Shown piece by piece: positions 1 to 64,000 of a DNA stretch of 64,000 nt. The position numbers and the translations under genes were made by a program. Position 1 is the first letter of the stretch. Each line of letters starts with the position of its first letter. The stretch spans positions 9,238,001 to 9,302,000 of the forward strand of contig OZ059896.1 in assembly GCA_964057225.1 (NCBI GenBank), written 5' to 3'. The notes below the pieces were generated by a model, which made no database searches, was not told where the DNA came from, and saw only the letters and a list, made by a program, of their open reading frames with translations. The DNA comes from Auanema rhodensis (taxonomy: Eukaryota; Animalia; Nematoda).

Positions 1-613
1 ACTGAAACTCAAATGGACTTCCAAAAATGGGGTAAGTGAGAATGGAGAGATTCATTGATGCTTTACCAACTAATCTCGTCAGCCTATTAGACAGCTTCTA
101 TTGGGTAGTTCGAAAATCTTAGTGGAATGAGAATAAAGAACATAACGGCAACAAACGCTTACAAAACTTTCATATTGGATGGAAGATGGGTATCATTTAA
201 GGATTTAGATAGATTTAAACAAAGTAATTATTTATTTTTATTTAGATATTAAAATAAACTATATGTATATATTTATATTTATTTATAGTAAATATACATA
301 TACATACATACATCTATCTAAATTCATAATTTTACTTAAATTTCTTCATAAAATAGTCCGACTATAAGGTTTGAAAATGTTTTTGTAGAGAAGAAAATAT
401 AATTTTTGGAGCAAGCAAGAAGAAGAGGAGGGAGATGTTTTGAGTTAAAACATCAAGAAAGGAGTATATAGGATATAGATATTTCCTATAAGATACTATA
501 AAATAATAGAAAATTTATATAATATTTGTTATTTGAAAATTTTAAAAATTTAAAAAAGAATTCTTACCTGTACAGCATACTATTAGCAACAAAAATATAG
601 ATGAATAATTCAT
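1..613 (-). CDS. 5' end of a secreted protein gene that continues off the left edge of the window
   Basis: Exon 613-568 reads MNYSSIFLLLIVCCT(G), a signal-peptide-like sequence, followed by a GTAAG donor. A TTTCAG acceptor on the minus strand at 7-2 puts the next exon start at position 1. Confidence 0.6.
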
Positions 614-3600
614 AGTGAATGATTATATATAATAAAGGAATGTAATTTTAAAATATATGAAACATAAGAAATGTTGTTCTTATTGGAATATATTCAATAT
701 AGTTACTGATCAGTTAAGTTTATGGAATTCTGAATTCACACACTACTTCCAATAGAGTTTCAATCAAATTCAACAGATGAGCAGAAGGTAAGAAATCGAT
801 AAATCTCAGACGATTGGAACAATTGGCTGAGTTGCTCCAGGAAAGACAAGTGAACAGCAAGAGGAATTTAGAAGAGAACGCAGTGATAGACAGAGACAAG
901 GAAAGAGTAATAGAAGTTGAAAGAAATAAGAGAGAGATTGAATAGGAGGGTGAGAGTAAAGCAGATTTAAAGAAGGACCAGCCGTGCTTCTAACACACAA
1001 ACCCACAGAAATGTCCCGAGAAGTGGAGTAAGAGCCAGAGAGAGACTGAATGTTTGAATTCGTTTGAAGAGAGAAAAGTAGAAAGAGTTGAGATTAGAAG
1101 GAAAGGATTAGTGAACCGAAGATAAACATGTCCTAATTCTGATTTATTTTGAAATTTCCATATTTAATTTTAGACAAAAAAAAAAAGTTTCATTTTAAAT
1201 ATATTTCAAATATACTTAAATGTAAGTTTTAAACTTGTTATTCAAGCTGTCAGATATCTGCTCAGATTTCTTATAAGTATATTCTCTTACACTTTATGTA
1301 ATTTGATCTGTTGGAGTAGATAGTTTTGAATACTTTTAATTGTCAAAGAATACTTAATTATTATTTTCATTCTTAACTTGAAATATTAACGATTTTTAAA
1401 CTTCTTTAACTTTTCTTAAAAGCTTAAAAGTATAGAATTAATCCAAGAGGGGTTTTACTTGATATGTATTACTTACATTTAAAATCTTATATAGTTTTAA
1501 TATACTTAATATCAATATTTATTATTAAAATAATCATATATTACAATATTTTAAAGAATATTCTTAAACAAATTGAATAAAAGTTAATTAATTTTCATTC
1601 AAAATACAAAAAAAAAGATTGGAATTGATAAAAGTGATCATATCATCAGTTTTTTTTATAAAATAATAACTATCTATCTATAATTCTTAAATTTAAAATG
1701 AATGAAGATTGTATAAATTATATGAAATTTTGGAAACAAACAGGACTTGTTTTAATTATAAAAAGGTGAAATAATTCCAAAGTTTTTATAAAGAAAATCA
1801 AATTGAATAATACATACATAGATACATGTATGTATGTCATTGTATACACCTTCGTTTTCACAACAAAAAAAAAACAATTTAAAATTAATATTTTAAAAAT
1901 TAATTTAAAATATTTAAAAATTAATTATTATTTCTTATCTATAAAATATAAATTAGTAATATATATCTGTAGTAATTTAGATTAAAATGTGGAAAATGTG
2001 ATCTAGATATGTATGTATGTTCATGTGTTGTATGTAATCGGTTCTATTTGACAAATTGCTGATGGATTAGTCATACATGAACATGAACATGTACGTATAT
2101 TAGACATATTGTACATGGGCTAAATCTTAAACATGATAGATGGAATACGGTGTACTTTGAAGGTGGTTCTCCGATTTTCTTTATAGCTTTTTCATTGAAA
2201 TAGCCATCGAGAATGAGAATACTGATGTACAGGATTCAATATGCTGTATGAATCAACATTCTAATCTGTATTCATGTAACTGAATCTAAGATATACAAGC
2301 ATTTCAGCAATTCAAATTCCATTTAGTTTTCTCATTAAAGAATAGCATAAACTTATTTATTTCTATTATAAAACTTTTTTTTTTTCAAATAAAAACTTTT
2401 CTTTTTAAAAATATCATCAAGTTTTTACGAAGAAAAATAGATCCAAATAGAACAGGTGAAACGTGAGAAACAAACATACATCCACAATCTTTTGCATCGT
2501 CATTACCATGGATGGAAAACGGTGAACGGTTTCTGCTTCTTACAATTTTTTTTTTTTTTTTGTTTCAAAATTTCTTCATCATTCTTGATCTTATATACTT
2601 TTCAATGTTCATTTCATCTCAGAAATATCCAATATTTCTTATTTTCTGTTTTAGAATAGATGAATGTTCTTTTTAATTTTCTATACTGACACTTTCTGAC
2701 TAATTTTCTGAAGTCAAAGTCGTTCATCACTAGATAACGTTTAGTTTTCCCGTTAATTACGGAACATTCAGTTTTCTTAAATCATAAATTAGCGGATGTC
2801 AATACCTTGTATTAAGAGAAAGGCAGCCGTTGAAAAATCACATTTGATGATTATCTGGACAATCCTCACACGTTTTTTTCAATTAGATCTTAAGTTTTTA
2901 TATATAAGTTTTCTTTTATTATAATAATTATTATTAATAGTAATTATATTGATTAGAACATTTGGATTAATTGAAATGAAAATCTCAATACATCATTATA
3001 ATGAAATGTTTATATCATATTTTTAAGTATTTTTCATCAATCAAACACAATTATTGAAGAAAATAACTTCTTTTCAACGTACAGTACAGCATCAGTTCCA
3101 CTTCTTACTGTTTTTCTTCTATATCCAGAACAATTATAATGATGCTTGAAACTTACATTGAATTATTGCTGTACCACTTTTCGTTTAATTTTGAACACAT
3201 CAATTTGAAAAGTAGCCAGCCAATACCTGAGGTTATTTTAATGTTTTTTTGTTTTATATTTTTCGATTCTTGATGATTGAAACTTTTCATTTTGCCGTTT
3301 TTTGTCATTCATGCTTAATTCTAAACGATTCAAACAAGGAACTGTTCAGAATAGAGGACAACTGTGGAGATGATGACCGTCTTTTTAGTTAATTATTTGT
3401 TCATCTAGCAAACTTTCCTACATCAGAATTGTTCATCTTGAGAAGGAATGTTAGAGACCAAAATAAGGTGACATCGAACAAGTGAGAATGTACGAAAGAT
3501 TGAAGAGTAATGAGGAAAACGAGGACCAGAGAGGTAGAAAATGACAGACAATGACATAGTACAGGCAGAGATCGGAAAAGAAAGAGGAATTTCATCACTG

Positions 3601-5325
3601 AAGGGCGTCAAGACTTGGTTTAGCATTAAGAATTTGCCATCAGATTTTCATCTTTTACCACTACATGGTCGTTTTTCTTTTCAATAGTTGTTAAGCCGAA
3701 TAGAACCTGGAGATGTTATCTGCATGTACAACCTTCATGCCTGAAATTTCCCACGACAAGCTTTCGTTTAGAATTCTCTGTACATGTATCAGAAGCCTAT
3801 TTCTTTAGTCTTTCTTCTCTTTGTCATTCTAAATCTCTCATTATGCACTAATATCTAACTATTTTTTCTAATTCTTCTATTAAATTTTCTCTGCTCGTTT
3901 TTTTTATTTTCATCTATGCCATCAAACGCTCAATGAACTAACTGTATGACCATATACATGTAGCTTATCGGACTTTTTTTTTTATTTCATTAAACTAATT
4001 ATACTAAATTAAAATTGTTCAAAACAACAACTACTTTTTATTTAAAATTTATAAAAAAAACTACCAAAAACATAAGTTCATGTGATCAATCATTTTGATT
4101 TAAACATTAAGTATTTTTATTTTTATTTTTCATACATTTAATAGAATTAGCTTAGAATTTTAATATTATTTTATAAATCTGTAAGAAATATGGGCCTAAT
4201 TAAGAGTTTTCGGCCTTGAAAACCGCGCCCCCAGGTCATATCTATTTCATTACAAGTCTTTCGATTATATTAGAAATGTGTTGTAAGTAATACCATTTCT
4301 CTCACAATCATATCTATTTTCTTATTTTAAAATATTATTCATTATCATCATTATCAGTAGCAGCATCATCATCATCTTCAACTTTATCATAATTATAATT
4401 CTCTAAACTTTTTTTTCCTCCGGAAACTTCACTATCATTTCGGGTTTTAACTGTTTTTTTTTGGATAAATCATTATATATAAGTTTGGTAAATTATCTAA
4501 ACTAAACGATCTATATGTGTAAATAAAAGTATAATAATTTAGTTTATCAAACTAATATAGTTGTAATGTTTAAATGGTTAACTTCTTTTATACCTTTTCC
4601 TTTTTTTTATATTTTCATTCATGATGTCATTATCTAGGTATAGTGAATGGTATATGTATGACGTCCAAACTACCTACTTACTCCTTGATTTTGAAAGAAA
4701 AAAAACTCCTTATGATGTTATTCGCTTGAAACCATGTAACCCTCCATTCACATCAACTTTTCATATATCAGTGCTACTGATCTTTATGAAATGTTTCCAC
4801 ACACACACACACACACATCTTCTTAACTGGACTTAGCACACACACACACAAGTATACGGATTACACATCCTTTCTTTCCTCTAAGATTTAATTTTTTTTT
4901 TCAAATATTCAAAACCCGTTTAAATACTTCCTCATTTTCCTTTCAATTTCTCCTTTTATGGCCTTCAACCAGAATATGGTATTTGCTTGATTATGGCTAT
5001 TCCTTCTTCACATTCTTAAACTGTTCCTTTGAATATTTGTATAGAATAATCAAATTACATTTATGGAATATCAATTAAACTTTAGAAATAAAACTGTCTT
5101 AATAGATCTTATCATATAAGGAATATTGATTTGAATTTTAAATAAAAAAAATTTGAATTGCAAACAAGTTTTAAGGCTGTATACTATTGAAACTTTTTTT
5201 TGTTACCACTTCGATTCTACTTTCAATATAGTTTCTATATTTTCTAACTCCTTATCTCATTTGAACTATTTTCAATCATGTGTTAGAACAGTAGAAAACT
5301 AAACTTTTCCACTTTCAGACGTCCC

Positions 5326-6422
5326 ATGTCCATGATGACGTCAACAATCTACGTTTTAGCCGTGACTGTTCTATTACCAACCTTAGCACAACCACTTGGA
5401 ATTTCTCGAGTACGAACAATTTTTTGATTGAAATTCAAAAAAAAAAATACATTTGAGTATTTCGTTCCAATTATTTTTTTTATTTTAGCACCGAGAAAGT
5501 TTATTTGCTGTTCGTGCTATGGATTCACCTATAACAGACTCTATACCATGTACAATTCCTGCATTTGTTAAACGTCTTCCTACAGGAATTCAGGAGAAAA
5601 TTGAAACAATCTGGAAAGATTATAACGGTGATTCGGAATGCTGGTTAGAATTAGCTCGTACTCGTAATACACTTCAACTTCTATCCCCTGAACAGAGAGA
5701 ACAAATGAAAAACAAAGATGATTGTCAGGTTAGTTAGTTTAAATAGATAGAGCAATTATGCAATTATATCCGAATTTTAATAAAATATTAGCCCCATTTT
5801 CCTTTAAAATTGAACAATTGCCATATTTCAGCCACCAGATATAATTGAAGCTTTGCCACCTAGAGCTCAGAAAAGGATTCTGGAAATTTGGAAAGATCGT
5901 GATCCGACTGGAGATTGTTGGCAACAACAAAGAAAAACAAGGTTTAGAATGAAATACAAATTAGATAAACATAGAAAGCAATGTTTTGTAGATTAATTCT
6001 TTTAAATCTACCAGCTTCTCTTCGATACCTTCTGCATCCACCAGCATTTGAATGTTCAGTTCCGCATTTCATTGATCGTTTAGAATGGGATTTGCAGGTT
6101 GGCTATATACAGCTTCTTCCATTAATCTTTAAAATTAACTTGATTCTTGTGATTCTTGTTCATGTCCAATCTTTCAGACACAATTACGTCGAATTTGGGA
6201 TGACTATACGGTTGGAGAGCCATGTGCTGATGTAAGTAATTTCTATTTTTCATTTACGGATCAGATCAATATAAATACAAAAACTGTTTCCAGAGAGTAG
6301 ACCAGCAGCTAACGCTGTTATCAGAACACGAAATCTCGCTAGAATCGTTCCAAATGCCACCACCATCTATATTTCGACGCTACGAGCTTCTTCGTAAATT
6401 GAAGCGTGCTAGTAGAGCTTAA
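5326..6422 (+). CDS. Secreted nematode protein with three tandem Cys-bounded helical repeats
   Basis: TTTCAG acceptor at 5313-5318, then a signal peptide MSMMTSTIYVLAVTVLLPTLAQP. Six GT-AG exons join in frame. Repeats: CTIPAFVKRLP..IWKDY..C, CQPPDIIEALP..IWKDR..C and CSVPHFIDRLE..IWDDY..C. Stop TAA at 6420-6422. Confidence 0.8.
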
Positions 6423-7149
6423 GCAAAAACTTCTAGTAACTATCTTTTCTTTCCATTTCTTCATCAAACCAATTCATTTTTTTTGTTGGATTCTCATATC
6501 TAATATTATAGATAGTTAGCAAAATGTCTTCATCACAACTATACGTTCTCACTGTACATCATTATTGTAGATAATATTTTCTGTATCATTACATTAGAAG
6601 ATTTGATTATATCAGCTTTACGGGATCCAATTACTGCAGCAATTTGTTCAACTTTTTCCTCTCTTTTGTCGATCCATATCATGAAATCAATTCTTGTTTT
6701 TTTACTTCGCTTTATCAAAATGAATAAAACAATGTCAACATGGAATTTCAGAGAAAACTTTTCAGATGAACATCTGGAAGAATTGATTAGATAGGAGATA
6801 CAACTTCAATGATTGATATAGCATTGATTAAACATTTTAAAAAATCGTTTTTCTTTAATTTTCTATATTCCTTTAAATGTTAGATATAAGCTGAAAAATG
6901 CTTTGAATAACGATTTCGTTTTTAAACATTTCATGAATATATAAACAGAAAAAGGAATATCTTATCTTGTGTAGTCTAGTATGAAGTGAGTAAAAAAAAG
7001 TTTCGAAAAAAATTTCGAAATGATGAATGAAGACATCTGAGAGAGAAAGATTTGCTTCAATGGTTCAAAGATGTATGAGGAGAACAAACTAAACAAGTTA
7101 ATGGAAGTTATATTAAGTGAAAGTGTCCATAAAAAATTGAAAAGAAATT

Positions 7150-7199
7150 TGAGAGAGAGAGAGCGAGAGAGAGAGAGAGAAAGAAAGAAAGAAAGAGAG
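7150..7199. repeat. (GA)n/(GAAA)n microsatellite
   Basis: Directly visible purine repeat. Confidence 0.85.
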
Positions 7200-7811
7200 T
7201 ATTGGTAAATTGCAAGAAAAAACGATAATGAGAGAGCATGATAGGCAGAAAAGTGGTATAATGGAAGAAAGACATACGAAGTTCACTACTTTAGGTCGAA
7301 GCTCAAGATCAGCAGCTCTTCATCGACAGCTGACGTCAATGACTCAGCTTTTTTTTCGAACTCTGCTCTAAAGATAATGCATGATATTCGTAATTTATGG
7401 AATTTTTAGGTATAACCTCTAAGAAAATAAGTTTTTCTGTTGTTTTTTTGAGAATTCTTTATCCCAAAAAGATATTTATATGATGTAATATCATACAAAA
7501 GCCTATCATCGCAATAAATGTTTTGTCATCATTATCTTTATAACATCCCCATTTTCCATTCCATCGACATCAGAGTAGAATCATTTTTCAATATGTTCTA
7601 ATCTTAAATATTTTTGTTACTTTGTACTTCTGTTTTATTTATTTAATTCAATCATACCATATCATTTTAGTTTGTTTTTGTTTTATTAAATATAATTTAA
7701 GCGGCTGTTTCTACTTATGTATATTTTATTTTTTTATATTTCAGAATAATTTCATAAATTTGAAATGTTGATGAGCTTAGAATTGAATAGATCATTTGTT
7801 TGGAACATGAT

Positions 7812-7840
7812 AAAACTAGGTCAGTACTATAAATATAAAA
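7812..7840 (+). promoter_or_regulatory. ROR/NHR-23-type element AAAACTAGGTCA followed by TATA-like sequences
   Basis: Match to an AT-rich extension plus AGGTCA at 7812-7823, TATAAA at 7828 and TATAAAA at 7834, about 300 nt upstream of the ATG at 8142. Confidence 0.4.
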
Positions 7841-8141
7841 ATCAAACGACTTCTCTCTATCTTTTCAACTTTTTTTCAAATAAGTTTTGAATGTTTTTTT
7901 TCGGAATTTGTTTCTCTTATTACACTTGAATCTTTGTTTTCGCTAAAAATTACAGCTTTAACCAGATTGTGCAAATCTCTTGCATATGTTAGATATGAAA
8001 TATAATTTTGCTCTTAAAATTAATATGTAAATCAATTATAATATTATATATTTTACATCTTACATCTTATATTTTATATTTTTTTTTTCTATTTCATATA
8101 CATATTGTTAAAATTTTTAATTTACAAATGACATTTCAGGA

Positions 8142-9788
8142 ATGACACATATTATAAAGCCTTTAATATTTTTATTCCTACAAGCTAGTATTCGGACAGT
8201 TTCTCTAGCTTTCAGTGAATCTGCTGAAACATCAATTACTAGTATTGAAAATAAAAATGTTGATAATAATATGACCAAGTTTAATGAATATTTGGAAGAA
8301 TTTTTTGCCCGAAATAATACCTTAGATGTTGATGAATGGATAACGTGTTTACCTGATTTGAAAGAAAAAGAAGAAATGACGGCAGTATGTTTTCACATTT
8401 ATTATATTAAACAAATTCTTTTTTTTTATTATTAAGTTGATAACAGAATTATGGGATTATGAGAGTTCAGATAATTATACATCTAACGTATTAGATAAAT
8501 ATATTCATTTACGATCTATAATAAATGTTACTCGTCTTAATGTAAGTTTTATTTTTTATTTTATTAAATATATAAATTATAATATTTTTTAATTTTACAG
8601 GATATTCTTGTAATTCATGAAAAGCCTAATCTTAATCGAAATTTACGTCGTTATTGGGGATATATGGCATTAAGAACTAAAAAATCCACAAAAAGGTAGT
8701 TGACATCATTTATGATATTTCTAATAATATTATTCATGTTTAATTCTTAATTTACTTTTAATAATTTATTTTAGAAATATCCATCATTCTGCTCCTCATT
8801 TTGAATCGGATGGAGACGTTTGCCGTGAAGCCGCATATATCTTTGAAAATACATTGTCCCGAAGTCTAGTTGTTGCCGGAGCTAGCCGATTTGCAGTTCG
8901 AGGGTAATTGAATGAATTCAAATTTTTTTCCTCTTCAGAATATCTAGAAAAAAACCCTATTCTTTTAATTCAGAAATATCTCATCATCATGTCAAAGCAA
9001 TTTCCAAATAGCTGACGCAGCTCACAACTGTGATCACATGTTTCATGTGAGTTGTTGGCGTTTCAGATTATAAAGTATCATATCATAGAAATATTAAGAA
9101 CACTAAACTATAATCGAATTTTGATAGTAAAGATAAATTATCAATTTAATTATTTTAGCATTGGAATATTGTAATTTCCAACTTATCTCTTAATACTAAT
9201 TCGATTTTTGTTCAATGGCATGGTATGGCAGAAACAAGGTAGTATACCATAACATACATATTGAAGTAATATACATATTTCCAGTTGCGAAAATGATGTA
9301 TTCATATCTACAGGAACCAAAAAAAATAAAATCTATCAGAATAATATTCCAGCTGTTATAGTATTCAATTATAATTTCTATATAATGATTATACTAATCA
9401 GGAAATATTTTCAGATTCGCAACTCCTTCAACGAAATACAAACACAAATGAAAAGTACAACTCCTGATATTGATGCTTGTCGCTTAACGGCAGGGTCAAA
9501 TGTCTTTGGCAGATATCTTAATGGGGTTCCATCTTTGAATGTATGTAATACATCCGCTACTATTGAGGTATTTGAAATATTTTAATATATGACGTCATTT
9601 ATGAATATACAAAGAATAACAATACATTCCTATATTGTTTTCAATATTTTATTTAGAATATACATGGCATATTCGTTCATATTGAGCAGAAACGACAAGC
9701 TCGAGATGCTTTGAAACTATGGGGCGATGTCATTCGACATGCATATGCAACTGATGACGAAAGCTCCAGTAATCGAACAACTTCCTAA
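8142..9788 (+). CDS. Secreted protein of about 360 aa, putative Zn-dependent amidohydrolase/peptidase of microbial type
   Basis: Nine exons join in frame (approx. 8142-8384, 8437-8541, 8601-8695, 8775-8903, 8974-9046, 9159-9238, 9285-9360, 9415-9567, 9657-9788). Hydrophobic N-terminus; motifs IHHSAPHFESDG, LVVAGASR, ADAAH, FVQWHGM, CRLTAGSNVFGRYLNG and FVHIEQ. The gene model is solid; the function is inferred. Confidence 0.75.
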
Positions 9789-12700
9789 TGTTTCATCCGT
9801 CTATGTCAAGAAATCAAGAAATCCCATGTTAATAGAAACATTGTTTGTGCCAATGCTTCCTATTTTAATTGTATTAAATTCTGTTTTTTTTTTCTTGTAT
9901 GTACATATGAATATATACATGTTTTTTAGTATTTATTATTTAATTTTCTTTTGTAATTTTAACACATCTATAGTAATTACACAAATATAGACAATCTTCT
10001 CAAGCTTTAGATCGTTTTGCTTTCATGTCATTCATATTATTGATTTGTCCAAATAATAATACTTTCTTGTTATGTTTTAACTATATTTTTGAGAATCTAG
10101 CCTAATGTTCTTCTTTTTTTTCTCTGATCAAGTTAGTTGTCTTCTTTTTATTTTCAATTTGTGCATGATAAATAAAGAAGGAACATAGCTTTGGAAGATA
10201 AAATAGAAAATTGAAAAACGTTGAACCGTCTGAACAGAGAGAAACTTCATTTAGATTTTCAGGATTTTGAGAAGAGAAGTTGAGTTAAGGATTAATAAAT
10301 AATAGAAGTGATAAAGATTTATACTTTTCTGAAGTTGATATTTTGAACTAAACAATGAAACCAAAGAAAAAAGAAAAATCTAAAACACTTTAGTTCAATT
10401 AAAGACCAACAATGAAATAATAGAAAATAGTGATAGTTTATCCTCTTGAGATATGTAAAAACAAATATAAGTTTTTTTGTTGGCATCAATTGATCTTCGT
10501 TAGAATCATTTGTTTTACAATTGAACAACTATATTTGTTATTTCATATTTTTCAAATGTTTAGAATGTTATATACTTCAATTTAGAAACTAAAATTCGTT
10601 TTCGAGAGCTTAATTGAAGGTATATCAGGTTGTATAAAAGTTAAGGAAACTTCCCTGTTCATTTGCAAATAACGTGAAACGCACATAAAAAACACAACCG
10701 ACTGCAGTCATTCCAAGGAAAAAATAAAGTGTAAGTTTTTTCTGATTGCAAGTGAAAACCATATGAAATCAATAATATAATATGACCGGATGATCTGACA
10801 ACGGTAAGAAGGGACAGTAAAGCAATAGAGATGATAGAATGAAAGAAGAAGCTGGCGTACAGGAGAAAGCAGAAGACTGGACAGCCTATTTTCCTTTCCA
10901 CTTGCCCTCAGTCTATCCACCTGATCATCATCACCACCACTTTGAATAGGAAGAATCAGAAGAAGAGAGGACACACGAAAGAGTGCTTAGGACACAAACT
11001 TTTAGAGAGAGATACAACCCCGATAGAGGAGAGAACAGGGACGCAGCGTTACAGCGCCACCACTACCACCATCAAACAACCCCCTTCCCGATCACCGGTC
11101 CGAAACAAGCGTATTTTTGCCACTGGTAAGGAAACCCCTCTCTGGGTTTTAACTAATATTGTCTTCAAAAATCTTGTCTTGTAATAAAACTTTATGCTCA
11201 TTTTTAGTATTAGTCCAGTTTATCACGATACTATGTTCATTGATCTACATCTAGCCTATAATTATTTTATTTTAATCAATTTAAGTTTCAAACACTCAAA
11301 ACTACGGAAAGGTTCACAGACATTCAATTATGTTTTCTTTCCTCGCACTTAACTGAATAAACATCAAGAAAGTTCGTCAATTTTTTTAAAAGCGAACTAG
11401 AAAATTTTACAAGGTACGTGATTTCGCGTAAACCACTCCGATCACGTACTTTGGAAAAGTTTGCAATGATCGCCACTTTGGCAACCTCATATGTTATTAA
11501 GAGCTTCTCCTTTTTAACTTAAATAAAACTTTTCTGAACAATGCATTAATATACTCTCGCTTTACATGGTTATACAGAATCATTAATATTTTCAAAATCT
11601 AATTCACACAATGGTATTACCTAATATTAAATCTTACCCAATATTTCAGCTATGCTTGCCTTTGCATCACAATAAAAATTTAAAAGTATCTCTCAATGCC
11701 CCGCTGGATTTTCTATTTTCCTTTGGTTTTCTCATGGCGGTTTTACATTTCTTCCTGATTACTGCTTAAATTCTCTCTTATTTATAATTAAGACAGCCAT
11801 CTTCGCCTTCTATTCGATTGTAGGTGGCTCTATGAAGCTATTATTGGAGGGAGGCGGAGAAGGTTAAATGAGAACAGACAGCGAGGACATCATTGCGAAA
11901 TAGCCGTAGGGGAATTTCATGCTCCTTCCGCTTTCTTCAATGTAGTTTTTGTTTTTACTAAGCACTAGTTCCCTTCAAATGTTCTATTGCTGTATCTCAG
12001 AGTTTGTGTGAAGTGTTAGTTTTGAATATTTATTTTGAAACTACTCTCCTTGGACCTAAAAACAACTATACATCCTTGCAACTTTAAAACATTCGGATGT
12101 TAAACAGCTTGAATTCAATTTACTACTCTTATATTATGACGCACAGAAATTCAGCGAATAGATTCCTATTAAACCCATAAGTTAAGGCAAAAGTAAGGTT
12201 GGGATAATGTTTTTGTTCAAGGAATATATTGCATGAATATTTGAAACATTCTCGTAATTCAGTTCATTCTTCTATCCATGTGACTAGTTATGGGTTTCCA
12301 GTCTTCCTTAAGCTTTATATTTCGCAACCGCTAAAGTTGTTTATGGCCTACAGCATCCATGTGGTTTGGTTATGAAATAATGAAGGATGTTCACTTTAAA
12401 GATAGTTCACTTTTCAATATCGATTTACTTTTTTTTGTTCTTGTTCCTTACTTTATGCAAAGTGTTACATATATTGTTTAGAACGTACAACAGTTGGTTT
12501 TAGTTCAGAAAGATGAATCATAAGTTTTAACTAATATTTCATTTTGTTCTTGAATTATTGTGAATATATATTTGTTATCTGTTCAATTGTTTTTTGAAAA
12601 TTTCTAGTCTAAAATGTGAATACTCGTATGTTTCGACAAGAAAATCTCCCGAAATAGCTTATTTCTTCTAAGAAGTTCCACATTACTTTTGTACTCCCTT

Positions 12701-13560
12701 AATTTGAAAATGGAAATCCGTCTTATTTAACACAGCTGTGCGTCTGCATACTAGTTTTTTTCTATTTTATTCTTCTCGAAAACTCAACATAAAAACTGAA
12801 ACTGCTAACATTTTTGAGTTATTCTTTTATTCGGATGAAGATAACCTTGAATTTACCATTTTTTTAAAATTTTGAAAAGTGCACCAGATTATAACATATC
12901 TTCTGATAGTGATTTCAATTTTTCTTATTTTTCTCTTCAGTTTGCCTTATCATTCGGAATGCCACGTAAGATAAAACATTTCAGAACATCTTGCTGTTGT
13001 TTGTTTAATTTGTTTTATTAATACCAATTTTTGTATAATATATAACTTTTAGTACATATTTTTGCAAATCAGCATTTAAAGTTCATATCAAACTTAGAAA
13101 CATTAGAAGCAATATTTCAAAAACATTTTACACCAGCAAGGTCTTTGCTGTATATGCTTATCGCCTTTTTCAAATAGACGATGTCGTGTAAATATATATG
13201 ATGCCCTCCCCATGTCTGGTTATAGACTATTTCCAAAGCTTTTACAAAATAATATATATGTGTATATGTTTATGCGCCGAACGAGAAGTGTTCTAAGCTA
13301 TTCCAAATTTTACCGCTTATGAATCGTTTTGATAAGACTTAATCATATTCCTTTCTATTATTTGACAACATGATGAAATGGAAAAGAAATGTTAGTTACA
13401 AAGGTGGGCGTATTCATTTAATTTCAACTTGTAAAATTAGTTAAAACGTTGTATTATAATCATTGAGTATATTTTTATTTGTTCAATTTACTCCTTTTCT
13501 TTTTCCGGTGATTTTTTCCTTTTTTTTTTAATTTAAAAAAAAAATTTACTTTTAGATAGT

Positions 13561-15410
<1,850 letters not shown>

Positions 15411-18400
15411 TTAATGATAGATTTTATTAAAAAGGCTTTGGCTCTTCTTGATTACTAGTCAAATTATAATCCTGTTGTTTGCTTGTACTATTTTGTTCTA
15501 CCGAACTGCATATCATGGATGCTCAATTAATGTTAAAAAAGAGTTTACTATTGGTTTCATCAATTTATTCTTTTATTTAGCCTTCGCAAATAAAGAACAA
15601 AATTTTTTAGATCCAATGTTAATTCTGTCTCACTTTGTATAAAAATTTTGTAGGTTAACGCAGAGTTGTCTCTTTTTTTCTGACATTCTTACTTTAGCCT
15701 TCTCTTAATTCGAATATTTTTCTAATAACTTATTATCTGTGATTGTTGACGTGTGATGTAGAAATAAATTGCAATAGGTTCCTTGTAGCAAATCATATAA
15801 AGAATTAAATATTTTAAACCTTAAGTAAGTTTATAGAAATATCTGAAAAGAGTATCGTCGTCGCTGTCGTTTCGAGGACTTCAATCAAAACTTTTCATTT
15901 TTTTATCAAATTGTTTAATATGAACACATATAAATACCTTCGTTTATATAAAAATTTGATATGAATCCTTTCTATTTCTTCATAAATCCGTACGAAGCAA
16001 TCTGAAGATTAAGTAAATCTTTTAATTACCCTGCTCTTCTATTGATCTTTCGATAAATCTTTCTGGGTTATTACGTTTATTATTTATGAAATACCGTTTT
16101 ATAGCATTCCACTAACATAACCTGTAGGTTGACAAGTTTCAAATTTTAATGAATATTTTTTGAAACTGCATGAAAGCAATCAATAATATAGGAAACTGGT
16201 TATTGAATAGAAAGAGTTCCAATAATAATATAGTATGTAGATCTCTCTATAAGATATAGAATAGAACATTTTCATTATTTCAAGTACTATATTCATTCAT
16301 CTAATACGAAACATCAGATATAACATAGATATGAAAGTCATAACCATGTTATTCGTTCGAATTTCTCACACTCAGGGAAATCAAGTCGTGGAATGCAAAC
16401 TTTCAAGCGACACTATACGAGCAAATATCCCACAAACAATACGTGTCATCTTCATGTTGTATCCAAATTTCAGTTTTATAATAACTATTGTATATACACA
16501 TATACATAGCCTTTGAAAAATAGTTCAACTGTTTTTTCAATAACTTGCATCACTCATTCTGCTCAAAAATTTTAATTTTAGCATTGTTCTACATGTTTTC
16601 AGATGCAACATTGTTTTTAAGAACCATATCACTTGACTGTATAAGTGTAATGATATATATTATACCTTTTAAAAAAATAAGAAGAGGTATGTAATATATA
16701 AAGATATTATTTTAAAAATATTTTGTATCAAACACAATTTATAGTCTAGCTATTATATACAAATGTTTTATTTTTCTTGTATGAATACAAGGCATATAAT
16801 TATTTAATTTCAAAATAGTTCAATATATTATTATAACAAAAAAAAGTCTTATGATTGATTGTGTTATGCCATATTTTGCACAAATATGTGAAAGAAAAGT
16901 GATACGACTCAATATAGTATTGATCATCAATTTTGTCTTTATTTTTGAATTTGTAGCTTCTCTCTCTCATAACATTTTATTGGTTGTCTATCTGATTATA
17001 TTTATTATAATATGTATATTCTTAACCAAGATTTCAAAAACATGGTAGATTCAATTGGTTCTCTTTCCAATGAATATGTCTGATTCAACTTGTATACGAT
17101 AAAATCTATTAAAGATAGAAACGATACGTATATAGAATGAAAATATAGTATATTGATTTAATCATATTCGCATAATTTCAAAAGATATTTTAAGATGTAA
17201 CTTTGAAAACATATACAAGATTTTTTGTTTTTTCTATTTCTTTTTAATTTCTTCTTTAAAATTATTTAATATTATCTTTAACATTAATTTCCTGTTTCAT
17301 TTGGCTTTCAACTCTTTTGAGCTTTTCACTTTCTTTCCATATACTCTGAATAATTGTTTTTTTTCTATGAACGAAAATAGCTTCAATTCTTAAGCGATTG
17401 GCTTATCATAATTGCCATAAAAATATGTTTTGATATTATTTCAGCCTGCTTTTCAATTTCGGTATATTCCATTATCGCCCATTTCAGCTTGCATAATTTA
17501 CATTCATATTCGAGATCTCTTATTCCTTTCTTGTATTCAATTTGTTTGTCATCTCTACATGGTATACACCGCCTTTTCTCTTCTTTCCCAGACTCTCATT
17601 CTCTATTCCCTGCTCACTTTATCTATCTCTTTCTCTCTTTATCTTCCTCTCACTCTTTCTTTTATGTATTTCATACTGTTCTCTGAGTCTATAGGTTCCA
17701 ATATGACGTGGCATCACATCAAAAGCAACCAAATGGATCATTTTAGTTCCCTAACTATCAACACTCAAATTTACGATAAAAATGTTCATCATGTTATTTT
17801 ATTAAGCATCTTCTTAACATTTGCTTTAGGAAATATAAAATGTATGTTTTGACTCGTAAAAACGTAAACCAGTGGCTACTAGTTGTACTTATTTTCCATT
17901 CTAGCTTTTGCTGTTTTTTTTTGTTTCTAAGGCATATAACCTTATACGATGTATCTTTTTTTATTTTCGTAATATGTTCATTGTTTGAATTTGAACGCAC
18001 TAAGCTCATTATGTCTTTTTGCTTTTGAGCCCGCTGGTTAGACCCCGTCGCCAGGGATACAGCCATAGCGACGGATATGTGCAAGTGGACAGGCTTAACC
18101 AGATATAAGAGTAATGAATTGGTGAGAAGATAGCTCTTGGGACAGGTTCACAGATTGAGTTTTCTCCTCCTATTATAATCCCCTATGGCTCACTATTAAC
18201 TGAATTTCCAATTTAGCACCATATCCTATCGATATCAGGAAATGCATTTTAGATATTGAAAAAGCTTGCAACACAGCAATCAATATAAATATATATATAT
18301 ATTGTATAATTTATTATCTTTAGATTGTAACCATGATGCTAAGTTAGATTTGATTCGTTTAGCTACTCGTCATAATAATGCCCTTATTTGGAATGAAAAG

Positions 18401-18563
18401 ACTGATTGATAAGGTTATTTGAACAACTGATCAGGCCATCCTGAGCCAATATCACATGCAAAAGCAATCTGTATCTGTTCTCATAGCTATTGGTCAAGTA
18501 TAAACTATATTGATGAGTATTCGTCGTATATCAATACAAATATTGCGTTTTACATTACTTTTA

Positions 18564-18567
<4 letters not shown>

Positions 18568-18601
<34 letters not shown>
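18568..18601. repeat. (TA)n microsatellite
   Basis: Directly visible. Confidence 0.95.
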
Positions 18602-18603
<2 letters not shown>

Positions 18604-20147
18604 TTTTTAGTATTTTCTTATAATCTATAGAACATATAATTATAATAATACAGCAATTATTACTTATCATCTTGTTCAACATCAACTGTTTATCACAGTT
18701 CTATAGAAGATAAGTAAGTACTATTAAAATCTCAGCATAGATTTTTAAATAATTATCACCCCTATCATGAAATAATTTGTGTTTCCACCATTTATTTTCA
18801 CTATTAATTCAATTTCTCTACTTTCTTTCATGGATTTCGTTATGCTTTTATTTGAATTCAGCTAATAGTGAAGTCGACGATTACCTAACGCTTCATTTGA
18901 AGAATTTATATGTTTGCTGAAGGGTGGGAAGTCAAGCTCAATGTTAGAAGAGATTGACAACAATTATTCAAAAGAGACATATGAGAGAAAGATGAAGGAA
19001 AACAGATGATTTTCAGCCTCACCTCCAGGTGACAATGGTCAAGCTTGGCGTTATAGGTCTGTTTACCTTTCATTCATCATTTCACTTTATCATTTCATAA
19101 TAAGTGAAATTCGTTTATCGAACTACCAATCAATATTTTTCAAATATTGGTTTCATATTTCCAACAAAAAAAATATTTATGTTATGTTTATATAGTAGTG
19201 AATGTCTTTACAAATATTTTGTTGTACAAGGGTAGCCTAAATACTTATTTGATTATATAGCTCTGTGTGGTTGTATCAAGTACGAGCTTTATCTTTGGTA
19301 TTGAAGCTCTAACATTACTAATTGTTCTTTGTCTTCTTTGATGTTTTAGTAGAAAATATATCTGAAGAGTTCAGTGAAATCATTATTTCATGTATGGTTA
19401 TCGTCTTGGCAACGGCCTTCGTCTGAGTTTACAATATACAATTCAGGTTACTCTATTGTGTTAGTTATGTCTGCTGAGAACATGAAGAAAAGAAATAATC
19501 GAAGGACTTGTGGCCTGATGACTGTCCTTAGTAGTTGACTGTCATCATGGTTTATAAGTAGTGAATATGTTTGTCTGTCTATTGTAAACTTAATCTTGTA
19601 TATTATATCTGGAATATATTATATTTTTTTTTATTTTCGTTTTCTCTTCAATTTTCTCTTCAATTCTTTCTTTTTCGTTTTATAACCGTTAAGTGTATAA
19701 TGTATTAGTCATGAACTTGTATATGATGATGTGAACTTTTGTGTAAAATATACATTCCAGAAAATAAAAGAGGACAAGAAAGGAGAGAAGGATCAACTCT
19801 TCACATATATGAGTAACACTCTGTGTTCCGTCTTTCCGGATACCATTGTCTTTCCTCAGCAAGGCCAATCCCACCCTTTCTATCCCTAACCCTCTTTCTA
19901 TCTCGCTACTGCTCTTTATTTTCCTATTTATAATGATCAGTGTTGTGAGGCTGCCTCTTCATATTCAGCCGCTTGGCCACCTGTCTCCTCCTGACTAAAT
20001 ACAGAAAGCCACCTGTAATTCGTAGTTTATGTCTATTAGATGATCCTTTATGTTCTAACCTTTGTATCATATCTCACATATATGTAAGTATTCAACTCTG
20101 AGCACAATCATATTCTCATCATTTTCATATATCTTCTTCATTTGGTC

Positions 20148-20215
20148 GAGACCTGGATTTATTGTGTGCTCTAGACTGTATGGGATCTAGCACCATATAA
20201 ACACAGGCCTTGCTC
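20148..20215 (+). ncRNA. mir-83: microRNA precursor of the miR-83/miR-29 family
   Basis: The 3p arm TAGCACCATATAAACACAGGCC (20188-20209) carries the AGCACCA seed and matches the first 14 nt of C. elegans miR-83 (UAGCACCAUAUAAAUUCAGUAA, from memory). The 5p arm CCTGGATTTATTGTGTGCTCTAGA pairs with it and resembles miR-83-5p. Confidence 0.88.
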
Positions 20216-20690
20216 ACTTGGTAAAGAAGTGTATGTAGTTGATTGATTTTTCCTTTTATTCTATATTATTCATTATAATTTAATATTTATTATTATTATT
20301 ATAATATATTTATTTTATAATATTAATGATATACACTTATTAACAACAATTGAGCGATATTAAAGGTTGTATGGGGGTGATATAACAATAGATTCCCGAA
20401 ATATTCAATCATATAGTCTTTGAGACTTTCATTATAGCTACAAGTAAGAGTAACTTTTAATTTATATTCATCTAATGGCCGGTTAATAAATGTCAGCCCA
20501 TAAACATTTTGAGCATAAGCTTTATGCTTCAAAAAGCAAAATATTTTTTCATAATTTTTTTTCGTTTTTTATAAAACAGAAGCATATTTTCAGCCACACA
20601 AGTCAACACTGAATAGGTCAACAAATTAATTTGTAATTTGTCGTTTTCGATTATTAGAAGCTTAAATATTTGTTCTAAATATCTTATAAT

Positions 20691-23434
20691 CTAAATAAAT
20701 CGTTCCTGTTTGCATGAATCAATAAAATGCCAAATTTGTTGACAGGTAGCACCTGGGGCAAACATCTGAAGCATAACACAATTATTCCTAGCCCAAGCAG
20801 ATATATCAGTAATTCCAAACTGTGAAGCGATAATTGGAATCCTTGCGCAGTTTTCAGATGATGCTTTCTAAAATATTAGCTTGAATCATATAGATATGTG
20901 AACATATGTGTAATATGAGTGGATAGATTTGCTACATGTAACTGTAAACTTGACTTTTTTTAAAATTTAATAATACAAATGTCCACTTTCATTATCACAT
21001 AATATAATATATTCATAAGTTATACCTCCATCATTGCAGTAGAAGTCATTGATTGAGCTTGTTGATAAGGTCGAGGGGAAGTAGCCATACGAGAAAGCGG
21101 AGTTAATGTTGCATCAGATAAGTGAGGTGAAGATGTTGTTCGCAGGGCATAGTGAGGTGATAATGGATTAGGCACATGTCTATTTGAATGAGGTTTCTGA
21201 TCACTAGCTGCTAGTGGAAGAGGTATTTTCTCTTTTTTCCTTATTATCTGTGGCTCAACACGTAACGGAACATATGATGAGCTAATAGCTGGCTTATTGA
21301 ATTCACCATCTACATTTATTGGCTGAAGATGTTGCTTCCAATGCTGAATAAGAAGATAAAAATAGAAAAATATTGAACTTTAAAACCATTTTAGTGTTTG
21401 GAGGAAAATATTTTCCTTTTATTAGTAGTTTTTTATCAGATTCCGCATCAACAATTTTCTAGAAATAATTTTTTTTGTTCATAAACCTTTAAAAAAATGG
21501 TTGATATACCTGTGGCATTTCTGATATTTCTGATGTATGATACATTGGTGAAACTAAAATATCATTTTAAAATATTATTATTTATATTGTATATTCTGAA
21601 CCTTTTTTATAACTAGCTGGTGAATATCTTCGATCCTGAATATCATCAACATATAGCTTATCATATATCTCCTTAGAAACAATAACTTGAAACATTTTGA
21701 AAGAAAATATGTCTTACCTTATGATTATCAAAATCATATATATCTGTTTTCTTATTACTAAAAGTGTTACGATGCTTATTAAAACTTAAAGTTGTTTTTC
21801 CCATAAATCCTGGAGGGAAGTTACGTCTAAATTAAAATATTTTTTTGAAAAAAATTAATAATTCTTAATAATTACTTTAAGAAGTAGTTATCAATAGCAG
21901 AACGAGATGAACTGGCAATTTCTGGATTTGATTCCACAAAAGATGTATCGGCCGTAGGTTTCATAGTTGTAAGAGGAGATACAATTTTCAAAGCTTCTGA
22001 AGTTGGTAATGATTTCCTTGTCATTGGTCTGGCTGTTGTTTTTGTTTGTGTAGTATTAGATAAATAAAGTAATTCAATTAAACGATCATTTCCACTTTCA
22101 TCATCTATTTCAGGATCTTGCATTGGAGACTGTAACACAAGTTTTTTGAAATTTATTGAGATTTATGAAATTTACCTTGAGGATTGTTGACGTTATAGTA
22201 CTAGTTAGAGGTGCAAGGGTTACTGTTTTAGAAGTTGAATATGACTTGAACTTTTTAATTTCAACTTTTCTCAATTTGCTTTTAGATGATTTAGAAAGTT
22301 TTTTCTTCTTTTTCTTCATCTTTGTTTTTAACGGATAAGTAAAACTAACTGGTATTCTTGAATTACTCTGAAATAGAAGAATTTATTATTTAACTTGTAA
22401 ATTGAAACTTTACCATAGTTTTTACTCCATGAGCTCGGGATTTATGCTTAATGTGTGATACACCATCTTGAGAATTGTTTATTTTTGGAAGTTGTGTAAC
22501 TTGTTCATAACCAGCTGGTGGTTGTCTTGTAGTAAATATCCGACCTCCATTTTCTGAGTCTTCAATTACATGTCCATACTCATCAATATTCACATATTCT
22601 TCAATACATCGATACCTAAATATTAACAAATACTTTATTTTTAAATTGTTACTATTCTTTTCAAGTATTATTTCAGAAATAGATGGTCAAAATGTCTAGA
22701 CAATTCGTTTAAGACATTTAATACTGAAAATCCTTAAAGTAGGGATGTTCGAGCGGGGATTAACACAGAATAAATTATATAAGATATAAGATCAACTAAT
22801 TTTTCTGCTCATGATATATACCATTCTTTCTTATTTTCTCAATGAACAATTTCCGAATAAGGATTAATAGTGTAAATAAAAATAAAATTAAGGTTAATCG
22901 CTATGAACTTACGCTTTGAAATTTGATTCTGAGTGAAAAATTAATAAAATCCAGAATCGTATTTACCCCAAATACTTTGGGAATAAATTTCGCAAACTAC
23001 AAAATTGTCCGAGAAAGTAAAATAGCTTATAGCACGTGTGTTAACTACATTCAACTAGATCTTCTAATCCGGTATTCCCGATCTTGAATAGGTTATCCGT
23101 GTTACCTTTCCAAATTTTTACTGACCAAAGATGACAAGATACATACTAAGTAGTAAGTTCTTTCAAGTTCCTTTCTCACTTTTAAGTTCTAGATTCTTTC
23201 AAAATTTCAGAGAAATTAATGAATTTAGATAATACAAGTAATTCACAAAGTAAATATATACTTAAACTTTTCTTACCTTTTAATCTTTCCTTTGTATAAA
23301 GTAGTTCGAGTATATTTGAGACGATCATTAATACTATTTAATTTTTCTTCAAAATGTTCCAAAATCTTATTTTGAAATGTTGTCTGTATCATTAGCAGAA
23401 ATAAAAATATGATACATTTTGATATAGATGCCAT
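20691..23434 (-). CDS. Secreted mucin-like apical ECM protein with a C-terminal cysteine-cradle domain
   Basis: TTTCAG acceptor then signal peptide MASISKCIIFLFLLMIQTTFQ; Thr/Ser/Lys-rich middle exons. The last exon reads CARIPIIASQFGITDISAWARNNCVMLQMFAPGATCQQIWHFIDSC, the four-Cys pattern of the aECM cysteine-cradle domain. Confidence 0.8.
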
Positions 23435-25340
23435 GTATGTGGCTGAAAATAATATATATTTACTTAAAAATTCAAAAAAATAGGTCATATTAACTGAAGA
23501 ATAATTTTTTTAACTTCAAAGAAAACGATGTTACTATTATAACTGAGGCTAAAAACCAGAAAAAAAACATTTTTAATATAGATAAATGTAAACAAGTACG
23601 TAATATTTAACAATAAAATGAGGTTGATGAGAATGTACTGAGAGAATGTTGTAAAGGTCTTCTTCACAAGTAGTAAGTTATCAAGAAAATTAGGTGAAGA
23701 TGCTAGATAAGAATGCAGATATTTCAATATGAAACACCCAAATTTTCAAGAAGGAAATGAGTTTGAAAACGGCAGTAAAGATTAGAAGGTCAAGAAGTGA
23801 TTGAACTAGCAATATGGGGAGGATGACCAGCATCCGACTAATAAAGGTTATATCAAGAAAATAGTAGACCCAAATAGTGAAATATGTCTCTGTGGTTATA
23901 AAAAAGGAGTTCGTGAAAAGTAATATATTCATTCCAATTCCAATGTTTTCCGTCAAAGAATAAGTATAGATTGGTTTTTACGATAAAAGTTTGAATAAGT
24001 GTTTTCTTTGGTTTAATAATATTATATAAATGCTTTTAGATTTGTTACTTATACCAATCAAATGCTACAAAAGTCACAAAAAAAGGATATAAAACGAGAA
24101 TTCATTAAAATAATATCATCAAAACATTAAATTCAAAGATAAATAAATTTAAAGAAATGTCTTTGGTTGCATCAGAAGTCTTTCTAAGAAATTGAAAATG
24201 TGAAAAGAGAGAAATTAATACCGATTAGATGAGCAAAAAAAATAATAAAATACGACGTAGTTCTATGAAGCAGCTATAATTGCTCTTAGTGACCTTAAGA
24301 AAAAACTATTTTAGTTCTATAATAGTCGTATTCAAGTAATAAGGAAATCGAGAATCTCTTTTTTTTTAAAATGAGTTCGAATGTTATAGTCTTTCGGAAA
24401 ACGGCGATGAGCGTAAGTCTGTAAAAAAACAAAATAATTTCTTTAAATGCTAAGGATATCTCTTTCAAACTCAAAAAATAAAAGATTTATTACTACACAA
24501 GTTCGAATATAAGGCACAGCTCACCAGTACTATCTTTGTCTTTATATACTTCTGTCATAGTTGTATATGAGGTGAATAAACGAACGCAATTCGCAACCTC
24601 GTTATGAATCTAGTCAAAAATCTTGAAAAATAAGAGTAGTTTTTACTATACATAGTATGTACATTCTTATTTTCTTTACAATAAAATAATATTTAGCTAA
24701 GTTTTTAACTTTTTTTTTGTTGTCACTTATTACTAAAATGGATACATACCATACTATGCACGTAAATACAATTCTATATAGACTTATCTATACAGCTATT
24801 TTAAATTTTGTTCTAAATTGGAAAAAATAACATAAATAATTATGATAAATATAAATTAGTTTCAAGAAACAAGCAACACTAGTCTATTAACTAAACTACT
24901 AACTACAATCTTCATATTTCATTTGACCTATTCCTTTTATGAGAATGAAGAGTTGAACAATACATTGACCATTTGACATGAGGAGTAGTAGTGTTAGGTA
25001 CTCAGTCATAAGACAACAGAACTAGGAATTTGACATCGTTTTCATATTATATAATAATCGTAATGAAGTGAATATGAAGATTTTGTAAAATTTATAAACT
25101 ACTTATCAAAGCTAAGCAATTAGTCATTGAAATTGATATTTCATACAAATGATTTTATTTTTCTCACGTCGTTCTCTTATATTCCTCTGACTAATTGTTT
25201 CATATGTTTCAAAACTGGATTTAGTGAGAACATTTTGGATCCTCTTGTTAATTGGATATATACACATGTATCAAATAACCAGAATATGTACAGTTATGTT
25301 CTTGACAATTTGAGGAAAATAAGTTTATTAGCAAGAAAGA

Positions 25341-26323
25341 TCAGTTCTTTGCCGATTTGCTTCTTGTAGGGCATGGACAATAGTTGGCATCTTCTCCAGG
25401 AGAACCAACTTGACCAGCATGACCATCGAAACCAGGAGAACCCTCTGGTCCTGGCTCTCCCATAGGCCCTGAAGGTCCTTGATTTCCTGGCATTCCCTAG
25501 AAGAAATATTACACTATCAACAAAGAAGAGTTTTAATTTACTTGATTTCCATTGTTTCCTGTTGGTCCCATATTTCCTGGAGGTCCACGAGGGCCTGGTT
25601 CTCCAACAGCTCCTGGAGCTCCTTTTCCTCCCTTGATTCCGTCTTTTCCTGGTTCTCCTGGTACTCCCATTCCTCCTGGTCCTCCTGGTTCTCCTTGATG
25701 TCCCATGTTTCCTGGTTGACCTGGATGTCCATTTGGTCCTGTGTTTCCTGGGCGTCCGTCTGGTCCTCCCTCTCCTGGGGATCCTGGTGGTCCTGGTGGT
25801 CCTGGAACTCCTGGTGGACCTCCTGGACACATGCGACATTGTTGTTTATGGTCCATATTGATTGATGGGAAGTTTCCAGCAAGACCAGGACCTCCTGGTT
25901 CTCCAGGAGATCCAGGAGTACCGTCTTGGCCAGGAACACCAGGTTCTCCAGGTGGTCCGGCTGGACAATCATTTTGTTCATTACATTCTGAAGAGTTATG
26001 AAAAGATCAAAGAATTGGATATCTTCCACTTACGACAAACTCCTGGATCACCGTTTTGTCTTTTTCTGCGAACGAATGGAATCATGCTATCACCAACTTT
26101 CTGTCCATGCACATTTGCCCAAATATCATTTTGCAAGTCCCGGAATTCATCCATATCCTATATATTGAAGTTTTCTTTTCTTAATTTTGGTTCATGATAC
26201 CTTATAAAGATCATCAGTGATAAAATTTATTTTTGACCATATTGTTGGGAGGAAAACGCCAACAAGTACCAGAACTCCAAGAGAGCAACTAATAGCCGTG
26301 TATGCGGCTAAGCGGGCCGACAT
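25341..26323 (-). CDS. Cuticle collagen
   Basis: N-terminal hydrophobic anchor [26 protein letters not shown], furin site RRKR, Cys cluster, interrupted Gly-X-Y blocks, and C-terminus [15 protein letters not shown]. Confidence 0.95.
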
Positions 26324-26442
26324 CTGAAATAAATTTAAGATTTTATGTATTATGATGTAAGGTTAAAAAACAATTGAATAAAGATATGACGTAAAAAGGT
26401 TGTTTGAGAAGAATTTCGGTTAGGCGAATGAAGTGGAACCAT

Positions 26443-26452
26443 CCTTTTATAG
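26443..26452 (-). promoter_or_regulatory. TATA box of the collagen gene
   Basis: CTATAAAAGG on the minus strand about 120 nt upstream of the ATG; a TGATAA GATA site lies near 26548. Confidence 0.55.
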
Positions 26453-27484
26453 ATATGCCAAGCCCAGCCCACCATAGAAGAAGCATCAATAACTAGATCA
26501 TCTTTGGAATGATATATATCCTGTTAACAACTAACTCAGTCAAGTTCTGATAGATTTACAAAATAAAATCAAAACCGAAACATTGAAATTCCGTTGTTTC
26601 ATAGGACTTTTGTACCATAACAACCTTAACGAAGAATGATGTACTACGTACACTTCCAAGATTTTCACGAATTCGATCACAAGCTTTTAATGTAAAGATC
26701 TTACTACATATTTTCCCTGCCAATTTTTTTGTTCTTTTTTATTATTGTTACTAATTAGATCTCAATTTTTTAGCTTATCCAAATCAACTTGTCGAAGTCA
26801 TACGATTGGAAAAGCGATTAAGTTGACATAGCGTTGTAAACGGTCACAATGGTGGAACGACAAAAGGCGTTATCAGATCGGATGAGTGATATTTATCTGG
26901 TTGAACACGGGAAATGAAATCAAAACGTGAAATAACTACACAATTTTATTCATATGTAAAGCCAACTTGAAATTTTACTGTTTTTCTTATTTTCATTTAT
27001 CTTCGAGAAAATATCTTGTATAGCTTGCAGTAACTTTTTTTGTTATCTAAATTAATAATTTATTATCACACAATATTATGTTTAAACTCTTTGATGACCA
27101 ATCAGGAAAATTATTTATTATTTTTATTATAAATATATAATATTAGCTACACAGAGAAGGCTATAATAAAAATAAAAAAATTTAGCAAGGATAATGTTAA
27201 CAAACAGAGCACGTGATGCTCAGTGCCAATAATATAGAAATTATTCTTCTATATAATATACATAATTTTTTAAAATAATTCAGAAGGAATTAAAGCCTGG
27301 ATACAATATACCAAAAGCCCTACTCTTATTCAGTTGACCACACTTAGAAAACCATAGCGTGGTATAGCCAATTATTGCGTACATTGATTACAACTATGTT
27401 ATTCCATGATATATACTTTTCTCATTCTTTTTACTTTATATCATTTAGGTTCTATGTTTAATTTTTACAGTTAATTATTTAATT

Positions 27485-28323
27485 ATGGACCAAGCTAAAA
27501 AGGAAAGCAACGATAGTGCAAGTGAAGATGATTTTTCTCCAAAAGTATTTTTTTTGCTTTAACTGTAGAAGTTATTTTTATTTTATAGCCTATTTTATCT
27601 GCTCAACTACCTGAATCAGATTCCTATAACGAAGGCTATGACTCTCTTACAGTTCGGTAATTTTAATTATTTTTTAAAAAAATATTAAATATTTTTTTAG
27701 ACGAAAGAAAAGAATGACCAGACGACACCGTGCAACAGCAATGGAAGTTGATCCTCAACCATTGGCAAAAAAAGGTTTTTAACCATATTTTTCTTTTAAC
27801 AAATAAACAATAATCTGTATAATTTTTATTATTTATTCATTTCATTTTCAGAAAAACAAATGGACGTGGACGGCGACGAATCTCATATATCTTCAAGTGA
27901 TACGGACGAAGAATTACAAGGAGGAGATGCCGATGATGAACAGAGTGATTGGGTTGGATATTCTGGAGCAGACGCTGACCCATTTGTTAGAAACATTTAA
28001 ATATTTACAAAGGCTAATTCAATATTTTAAGGACACACCTGATAGAAGAAATCGTCGTCTAAATCCAAAAAAACAGCTTTCTCAGCTTCAGAAACGCCTG
28101 GAACGTTTTGCTCTAGAGGGAGGGAGAGGCGAGATGGGTATTGAATTTAAAATTAGAGATCGACCAAATTCAGCTCAGGTACTTAAAGATTTAAGAGTTT
28201 TTATCAATAAATTTCTAGTTTAATCGTATGCTGCTGCAATATAGACTTGAAGTTGTTAAACGTCAACGGGGAAATGTTGTTTTAAGAAGGAAACTTAACA
28301 GTTGTGCTGGTGTTAAAGAATAG
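27485..28323 (+). CDS. GPATCH2/GPATCH2L-like acidic nuclear protein
   Basis: In-frame exons give MDQAKKESNDSASEDD..RRKKRMTRRHRATAMEVD..GDADDEQSDW..LERFALEG..FNRMLLQYRLEVVKRQRGNVVLRRK. DDEQSDW and the basic patch before MxVD recall GPATCH2-family motifs. Confidence 0.6.
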
Positions 28324-28600
28324 TATAAGGTGATTGTTTTCAAATTGATCTTTAAATGTGTGCTTTATTTTTTTAATTTCATTATTAATAACTTTTCATA
28401 ATTTTCCAAATTGTTTTCTTATAGCTAATATTATGTTTAAATTGTATGTATATAATTGTTCGGCCTTGATGCTGGCATCATCATAGCCTTATTTAATTTC
28501 TAATTTTGGTACCTAGTACATTTTTGTGAATTTATTAATAATAAAATAACAATATTTTACAAAAAAAAAGTACCCGTTAAAGTTTTTTATAATTTGAGAT

Positions 28601-31600
28601 TTATTGTCGGTCAGCTTCGCCACGCGGAGCTGCAGTTGTTAAATCCAAACCCTTATATAACTGAGCAGTTCTGTGTCCAAATTCAACTCTTCCCTCGAAT
28701 TCTTTACTGTGAGGTTTAAATCGATGAGCATTCTGATTATTGAACAAGTCCCCAAGTTTAATCACTTCTGCAAAACATTAACATAAAACAATATAATCCG
28801 TTAGCAATTCACCATTTTGTTTCCAAGATAAACGTTGTTTTTTTGACGACGGAGGAGATGTATTACCAGCACTATGAACACATGGGGTATTTGAACTTCT
28901 AGAAAACAAAAGTCAGTTAAGCAAAAAACTTAAATAAAAAATACTCATTCAAGTCGTCCAAAGAAACATCATCGCTGCTGATTTTTATTCCATCAGTTTT
29001 CGTTAAATTTTGGAAAAAATCGAAAATCTAAAAATATGTTTTGTTTTTAAAAGATATGAATCTATTACTTCGAGATGTGAACTGGAGTTATTGACAAAAT
29101 TTGACATATACATGCAAAGTTCAGATAGTGTTTCCCGAAATTGCTCCGATCTAAAATACATGTTTGTAAATTTCAAAACACAGAACATTACGGTGACAAG
29201 TTTCTCTTCGTATATGCTTTCCAGGATGGTTCTACGAGTTCCACTTCTCTTTCACGTAGATCAATCAGTTGTGTCAACATCTATAATCTATATTTTAAAA
29301 AATGCAATAAATTGTAAACGTACCTTTTTCAACTCTTGTATATCATCCGCTGAGATCGATAATTTTTGGTATAAGCTCATAATTGTTGATACTTTCTAAA
29401 AGAGAAATACATCAAAATACACGATAAAATGCTCACAGTTGTTTTTTGCATATTAAATATAATACTGCCTTCAACATCTAAAGGCCAGTAACGAGTTGAT
29501 CGACGAATATTTCTTAAAGGCTGGTAACAAGGCGGGTTATTTTCCGGGATCAAATCTTCAGGTTTTGCTGGGCGAAGCATATGGTTTTTGATAAGTTTAC
29601 AGATTTCTTCAACTCTAGGTGTAGACTGCTCGTTAATAGTATCACAATATTTCTATAATGGAAATATAAAGATATAATTATAATTCAGAAACAAACATCA
29701 ATCATGGTGCTCGATGAATATATAATTTGCTCACTGTAATTATTAATATTCTACTTCATTTAAAAATATAGCTTACTCTTCCGAATCAGAACTATCTTCG
29801 AAGTCAGAAGCTTCTTCAATAGAAGTTCTTGAAAATCCATCGTTTGCTGAATTTGCCTTACGAATAATAAATAAAATCTACAAAAACTTACAATCTCCTC
29901 CCCTGTTCAGAGGTGAACTACGCTTAGAGGTAGAATCTGTAATCAACTTTCAACTGTAAAGCAATAACAATTTATATTTTTACCAAGTTCCATTTCATCG
30001 TTTATTTCGCCCTCATTAGCTGTTTTAGCTGATTTGAATGAGAATGTTGTAGGATCAGAAGCTTCTTCGCTTTCGGAATCGCAGTCACTTTTGCACGATA
30101 TAGAGTCCGGAAGAGAAAGAACATCATCTAACTCATCAGTAGAAGGTTCATCCAGTAATGCTGTATAGCTATATTATAATATAAATTCAAACTCAACTAC
30201 CTATTTTTTCTATATCTATAGAATGGATATAGACTCGACCTGCATGTGAGACAAGTGTGTGCGATATTAGTTTTTGATTAACGTTTGGTTTGAGATCTTG
30301 TGCAGGACCTTTTCTCTATAAAATAAAAAACACTCGTTGATGCGCTTGATTGCAAGAATTAAGATTAAAAAATTGATAGATAGATCTTACAGCAACTTCA
30401 AGCATTACAGTTCTTCCATTCATCAAAAACGATGTCAAGCAAACTGATGGTCTACTATTCACAGAACATGGAGTAACAGCAAATGGAGTTCTAGTTCGAG
30501 GAAACTGTAAACATGACTATATTATAATAAATAAAATAGAGCTTGCCAAGTTCCAAGCTTGTCGAGGAGAAGGGGTTGCCCAACATAATCTAAATGTAGG
30601 GTAATACGTGCTATTAGGATCTTTAAGAAAACCAGTTTCTCCTAAAATATATAATAAATTGTCTCGAAATCATAACAAAACATGCCAACTAATCCTAATC
30701 GTTGAAGTTGCTTATGAGCTGTTTTAGAGTGTAGCAGTTCTACATCGTAATTAACCGATTGACCTTTTTGTGCTTCTTCCTAAATGAGCATCAAACAATA
30801 TAAATATTCACTAATGATACAAGATTTTTTAATTACCAAAATTAATACATACCTTCATTGGAATACCAGAGACCGTCGTAGAAACAAGATCATAAAGTTC
30901 AATGCAAGCACCATGAGCTGCAGAAATTACTACGCCGTCAGCTTCACTATTTAAAACGGTTAGAGATACAAAGGGATGAACCTTTAAAGAAATAAAAATG
31001 TACTATTATAAAAAATCATAGATACCTTTTTCATTGTATGGACCGGGAGGTCAACCTTCTTATTCTTAGGAAAAGTATTAACAATAGCCATATAAACATG
31101 GTCAATCTTGTGATATCTAAAGGAGTTTCTGATAAATGACTACTTGATTGAATGAATACCTTTCTTCGCTCAAAGCTGTCCCAACTAACTTATTTATTTC
31201 CATAATTGTTTCACCCAATAGAAGAGCAAAATTATTAAGCTCCTCCCCGCTTAAAAATACTTGATTTAATTTCTTTCAAAGACATTGTTACTTTTCAAAA
31301 GCTGTAAATAATGCAATAGATCCGACATTTTTAAACAAAGAGGATACATCCACATCTGAAGATATTTCTTCATCATCTTCCAATTGGCGTATTCTAACTT
31401 TTCTAACTAAAATGAACATCAAATGTGACATAAAATATTATATCAATACGTTTTTTCTCTAACTGTTCAGCTTTAACTCTCTTTTGAACTTGAGTTAGTT
31501 CACATAAGCCCAACAACGCTTCTTTATATCCATCCATAATGTAAGTTTGAGCTTTAGAAGCATCTGCTGATCCCACATCATATAAGTATTGTAAGAGCTA

Positions 31601-32031
31601 ATATAGATTATACATATTACTAACAACTGGCAGTTCTCCTTACATCTTTTGAACTTATTAATTCTTCTCCCCAATTCGATATATATTTCGGTTTCTCGTT
31701 CGCAATTAATATTCTAACAAGATTGGAAGAATTATGAAAAAGATCTCCCACCTAATGCGATTTGATTAAAATAACTCATCATTTCAATTAAAACTTACAA
31801 TTCTGTGAAATTCAATAGCGCATTCAACAGTCCAAGACCACAGGGACTTCTCAAGTGAACCAATTTCTTTAGTGTCATTTGTAGTGGAATCTTTCAAAGA
31901 TACTGATATTTTCTGAAACAGTATCATAATTACAATACGATTTGCAGTCTTACTTCTCCAGATCCTTGAGTCAAACGAGCTCCCTGATCTAGTATTACAA
32001 CTACCTTATGAGTACGCCCTACCTCGTTCAT
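28601..32031 (-). CDS. ints-13: Integrator subunit 13 (Asunder)
   Basis: N-terminus HKVVVILD..KSLWSWTVECAIEFHRI, internal VTPCSVNSRPSVCLTSFLMNGRTVMLE, and C-terminal KEFEGRVE..AQLY all match the INTS13/Asunder pattern. Confidence 0.9.
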
Positions 32032-32198
32032 CTTAATGAAAACCTTTTTAAATTTAAATTCCAAGAAATTAAGTAATACATAGATTCTGACAAGTTCATG
32101 AAAATTAAAGTAAATTAATAATTTATTTAGTATAATAAAACAAAATATGAAAATTATAAACAAAAATTTACACAAGGCAAACATGGTTACTTCTATTC

Positions 32199-33543
32199 TC
32201 AAACAGCCTTTTGTAGAAGATTCTCCGCAAGTTTTTGTTGGTGTTTCCAGAAATTGATTCGAACAGGATCGGATTCGATTAGTTCTTCATATAACTGAAA
32301 GAATATAAGAACAAAATTTTAATAATTTTAATAATTAAGAAAAAACCTCCTTAATACGATCGCAAGTCTCAGCAGGATCAACCTTGTTATCCAGTTTTTC
32401 GAGTAAGATGTCGCACAAGAAAGACACCTAAAATAACCAAAAGTTACCTAATCAATTGCACTTACAACTTACAAGATGAGCTGCTCTGGCTTTTTTTTCA
32501 GTTCTTTCATACAAATCTTCAACAAATTTAACAACATCCTCGTCAGATGTCAAGCCATTTTCAAGTAACAACCTAAATTGTTAAAATTCTACTTTGATAA
32601 TAATAATAATAATCATACCCTCCTAAGTAATTCCAAATACTCTCGTTATTTGGCATTTTTTCAATAAGTTGTTTGGTTAAACTAAGATTTATAAATTACT
32701 AAAAAAATATTAAATAAAACTAACTTCATTTCAACTTTCATACGACTAGCATCTCCCAATGCGTTAAAAAGGCGAAGAAGAAAATATCGATAGTTCCATG
32801 CAGAATTATTTCGGGGATCCATCAGCAAAAGTTGGAATGTGAAGTCAAGCTCCTTTTCCAAACTTGCATTGCTCATGTATGTTTTAACAACCCATTGTCT
32901 ATAAAAGTACATATAACCGGAAAAAATGTATTCTATAGTACCTGTGTTGCCAAACATGGTAATTTTTTGCTTCTTCCTGCAAAACATGAGCGGTAAAATC
33001 AAGCTCTCCTTCTACACAGCTAGGCCCCATCCACTCAGCAATTATTCTGCGATGATGCCTAAAGTATTTAAATTATAACAATCACTATTGAGGTTATTTT
33101 ACCAAACTTGGTAATTCTTGGGATTTTCAGATATGATTTCATCTAGATATTTCAGTTCTGTCTTCAAATCCACATTCATGGCCTTAATGATATCTCTTCT
33201 GTATTGCCTATAAAAATTGCTTCAGCTATTGATGGTACAACATAAACTAACCATAAAGTATAGTTAGCAGGATTAAGCTGAATACAGTCCTCGGTCAACC
33301 TGAACGTGCGAGCACTCATTTCCTTCTTCAAGAGAATAGCACGGAAGTAAGCAAATGCATCTCTGACTAAATAACATACAATGTAACATTATCCTAAAAA
33401 AACAGCTCACATTGTTCTGAAAGGGCGATCCTGACAACAATTTCTTCTTCTGTTGTAGGATAAATTGGAGTTACATCCTTCCATTCTGGGTTATCTTTGT
33501 ATAATGTTGATGAATTAATTGTATCATCATCACTGCCAGACAT
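32199..33543 (-). CDS. fnta-1: Protein farnesyltransferase/geranylgeranyltransferase-I alpha subunit
   Basis: PEWKDVTPI, FRDAFAYFRA and PPTA repeats NPANYTLWQYRR, NPKNYQVWHHRR, AKNYHVWQHR, DPRNNSAWNYR and NESIWNYL; DPVR near the C-terminus. Confidence 0.95.
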
Positions 33544-33936
33544 TTTAAAAAGAAACTAATAGTTAAACCAGTTAACAATGTATGAACAATGTTTACTAGT
33601 TCAAATTGAGCGCACTAGACGTGTATGTGAAAATAGGCAGAGGGAATGTGGACCGTATAATTTAATGCGTGGCGCATCACAGGTTGTACTTCTATTTCCA
33701 AGTTTCAAGCTTCTTACCATGAGAAAAGAAGTTTTAACACTATTCAAGAGTTATAATCATTGTAACTATTATTACAATCAGCAAAGACAGAGGATCATTC
33801 AACTCTCTCTTCAGAGATTAATTTTTACTTATATTATTTAAACTGTACTTTAGTTTCATATTTCTTACTTCCAATATGAATGTGTTAATCATCAATACAA
33901 ATAAATTTATCAAGTTTTTCAGTTATAGGACTCAAT

Positions 33937-36358
33937 ATGGACATAGCGTCACAGGTAGAAGTAGAAAATGAACTACGGTCATATGGTTTAGAAAGGCTAA
34001 GTATTGTAATATATTTGATGAAGTTTTAAAAATTAATATTTGAAGAGTCGGAAAAGATAGAAATTAATAAACAGTTAAAACTATTACAAGATAAAATTGG
34101 AGATTTGGCATTTGATAATTACCGCACTTATGTAGATGCAGGTAAAACGGCAGAAGATTGTACAGACATTGTAAGCTACATTCTGTTGAGTGAACAAGTA
34201 AACTAATTTTCAGTTTACCGAAATTAGTGAGAAGTTGAGAGGAGTTTCTGCTGAAGTTCCTAACTTGCAAAATGAAATAAAAGAGTTTTATACACGTTCT
34301 AAAGCTATAGACGATGAACTGAGAATGGTAAAAAGTGCTAGTGGAAAAAATAGCCCGCTATGGGAAATTCTTTCTTTGTCTTCGGTATGCTTACAAACAT
34401 TTTTCTTCATAACTGAAATTAATTCTTCAGCGAATGGATATCTGTATCAGATCAGGTTATTATGATGCTGCGTATTCGCTTACTAATTACGGCATGCTCA
34501 TGCAACAACATTCGATGGTTTCCAACCATTTGCTGAAGGTTTGACGAAGAAAAAGGTGGCCTAAGTAACGATTTTTTAACAGAGAGTTGCTGACCGCTTA
34601 GTTGATGCAAGATCTCTTTTATTAGAAGAATTATTTAACAAGTTCTCGGGTCCTCTTGATCTGGCGACTTCTTTACAGGTAACTTTGCTTGCCATGTTTC
34701 AGCATCTTGAACTTGATCTATATTGAATAATTTACATGATTGTAAAATTGTTGTTTAGGTTGTCAACAATGTTCGAAAAATGCCTTACTTGACTCCAACA
34801 CAACTTAGAGTTTCTATTCTTCATCATAAAGATTTGTACCTAGAGAAACAATTGATTGATATTGCCGTAAGTTTCAGTTTGCCTCATAAATGCTATGTAA
34901 TTTTTATTATACAGACTCACCCTGATTATGTTTTGATGGCGATTGATATATATAGGACTTGTATGCATGATACTTTAGTCTTATATCTTTCCGTGTTTCC
35001 CGAGAATGAATCTGTTAAGAAGGATGTATGAATTAATTTTGTTTTAATTATTAAAAAATTGTTTTAGCCTTCAATTGATCCCAGATGGGAACCTTGGCCA
35101 ACAAGCGCACCATCTTCTGTCCTAGGGCAGTGGGCTAATAGAAATATTCAACGACTACTGGATTTAGTACATAGAGCTGAAACTAGGTTTGTGTTATTCA
35201 AGTATGCTTTTAACTCATGATTTCAAGAAGTGGTGTTGATATGGCATCAATTTGGACAAAGATGATGTCTGTAGCCGCCACTTTCGGTCGGCTAGGATTA
35301 GACTTTCGACCATTAGTTATACAATCCTTGTCTGAACTTGTTTTGGAAAGATTCCGCACCGCTGTGAAACAAACAACAACTAGGTATATTGTCAAATTCC
35401 TGGATTTTTTAATTTCACTCATTTTACTATTTAATTCCCATTTAAGATTAACGAACGACGTCTCATCTGTGGTTGTTATGCCCGGAGATATTGCGCCCCT
35501 TAATACTGGCGAAAACAAGGGTAATTAAAATTGAATATCTTATCAATGAGTTATTAACATTTAGATGGAATACCATTACCATCACCTGATATATCTTTAT
35601 GGGATGATTTATGTGTCTATGGAAATGGTATTCTTGAAGCTTTAAATGGAATGCGATATTCTCATTCGTCATTGCTGGTACAAATAGAACAATGTGTTGT
35701 ATCTTATTTTTTTAATTTTAGATTTCCTCTGTAGTTTCAATTCTAAAGGAGTCACTCAAATTAGTTCTCTCATGGTTATCTGGTTTCTATGGTTCTCCAA
35801 ATTTTTCCAAAGCTAACAAGATATTTTGTATATCGTTCGCACCATTCCTATCACAAACGGTTCAATATTTGTTTCCGTATTCAGTTGTTTCTCGCATGTT
35901 TGGATCATCTTTTACATTGAAGCAATACGTACGTAATTATCCTAATTAATCAGTACTACATTGTTTTTTTTTCAGAATTCCTTTACAAGTTTTGATATTC
36001 GAGAATTGGCTGCATCTTGCGATGGATCCGAAAAAATTGAAGAAGCATTAGCTGAAATTTTTGCTAATCAGAAGGTTATTAAATGTCAAAATGTTCAATA
36101 ATTCAAATATTTTCTTTAGACTGCAATGCTGGATGTTGATGTGGGAATAAAACATGTAGAACAAGAAGAAACAAATGACATTAAGACAGATGAAATTAAA
36201 GAAATTGTCATAGAATCTAATATTGAAAAAGTAAGTAAAATTATGTTGAATAATAATATTTTAATATTTTTTCTTAGTCTGAAGGCGATAAAATACTGAA
36301 TGAAACAGATGAAACAGCTCTAAGTCCGACGATTGAACATAAGACCAAAGAAGACTAA
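33937..36358 (+). CDS. cogc-8: Conserved oligomeric Golgi complex subunit 8 (Dor1 family)
   Basis: IGDLAFDNYRTY, LWEILSL..RMDICIRSGYYD, LDLATSLQVVNNVRKM and TFGRLGLDFRPL match COG8. Acidic tail; stop at 36356-36358. Confidence 0.92.
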
Positions 36359-37442
36359 ACTATACTGTATAGCTATTTATTTATCTTAATATAATTTTCG
36401 ATGATATTATTGTATAAAAAAAACTTTTAAAAATTTTTTTACTTTAATCATATTTATCATTTACTAATATTTTTTTTGTATATTGTACTACATAAATATG
36501 GGTAGTGATTTATGCAATTTTGTATAAATGGTATGTGGTTTTTGTGATAAGGATATTTACTTTTCTCCAATAAAGAGAAATCTGTTTAATTTATTTTCAT
36601 ACAGCGTATTCTCTCTATGTTTCAATTCTTACGGGCTAGTGTAGTGAATGTTACTCCTTTATTAACCAACCGGTTTCCCTTATTCGGACATTTCATTTGG
36701 CCTTTACTAAGCCTCTATTTTCCAATTTTATTTTTCGAAAAAAAAAGAAGATTTTTTTAGAAATATTGATGTGAAAGAAAAACGTATTAAGTTTTGGTTT
36801 TTTTGATTTTACTAACAGTTGTATATAGATAACCATGTAAGGTAGCACCCAGTTCTTTGAATGTTCTCTTTATTGAACGTACTCTCTCTGGAATTGTTAA
36901 TAAAAGTTGCATGACCCACCTGTTGACTGTGATGATGATGATGGTCAGATCGTAAATCTGTAAAATCATACAATATAACTAACAAACATATTCACACTTT
37001 CTATTATTATTCTCTAACAATTGAATGTATCATCCTTGGAATTTTCAAAGAATTTCTATATAATAGTGATGAATTGATACTGATGAAAAAATCTTCTGAA
37101 TTTCCAGTACAAATCTCATAAATCGTTTTTATTTTATTTCTAGACATGACACTACTACAAAGACTTGTGCTAATAGCCAATATTCTATCTATTTAATTGT
37201 CGTTATTTCATTTAGACGGTTAAATTAGTTGAATACCATTCTTCATTAGAATGATGATATATCCTTTATAGAAAAAAGTTGACTTTTTTCAATGTAACTA
37301 CCCAAGACACTTCTTTGTGTTCTGAATGCAGTTCAATATTTACTTTTCTGGCGACCTACCGGTATATATGAGATTGTCAATCCTCTTCATTCACCTATGA
37401 GAGTGTTATATTTTCGAATTTATAGCATTATATATGTATATC

Positions 37443-37445
<3 letters not shown>

Positions 37446-37516
<71 letters not shown>
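37446..37516. repeat. (TA)n microsatellite, about 35 units
   Basis: Directly visible. Confidence 0.97.
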
Positions 37517-37522
<6 letters not shown>

Positions 37523-38944
37523 GTATATATATTCAAGTGCAAAATAGTACAGATAAATCATAGTTCCTTCAAACATTTCTCATTCTAATTTATATTGATG
37601 AAATAGTAAAATTATTTTTATACTTTTACTCCAAACAAATTTTTCATATTGTTTGTTAAGTGCTTCTCATCCTATTCTTGGCGTCCTTAACTTTTGAAGG
37701 AGACCTGATGCTTTCATAACAACTGCTTATATGAATGATTTTTAATATAAAAGTTTTTTTTTGTTCATTTATTAAGTTGATGTGTGTTGCCTTTCTTATT
37801 ATTGTAGTAGTGACCTTGCCAACCTTTTAATTCATGGCATCAGTTTATCTAAATATGTTTTTATTATTAGATGAATAGCAGTATTTCATAAACATTTTTC
37901 ATTTTATTTTGTTAGTGAAGCAACTGCAGTCGTTTTTCAATAATTAAAAAATATATCAAATTTATCTTATTAGTTGTAAATGTTTTTGAAATATATAGAA
38001 TAATGCTTCTTCTTATTTATTATTTGAATAATTCAGCAAAATAATTAAACAGAGATCATTATATATGCAACGAGAAATAAAACTCATGCTTATACATTCA
38101 TCTCAATTATCATCCCGCTTTGTTTCCTTCTCTACTCACATTTTCAGCAGTTAGTAACTAACTACTATTGCTCTGCGTGACATACATACATGTATGTGTT
38201 TAAGCTCATCGATATGGATGACATTGCATAGTATTCTAGGATATTTCACGTTCGGTATCCAAAGAATCAATAGAACTAATCATACATATATGTATATATA
38301 ATTTTTAAATCTTCGTTTGATGCTTTTTTTAATTCTATGAATTAATATTTGCGATATTGAATCGTATGCATCAAAATTTTAAGTATATACAATCCTTTGT
38401 TGCTCCGGCAACCAAATCTCTATCAACATTATATCGTGAAAATATAAGATAAGAAAATAAAAACACTGTTTAAGAATCAAAATGTACAAACGTTTTCTAA
38501 TTATCTTGTTTGTTTTCTTGTTTTCTGTCTCGTATTCTTATAAATTCAGTGAGCCCAGATTCTTTGATTGACTGCCGTCTACCCTAATTGAATATATTAA
38601 TACATATTGACACACCAATTTTTTTGAGATATCTTGTTTTCAAACCTAAAACTGCTTAGCTTTTTAAGTTATAAGTTATTTCTTAACTAATTCTCCTGAA
38701 AGAACATAGTCAAGTTTGAAAATATCGTTTTTGATGTCTTCAAATTGAGTGTCTCTGATTATCGTTTTCCTAATCATTATCATTTACCACCGTATCAATG
38801 AATATTCGGCATTATTTGATGTTGATTCTTCAAGTTTTATAAGTTTTTCGATAGATTCCCGAGCTTTAATCAAAGATTTTTTCCTCTATACTGACAAATC
38901 TGTTCTATGTTATTTGTCGTTTTTCTTTAAATTGTCTAATTTAG

Positions 38945-40810
38945 ATGACAATATCATATTCGGGAAATTTCTTGAGGCTTCTCTTACGATGGAAGGGATC
39001 AATATGGAGATCTATTTGGAAAGAGCTTTTTATATATACTATTTTATTTTATGCAATTCGCATGTTTTACTTATATGGTATTGACCTTATTGATGACGAT
39101 GAGGACGAAAGAAGATATTACAGGTGCTTAAACTAGCGAAAAACAAATACTTGTAGTTTTTATTATAGGGCAAAGTTTGAAGCAGTTTGTCGCAAATTTG
39201 ACAGCTACACCAAATTGATTCCATTAACATTTTTGCTAGGTTTCTATGTTTCCAATGTTGTCTCAAGGTAATTAAAAGTTTGGATATGAAGAATATATAA
39301 TAATAATGATTGTATTTAGATGGTGGCGTCAATTTGAAACACTATGCTGGCCTGAAGATATAGTATCAGTTATGTGTTCAGTTATCCATGAAAATGATGA
39401 AGATAGTCAGAAGCGTCGTCACGTAATAGCTCGATACATAAATCTGTCTGCTGCTCTGGCCTGGTATAATAGCTTATGAATATATTAGGATGAAAACTGT
39501 TTAGGAGAGATATTTCCTCGAAAATTCGCTTACGATTCCCTACCGTGAGATCACTGGTTGATTCAGGATTGCTAACAGAGAAGGAATATGATATATTGGA
39601 AAAAAATACCGTGAATATTGTTGCCATTTAAGAAATAATATGATGAAAGCTTTTACAGGAAGATTGTCAAGCTGTTAGATGGTTGACACCATTGCACTGG
39701 ATTCAACAAATTATAAAGAAAGAAGAAATTGTAAGTATTTAATTGCATCAGCTTATTGCTCTAAATATTTGTTTTATTATTTTCATGCTTTTTAGTAAAG
39801 ATTAGAGTTCATGCGGAAAAAAATCAGTTACAAATGCTAATACTGCAATTACGCTTATTAACAAATTATATATATATACTTTTATTTATTTATAACTTGA
39901 TTGCGCAGAATTCTAATACAGAGCATGTAATTCTAAGTACAAAAGAACCGAATTTAAATGATTCAGGAAAAGTGACAATGGTTTCGCATCTATGATCATG
40001 ATTTTTTGTTTTCAAATAAATATTTCAGGAAAAAAAACCGACAGCTTCTTTACTGAATAATTTTGTGACAGAACTGAAGAATTATCGTCAATCGTTGCGT
40101 AAGTTGTATGCATATGATTGGGTATGTGTTCCGCTTGTATATACTCAGGTAAACTTATGAAAGAAGAAATATATGTTTTTCTTATGTTTTCAGGTTGCTG
40201 CTCTTGCAACATATGCCTTTTTCTTCTTTGCTTTGTTTGGTCGACAAGCTCTTTTATCAGATATTGAATTAGGAAAAGAAATCGACATGATTCTGCCAAT
40301 GTTTTTGATAGTTCAATTCATGTTTTTTGTGGGTTGGTTCAAGGTATTTTTCAATTCTTAAATCATATTCAATAGTTATGGCATAATTTCGTAGATTGGG
40401 CAAGACCTAATGCGTCCGTTCGGCTTAGATGATGACGACATTGAATTAAATTATATTTTGGACAGAAATATTGCTACATCATTTGCAATTGTAAATCAGT
40501 TACAAATGTCGGAACCACGTAAGTATACCAATGACTATTACGTGCAAGAACATACTGTTTTTACATCTGTAGCTGAATTTGAAGAAGATATTTTCTGGAA
40601 AAATAGATCTGGACGAATCGAACCTCTGGCTCATACACCACTTAGCAGACGTTTAGCTGAACATAAACCAAAATTACATTCATATGTTCGAGTAGGTCAT
40701 GGTGACGATGCAGAATCTAAATCGTGTTTCGTAACTTCTCGAGATAAACGGTTAGCTTGTATTCGTATTAATTTGAAAGAAGTTTTTTTTTCAGCAACAT
40801 AGATTGGTAA
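38945..40810 (+). CDS. Bestrophin chloride channel
   Basis: [48 protein letters not shown] and [18 protein letters not shown]. The last exon gives NIDW*. Confidence 0.95.
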
Positions 40811-40920
40811 CTATTGAATCAGTTCATTTATCATTAAAATAATATACATACTTACTCTGTGATACATAATAACTTAAATCAAAGAAAACGTAATAAAATG
40901 TTTTATTTAACATTTCTTCA

Positions 40921-42405
40921 TTAATCCCAGAACAATGGTTTTTTTGTCACATATATAAACCTTCTCTTTGTAGTTGTTATTTCTACTGGTTCATCTTCAT
41001 ATTCATCGGTAAAATCTTGTTGTGTTTCGTGTCCGAATGGACGGGGGGAATCGGCCTACATTGAAATATCATAAACTTTTTTACGACTTGAGAAATCATA
41101 CCGTTTCTATTATTTCTGGTGGTTCATCATTGAATTCTTCAACAACGACTGGATTTTCTACAATAACATCTTTACCTTCTGTTGTGGTAGTAGTAGATGG
41201 AGTAGAGGTAGAAGTAGTTGAAGTTGGAATTATTAAAGCATCTGACCCAGGAGGGGCTCCTTCAGATGATGTTCTGGAAAAGAAGAGATGCATTCAACTC
41301 TTTATGGAAAAAAACCTAAAACCAGGGGAACGAATAGGTCCAATTGAGGCTTCTGGTAGAGCTTCTGCCGTCATTTCCACTTGACTTTCAACTGGAGCGA
41401 CTGGTCCAGTTGTAGTTGGGTTTGCAACTCCTGGTTTGTTGTGTTTCTATATTTATAATTTGATTTTTTTTTATTCTTCTTATATACCTTTTCACTTAAT
41501 AACTGTAGTTCTAAAGGACATGGACAGAATTTAGCGTTAGCACCTCGTTCTCCTTGGGTTCCCTTATATCCACGCTCTCCTTGCTTTCCAGGAATTCCGT
41601 CAAGCCCATTTGGTCCATTTTGTCCTAATGGTCCAGCTTGACCATATATATAATTTCGTTTTCCTCTCGGTCCTTGCAATCCTGCCCTTCCTACAGGTCC
41701 TGGTGCTCCTTTTGGTCCAGGCAACCCGGTACCACCCATCGCACCCTTTCCTGGTGAACCTGGCTCACCATTAGGTCCCGGGAAACCACTAGGTCCAGTA
41801 TCACCTTCGATTCCAATTTCACCTTTAAACGATTAGTTCAATACTATTAGGGAAAATGCTATTTTACCATCGACACCATCGCTTGCTGGCATTCCGGCAA
41901 GCCCTTTTTCTCCTGGAGAACCAGGAACTCCTCTATCACCAGGTGGTCCTATTGGACCTGTAGGTCCTGCGGGGCAAACAAAACATTTTTGTTCTTCATT
42001 TTCCAAAATATCTCTTGCATCCAAACCACGTTCTCCAAATTCACCATCAGATCCTGCTTCACCATCAGCACCCTCAGGACCTGTAGTTAACTATTAATTC
42101 AAGAAAAAAATGTTAATTTCCAACCTTGAGGCCCAGGAAGACCAGGTAAACATTGAATTGATCTCTTAGAACGTTCAATGCTTAAAAATGATGAGGATAA
42201 ATAACGATCAGATATCTTAAAATATTTTTAGTTGAGTTATAAAATTGAGTTATATAAATCATACCTTTATTGAATCAAGCGTCTTAAGAACATTATTATT
42301 TTTTATATTAATTCTTTGAAGAACCACCGGTAAAAATATTAATTGAAAAAGAATGAAAACCGTTGATAGAAAAATGGATAAATAACCGATAACATGAAAA
42401 TTCAT
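40921..42405 (-). CDS. Cuticle collagen with an extended Thr/Glu-rich C-terminal tail
   Basis: Hydrophobic N-terminus, RSKR site, CFVCPAGP, Gly-X-Y blocks and AKFCPCP. Three further spliced exons end in EITTTKRRFIYVTKKPLFWD*. Confidence 0.9.
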
Positions 42406-42752
42406 CTGAAAATATTAGAAGTAGATTTTTAAAAGAAGTATAGAATATAAAAACTGCTGCTTTCATAAAAGAAGAATAGAAGGTGTGGGACAGACTGACC
42501 TAATATCACAGTGACCCTAATTACTATGTAAGTTCCGAACCTTTCCATTTTCAACACGACATCGTTTATCACTTGATATATAGGTCTTCATTAAGCACTC
42601 AGCTTCAGTATTTTTTCATATTAAACGTTATATAATATAAGTTTTGATGTAAATCATATAATTAAATCGTTCTATTGCTTGAAGTGTATATACTATAATT
42701 CTGATCAATTTATAACATTATTATAGTAAATACATTGAAGTAAAGATCCAAA

Positions 42753-44061
42753 TTAACATCGTACATCACTAATCACATTTTTATCAACAGATTGTATTAT
42801 TTGAGGAGATATCCTTGATGATAATCCCATTGTTTTCATTGAAATCGTCGAGCTATCAAAATCTAAGTAATAATAGAGATAGATAATAGTATATGCTGAA
42901 AATTAATTCAACTAACAATTTTTCCAAATGTTATGAAATTCCCGATTGAAGTATACCGTGATTAAACTAAAATCAGTTTTATAATATATTTTTTTAAAAG
43001 TTCTTACCCATCTGTAGAGTGTACGCATACCCACGCAAATGTGGTTAATAAGAATTTAACATACTTATTTTTGAAATATTCGTATAATACGAAGTAGGTT
43101 AATAATTCACACACAAAGACCATAGCCTGTAAGCAAGCCTGCTTGAGGAAGTTCAGTTCTTCAGCTCTTCTCGAACGCCTTACACGTGAAGAAGAAGAAT
43201 TATTAGATATCTAATATGGAAAATTGAACTCAAATTTAGATCTCTAAAATAACTTACTAGTAAACGATTAAATGCATGTACTCGTAATAGTGTGAACAAG
43301 TCGATTAATACAATCATAACAACGATAGTGACATATTTGAGAAAATCTGTATACCATGCAATTTTTATACAAATAGGAGAAGTACTGAATACAAAATGCC
43401 AATAATCCTCAGAAAAGTAAAAAGAACAGTCAGCTGAAAGTATAAATCACATTTTTGAGTTAAATATCACCTAGAACATACCTATTACATAGTAATAAAT
43501 AGTTGGTGTTATTGATAAGAACCAGGCAGCTATTATCATTTTTTTCGTATTGTTTTCACTACAAAAATGAGGTAATTCATACTAATTTCATATAAACTGA
43601 CCTGAAAATACGATCATACTGTAAAGGAAGCATTATAGCAGTCATTCTATTGAGAGAAATCAGTAAATGACAATATATACATATATCATAACAGATAAGG
43701 AGTATATGACCAAACCGATGTGAAATATCTTTCATGGATTGTACATCACTAAATTCAAAGTTAAACTTTCAAAATTTAAAAAGCAAGACTACGCACAAGA
43801 ATACCATAGGTGCGTAGAAAAATGTGAAAATAGTCAAGTGAACAGCTTCAGCAGTAGCTTGAGAAGTAGTAAGCTTTCCGAAGGCATTTTGAAGAGTTGA
43901 TACTCGATTAATGAAAAACACTATAAACCAGTTGCAGCACATGCCAAAGGTTGCAACCTGGAGAGTGTGCCTTATAGATTATACCACTTTTTAATTTAAC
44001 TTACAGTGAAAATAAGAAGCGCAATTAAATGATTTTCACTAAATAGTTCATGTGTGGACAT
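42753..44061 (-). CDS. 7TM chemoreceptor, Srx family, copy 1
   Basis: MSTHELFSENHLIALLIF..GMCCNW..LQNAFG..CYDICIYCHLLISLNRMTAI..P..Y..IFS..CSFYF..E.NFLKQACLQ..WVCVHSTDGLITVYFNREF. The last exon is less certain. Confidence 0.88.
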
Positions 44062-45397
44062 TTTAGTGGAATAATTAGTAGAAGGTATTCTGATCTAAAC
44101 CACATATCTTTATAAGGTAGCAAATATGAGTAAATGTTATTTCTGAATAAACTTTAGAAAAAGGAAAGGATAAATTGCTAAAATGGATTTGTTATAGAAT
44201 GTCAAGCTATATATTTCAGCACAGTAAAAGACAAAAGTTATAATATGTAGGCTATTGAACTTATGGTTGTACTTTAGAATATTTACTTGTATCTTCAGAA
44301 ACAAAATCTAAAATAGATATACGTATTTATATATACGTTCTTCATTTGCATTTTGCATCATATATTTATCAGATTTCCTTAGAGTTGATAAAGGTCGAAG
44401 GTTTTAAGCGTAGTGTAAGCTAAAGGCCAGCAAAGACACCATACAGTTGTACTACCAGATGTGATATCATTATTGTTATTGTTACTGAATTTACAATTAT
44501 ATTTTTAGCTTTGAAAATATATTTTGTTACTTTAATATTGATACAATAAATAAAATTTATAAACATCATATTGTATAATTGACTTTGAACTCTTTTTAGT
44601 TGTTGAAAACTAAAAAATGAGATAATATTTAGAAGATATTGATATCAGTCTTATTAGAAAATAATAATATTTATTTGCTAGTAAAGTTTAAGATCTCTTA
44701 TTTCAATTCAGATTAAGAAAAATACTAAATTTTCTAGTGACATTATTATTCTTCACGTTTTACGTCATACCATAAAAGAGCTTTATGAAATCTTTCTAGT
44801 TCTCTGTATTTTTCATTTATTATTTGTGGGTGTCATACGTGATGATACTTCTTCTTATTTTGAAAGTGTAATCTTTCTATATTTATTAGAAACCTATGAA
44901 ACTAAAAAAAAAGATGAAGATGATTATTTGCTCGTCAATCTAGTCAGTTCTGTAGAGTATCAAAATTAGCATATTTCATTTAGAAAAGTCACGTCAGTTA
45001 AGCAATATGGCACACGTGTACGTGTACCTACTTTTAATGAAATTTTCTGTGAGTTATTAAATAATTTGCTGATTACACTTAATAACCTAGACCTATCGCT
45101 AATAATTTAATTCTGCTCGAGACATATTTTCATATTCTAGTCCTATATATAAGAATATATCGTCTGTATGATTTTTTGTTCTAAATGTTTTAAAAGATTT
45201 AATATTCAAAATTTTTAAATGAGTTTTCTTTAAATTCCTTTCAAATTTCTCGAAAGTAATTAGCTTATTATAATTTGTTAGATATAGACTAAATTTATGT
45301 TGAAAAATGTATATAGCATTGGATTTTGTATACTGTACTCAGAGCATATAACACAATTATACATTTTTCGAATATGTAGCAGTACATCCACAGTAGA
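43368..45397. repeat. Segmental duplication block X, copy 1 (2.03 kb)
   Basis: Near-identical to 46923-48952 (offset 3555). Differences seen only near 43672-43689 and at 45016. Confidence 0.95.
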
Positions 45398-45857
45398 TAG
45401 GCTTTCTAATTCGATTTTAGCAATTTTTCTAATGTAACTTCAATAGGTTTTCGTAATAGCTAAGTGAGAAGTTTTAATATATCCGTGATTCATTACGAGG
45501 AAATACAGTATCTGCAAGGATTCGTCTCTAAAAAAAACAATTCCTAAAATCTGTTTTTCTATCTGATTTCCGGATAGACGTTGTCTTCCTTTCTAGTGTT
45601 ATGTACCTAATTAGTTCATGTTGAGATATTTTATTGTCCTCAATTTTCTGAAGGTCTACTGTTAGTAATTGAATGAAATTATTCAGAATTTTAATCTCAT
45701 ATGTTTTATTAAAACGGATAAGTTGTAACTTATAATTAATAGTGATATAACTTAAGGTAAGTAACATTCCGGATTTGAATATTGACGTTCGAATAAGTAT
45801 CTATTCGAAATCATAAGGAACATAGTTTGATATATGCATACGGATGACGTTCTCTGG

Positions 45858-47616
45858 TCAATATCTTGATTGTGCACTTTCAGTAGTTCCTCTATTTTCA
45901 GAATTCATAGTTGCTTGATTATACATTCTTGAAGAGATGTCAATGGTTAATACTTCATTCTTTGATTTTTTTAAACCTGAATAGAAAATGTGATGAACAG
46001 GCTATTGTTTCCATAAGTAAGATATAATATTTAATGTTATATATTACTGACTTACTTCTCCAGATTTGGTGAAATTCCCTATTGAAATGCACAGTAATCA
46101 ACCTGAAGTTAAGTTAAGATCAATTATCTTATGTGATTTTTAAAATAAAATTGTATATTTTTGAATTTCCTTAATAGCCCTTTGTACTTACCCATCAATT
46201 GAATGTAAGCATATCCATGAAAATGTAGTAAAAATAAATTTAATATGTCGATTTCCGAAACACTCATTCAGTGTAAAGTAAAATACTAACTCACAAGCAT
46301 AAACAATAGCTTGCAAACAAGCCTGTAAATGTATTCCTATTTGCATATATACTATTTGGATTATTCTATTAATATATTCAGACATTGAATCGAATTATTG
46401 CAAATACAAGGAGTTTTTCATTTCATAATTGTTTTGACTAATTCCGTATTTATACGTTTTTTTTTAATGTCCCCTCACATTGCAATCACTTCATGGGATG
46501 CTAGTAATTAGAAAAAAGAACTAGCCAATATCGGAGTTTTAAACAGTGCTCACAAAGTCGATTATTCTTTAAAACGAAGAAAAGTTGTAAATATAAATTC
46601 ATTTTTTCAATGTTTCGTTTCTGTTGTTCAATTTTAGTATACTATAGGTATATCAAAAAAATTCAAAGTAAAGCATCTATTTTGAAAACGTCAAACTATA
46701 TACACATACCTGTTTGAAGAAATTCATTTCATTCACATGACGTCGTATATTATTTGTAAAAGTGCTTTCTAAGACCTGAATCAATTGCGGTTATTTTAAC
46801 TAAAACAAAATTTACCCTAGTATTTACAATATGCACTTTCAAAAGTGTCGTCATATCAATAATTACAATTAAAACCACAATAATTATAGATTTCAAAAAA
46901 TCTGTGTACCATCCTATTACCCTACAAATAGGAGAAGTACTGAATACAAAATGCCAATAATCCTCAGAAAAGTAAAAAGAACAGTCAGCTGAAAGTATAA
47001 ATCACATTTTTGAGTTAAATATCACCTAGAACATACCTATTACATAGTAATAAATAGTTGGTGTTATTGATAAGAACCAGGCAGCTATTATCATTTTTTT
47101 CGTATTGTTTTCACTACAAAAATGAGGTAATTCATACTAATTTCATATAAACTGACCTGAAAATACGATCATACTGTAAAGGAAGCATTATAGCAGTCAT
47201 TCTATTGAGAGAAATCAGTAAATGACTATTGATGCATATATCGTAACAGATAAGGAGTATATGACCAAACCGATGTGAAATATCTTTCATGGATTGTACA
47301 TCACTAAATTCAAAGTTAAACTTTCAAAATTTAAAAAGCAAGACTACGCACAAGAATACCATAGGTGCGTAGAAAAATGTGAAAATAGTCAAGTGAACAG
47401 CTTCAGCAGTAGCTTGAGAAGTAGTAAGCTTTCCGAAGGCATTTTGAAGAGTTGATACTCGATTAATGAAAAACACTATAAACCAGTTGCAGCACATGCC
47501 AAAGGTTGCAACCTGGAGAGTGTGCCTTATAGATTATACCACTTTTTAATTTAACTTACAGTGAAAATAAGAAGCGCAATTAAATGATTTTCACTAAATA
47601 GTTCATGTGTGGACAT
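45858..47616 (-). CDS. 7TM chemoreceptor, Srx family, copy 2
   Basis: 5' exons nearly identical to copy 1; distinct 3' exons (NFFKQACLQAIVYACEL..WICLHSIDGLITVHFNREF); stop TGA at 45860-45858. Confidence 0.88.
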
Positions 47617-48952
47617 TTTAGTGGAATAATTAGTAGAAGGTATTCTGATCTAAACCACATATCTTTATAAGGTAGCAAATATGAGTAAATGTTATTTCTG
47701 AATAAACTTTAGAAAAAGGAAAGGATAAATTGCTAAAATGGATTTGTTATAGAATGTCAAGCTATATATTTCAGCACAGTAAAAGACAAAAGTTATAATA
47801 TGTAGGCTATTGAACTTATGGTTGTACTTTAGAATATTTACTTGTATCTTCAGAAACAAAATCTAAAATAGATATACGTATTTATATATACGTTCTTCAT
47901 TTGCATTTTGCATCATATATTTATCAGATTTCCTTAGAGTTGATAAAGGTCGAAGGTTTTAAGCGTAGTGTAAGCTAAAGGCCAGCAAAGACACCATACA
48001 GTTGTACTACCAGATGTGATATCATTATTGTTATTGTTACTGAATTTACAATTATATTTTTAGCTTTGAAAATATATTTTGTTACTTTAATATTGATACA
48101 ATAAATAAAATTTATAAACATCATATTGTATAATTGACTTTGAACTCTTTTTAGTTGTTGAAAACTAAAAAATGAGATAATATTTAGAAGATATTGATAT
48201 CAGTCTTATTAGAAAATAATAATATTTATTTGCTAGTAAAGTTTAAGATCTCTTATTTCAATTCAGATTAAGAAAAATACTAAATTTTCTAGTGACATTA
48301 TTATTCTTCACGTTTTACGTCATACCATAAAAGAGCTTTATGAAATCTTTCTAGTTCTCTGTATTTTTCATTTATTATTTGTGGGTGTCATACGTGATGA
48401 TACTTCTTCTTATTTTGAAAGTGTAATCTTTCTATATTTATTAGAAACCTATGAAACTAAAAAAAAAGATGAAGATGATTATTTGCTCGTCAATCTAGTC
48501 AGTTCTGTAGAGTATCAAAATTAGCATATTTCATTTAGAAAAGTCACGTCAGTTAAGCAATATGGCACACCTGTACGTGTACCTACTTTTAATGAAATTT
48601 TCTGTGAGTTATTAAATAATTTGCTGATTACACTTAATAACCTAGACCTATCGCTAATAATTTAATTCTGCTCGAGACATATTTTCATATTCTAGTCCTA
48701 TATATAAGAATATATCGTCTGTATGATTTTTTGTTCTAAATGTTTTAAAAGATTTAATATTCAAAATTTTTAAATGAGTTTTCTTTAAATTCCTTTCAAA
48801 TTTCTCGAAAGTAATTAGCTTATTATAATTTGTTAGATATAGACTAAATTTATGTTGAAAAATGTATATAGCATTGGATTTTGTATACTGTACTCAGAGC
48901 ATATAACACAATTATACATTTTTCGAATATGTAGCAGTACATCCACAGTAGA
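46923..48952. repeat. Segmental duplication block X, copy 2
   Basis: Direct repeat of 43368-45397. Confidence 0.95.
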
Positions 48953-49080
48953 CATTCTGTTTTATATGACTTACATAATCTTTAACTCAACATGTATGAT
49001 TATAGCAGAGCTAGTATGACTGTGCCAAAAAATTCAAGTTTGTGTCTCTTTGATGATTAAATTCACAATTGCAAATGTCC

Positions 49081-49663
49081 TTCATACTATTAAAGAGTGA
49101 GTGACATACTTGACCATTTCTTGTAAAGTGTAAGTATATGTATACTCTGTTTCATTCTATTTGAGATGCATATACGCAAAATATCCAAGATCTCATAATG
49201 TTGAAAACGCAGAAAACTATTTCATCTACATAAAACCTCTTATACTTCCTTTAAATTCAACTTCTAACGATGAACAGTGGTTCCTTTGAAGAACATATCG
49301 AAACCTTTTCTTCTAGTCATCAAAGAAAAGAATACTCCTAACTGATATTGAAATCGCGAATGTTTCTTCCATTGTCCCTTCAATAGGTCTTCGTAATAGC
49401 TAAGTGAGAAGTTTTAATATATCCGTGATTCATTACGAGGAAATACAGTATCTGCAAGGATTCGTCTCTAAAAAAAACAATTCCTAAAATCTGTTTTTCT
49501 ATCTGATTTCCGGATAGACGTTGTCTTCCTTTCTAGTGTTATGTACCTAATTAGTTCATGTTGAGATATTTTATTGTCCTCAATTTTCTGAAGGTCTATT
49601 GTTAGTAATTAAATGAAATTATTCAGAATTTTAATCTCATATGTTTTATTAAAACGGATAAGT
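49081..49663. repeat. Duplicated block W (583 nt), copy 1
   Basis: Appears identical to 52487-53069 (offset 3406). Its 3' half also matches the sequence starting at 45438. Confidence 0.92.
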
Positions 49664-49797
49664 TGTAACTTATAATTAATAGTGATATAACTTAAGGTAA
49701 GTAACATTCCGGATTTGAATATTGACGTTCGAATAAGTATCTATTCGAAATCATAAGGAACATAGTTTGATATATGCATACGGATGACGTTCTCTGG

Positions 49798-51210
49798 TCA
49801 ATATCTTGAATGTGCACTTTTACTAGTTCCTCTATTTTCAGAATCCATAGTAACTTGATTAGATATTCTTGAAGAAATTCCAATAGTTTTCACGTCAATT
49901 TTCGATCTTCGGTATCCTAAAAAAATAGTTTAACGGAATATGTTACAAAATATTAAGAAATGGGTTTTTTTTGTAAATATGATGTATATTGTTAATGCAT
50001 TTGAAGATAGTCTAACCTTTTCTCCATATTTGACGAAACTCAGAATTAAAATATACGGTGATTAGACTGGAATTGAGATTTAAAAAACAGTGTACGTGAA
50101 CTTTATACTTACCCGTCCACGGAATGTACGCATACCCAGGCAAATGTGGTTAATAAGAATTTAATATACTTATTTTCAAAATGATTACTTAACACAAAAT
50201 ATGTTAGCAGTTCACAGACAAACACTATTCCTTGAAAACAAACCTATAAACATTGACAAGTTAATAAATAACAAATATATTTCAAGCACAGGTTCTCGTA
50301 CCTGTTTCAGGAAATTAACTTCGTCCGTTCGACGCCGAACACCGGATGATTTTGATGTATTATTAGAAATCTAAAACATATTTTATGAAAGAATCTTAAG
50401 AAACAGAACATACATTTCTATTCAAAGCATGAACTCTTAAAAGTGTGAACATATCAATTAGTACGACTAAAACTACAATCGCAGAAGATTTTACGAAATC
50501 AGTGTACCAAGCTATGATAAAGCAAATTTTGGAGTTGTGAAAATTGAAGTTCCAAAAATCGCCCGCATAATAAAACGAGCAGTCAGCTAAAAATAAAGCA
50601 ATTTTAAGAAAATGATATAAAGAATGGCAAAATACCTATTAAATAGTAATAAATTGTTGGTATGATAGAAATTAACCAAGTTGTGCATATTAAAGCTCTT
50701 GTATTCATTTTACTGAAAATGTTAAAATATTTTCTACTAATTTCATATAAACTGACCTGAAAATACGATCATACTGTAAAGGAAGCATTATAGCAGTCAT
50801 TCTATTGAGAGAAATCAGTAAATGACTATTGATGCATATATCGTAACAGATAAGGAGTATATGACCAAACCGATGTGAAATATCTTTCATGGATTGTACA
50901 TCACTAAATTCAAAGTTAAACTTTCAAAATTTAAAAAGCAAGACTACGCACAAGAATACCATAGGTGCGTAGAAAAATGTGAAAATAGTCAAGTGAACAG
51001 CTTCAGCAGTAGCTTGAGAAGTAGTAAGCTTTCCGAAGGCATTTTGAAGAGTTGATACTCGATTAATGAAAAACACTATGAACCAGTTGCAGCACATGCC
51101 AATAGCACTTATCTGGATCGAATGAAAAGTAAGTAAAAACATTTCTCACTTAAACTTACAATGAATATGATAGCCGCAACTATCTGATTTTCACCGAATG
51201 TTGAAAACAT
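49798..51210 (-). CDS. 7TM chemoreceptor, Srx family, copy 3
   Basis: MFSTFGENQIVAAIIFI..GMCCNW..SHLLISLNR..EVNFLKQVCFQG..WVCVHSVDG; stop at 49800-49798. Confidence 0.88.
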
Positions 51211-51375
51211 TTGTCGTTGGTTTTATACGAAGCAAATGAAAAAATGCAGCTATATTTATACAGGTAGATGGATCACATCTGACATTTTCAAAAAGTCAAA
51301 TTACATATTGAGATAATCTCCGAAAAGGATATTACCACGTGATACATTAAAATTATACTTTACACTTATCAAATT

Positions 51376-51855
51376 AATATATTTTGTTACTTTAATATTG
51401 ATACAATAAATAAAATTTATAAACATCATATTGTATAATTGACTTTGAACTCTTTTTAGTTGTTGAAAACTAAAAAATGAGATAATATTTAGAAGATATT
51501 GATATCAGTCTTATTAGAAAATAATAATATTTATTTGCTAGTAAAGTTTAAGATCTCTTATTTCAATTCAGATTAAGAAAAATACTAAATTTTCTAGTGA
51601 CATTATTATTCTTCACGTTTTACGTCATACCATAAAAGAGCTTTATGAAATCTTTCTAGTTCTCTGTATTTTTCATTTATTATTTGTGGGTGTCATACGT
51701 GATGATACTTCTTCTTATTTTGAAAGTGTAATCTTTCTATATTTATTAGAAACCTATGAAACTAAAAAAAAAGATGAAGATGATTATTTGCTCGTCAATC
51801 TAGTCAGTTCTGTAGAGTATCAAAATTAGCATATTTCATTTAGAAAAGTCACGTC
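51376..51855. repeat. Duplicated upstream block Z (480 nt), third copy
   Basis: Appears identical to 44516-44995 and 48071-48550. Confidence 0.92.
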
Positions 51856-52486
51856 CTGTCAGTTATTAAATAATTTTCTTTTTTTTTATAAAATTGTATA
51901 TTATATTAAATAAATTTATATATTTGATGATTAGATTTCTTAAGAATTTATTCAGATATACTTCCTTGAAATGTTTGAGAAGTGTATAGAGGTGAACAGG
52001 TCAAGCTCCGCCCTTTTCTCTGAGTGGTTGAGTGATGTGAGGAATGCAGGGTTTCGCATCTTGATGTTCTGAATCAGAACATCATGAAAATTTTTGATAT
52101 TTATGTTTTCGTTTTTTATTTCTTTTTAATTATTGCTTTCACAGATATAGGACTATCAGTAGAATGTATATATTTCACGTTTTGGTTTATTTATCAGCAG
52201 TTTCGGGTATAAAAGAAGGTTTGTATTCGAAACATTGGCTTTTTAAAAATTGCTTCATATAATTTACTAAAAATATGTAATGCTTTACAAGAAATTCAAG
52301 TGAACAAAATATTTTAACATTTACCATTCCCCCCTCCTCTCATGACAACTGGGTGACGCATAGAGCTCTTCTTCCAATTTAACTCTCCTCCAGTTTTCGG
52401 TAATGGGGTTCATTTCACAATTTAGTTGTATTGCACCTAAGTTAGACATGTTCGTTGACATATATCATTTACAGTTCAAAATGTCT

Positions 52487-53069
52487 TTCATACTATTAAA
52501 GAGTGAGTGACATACTTGACCATTTCTTGTAAAGTGTAAGTATATGTATACTCTGTTTCATTCTATTTGAGATGCATATACGCAAAATATCCAAGATCTC
52601 ATAATGTTGAAAACGCAGAAAACTATTTCATCTACATAAAACCTCTTATACTTCCTTTAAATTCAACTTCTAACGATGAACAGTGGTTCCTTTGAAGAAC
52701 ATATCGAAACCTTTTCTTCTAGTCATCAAAGAAAAGAATACTCCTAACTGATATTGAAATCGCGAATGTTTCTTCCATTGTCCCTTCAATAGGTCTTCGT
52801 AATAGCTAAGTGAGAAGTTTTAATATATCCGTGATTCATTACGAGGAAATACAGTATCTGCAAGGATTCGTCTCTAAAAAAAACAATTCCTAAAATCTGT
52901 TTTTCTATCTGATTTCCGGATAGACGTTGTCTTCCTTTCTAGTGTTATGTACCTAATTAGTTCATGTTGAGATATTTTATTGTCCTCAATTTTCTGAAGG
53001 TCTATTGTTAGTAATTAAATGAAATTATTCAGAATTTTAATCTCATATGTTTTATTAAAACGGATAAGT
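52487..53069. repeat. Duplicated block W, copy 2
   Basis: Direct repeat of 49081-49663. Confidence 0.92.
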
Positions 53070-53086
53070 CAAAATTCATAATATAG

Positions 53087-55194
53087 GAGTATATCTGAAC
53101 AAAACTTCATATCAGATTTCAGAAATTATCCAACGACTAGCACAAGCATCCTATAAAGGGTCCTATAAAACGCCTATAGATCAGGTACACATTGACAAAT
53201 TAAAAACAAGTATATTTATAATTTTTTTCAGAATTATCATAACAGATCCAAATACCAGGATTTTGATGATCTAAAGTTTAGGAGATTATTTGGGGTAACT
53301 TCGTTATCTTTGAAAAAAGCTGCGCATGGGTCAAGAGTGAATAAAACATATGTTATAAATAGAACTTTAAAGCTCCAGGGTATTAGCTACAGAACGAATG
53401 CTACGGCCACCTTCGAACATTGGGCACCTAGAAGAAGCACTATTAGCCCCGTAATTTATTACAAATTGGTAAATATTATTTTTAAAATATATAACATTTA
53501 GATCCTTGAAGTTAGCGAAGATATCCCTGATGTCTCTCAAGTTAATGAGAATCATTCTCATTTTCCATCCAAATTTTCTGGAAAACGAAACTCGAGAAAA
53601 ATTAAACAAGTTAGTAATATTTGTCCGCTGCCATTCTCTCAATAAGTGGTTTTAATTATTAACGTTCAGATCACGAAAGGAGTTAAAGGGTTTGCACCGG
53701 CTGAAGTCGATCAGGAAGCAGTTAAACTGCTTGAAGAGGTTTTAAGGAATGAAAAAGTCAAACTAAGACATAATATAATTATTCGAAAAATCAAAGAAAC
53801 TAAAGAGGATGTTAGAAATCTAGAGAAACGGCTTGGCAAACCTAATCTAGAAAATCTGAAAAAGGTATGCTTAAATGTAAACGAGCGTTTACTTTTTTTT
53901 TGTGAAGATAAAGAGAAAAGGTGAAGTAGTAAATGATCGAGAAAAGATATTGCAAACACAACTAGCTATTCAAAAAAAGCTCAACGAAGCCGACCAATTG
54001 AAATATACAATAAGAGAAGGTGTCCTGTTTAAGGAAGGAAATATACCTATTGCTCGGTATGTTATATATTCATAATATTTTTACATATCAAATTATTTAG
54101 AGTGACAGGCAATCGACCAAAAACTAAAATGTATTCCTTCAATACAATTCATGCTTCAGAACAGACTAAAGTGGTAATGCTATTATAATGATGGAACAGT
54201 CCCCATCTTTCAGGAGTCCTCAAATATTGTAGTGGAAGGAACTACAACATTATTGCCAAATTCACTGAGTAAAAATCAGCGCGATGAACCAAATGTCAGA
54301 TTTGAATCACCCGATTTAGTATAACTGAAGAACAAAATATATTTATAGATCTTTCCAAGTAGCAGTAATCAATTGATGCAAAACACACAGGGGAACAACT
54401 CAGATAGTTTGGGTAAATTCAATGAATAGTATACTTACGAAGATTTTAGATCTCAAATCCACAGAAATTTCAAATGATAATATTGAAAATACAAAAACTC
54501 CGCCACCATATCCATTCAGCCATTGTTATATGAATATAGATGGTTTTTCTCTCTTTAAAACAGATAAATTCGTTAATTACAGGTTTCATATGTTGCAATC
54601 GTTATTTGGAATCTTTAATACGCAAAAGTTACCAACGATTAAAAAACGCTAAAAGATTCAATGATTGTAGTATTCAGAAAATATCTAATGAACTTCAAGA
54701 AGATGCTCAGGAAGTGTAAGTTGCTAACTATCAAACTTAAACTGAAAAGACTATAGGTTTAACACACCCTTCGAAACCATTGTAGCTCTAGATGATTTTG
54801 CCCTCAGGGCTCATTTTGCCGGAGATCTCATGTGTAAATTAATAGAAGACGGCCATTTCATCACTCTTTATGCTACAGCAATGCCGGTAATACATTAAAA
54901 TAAATAATATCCAAGTTATTTTTTAGGCTAAAGAAGGAGTGAAACTGGATCCATTGCATGTTATAACACCATTGGCAATTGATGTAAAAAATGGACAGTC
55001 AAGTAAGAACTTATAAAAAAAATGTTATTCGAAATCTTGCAGATATCAGCAATACAAAAGAAGTTAATACCTCAAACATCAATAATATCCATTTAAGAAG
55101 ATCAACAGAACTTAAAATACCTTTTCACGAATTGTCAAGAGAGGACATAGACAATGAACGTATGCTCACAAATGTAATAATGAATAAATCATGA
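53087..55194 (+). CDS. Ground-like (hedgehog-related, grl family) protein; 5' end uncertain
   Basis: C-terminal exons read PYPFSHCYMNIDGFICCNRYLE..CSIQKISNELQ..FNTPFETIVALDDFALRAHFAGDLMCK..FITLYATAMP, a ground-like domain. A candidate signal-peptide exon MKIFDIYVFVFYFFLIIAFTDIG starts at 52084. Confidence 0.8.
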
Positions 55195-55249
55195 AAAATC
55201 CTTTGCTTGATAAGATATTGTGCAAGAATTAGTATATTAAGACATCAGG

Positions 55250-55922
55250 TCATTTTTCTACACACCAGCGTTTACGGTACTCACGAGATCACCTTTTCCT
55301 TCAGCTAATCGCTCTTTAATTAGTTCAGCAATTGCGCGCTGTGTTCTTCTCTCAAGCTTCTACAATAAATAAAAGATACATTTCATTTGACAAAATAGAA
55401 AAAACCTCTAATCGCTTTGAAATATCTCTTTTTAAATCCCAATCTATTTTTTTAGGGGCTAGGTTGGATATATCTACCATATCGACAGTTTTCACATCCA
55501 AAGAGTCCTGGAATAAAATGAGATAATTGCTGAATAAACAAAAAAACACCTTCAAATGCCCTTGAATTTCATCTTCAACTAAATTGAAAGGTACTTTACT
55601 ATCTATAGAGCCCAAAACTTCAGCTACGGGAGCATAACTCCTACAATTATAACCTTCATGCACTCTAAAAATATAGAATACCTGAATCCAGCACCATCCT
55701 CTTTACTTTTTTTTGTTGGTTTTTCCTGATCGACATAGTCTTCCTCTCTAAAAATTATAATTAAATTCTGAATGACAGTACAAAAACTTACTTCATTTCA
55801 ACACCATGGTACTTGGATTTCAATTGTAAAAGCTTTCTCTTGCGAGCCTGAGCGGCGATCTCTGCAGCATTCTGTGTGATTTCGTCGTCCTCATCAGATG
55901 AAACATGTGTTTCGTCAGTCAT
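55250..55922 (-). CDS. CCDC12: Spliceosome factor CCDC12/Cwf18
   Basis: ARKRKLLQLK, RSYAP and DISNLAPKKIDWDLKRDISKRLEKLERRTQRAIAELIKERL match the cwf18 family. Confidence 0.93.
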
Positions 55923-56353
55923 AATCTGAATAAACTTTTTAACTGACGTATACAAAGCTTCGATGTAATAGAATTGAAATATTATTAGAGAGAGTCAAAG
56001 TTCTATAATTAATTCGTTTGTAAGGAGGAACAAACAACTACTATTTTCGTTTAAACGAGTGTTTTATAAAATGGTCTTAGTACGATTACAACCGTATTGT
56101 AGAGTTGGGCGGTCTGAAGACATTATTGGAACAAAAATAACATTTTAAAAGAAAAAATTAAGTTTTGGTTGTTTAAATAATTTTGTTTTTCTTTAAAAAA
56201 CACAACAATATTTTAAAATGTCATTTGCATATATATATATATATATCTTAGTTTGTAAAATATATCAGGCTTAATGGCTAATTTTCTGTTCTTTTTCTAT
56301 GAATCGAATATCTATAACAGCTTATATTAAAAAGTTTATCGTTAAGGGTTATC

Positions 56354-57562
56354 ATGCTTGGCCAGACCGCAGGTACTGTTCGGCTCGTCGTAGGTTCTGC
56401 TTTCCAGCAGGAGAGGGGCTTTGCTACCCTCAAGGTTTATACATAAATATATCAAAAATATAAAATGTTTTTTTTCTCCAGGACATCTCGATTCGTGTTA
56501 AATCTGTTAAGAATATTCAGAAGATTACCAAATCAATGAAAATGGTTGCCGCTGCCAAATACGCTAAGGCAGAGAGAGATCTTAAGGTTCATTGTATAAC
56601 GTCTCGGCATTGAAATATTATTAAAATTAAGGGAGCCCGTGCCTATGGTGTTGGAGCTAGAGCTTTCTTTGACAATATTAACCCTGTTGAAGAAGGAGAG
56701 TCTAAGGATGAGAAGCAAAAGCAACTTCTTGTTCTTATTACCTCTGACAGAGGCCTCTGTGGTGGAGTTCACTCTGCTATCGTCAAGGTTTTCCATTATC
56801 TATTGACATTTAAATGTTTTTTCTCCTGTCAGGAAGCTAAGACCATCCTTAATAACAACCAAGACAAGGAAATAAAGGTTGCTTGTATCGGAGACAAAGC
56901 TCGTGCTGGATTACAAAGACTTTATGCCGATGTTTGTTAATTTATTTTTATTTTTAATTTTTTTTGTGTATAGAACATCCTTTTGGCCGGAAACGAAATT
57001 GGACGTCAGCCTCCTACATTCGCTGATGCTTCAATTGCCGCCAAAGCTATTCTTGACAGCAATTTTGACTTCGAGCAGGTTAATTGACTAGAAATTATTT
57101 TAGCAATAATAGGTTTAGGGTCATATCATTTTCAACAAATTCAAGTCTGTCGTTTCCTATGAAACTTCTAAGCTTCCAATTCTCCCATTGGAGGTAAGCG
57201 TTAATATTGTGATTCTGGTTTATTTATTTCTCGTTTAGGCTATCAAGGCTAAGGAATCTCTTAACACTTACGATTCCGTAGATGATGATGTTCTTCAATC
57301 TTACACCGAGTACTCCTTGGCTCAGCTTATTTATTATGCCATGAAGGAAGCTGCTACTTCCGAACAAAGTTCTCGTATGACTGCTATGGATGGTGCTTCA
57401 AAGAACGCTGGTAAGAATTCTATATTTCTATTTGAACTTTTTATACGCTATTTCTATTCAGGTGAGATGATTGATAAGCTTACTCTCGCTTTGAACCGAA
57501 CACGTCAAGCTGTGATCACTCGCGAATTGATTGAAATCATCTCTGGAGCTGCTTGTGTTTAG
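56354..57562 (+). CDS. ATP5F1C: Mitochondrial ATP synthase F1 gamma subunit
   Basis: Presequence then [54 protein letters not shown] and [19 protein letters not shown]. Confidence 0.97.
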
Positions 57563-57755
57563 ACGATAATTAGGCACTTTGACCATGTGCTGTCGCTTAG
57601 TTCGTCAATAACATTGTTTCTTAGATTTTCTTATTTAGTAAAGAGAGTAAATAATTGTTACATAAATTCTTTGAGGTCATTCCAAGTTTTTTTTATCTTA
57701 CAAATGTCCACAAAACCTGCAGCATTGAATGTTTAGGAATGAACTAATTGAAAAC

Positions 57756-60700
57756 ATGGATATCACGATTATCGAGAATGCTGCCAACACAATTTGGGTA
57801 TGTTAATGTGCAGCAAAGAAAGCTATAGCGAGGCTTTCAGGGTAATCCTAATGCGTCTAATGACGAAAGAAAAGATGCAGAAAGGGTTTTTCAAGAACTT
57901 CAAAAAGTATTAACGATTGAACATCTAACTCATATTATTTGTATGTTGTTTTATATTTTTGTGTTTATTTGTAAAGTTCAGCATCTACCCAGAATCAATA
58001 TGTTTTGTTTCAAGTAGCACAATACGCTGGAGAGCATGTCTTGAAACAATGGCCCCTACTTAATTCAGAACAGGTTATTAAGTCTTCAATCTAAAACAGT
58101 TTTCTTGTCTTTAGGTTGAATCAACTTATCAGTTGTTTCTAGAGTATGTTGTGAGTAATAAGGAGTTGTCTACGTTTGCTATATCTGCTTTTCTTCGTTC
58201 CGTTGCTATGATATTGAAACGAGGAAGTCTAGATAAAAAGACAGGATCTCAAACAAAGTTGTTTGAAGTCATTCGAAGCATGCTTACCAGCAATTGCCCA
58301 CGACTTGTGTGTTCATTTTTTTTCCATATCTGAATTCTTTTTCTAGCAATCTGTTGGCTGTCAATTCATATCAGCGATAACTGAGCAGTTTTCTTCACAT
58401 TGGCGAAATTCTGAGTTTTCGATTACTTGGGATTTCCATATTAGAGCCAAAAGTGAATTCGAGGTAAATTATTATTAATTTGAAAACATATTTTTGTGTT
58501 CTTCAGAAAACAGGCTTACGTTGTCTTCTTGAAATGTCTTTGGAAACTCTTCATCATTTATGTAGTTCTGTTGATATTCTTCGGAATGAGTTTGCCCATC
58601 GCCTTTGCGATAAGTTTTTAGAGGTTTTGCATTCATTATGCTGTATTTTGATATCTTATGCTTTAAGGTAGCAGAAAATATTTTTTCATGGAACTTTTCT
58701 TCTAGACTGTTTCGTAGATTGTTCGCATTATCACAGGTTTGTTTTACGTAACCTTATGCAAAATTATTGCGTTTATAGACAACTGCTGCCTTTCGTCCAC
58801 CTATTACATGGTCCGACTTGTTACAGAATGAAGAATTTTTCCCTCTTTTTTTCAAGGCACGATTTTTCAGTATTATTATAATTTTGTGTCAATTTTAGCT
58901 TCATTCGCTTATTCGACAAGATGAGGGTTTATGTGCCCGATCTATGTCATGCTTAGTTCAGTTAGCTGGTTTATCGGGAGAATGTATGAATGAGGGTGCC
59001 TCTGTTCCTACCGAACAAACGTTTGCTCAACGTTTTGTTAATTTGTTCACCCAACATCTGCTAGATCTTTTTGTAGATGGTTAGTGTTTATCAATTGTTT
59101 TGGTTTTTTAATGTACTGTGTTATGCAAATTGTTACTTTTGCAGGGCCACTACCTCACGAAGTACACAGTTTCTGTTTAATAATACAGCGATTGGTATTT
59201 TACCGTCCTCTTTCTTATATGATGCGTCTGCCTAACGATAATGGTGCAGGAGGATTGAGAGCTCGATTTTTTATGTATTGTAACAAATATGTAATTTATT
59301 TAACAGAAATAGCAATTCCAAAATCTATCGTAAGACCTATCTTGTTTTTCACTAGTATTAATGAAGTTCAGGCTCAATGTGAGCATGAAGATAAAGAATC
59401 ATTAGCTGTCTTGTTTGACACCTGGGTCACAATGCTACGAGGAAGATGGAGAACTGGTTATTCTGCTCATGCTCAACAAGAAATCGGTTTTCAATTTTTC
59501 CATAGGCTTTACATAAATATTTTCGTTAAGATGAAATGTTTTTCATTGGACCTACTTGGGATATTGTCCAGAAATTTTTCTATTGCGTCCAATCTTCGCC
59601 ATTAGGCAATAGACCTATTGCTAAAGATGAGGAGCACGATGAAGATAGTGATGATCGTGTGGTGAGTACTATATATCCTTCTTTGCATTTGTCCTGATTT
59701 CAGCTGTTTGAAAATATTTTAACAAGTTTGGGAGGTATGATACAATATAATGTTGGCCGGTTTCTTGAAAACATAGTCGGGTTAGTTCTGATATTTATGT
59801 GCTTCCTAGCATTTTCAATTCAGAACGTTCCGTGGAAAAGTCAGAGAATTACAAACTATCATGAATGAACCTATTAATCCTCAAACGCTAACTCTGTGGC
59901 AGGAAGACATGCATTGGTTTATGCTTATTTTTGGATATTCTCTCGTTATTGAAGAAGCTGATGGAACATGTTCTCTGTGTTGCGAAGTTTATGATTATCT
60001 GGATGAGTTAACCCAGAAGTCTGCAATCAAATTTAAGTTTGTGCTTAGTGTGAAATATCAATATATTATATTAATCTCCTTCAGCGAGGAAACCAAGCAG
60101 ATGTACCTGTGTCATTGTATGGAAAACCCCTTCGCTGATCGCCCAACTTCAAGCACAGAAATCGATCCTTTCATGATGTAACTTTTTAATATAATTTTGT
60201 TATTTACTGCTTTGTAACAGATTCGTTGGAGAGCTATTGAGCTGGGCGAGCATCCAATATCAGCTTTTACTAACTCAATCTACAGCCCATCTTGTCTCTC
60301 CTGAAGTAATTAGAAGTACTCTCATGTGTGTTAGAAAGTTTATCAATACTATTAGCCGCATTCCTGATTCAACAGGGGTTAGTTATTAATCATATCTTAT
60401 CCACCAAAATATCCACTCATTAAGGACAATGATCCAATATCTTGTCCATTTATCGACAGCTATGGACCATTCAATGATGTTCTTGTAAAGTTTTGCTTAG
60501 ATATGTCTTTTATTGTATTGAGAGAATACAGAGGAGAAGTCAAGTAATATTGTTTCTCATGAACTTGGATGAACAAAACTATTAATTTAGAGTTTGTGAG
60601 GAAGCTGTCTCTTTCTTATGTTGCTTGATTGAAACGAGAGCTAATGCGCTAGCAGCTGAACCTCAGCTTTTTAAACATCTAGCTGAGTTAGATATTGCTT

Positions 60701-62362
60701 CTTTGTCGAGCAGGTATCCTAATATATTTTTAATTTTGTTTACTGTTTCTGTCTCAGAACAATTCTTATGAAAGCTTTAGTTCAAATAGCTGCAGCAGCT
60801 AAGGAAGAAGCTTTACAAAAGAACATGTATGATCTAGTAAGTGTTTATTAAATATTCTAATTGTAGAGACTTAGTATAAAAAAAATTGTTTTAGATTTTA
60901 GTTCCTCTTGGGGAACGCTTTACCAGTTTGTCTTCTCAGCCATCATCCTCTGAGAATGATAGTTTACTAACTGATATGCTACAGTGCTTCGATGGAGTTG
61001 CTTTGGGTAGTGATAGCGATTCGGGCCCCGTCTTAGCAAGTTAGTATTTGTTAAGTTTTTTAAACAGCATGTTAATTTCGTCAGCATTTTGCTGAATTTT
61101 TGTACTGTTAATTTTATTAGATGTATTTCAAGAACTTCTCCATCCATTGTTAAAAGAATGTGTTCCTTTAATGAAAACGAGGGCTCATTCTGCTCCAATG
61201 GTCACAGCAATTCTACAACTTTTATTTGATACCACTACACGCGTATCAATTTATGTTGAAGACAAGGTGGCATTTCATTAATTTTCCATAAGATTATTTA
61301 GTATATTTTTGCAGGGAGAAGAAACTGTACTATACGAATCCATTTTGGAAATTTCTCAGGCGTATTGCCAGGGGCAACTTCATCGCTTTGTCGGTATGAC
61401 AGCCGATGATGAAGAGAAATCTAATGATCTGGTTTATTATATCATATATATATATGTATGAATGTTCTGTTTCAGATTTTATTCCTTGATGTTTTAATGA
61501 ATGTGATATCAAAAGATTTACTTGCAGATGGAGATTCTTTTGGGTCTAAGGTAATTTAATTTAATAAAATTTTACTTTTATTTTAAAAAATTCAGGTTGC
61601 TGTTATGGCAATGGAAGTTTTATTAGGCACCATGAATGAGGCCATGCTTCTTATACCAGAACTAGCAAAAAAATTCTTCCGCTTTATTTGTTATCTTGTT
61701 CAATTTACTCCAGATGCAATGAAATCTATGTCTGATCAGTTTTTAATCGGTGTTTGTGGAATTTTGAAGGTAATATTTCTATTTTGAAAGTTTTTCATGT
61801 ATTATTCTAGACTGGACTCTCTAGTAATTATGGAGTTGAAGTTTCATCCTTGTCTTTGGAAGGAATTTTCTCTGTTGCTCAATATATTGCGCTAGATCCT
61901 AATTCAACATCCGTAGAGTTCAAGCGTAACATGATTGAGATGCTTCCGGTTTGAAACATAAATTTTACTTAATATTTTGAATTGTTTAAGACTGTCTTCG
62001 AACTATGCCTTGAATACAGTTGCGACAACTCATTATTTACTGATGCTGCAAACGCTTTATATGGTCTCATTACTATTGAAAGGGTATTTGAGTTCATTTA
62101 TTTCTGGGTCAAACGTTATTTTTAGAATTATTATGATGCTTTCGTGACTAATTTATTATCTCATAAACAAAATGAATCCGCTGCTCATCAGCTCAAAGAA
62201 GCTTTTGAGAAACTCCTACCTTCCGATACCGATTTAGCTTCTCGTCGAGCGAAGTAAGTCAGCTCTAGCATCCATAATGATTTGAATTCTTTCAGAATTG
62301 AATTCCGTAGACGCATGGAAGTTTTTCTTGGCGAAATTCAGGGATTGCTTGTTACTAACTGA
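57756..62362 (+). CDS. XPO4: Exportin-4-like karyopherin
   Basis: Many-exon helical-repeat protein: ENAANTI..ERKDAE, VAMILKRGSLD, EQFSS..TWDFHIRAKSEFE, SMSCLVQLAGL, QEDMHWFMLIFG and IPELAKKFFRFI; ends IQGLLVTN*. Confidence 0.85.
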
Positions 62363-63027
62363 ACAGAATCCCATTTTTAAAATATTTTCTTCAACATAAT
62401 TTAAGAATACGAGTCATATTTTCATTACCTCGATACGGAAAATTGGAATATTGTTCTCTTAGAGCCTCCAGTTGATTTATAATTTTTTAGTATGTTGTTG
62501 TTTTGCGGGTTTAACAATTTTCTCATTTGTTACATTTTTGAAATAAACCCTTTGCATGAATTGTTTGTTAAAGTTCAGCATGATAAGAAACTGAAACTTG
62601 AGCTCATCGCAGGCAGCTGTTTTTAGAAGCTGTCGAGCAAATGACTTGCTCCGCCTAAGGCAAAATCAATAGCTGGCAGGGGGTTTATAAAAGTCGCTGC
62701 TTTATCTTCACATGTTACAAGCTTTTTTGGTCAGTTTTTTGAAATTCTTGAAGACTTCGTATTCAATGTAATGTTAATTTTATTTTAATCAGATTCGAAC
62801 TTGAACCCTATTGCTACTGTAACAGTTTTTATTATAAAAAACGTTATTGAGCTTGATGCATTTCTAATGATAGAGCTCCTGCGTAAAATATAATATTCCC
62901 AGGACACTCGATTTTCAGTATTTCGTTATTTGCCCGTATCTTCCAATTTTGATATACTATACATTACAAAGCTTATTTTTTGAGTTCACTGAATGTATTT
63001 CAAACCAGTAAACTTTCATAACAGGTA

Positions 63028-63899
63028 ATGACAGACGAGCTCCAAAGACTTACAAAAGATCCACACGAAGCTCAAACTATCACCGTAAGATTTATAAATA
63101 TTCTAATAGCGACAATAAACTTTTGAAGCTCGAGCCAGGTGGCTCAAAACTAGCTGTGCCAACCTATCCCAAAACAGGTGGAAATATAAGAACAAGTACA
63201 TCTATCACAGGATTACACATACGCGATAGATTTCGAGAAAAGCGTGAAAAGTTCCGAAGTAAATCATCTTTTTCCTAAATTATTTGTTGAAAATTCTACA
63301 AATCCATTTTTATATGTCTGAGTCTTCAGAAAATCAATGCTGCGGAATCGTTTTCTTTTTAATTCTCGGGACACTTCTGAATGTATTGGCATATTTATCA
63401 AGCGTATGGGCAGCTCAATTGCAGCAGGAGGTTGTTAGAACAGCAGTTGAAAATGAGCATACCTTCCGATTTAAATTAAAACGAAGTAAGATCGGATATT
63501 TCTCATCACATAATAAAATATATTATTTTTCATTTTGTTGCGATGTAGAATATTTTGATCATGTTCGTGTTTCTTTTCAGCGCTGGCAGAAGCTCCTTCC
63601 AAATATCTTATTGGTTTACTTAATTTTGGAGGTCGTGTACTTAGTGCTCTTGGTATTGTACTACTTGTGCAAGTGAGTTTCACAGCTTCATCATTTTATA
63701 ATATTTTTCTGATTCAGGTAGTTTCTACATATATGAAAAGACGACGCTATAATGTTATTATGAAAAGTGCCGCGGAGGAAGCAGATACACTAATAGGTTA
63801 AATTTTGTGACTTATATGAAATTATATATTATATGAAAATCATACTCTATCATGTAATTTTCTTATAATCATATTTAGGCGATATGCACGGGGGCGTGA
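63028..63899 (+). CDS. Small protein with two hydrophobic segments, unknown function
   Basis: Spliced exons MTDELQRLTKDPHEAQTIT/LEPGGSKLAVP../NQCCGIVFFLILGTLLNVLAYLSSVWA../VLSALGIVLLVQVVSTYMKRRR..MHGA*. TATA-like TATAAAAG near 62687. The 3' frame depends on whether a possible 14-nt microexon near 63549 is used. Confidence 0.6.
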
Positions 63900-64000
63900 C
63901 TGATATGGTAGGAGAATGCTGTTTGACATGTTTTCAGGTGATTTCGAAACCAACATTTTTTTAGTTTCTTTTTATTTAGTCTTTGACGTGATTGAAGATG

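What the first reader, a model, noticed from the sequence alone, without database searches (positions are those of the whole stretch)
8142..9788. Secreted, intron-containing protein resembling a microbial Zn-hydrolase: candidate domesticated horizontal transfer
Seen: nine in-frame exons, a signal-like N-terminus, and ordered motifs SAPH-x3-D, DAAH, QWHG, TAGSNVFGR and HIEQ. Established: carboxypeptidase-A-like Zn hydrolases such as poly-gamma-glutamate hydrolases and N-formylglutamate amidohydrolases use an early PH motif with a nearby acidic ligand, a second His after a beta-strand, and a late catalytic Glu. From memory, this motif string resembles uncharacterised bacterial and fungal proteins more than standard animal enzymes. 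Inference: an anciently acquired secreted enzyme that could digest a bacterial capsule polymer such as poly-gamma-glutamate, or remodel the cuticle. The adjacent ROR-type element plus TATA hints at molt-linked expression.
Basis: partly seen in the sequence, partly recalled or inferred. Interest (0 to 1): 0.8.

Follow-up and report, generated by a model that had tools for sequence, protein, structure and literature searches.

The report
Nematode secreted zinc-hydrolase of microbial type
This is a real, spliced and expressed nematode gene for a secreted enzyme that belongs to an undescribed family of zinc amidohydrolases, found otherwise only in mushroom-forming fungi and soil bacteria, so it was probably acquired long ago from a microbe, and its substrate is unknown.

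Summary
Nine GT-AG exons (8142-9788, +) give a 361-aa protein, and transcript contigs from four runs join every exon exactly as predicted. They also add a 5' leader exon.

No Pfam family, PDB sequence or paper matches.

An AlphaFold model of the 62%-identical Auanema orthologue (pLDDT 92.6) is closest to three groups. These are N-formylglutamate amidohydrolase-family structures (Z 12.4-13.0), poly-gamma-glutamate hydrolases (Z 10.8-11.2) and M14 carboxypeptidases (about 10). The His, Asp, His, His, Glu order parallels the residues shown essential in PghP.

Relatives found:
- rhabditid nematodes of clades III-V
- many Agaricomycete fungi
- soil-bacterial MAGs (profile-profile probability 99.3%)
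- no other animal

Each group is monophyletic and nematodes are not nested in another group, so the donor is unresolved. Five introns are shared with Steinernema and none with a Mycena gene, so the gene is an old nematode resident.

The "ROR element plus TATA" is the leader exon's splice donor followed by intron sequence, not a promoter. The proposed poly-gamma-glutamate and cuticle functions are untested.

Verdict: a new family in a known superfamily, and a probable ancient horizontal acquisition.

The parts
7745..7819 (+). 5' leader exon. It holds an upstream ATG at 7765 that is in frame with the 8142 ATG, with no stop between them. Its start at 7745 follows a TTTCAG acceptor, a possible SL1 trans-splice site.
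   Evidence: all four runs show the joint 7819|8140 (listed as 7817->8138, cut +2). Contig pieces begin at 7739 with one other letter, as expected if the contig carries SL1's ...TTTGAG over genomic TTTCAG. That is an inference, since the contig letters were not visible. The reading frame was checked.
7820..8139 (+). Leader intron of 320 nt.
8142..8384 (+). Coding exon 1: signal-like N-terminus and the start of the N-terminal helical subdomain (invariant P71).
8437..8541 (+). Coding exon 2.
8601..8695 (+). Coding exon 3 (invariant E123 and G136).
8775..8903 (+). Coding exon 4: HHSAPHFESD motif. H156 (8797-8799) and D160 (8809-8811) are the proposed metal ligands. R186 lies at 8887-8889.
8974..9046 (+). 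Coding exon 5: conserved C197 and the DAAH motif (D205, H208; 9014-9025).
9159..9238 (+). Coding exon 6: FVQWHG strand. H236 (9219-9221) is the proposed third metal ligand.
9285..9360 (+). Coding exon 7: conserved C243 and the FISxG strand.
9415..9567 (+). Coding exon 8: conserved C289, the TAGSNVFGR motif (R300 invariant) and C311.
9657..9788 (+). Coding exon 9: FVHIEQ strand with H326, the proposed catalytic E328 (9684-9686) and Q329, then the stop codon.
9789..10027 (+). 3' UTR, as far as the transcript contigs reach.
   Evidence: contigs end at 9947-10027

Best explanation
The locus is an ordinary, expressed nematode gene with one leader exon and nine coding exons. It encodes a secreted, probably N-glycosylated and disulfide-bonded, single-domain metallo-amidohydrolase.

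The protein founds, or belongs to, an undescribed family within the zinc-hydrolase superfamily that holds N-formylglutamate amidohydrolases, phage and Bacillus poly-gamma-glutamate hydrolases and M14 carboxypeptidases.

Inferred mechanism, by analogy with PghP/PghL and carboxypeptidase A:
- H156 and D160 (H-x3-D, on the loop after a beta-strand) and H236 (end of the FVQWHG strand) hold one zinc ion.
- E328, at the end of the last strand (FVHIEQ), activates the zinc-bound water.
- H208 (DAAH), R186, N296 and R300 hold a carboxylate-bearing substrate, whose amide bond is cut.

The natural substrate is unknown. A glutamate-type or other acidic amide or peptide of microbial origin is the best guess.

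The family occurs in rhabditid nematodes (clades III-V), Agaricomycete fungi and soil bacteria, and was found in no other animal. The nematode gene therefore most likely descends from one ancient horizontal acquisition, made before clades III, IV and V split. It has since been inherited vertically and has gained introns.

Shown: the gene model and its expression, homology across the three kingdoms, the fold class, and conservation of the candidate catalytic residues.

Inferred: metal binding, the catalytic roles, secretion, and the transfer itself with its timing.
For: Gene and expression:
- The 361-aa ORF comes from nine GT-AG exons.
- Four transcript contigs carry every joint.

Family:
- A phmmer search with exon 4 found 36 representatives.
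- The spliced protein is 62% identical over 351 aa to P0001 of Auanema sp. JU1783. It is 36-46% identical to full-length proteins of Steinernema, Toxocara, Syphacia, Globodera, Panagrellus, Mesorhabditis, Bursaphelenchus and Pristionchus (35%), and 31.5% identical over 241 aa to a Sphagnurus (fungal) protein.
- Profile A1 hits many Agaricomycete proteins at E 1e-50 to 1e-103, and the bacterial-type P0114 at E 1e-15.
- P0114's relatives sit in MAGs of Acidobacteriota, Verrucomicrobiae, Myxococcaceae, Planctomycetaceae and Proteobacteria, on gene-dense bacterial contigs.
- hhalign of the nematode against the bacterial profile gives probability 99.3%, E 4.5e-20 over 264 columns.

Fold:
- The AF2 model has pLDDT 92.6 and pTM 0.89.
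- VIA-align: 2odf Z 12.8-13.0, 2q7s Z 12.4, 3a9l Z 11.0-11.2, 21dc Z 10.9, 5onj Z 10.0-10.8, carboxypeptidases about 10.
- Foldseek's top 50 are nearly all Zn hydrolases of this superfamily.
- ESM Atlas holds bacterial clusters at TM 0.74-0.76 over residues 31-350.

Catalytic pattern:
- H156, D160, D205, H208, H236, R186, R300, H326, E328 and four cysteines are invariant across kingdoms.
- Their order and secondary-structure positions parallel PghP's H40, E45, H78, H103 and E165, all shown essential by mutation (PMC6506827).
- That paper reports the same structural neighbours for PghL: 2odf Z 12.7 and 2q7s Z 12.2.

Age and vertical descent:
- Nematodes form one clade with 99% SH-aLRT support.
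- All five introns of the Steinernema orthologue coincide in position and phase with window introns. The two Mycena introns do not.

The gene's neighbours in the window are nematode genes: a protein kinase, a bestrophin and srx receptors.
Against: - No member reaches any Pfam model, including PF05013, PF05908 and PF00246, even at E<=1. No PDB sequence matches. The superfamily assignment therefore rests on a predicted structure and on motif order.
- I could not read the model's coordinates, so the spatial clustering of H156, D160, H236 and E328 was not measured.
- The model is of the orthologue P0001, not the window protein itself.
- The first ligand motif is H-x3-D, not H-x2-E (M14) or H-x4-E (PghP).
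- On transfer, nematodes are sister to the fungi rather than nested in a donor clade. The only bacterial family I could retrieve sits on a very long branch.
- Absence from other animals rests on a 42-residue phmmer query and word-indexed searches, not on an exhaustive full-length profile search.
- The bacterial P0114-type proteins lack an obvious signal peptide.
Confidence: 0.65

Rival explanations
1. The fold and enzyme class are the same, but there was no horizontal transfer. The family would be an old eukaryotic (opisthokont) gene inherited vertically, then lost in most fungi, most animals, basal nematodes and the Elegans group of Caenorhabditis.
For: With the bacterial outgroup, nematodes, fungi and the unknown pair P0051/P0052 together form one eukaryotic group, and neither nematodes nor fungi are nested in the other. 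The gene is old in nematodes.
Against: This needs very many independent losses. Among fungi only Agaricomycetes were hit, and among animals only rhabditid nematodes. No intron position is shared between the Mycena and nematode genes. The 'eukaryotic group' may be an artefact of having only one distant bacterial family as outgroup. The Atlas shows other bacterial clusters with full-length structural matches at TM 0.74-0.76 that I could not retrieve.
Confidence: 0.15
2. It is specifically a poly-gamma-glutamate hydrolase that digests bacterial capsule or biofilm polymer.
For: PGA hydrolases 3a9l, 21dc and 5onj are among the best structural neighbours at Z 10.8-11.2. The nearest Pfam-bearing Atlas cluster by language-model features is PF05908, at score 0.82, which the tool calls a lead only. 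One Atlas cluster of a looser structural match (TM 0.59) is fused to the PGA-synthesis protein CapC. Many of the nematodes that carry it feed on bacteria.
Against: It fails the PF05908 model. FGase-family structures match at least as well as PGA hydrolases. The PGA-binding residues of PghL (N73, S74, T79, S80, R171; PMC6506827) could not be mapped, and the motifs differ. Bacterial relatives are not next to PGA genes. Obligate plant and animal parasites keep the gene (Meloidogyne, Globodera, Toxocara), some with GPI-like tails, which fits poorly with a purely dietary role.
Confidence: 0.1
3. It is a cell-wall peptide amidase or carboxypeptidase acting on peptidoglycan stem peptides or similar microbial wall fragments. 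It would work like MpaA, Csd4 or Amidase_3 enzymes and serve in digestion or immunity.
For: Amidase_3-type enzymes and murein-peptide amidases share the fold at Z 7.7-8.6: Cwp6, Csd4, PlyPSA, CD27L, LytH and MpaA. Two invariant arginines and an asparagine suit a carboxylate-rich substrate. The protein is extracellular. All the organisms that carry it are soil organisms living among bacteria.
Against: These matches score lower than FGase and PghP, and lie in the range the tool flags as common. There is no sequence match to those families and no genomic-context support.
Confidence: 0.12
4. It is a catalytically dead binding protein (a pseudo-enzyme), or the gene model is an annotation or assembly artefact or contamination.
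For: None found. No activity has been measured for any member.
Against: Every candidate catalytic residue is invariant over three kingdoms. All introns are confirmed by transcripts with no differing letters. The gene has nematode-type short introns, shares five of them with Steinernema, and lies among nematode genes.
Confidence: 0.03

Closest known systems
N-formylglutamate amidohydrolase (FGase) family, Pfam PF05013. Solved examples are 2q7s (Ralstonia eutropha) and 2odf (Agrobacterium Atu2144).
   Same: These are the best structural neighbours of the model: Z 12.4-13.0, 174-178 residues aligned, rmsd 2.8-3.4. They share the alpha/beta zinc-hydrolase core, with a His ligand after an early strand, a second His at a strand end and a late acidic residue.
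   Different: There is no sequence match to PF05013, and only 10-14% identity in the structural alignments. The new family has an extra N-terminal helical subdomain (about residues 40-105) that the FGase structures do not cover. It also has four conserved cysteines and, in eukaryotes, a signal-like N-terminus. FGases are cytoplasmic enzymes of histidine catabolism.
Poly-gamma-glutamate hydrolases PghP (phage PhiNIT1, 3a9l), PghL/YndL (5onj) and the phage PM1 enzyme (21dc), Pfam PF05908.
   Same: Z 10.8-11.2 over about 170 residues. The ordered residues match: His, acidic, His, His, Glu. PghP has H40, E45, H78, H103 and E165, all essential (PMC6506827). Here they are H156, D160, H208, H236 and E328, all invariant. 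PghL has the same FGase structural neighbours at the same Z values.
   Different: It fails PF05908. The first ligand pair is H-x3-D rather than H-x4-E. The protein is about 150 residues longer. PGA-specific binding residues were not recognisable. No activity is known.
M14 metallocarboxypeptidases (carboxypeptidase A/B, TAFI, insect CPB), Pfam PF00246.
   Same: The fold matches over more than 200 residues at Z 9.5-11.1, including part of the N-terminal region. They share the one-zinc H/acidic/H site plus a late catalytic Glu (E270 in CPA), Arg/Asn carboxylate binders, and secretion.
   Different: There is no PF00246 match. The H-x2-E motif is replaced by H-x3-D. Identity is 6-10%. There is no recognisable pro-segment.
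Known ancient bacterial-type genes in nematodes. Two were noted elsewhere in this same genome by the scan: an AmiD-type peptidoglycan amidase (s1-391225) and an ArgZ-type arginine hydrolase (s1-418997).
   Same: All are intron-bearing, expressed, nematode-wide genes whose nearest relatives are microbial.
   Different: This is a different protein family, and those notes were not tested here. In this case there is also a large fungal clade and no named family or publication.

Membership tests
Pfam PF05908 Gamma_PGA_hydro (poly-gamma-glutamate hydrolase) | Sequence match to the family HMM above the gathering score. | tested here: not met
   hmmscan of ten full-length family members at E<=1 gave no PF05908 hit. 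The single exons of the window protein also gave none.
Pfam PF05908 Gamma_PGA_hydro (poly-gamma-glutamate hydrolase) | Hydrolysis of gamma-glutamyl bonds of PGA. | not testable with these tools
   This needs an enzyme assay.
Pfam PF05013 FGase (N-formylglutamate amidohydrolase) | Sequence match to the family HMM. | tested here: not met
   No hit at E<=1. The profile search of PDB sequences did not find 2q7s or 2odf.
Peptidase M14 (PF00246) | HMM match and the H-x-x-E zinc motif. | tested here: not met
   There is no HMM hit. The motif here is H156-x3-D160.
FGase / PghP / M14-like zinc-hydrolase superfamily (fold level) | Shared alpha/beta hydrolase core seen by structure comparison. | tested here: met
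   The AF2 model has pLDDT 92.6. Z is 12.4-13.0 to FGase structures, 10.8-11.2 to PGA hydrolases and about 10 to M14 enzymes. Foldseek gives probabilities up to 1.00 (0.89-1.00 among the first 30 rows) to the same families.
FGase / PghP / M14-like zinc-hydrolase superfamily (fold level) | Conserved His, Asp/Glu and His ligands plus a late catalytic Glu, in the canonical order and strand positions. | tested here: met
   H156, D160, H236 and E328 are invariant in nematodes, fungi and bacteria. H156 follows strand 148-152, H236 ends strand 229-235 and E328 ends strand 322-327, in P0001 numbering with an offset of 2. This parallels PghP/PghL.
FGase / PghP / M14-like zinc-hydrolase superfamily (fold level) | The ligands cluster around one metal site in three dimensions, and zinc is bound. 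| not testable with these tools
Metal content needs experiment.
Horizontally acquired gene in an animal | Relatives in microbes but not in other animals. | tested here: inconclusive
   Only nematodes, Agaricomycetes, bacteria and two unplaced sequences were found. The one exhaustive search used a 42-aa exon, and the others are word-indexed, so absence from other animals is not proven.
Horizontally acquired gene in an animal | The recipient clade is nested inside the donor clade on a tree. | tested here: not met
   Nematodes (99), fungi (98) and bacteria (100) are each monophyletic, and nematodes are sister to the fungi plus the unknown pair. The bacterial sample is a single family on a long branch.
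Horizontally acquired gene in an animal | The gene is really integrated in the host genome and is not contamination. | tested here: met
   There are eight spliceosomal introns in the coding region plus a leader intron, all removed in transcripts. Five intron positions are shared with Steinernema. Nematode genes flank it.

The most novel reading that the evidence does not exclude
An undescribed family of secreted zinc amidohydrolases, sister to the PGA hydrolases and N-formylglutamate amidohydrolases, moved between kingdoms in soil. It would link bacteria, mushroom-forming fungi and the ancestor of rhabditid nematodes. Free-living, plant-parasitic and animal-parasitic nematodes have kept it for hundreds of millions of years, and in strongylid, ascarid and oxyurid parasites it seems to have become a GPI-anchored surface enzyme. 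On this reading it acts on a microbial acidic amide polymer or wall peptide. That would make it one of the oldest and most widely retained inter-kingdom acquisitions in the phylum, and a nematode-specific extracellular enzyme absent from vertebrate and plant hosts.
Probability: 0.35. Interest if true: 0.7.

Novelty: new variant of a known kind. Interest (0 to 1): 0.55.

Why it matters
Most well-documented horizontal acquisitions in nematodes are plant-cell-wall enzymes confined to plant parasites. This gene would instead be an old acquisition kept across clades III-V, including major animal and plant parasites.

It has no counterpart found in other animals, and its catalytic residues are intact. 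That makes it a candidate nematode-specific extracellular enzyme whose substrate is worth finding.

It also defines a family that Pfam, the PDB and the searched literature do not yet cover. The family links three soil-dwelling groups. It adds a third branch, with an H-x3-D motif, four conserved cysteines and an N-terminal helical subdomain, beside the FGase and PGA-hydrolase families.

Tried and rejected
Searches and steps that gave nothing:
- Pfam on the nine single exons: only a sub-threshold chance hit.
- Pfam on 20 full-length or partial family members: no family.
- Profile search of PDB sequences: two chance hits at E 0.1-0.3.
- Scan of bacterial and archaeal genomes with nematode-derived peptide patterns: 43 pattern matches, none a relative.
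- A three-kingdom alignment (A3) was too divergent to give search patterns.
- P0001 and P0114 are not on record in the contig index, so I could not compare synteny with the Auanema orthologue.
- Papers: no article on this family under several term sets or under six accession and locus names.
- Rfam on the whole window: nothing.

Readings I rejected:
- Weak 210-320 aa metagenomic hits (P0102-P0117) looked like a short bacterial form. They cover only the first half of the profile and lie on sparse, eukaryote-like contigs of 47-50% GC. I read them as first exons of fungal genes.
- UniProt names carried by some members (DDE Tnp4, SCP, pectate lyase, COesterase, DUF4817). The two 'DDE Tnp4' members I scanned (P0003, P0010) have no Pfam domain at all, so that name is spurious for them. 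The other names sit on members I did not scan, so I did not rely on them.

Limits:
- The spliced window protein has no reference form, so it could not be handed to the search, fold or family tools. I used it only in scripts, and used the 62%-identical orthologue P0001 as proxy elsewhere.
- The model's coordinates are not exposed, so no inter-residue distances were measured.
Full report
**1. The observation**

The region is AT-rich (27-30% GC) with short introns. Joining nine exons at GT..AG boundaries gives an open 1086-nt CDS of 361 aa. The exons are 8142-8384, 8437-8541, 8601-8695, 8775-8903, 8974-9046, 9159-9238, 9285-9360, 9415-9567 and 9657-9788.

Four public runs of one study hold about half of the sampled words of 8000-10000, which is roughly the exon share. 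Laid on 7600-10400, each run gives one contig of about 1.4 kb. Those contigs skip exactly the eight predicted introns, with no differing letters. The runs are listed only as 'RNA?'. Since the contigs lack every intron, they are processed transcripts.

The contigs reach to about 10027 at the 3' end.

The five motifs sit at residues 153-160, 205-208, 234-237, 292-300 and 326-329.

**2. The 5' end and the 'ROR element plus TATA'**

The AGGTCA at 7818-7823 is the end of the leader exon plus the intron's GT (AG|GTCAGT). The TATA-like run lies inside the 320-nt leader intron. It is therefore not the promoter of the transcripts seen.

The leader pieces start at 7739 with one mismatch, just upstream of a TTTCAG|A acceptor at 7744/7745. 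That is what a contig carrying the end of SL1 (...TTTGAG) would give. This is an inference, because the contig letters were not shown.

The leader exon holds an ATG at 7765 that is in frame with 8142, with no stop between. Translation might therefore start 19 codons earlier. The Auanema orthologue is annotated from the downstream ATG.

**3. Identifying the protein**

Single exons hit no Pfam family. The spliced protein has no reference form, so I searched the 1.84-billion-protein representative library with exon 4 (42 aa). That gave 36 hits, seven of them at E<=1e-10.

The best hit, P0001 (Auanema sp. JU1783, 350 aa), is 62% identical to the spliced window protein over 351 residues. I used it as proxy in tools that need an id.

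Named relatives:
- Clade V: Cylicocyclus, Ostertagia, Cooperia, Ancylostoma, Trichostrongylus, Heligmosomoides, Pristionchus, Mesorhabditis, Caenorhabditis auriculariae.
- Clade IV: Steinernema, Panagrellus, Acrobeloides, Ditylenchus, Bursaphelenchus, Meloidogyne, Globodera.
- Clade III: Toxocara, Anisakis, Syphacia, Gongylonema.

No hit came from C. elegans or its close relatives, from filariae, from clade I/II nematodes or from any other animal. This absence rests on limited searches.

**4. Relatives outside animals**

The nematode profile (A1) hits dozens of Agaricomycete proteins at E 1e-50 to 1e-103. These include Mycena, Lyophyllum, Termitomyces, Schizophyllum, Lentinula, Marasmius, Amanita, Volvariella, Pluteus and an Auriculariales species.

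It also hits P0114 at E 1e-15. P0114's own relatives, 215 of them at about 486-504 aa, come from soil metagenomes. In named MAGs they belong to Acidobacteriota, Verrucomicrobiae/Terrimicrobium, Myxococcaceae, Planctomycetaceae and Alpha-, Beta- and Gammaproteobacteria. They sit on gene-dense bacterial contigs with varying neighbours.

The profile-profile comparison of nematode against bacterial alignments gives probability 99.3%, E 4.5e-20, 264 aligned columns and 24% identity. All motifs are in register.

The ESM Atlas independently lists a Basidiomycota cluster (337 members) and bacterial clusters as nearest by features. By shape it lists bacterial clusters at TM 0.74-0.76 over residues 31-350.

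No family member carries a Pfam domain. No PDB sequence matches. No paper was found.

**5. Fold and active site**

AlphaFold2 on A1 gives a confident model (pLDDT 92.6, pTM 0.89).

| Solved structure | Family | Z | Residues aligned | rmsd |
|---|---|---|---|---|
| 2odf | FGase family | 12.8-13.0 | 176-178 | 3.1-3.4 |
| 2q7s | N-formylglutamate amidohydrolase | 12.4 | 174 | 2.8 |
| 3a9l | PghP | 11.0-11.2 | 171-175 | 3.6-4.0 |
| 21dc | phage PM1 PGA hydrolase | 10.9 | 167 | 3.4 |
| 5onj | YndL/PghL | 10.0-10.8 | 170-171 | 3.5-4.1 |
| M14 carboxypeptidases | M14 | about 10-11 | more than 200 | about 4 |

Foldseek agrees. Z of 11-13 for an alpha/beta protein stands above the tool's stated background of 7-8.

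Twenty-four residues are at least 90% conserved and identical across 26 nematode, 45 fungal and 14 bacterial sequences. In window numbering they are P71, E123, G136, H156, D160, L179, G183, R186, C197, D205, H208, Q234, H236, G237, C243, S250, G252, C289, R300, G304, F324, H326, E328 and Q329.

In the model, H156 follows a strand, D160 precedes a helix, H236 ends the FVQWHG strand and E328 ends the last strand (offset 2 from P0001).

In PghP/PghL the zinc ligands are His40/41, Glu45/46 and His103/102. His78/77 and Glu165, at the C-terminus of strand beta7 and equivalent to CPA Glu270, are also essential by mutagenesis. PghL's nearest non-PGA structures are the same 2odf (Z 12.7) and 2q7s (Z 12.2) (PMC6506827).

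The order H156, D160, H208, H236, E328 mirrors that set. I therefore read the protein as a one-zinc amidohydrolase with E328 as general base. R186, N296 and R300 are the likely carboxylate binders. This last step is by analogy only, and I could not measure distances in the model.

**6. Location of the protein**

The window protein and most nematode and fungal members begin with a hydrophobic, signal-like segment. The window protein has eight N-x-S/T sequons and seven cysteines, four of them at family-conserved positions.

Orthologues of Toxocara, Syphacia, Cylicocyclus and Ostertagia end in a hydrophobic tail typical of GPI-anchor signals. The window protein and P0001 do not. The bacterial P0114-type proteins have an extra domain of about 180-215 aa at the N-terminus and no obvious signal peptide.

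**7. Evolution**

In maximum-likelihood trees (LG+C20, SH-aLRT), several groups are each one clade:
- the 26 nematode rows (99)
- the 45 fungal rows (98)
- the 14 bacterial rows (100)
- an unplaced pair, P0051/P0052 (99), which is intronless on a 35% GC contig

Rooted on the bacteria, nematodes are sister to fungi plus the unplaced pair, with weak support (76) for the latter grouping. The tree does not name a donor, and the long bacterial branch (3.6) warns against over-reading it.

Within nematodes the shallow groupings follow taxonomy: Toxocara with Syphacia, Globodera with Meloidogyne, the Ditylenchus copies together, and Cylicocyclus with Ostertagia.

The Steinernema carpocapsae gene (L031) has five introns. 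All five coincide in alignment column and phase with window introns, after window residues 81, 116, 191, 267 and 318. The Mycena indigotica gene (L032) has two introns, near residue 210 (phase 0) and residue 254 (phase 1). Neither is shared.

The gene was thus already an intron-bearing nematode gene before clades IV and V split, and nothing ties the fungal and nematode gene structures together.

Patchy distribution, absence from other animals as far as searched, and presence in bacteria together favour an ancient acquisition. Vertical descent with massive loss is the main rival.

**8. Function**

Nothing tested here points to a substrate. The proposed poly-gamma-glutamate role has some support:
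- the structural kinship
- a weak Atlas lead to PF05908, at score 0.82
- a CapC-fused cluster of looser fit, at TM 0.59

Against it:
- the family fails the PF05908 model
- it matches FGase structures at least as well
- it is not linked to PGA genes in bacteria
- obligate parasites keep it

A role in the cuticle or in moulting has no support now that the ROR/TATA reading is gone.

**9. Verdict**

The gene is a member of an undescribed family in a known zinc-hydrolase superfamily, with a cross-kingdom distribution that makes ancient horizontal acquisition likely but unproven.

Noticed in passing
window 7745-7819 and 8140-8144: The leader exon carries an ATG at 7765 in frame with the annotated start at 8142, with no stop between. 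The first AUG of the mRNA would add 19 residues ahead of the signal-like segment.
   Followed up: partly
window 7739-7745: Transcript contig pieces begin 6 nt upstream of a TTTCAG|A acceptor with exactly one mismatch. This fits an SL1 (...TTTGAG) trans-spliced 5' end. The contig letters could not be viewed.
   Followed up: partly
P0005, P0027, P0037, P0008 (Toxocara, Syphacia, Cylicocyclus, Ostertagia orthologues): The animal-parasite orthologues end in a hydrophobic C-terminal tail that looks like a GPI-anchor signal. The window protein, the Auanema orthologue and the clade IV and other free-living orthologues inspected lack it.
   Followed up: partly
L009-L030 (bacterial MAG loci): The bacterial P0114-type proteins are mostly 65-87% identical (down to 51%) across different phyla (Acidobacteriota, Verrucomicrobiae, Myxococcota, Planctomycetota, Proteobacteria). 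This suggests recent lateral spread among soil bacteria, or MAG binning errors. They carry an uncharacterised N-terminal domain of about 180-215 aa.
   Followed up: no
L004 (P0051) and P0052: Two full-length, intronless relatives come from an unidentified organism, on AT-rich contigs (35% GC). They form their own clade beside the fungi and could mark another eukaryotic lineage that carries the family.
   Followed up: partly
P0028 (Sphagnurus paluster, 459 aa) and P0020 (Caenorhabditis auriculariae, 1400 aa): The Sphagnurus protein holds a partial first copy and a full second copy of the domain. The C. auriculariae protein embeds the domain at about residues 86-415 of a 1400-aa model, probably a fused gene prediction.
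   Followed up: no
UniProt names of P0003, P0010, P0027, P0009, P0050, P0053, P0042: Family members carry unrelated automatic names (DDE Tnp4, SCP, pectate lyase, COesterase, DUF4817). The Pfam scan of P0003 and P0010 found no such domain, so these names look spurious.
   Followed up: partly
window 13993-14217 (+), 40410-40799 (+): A protein-kinase exon (Pkinase, E 6e-10) and the end of a bestrophin domain (E 2.5e-7) lie downstream. Both are ordinary nematode neighbours of the gene.
   Followed up: partly
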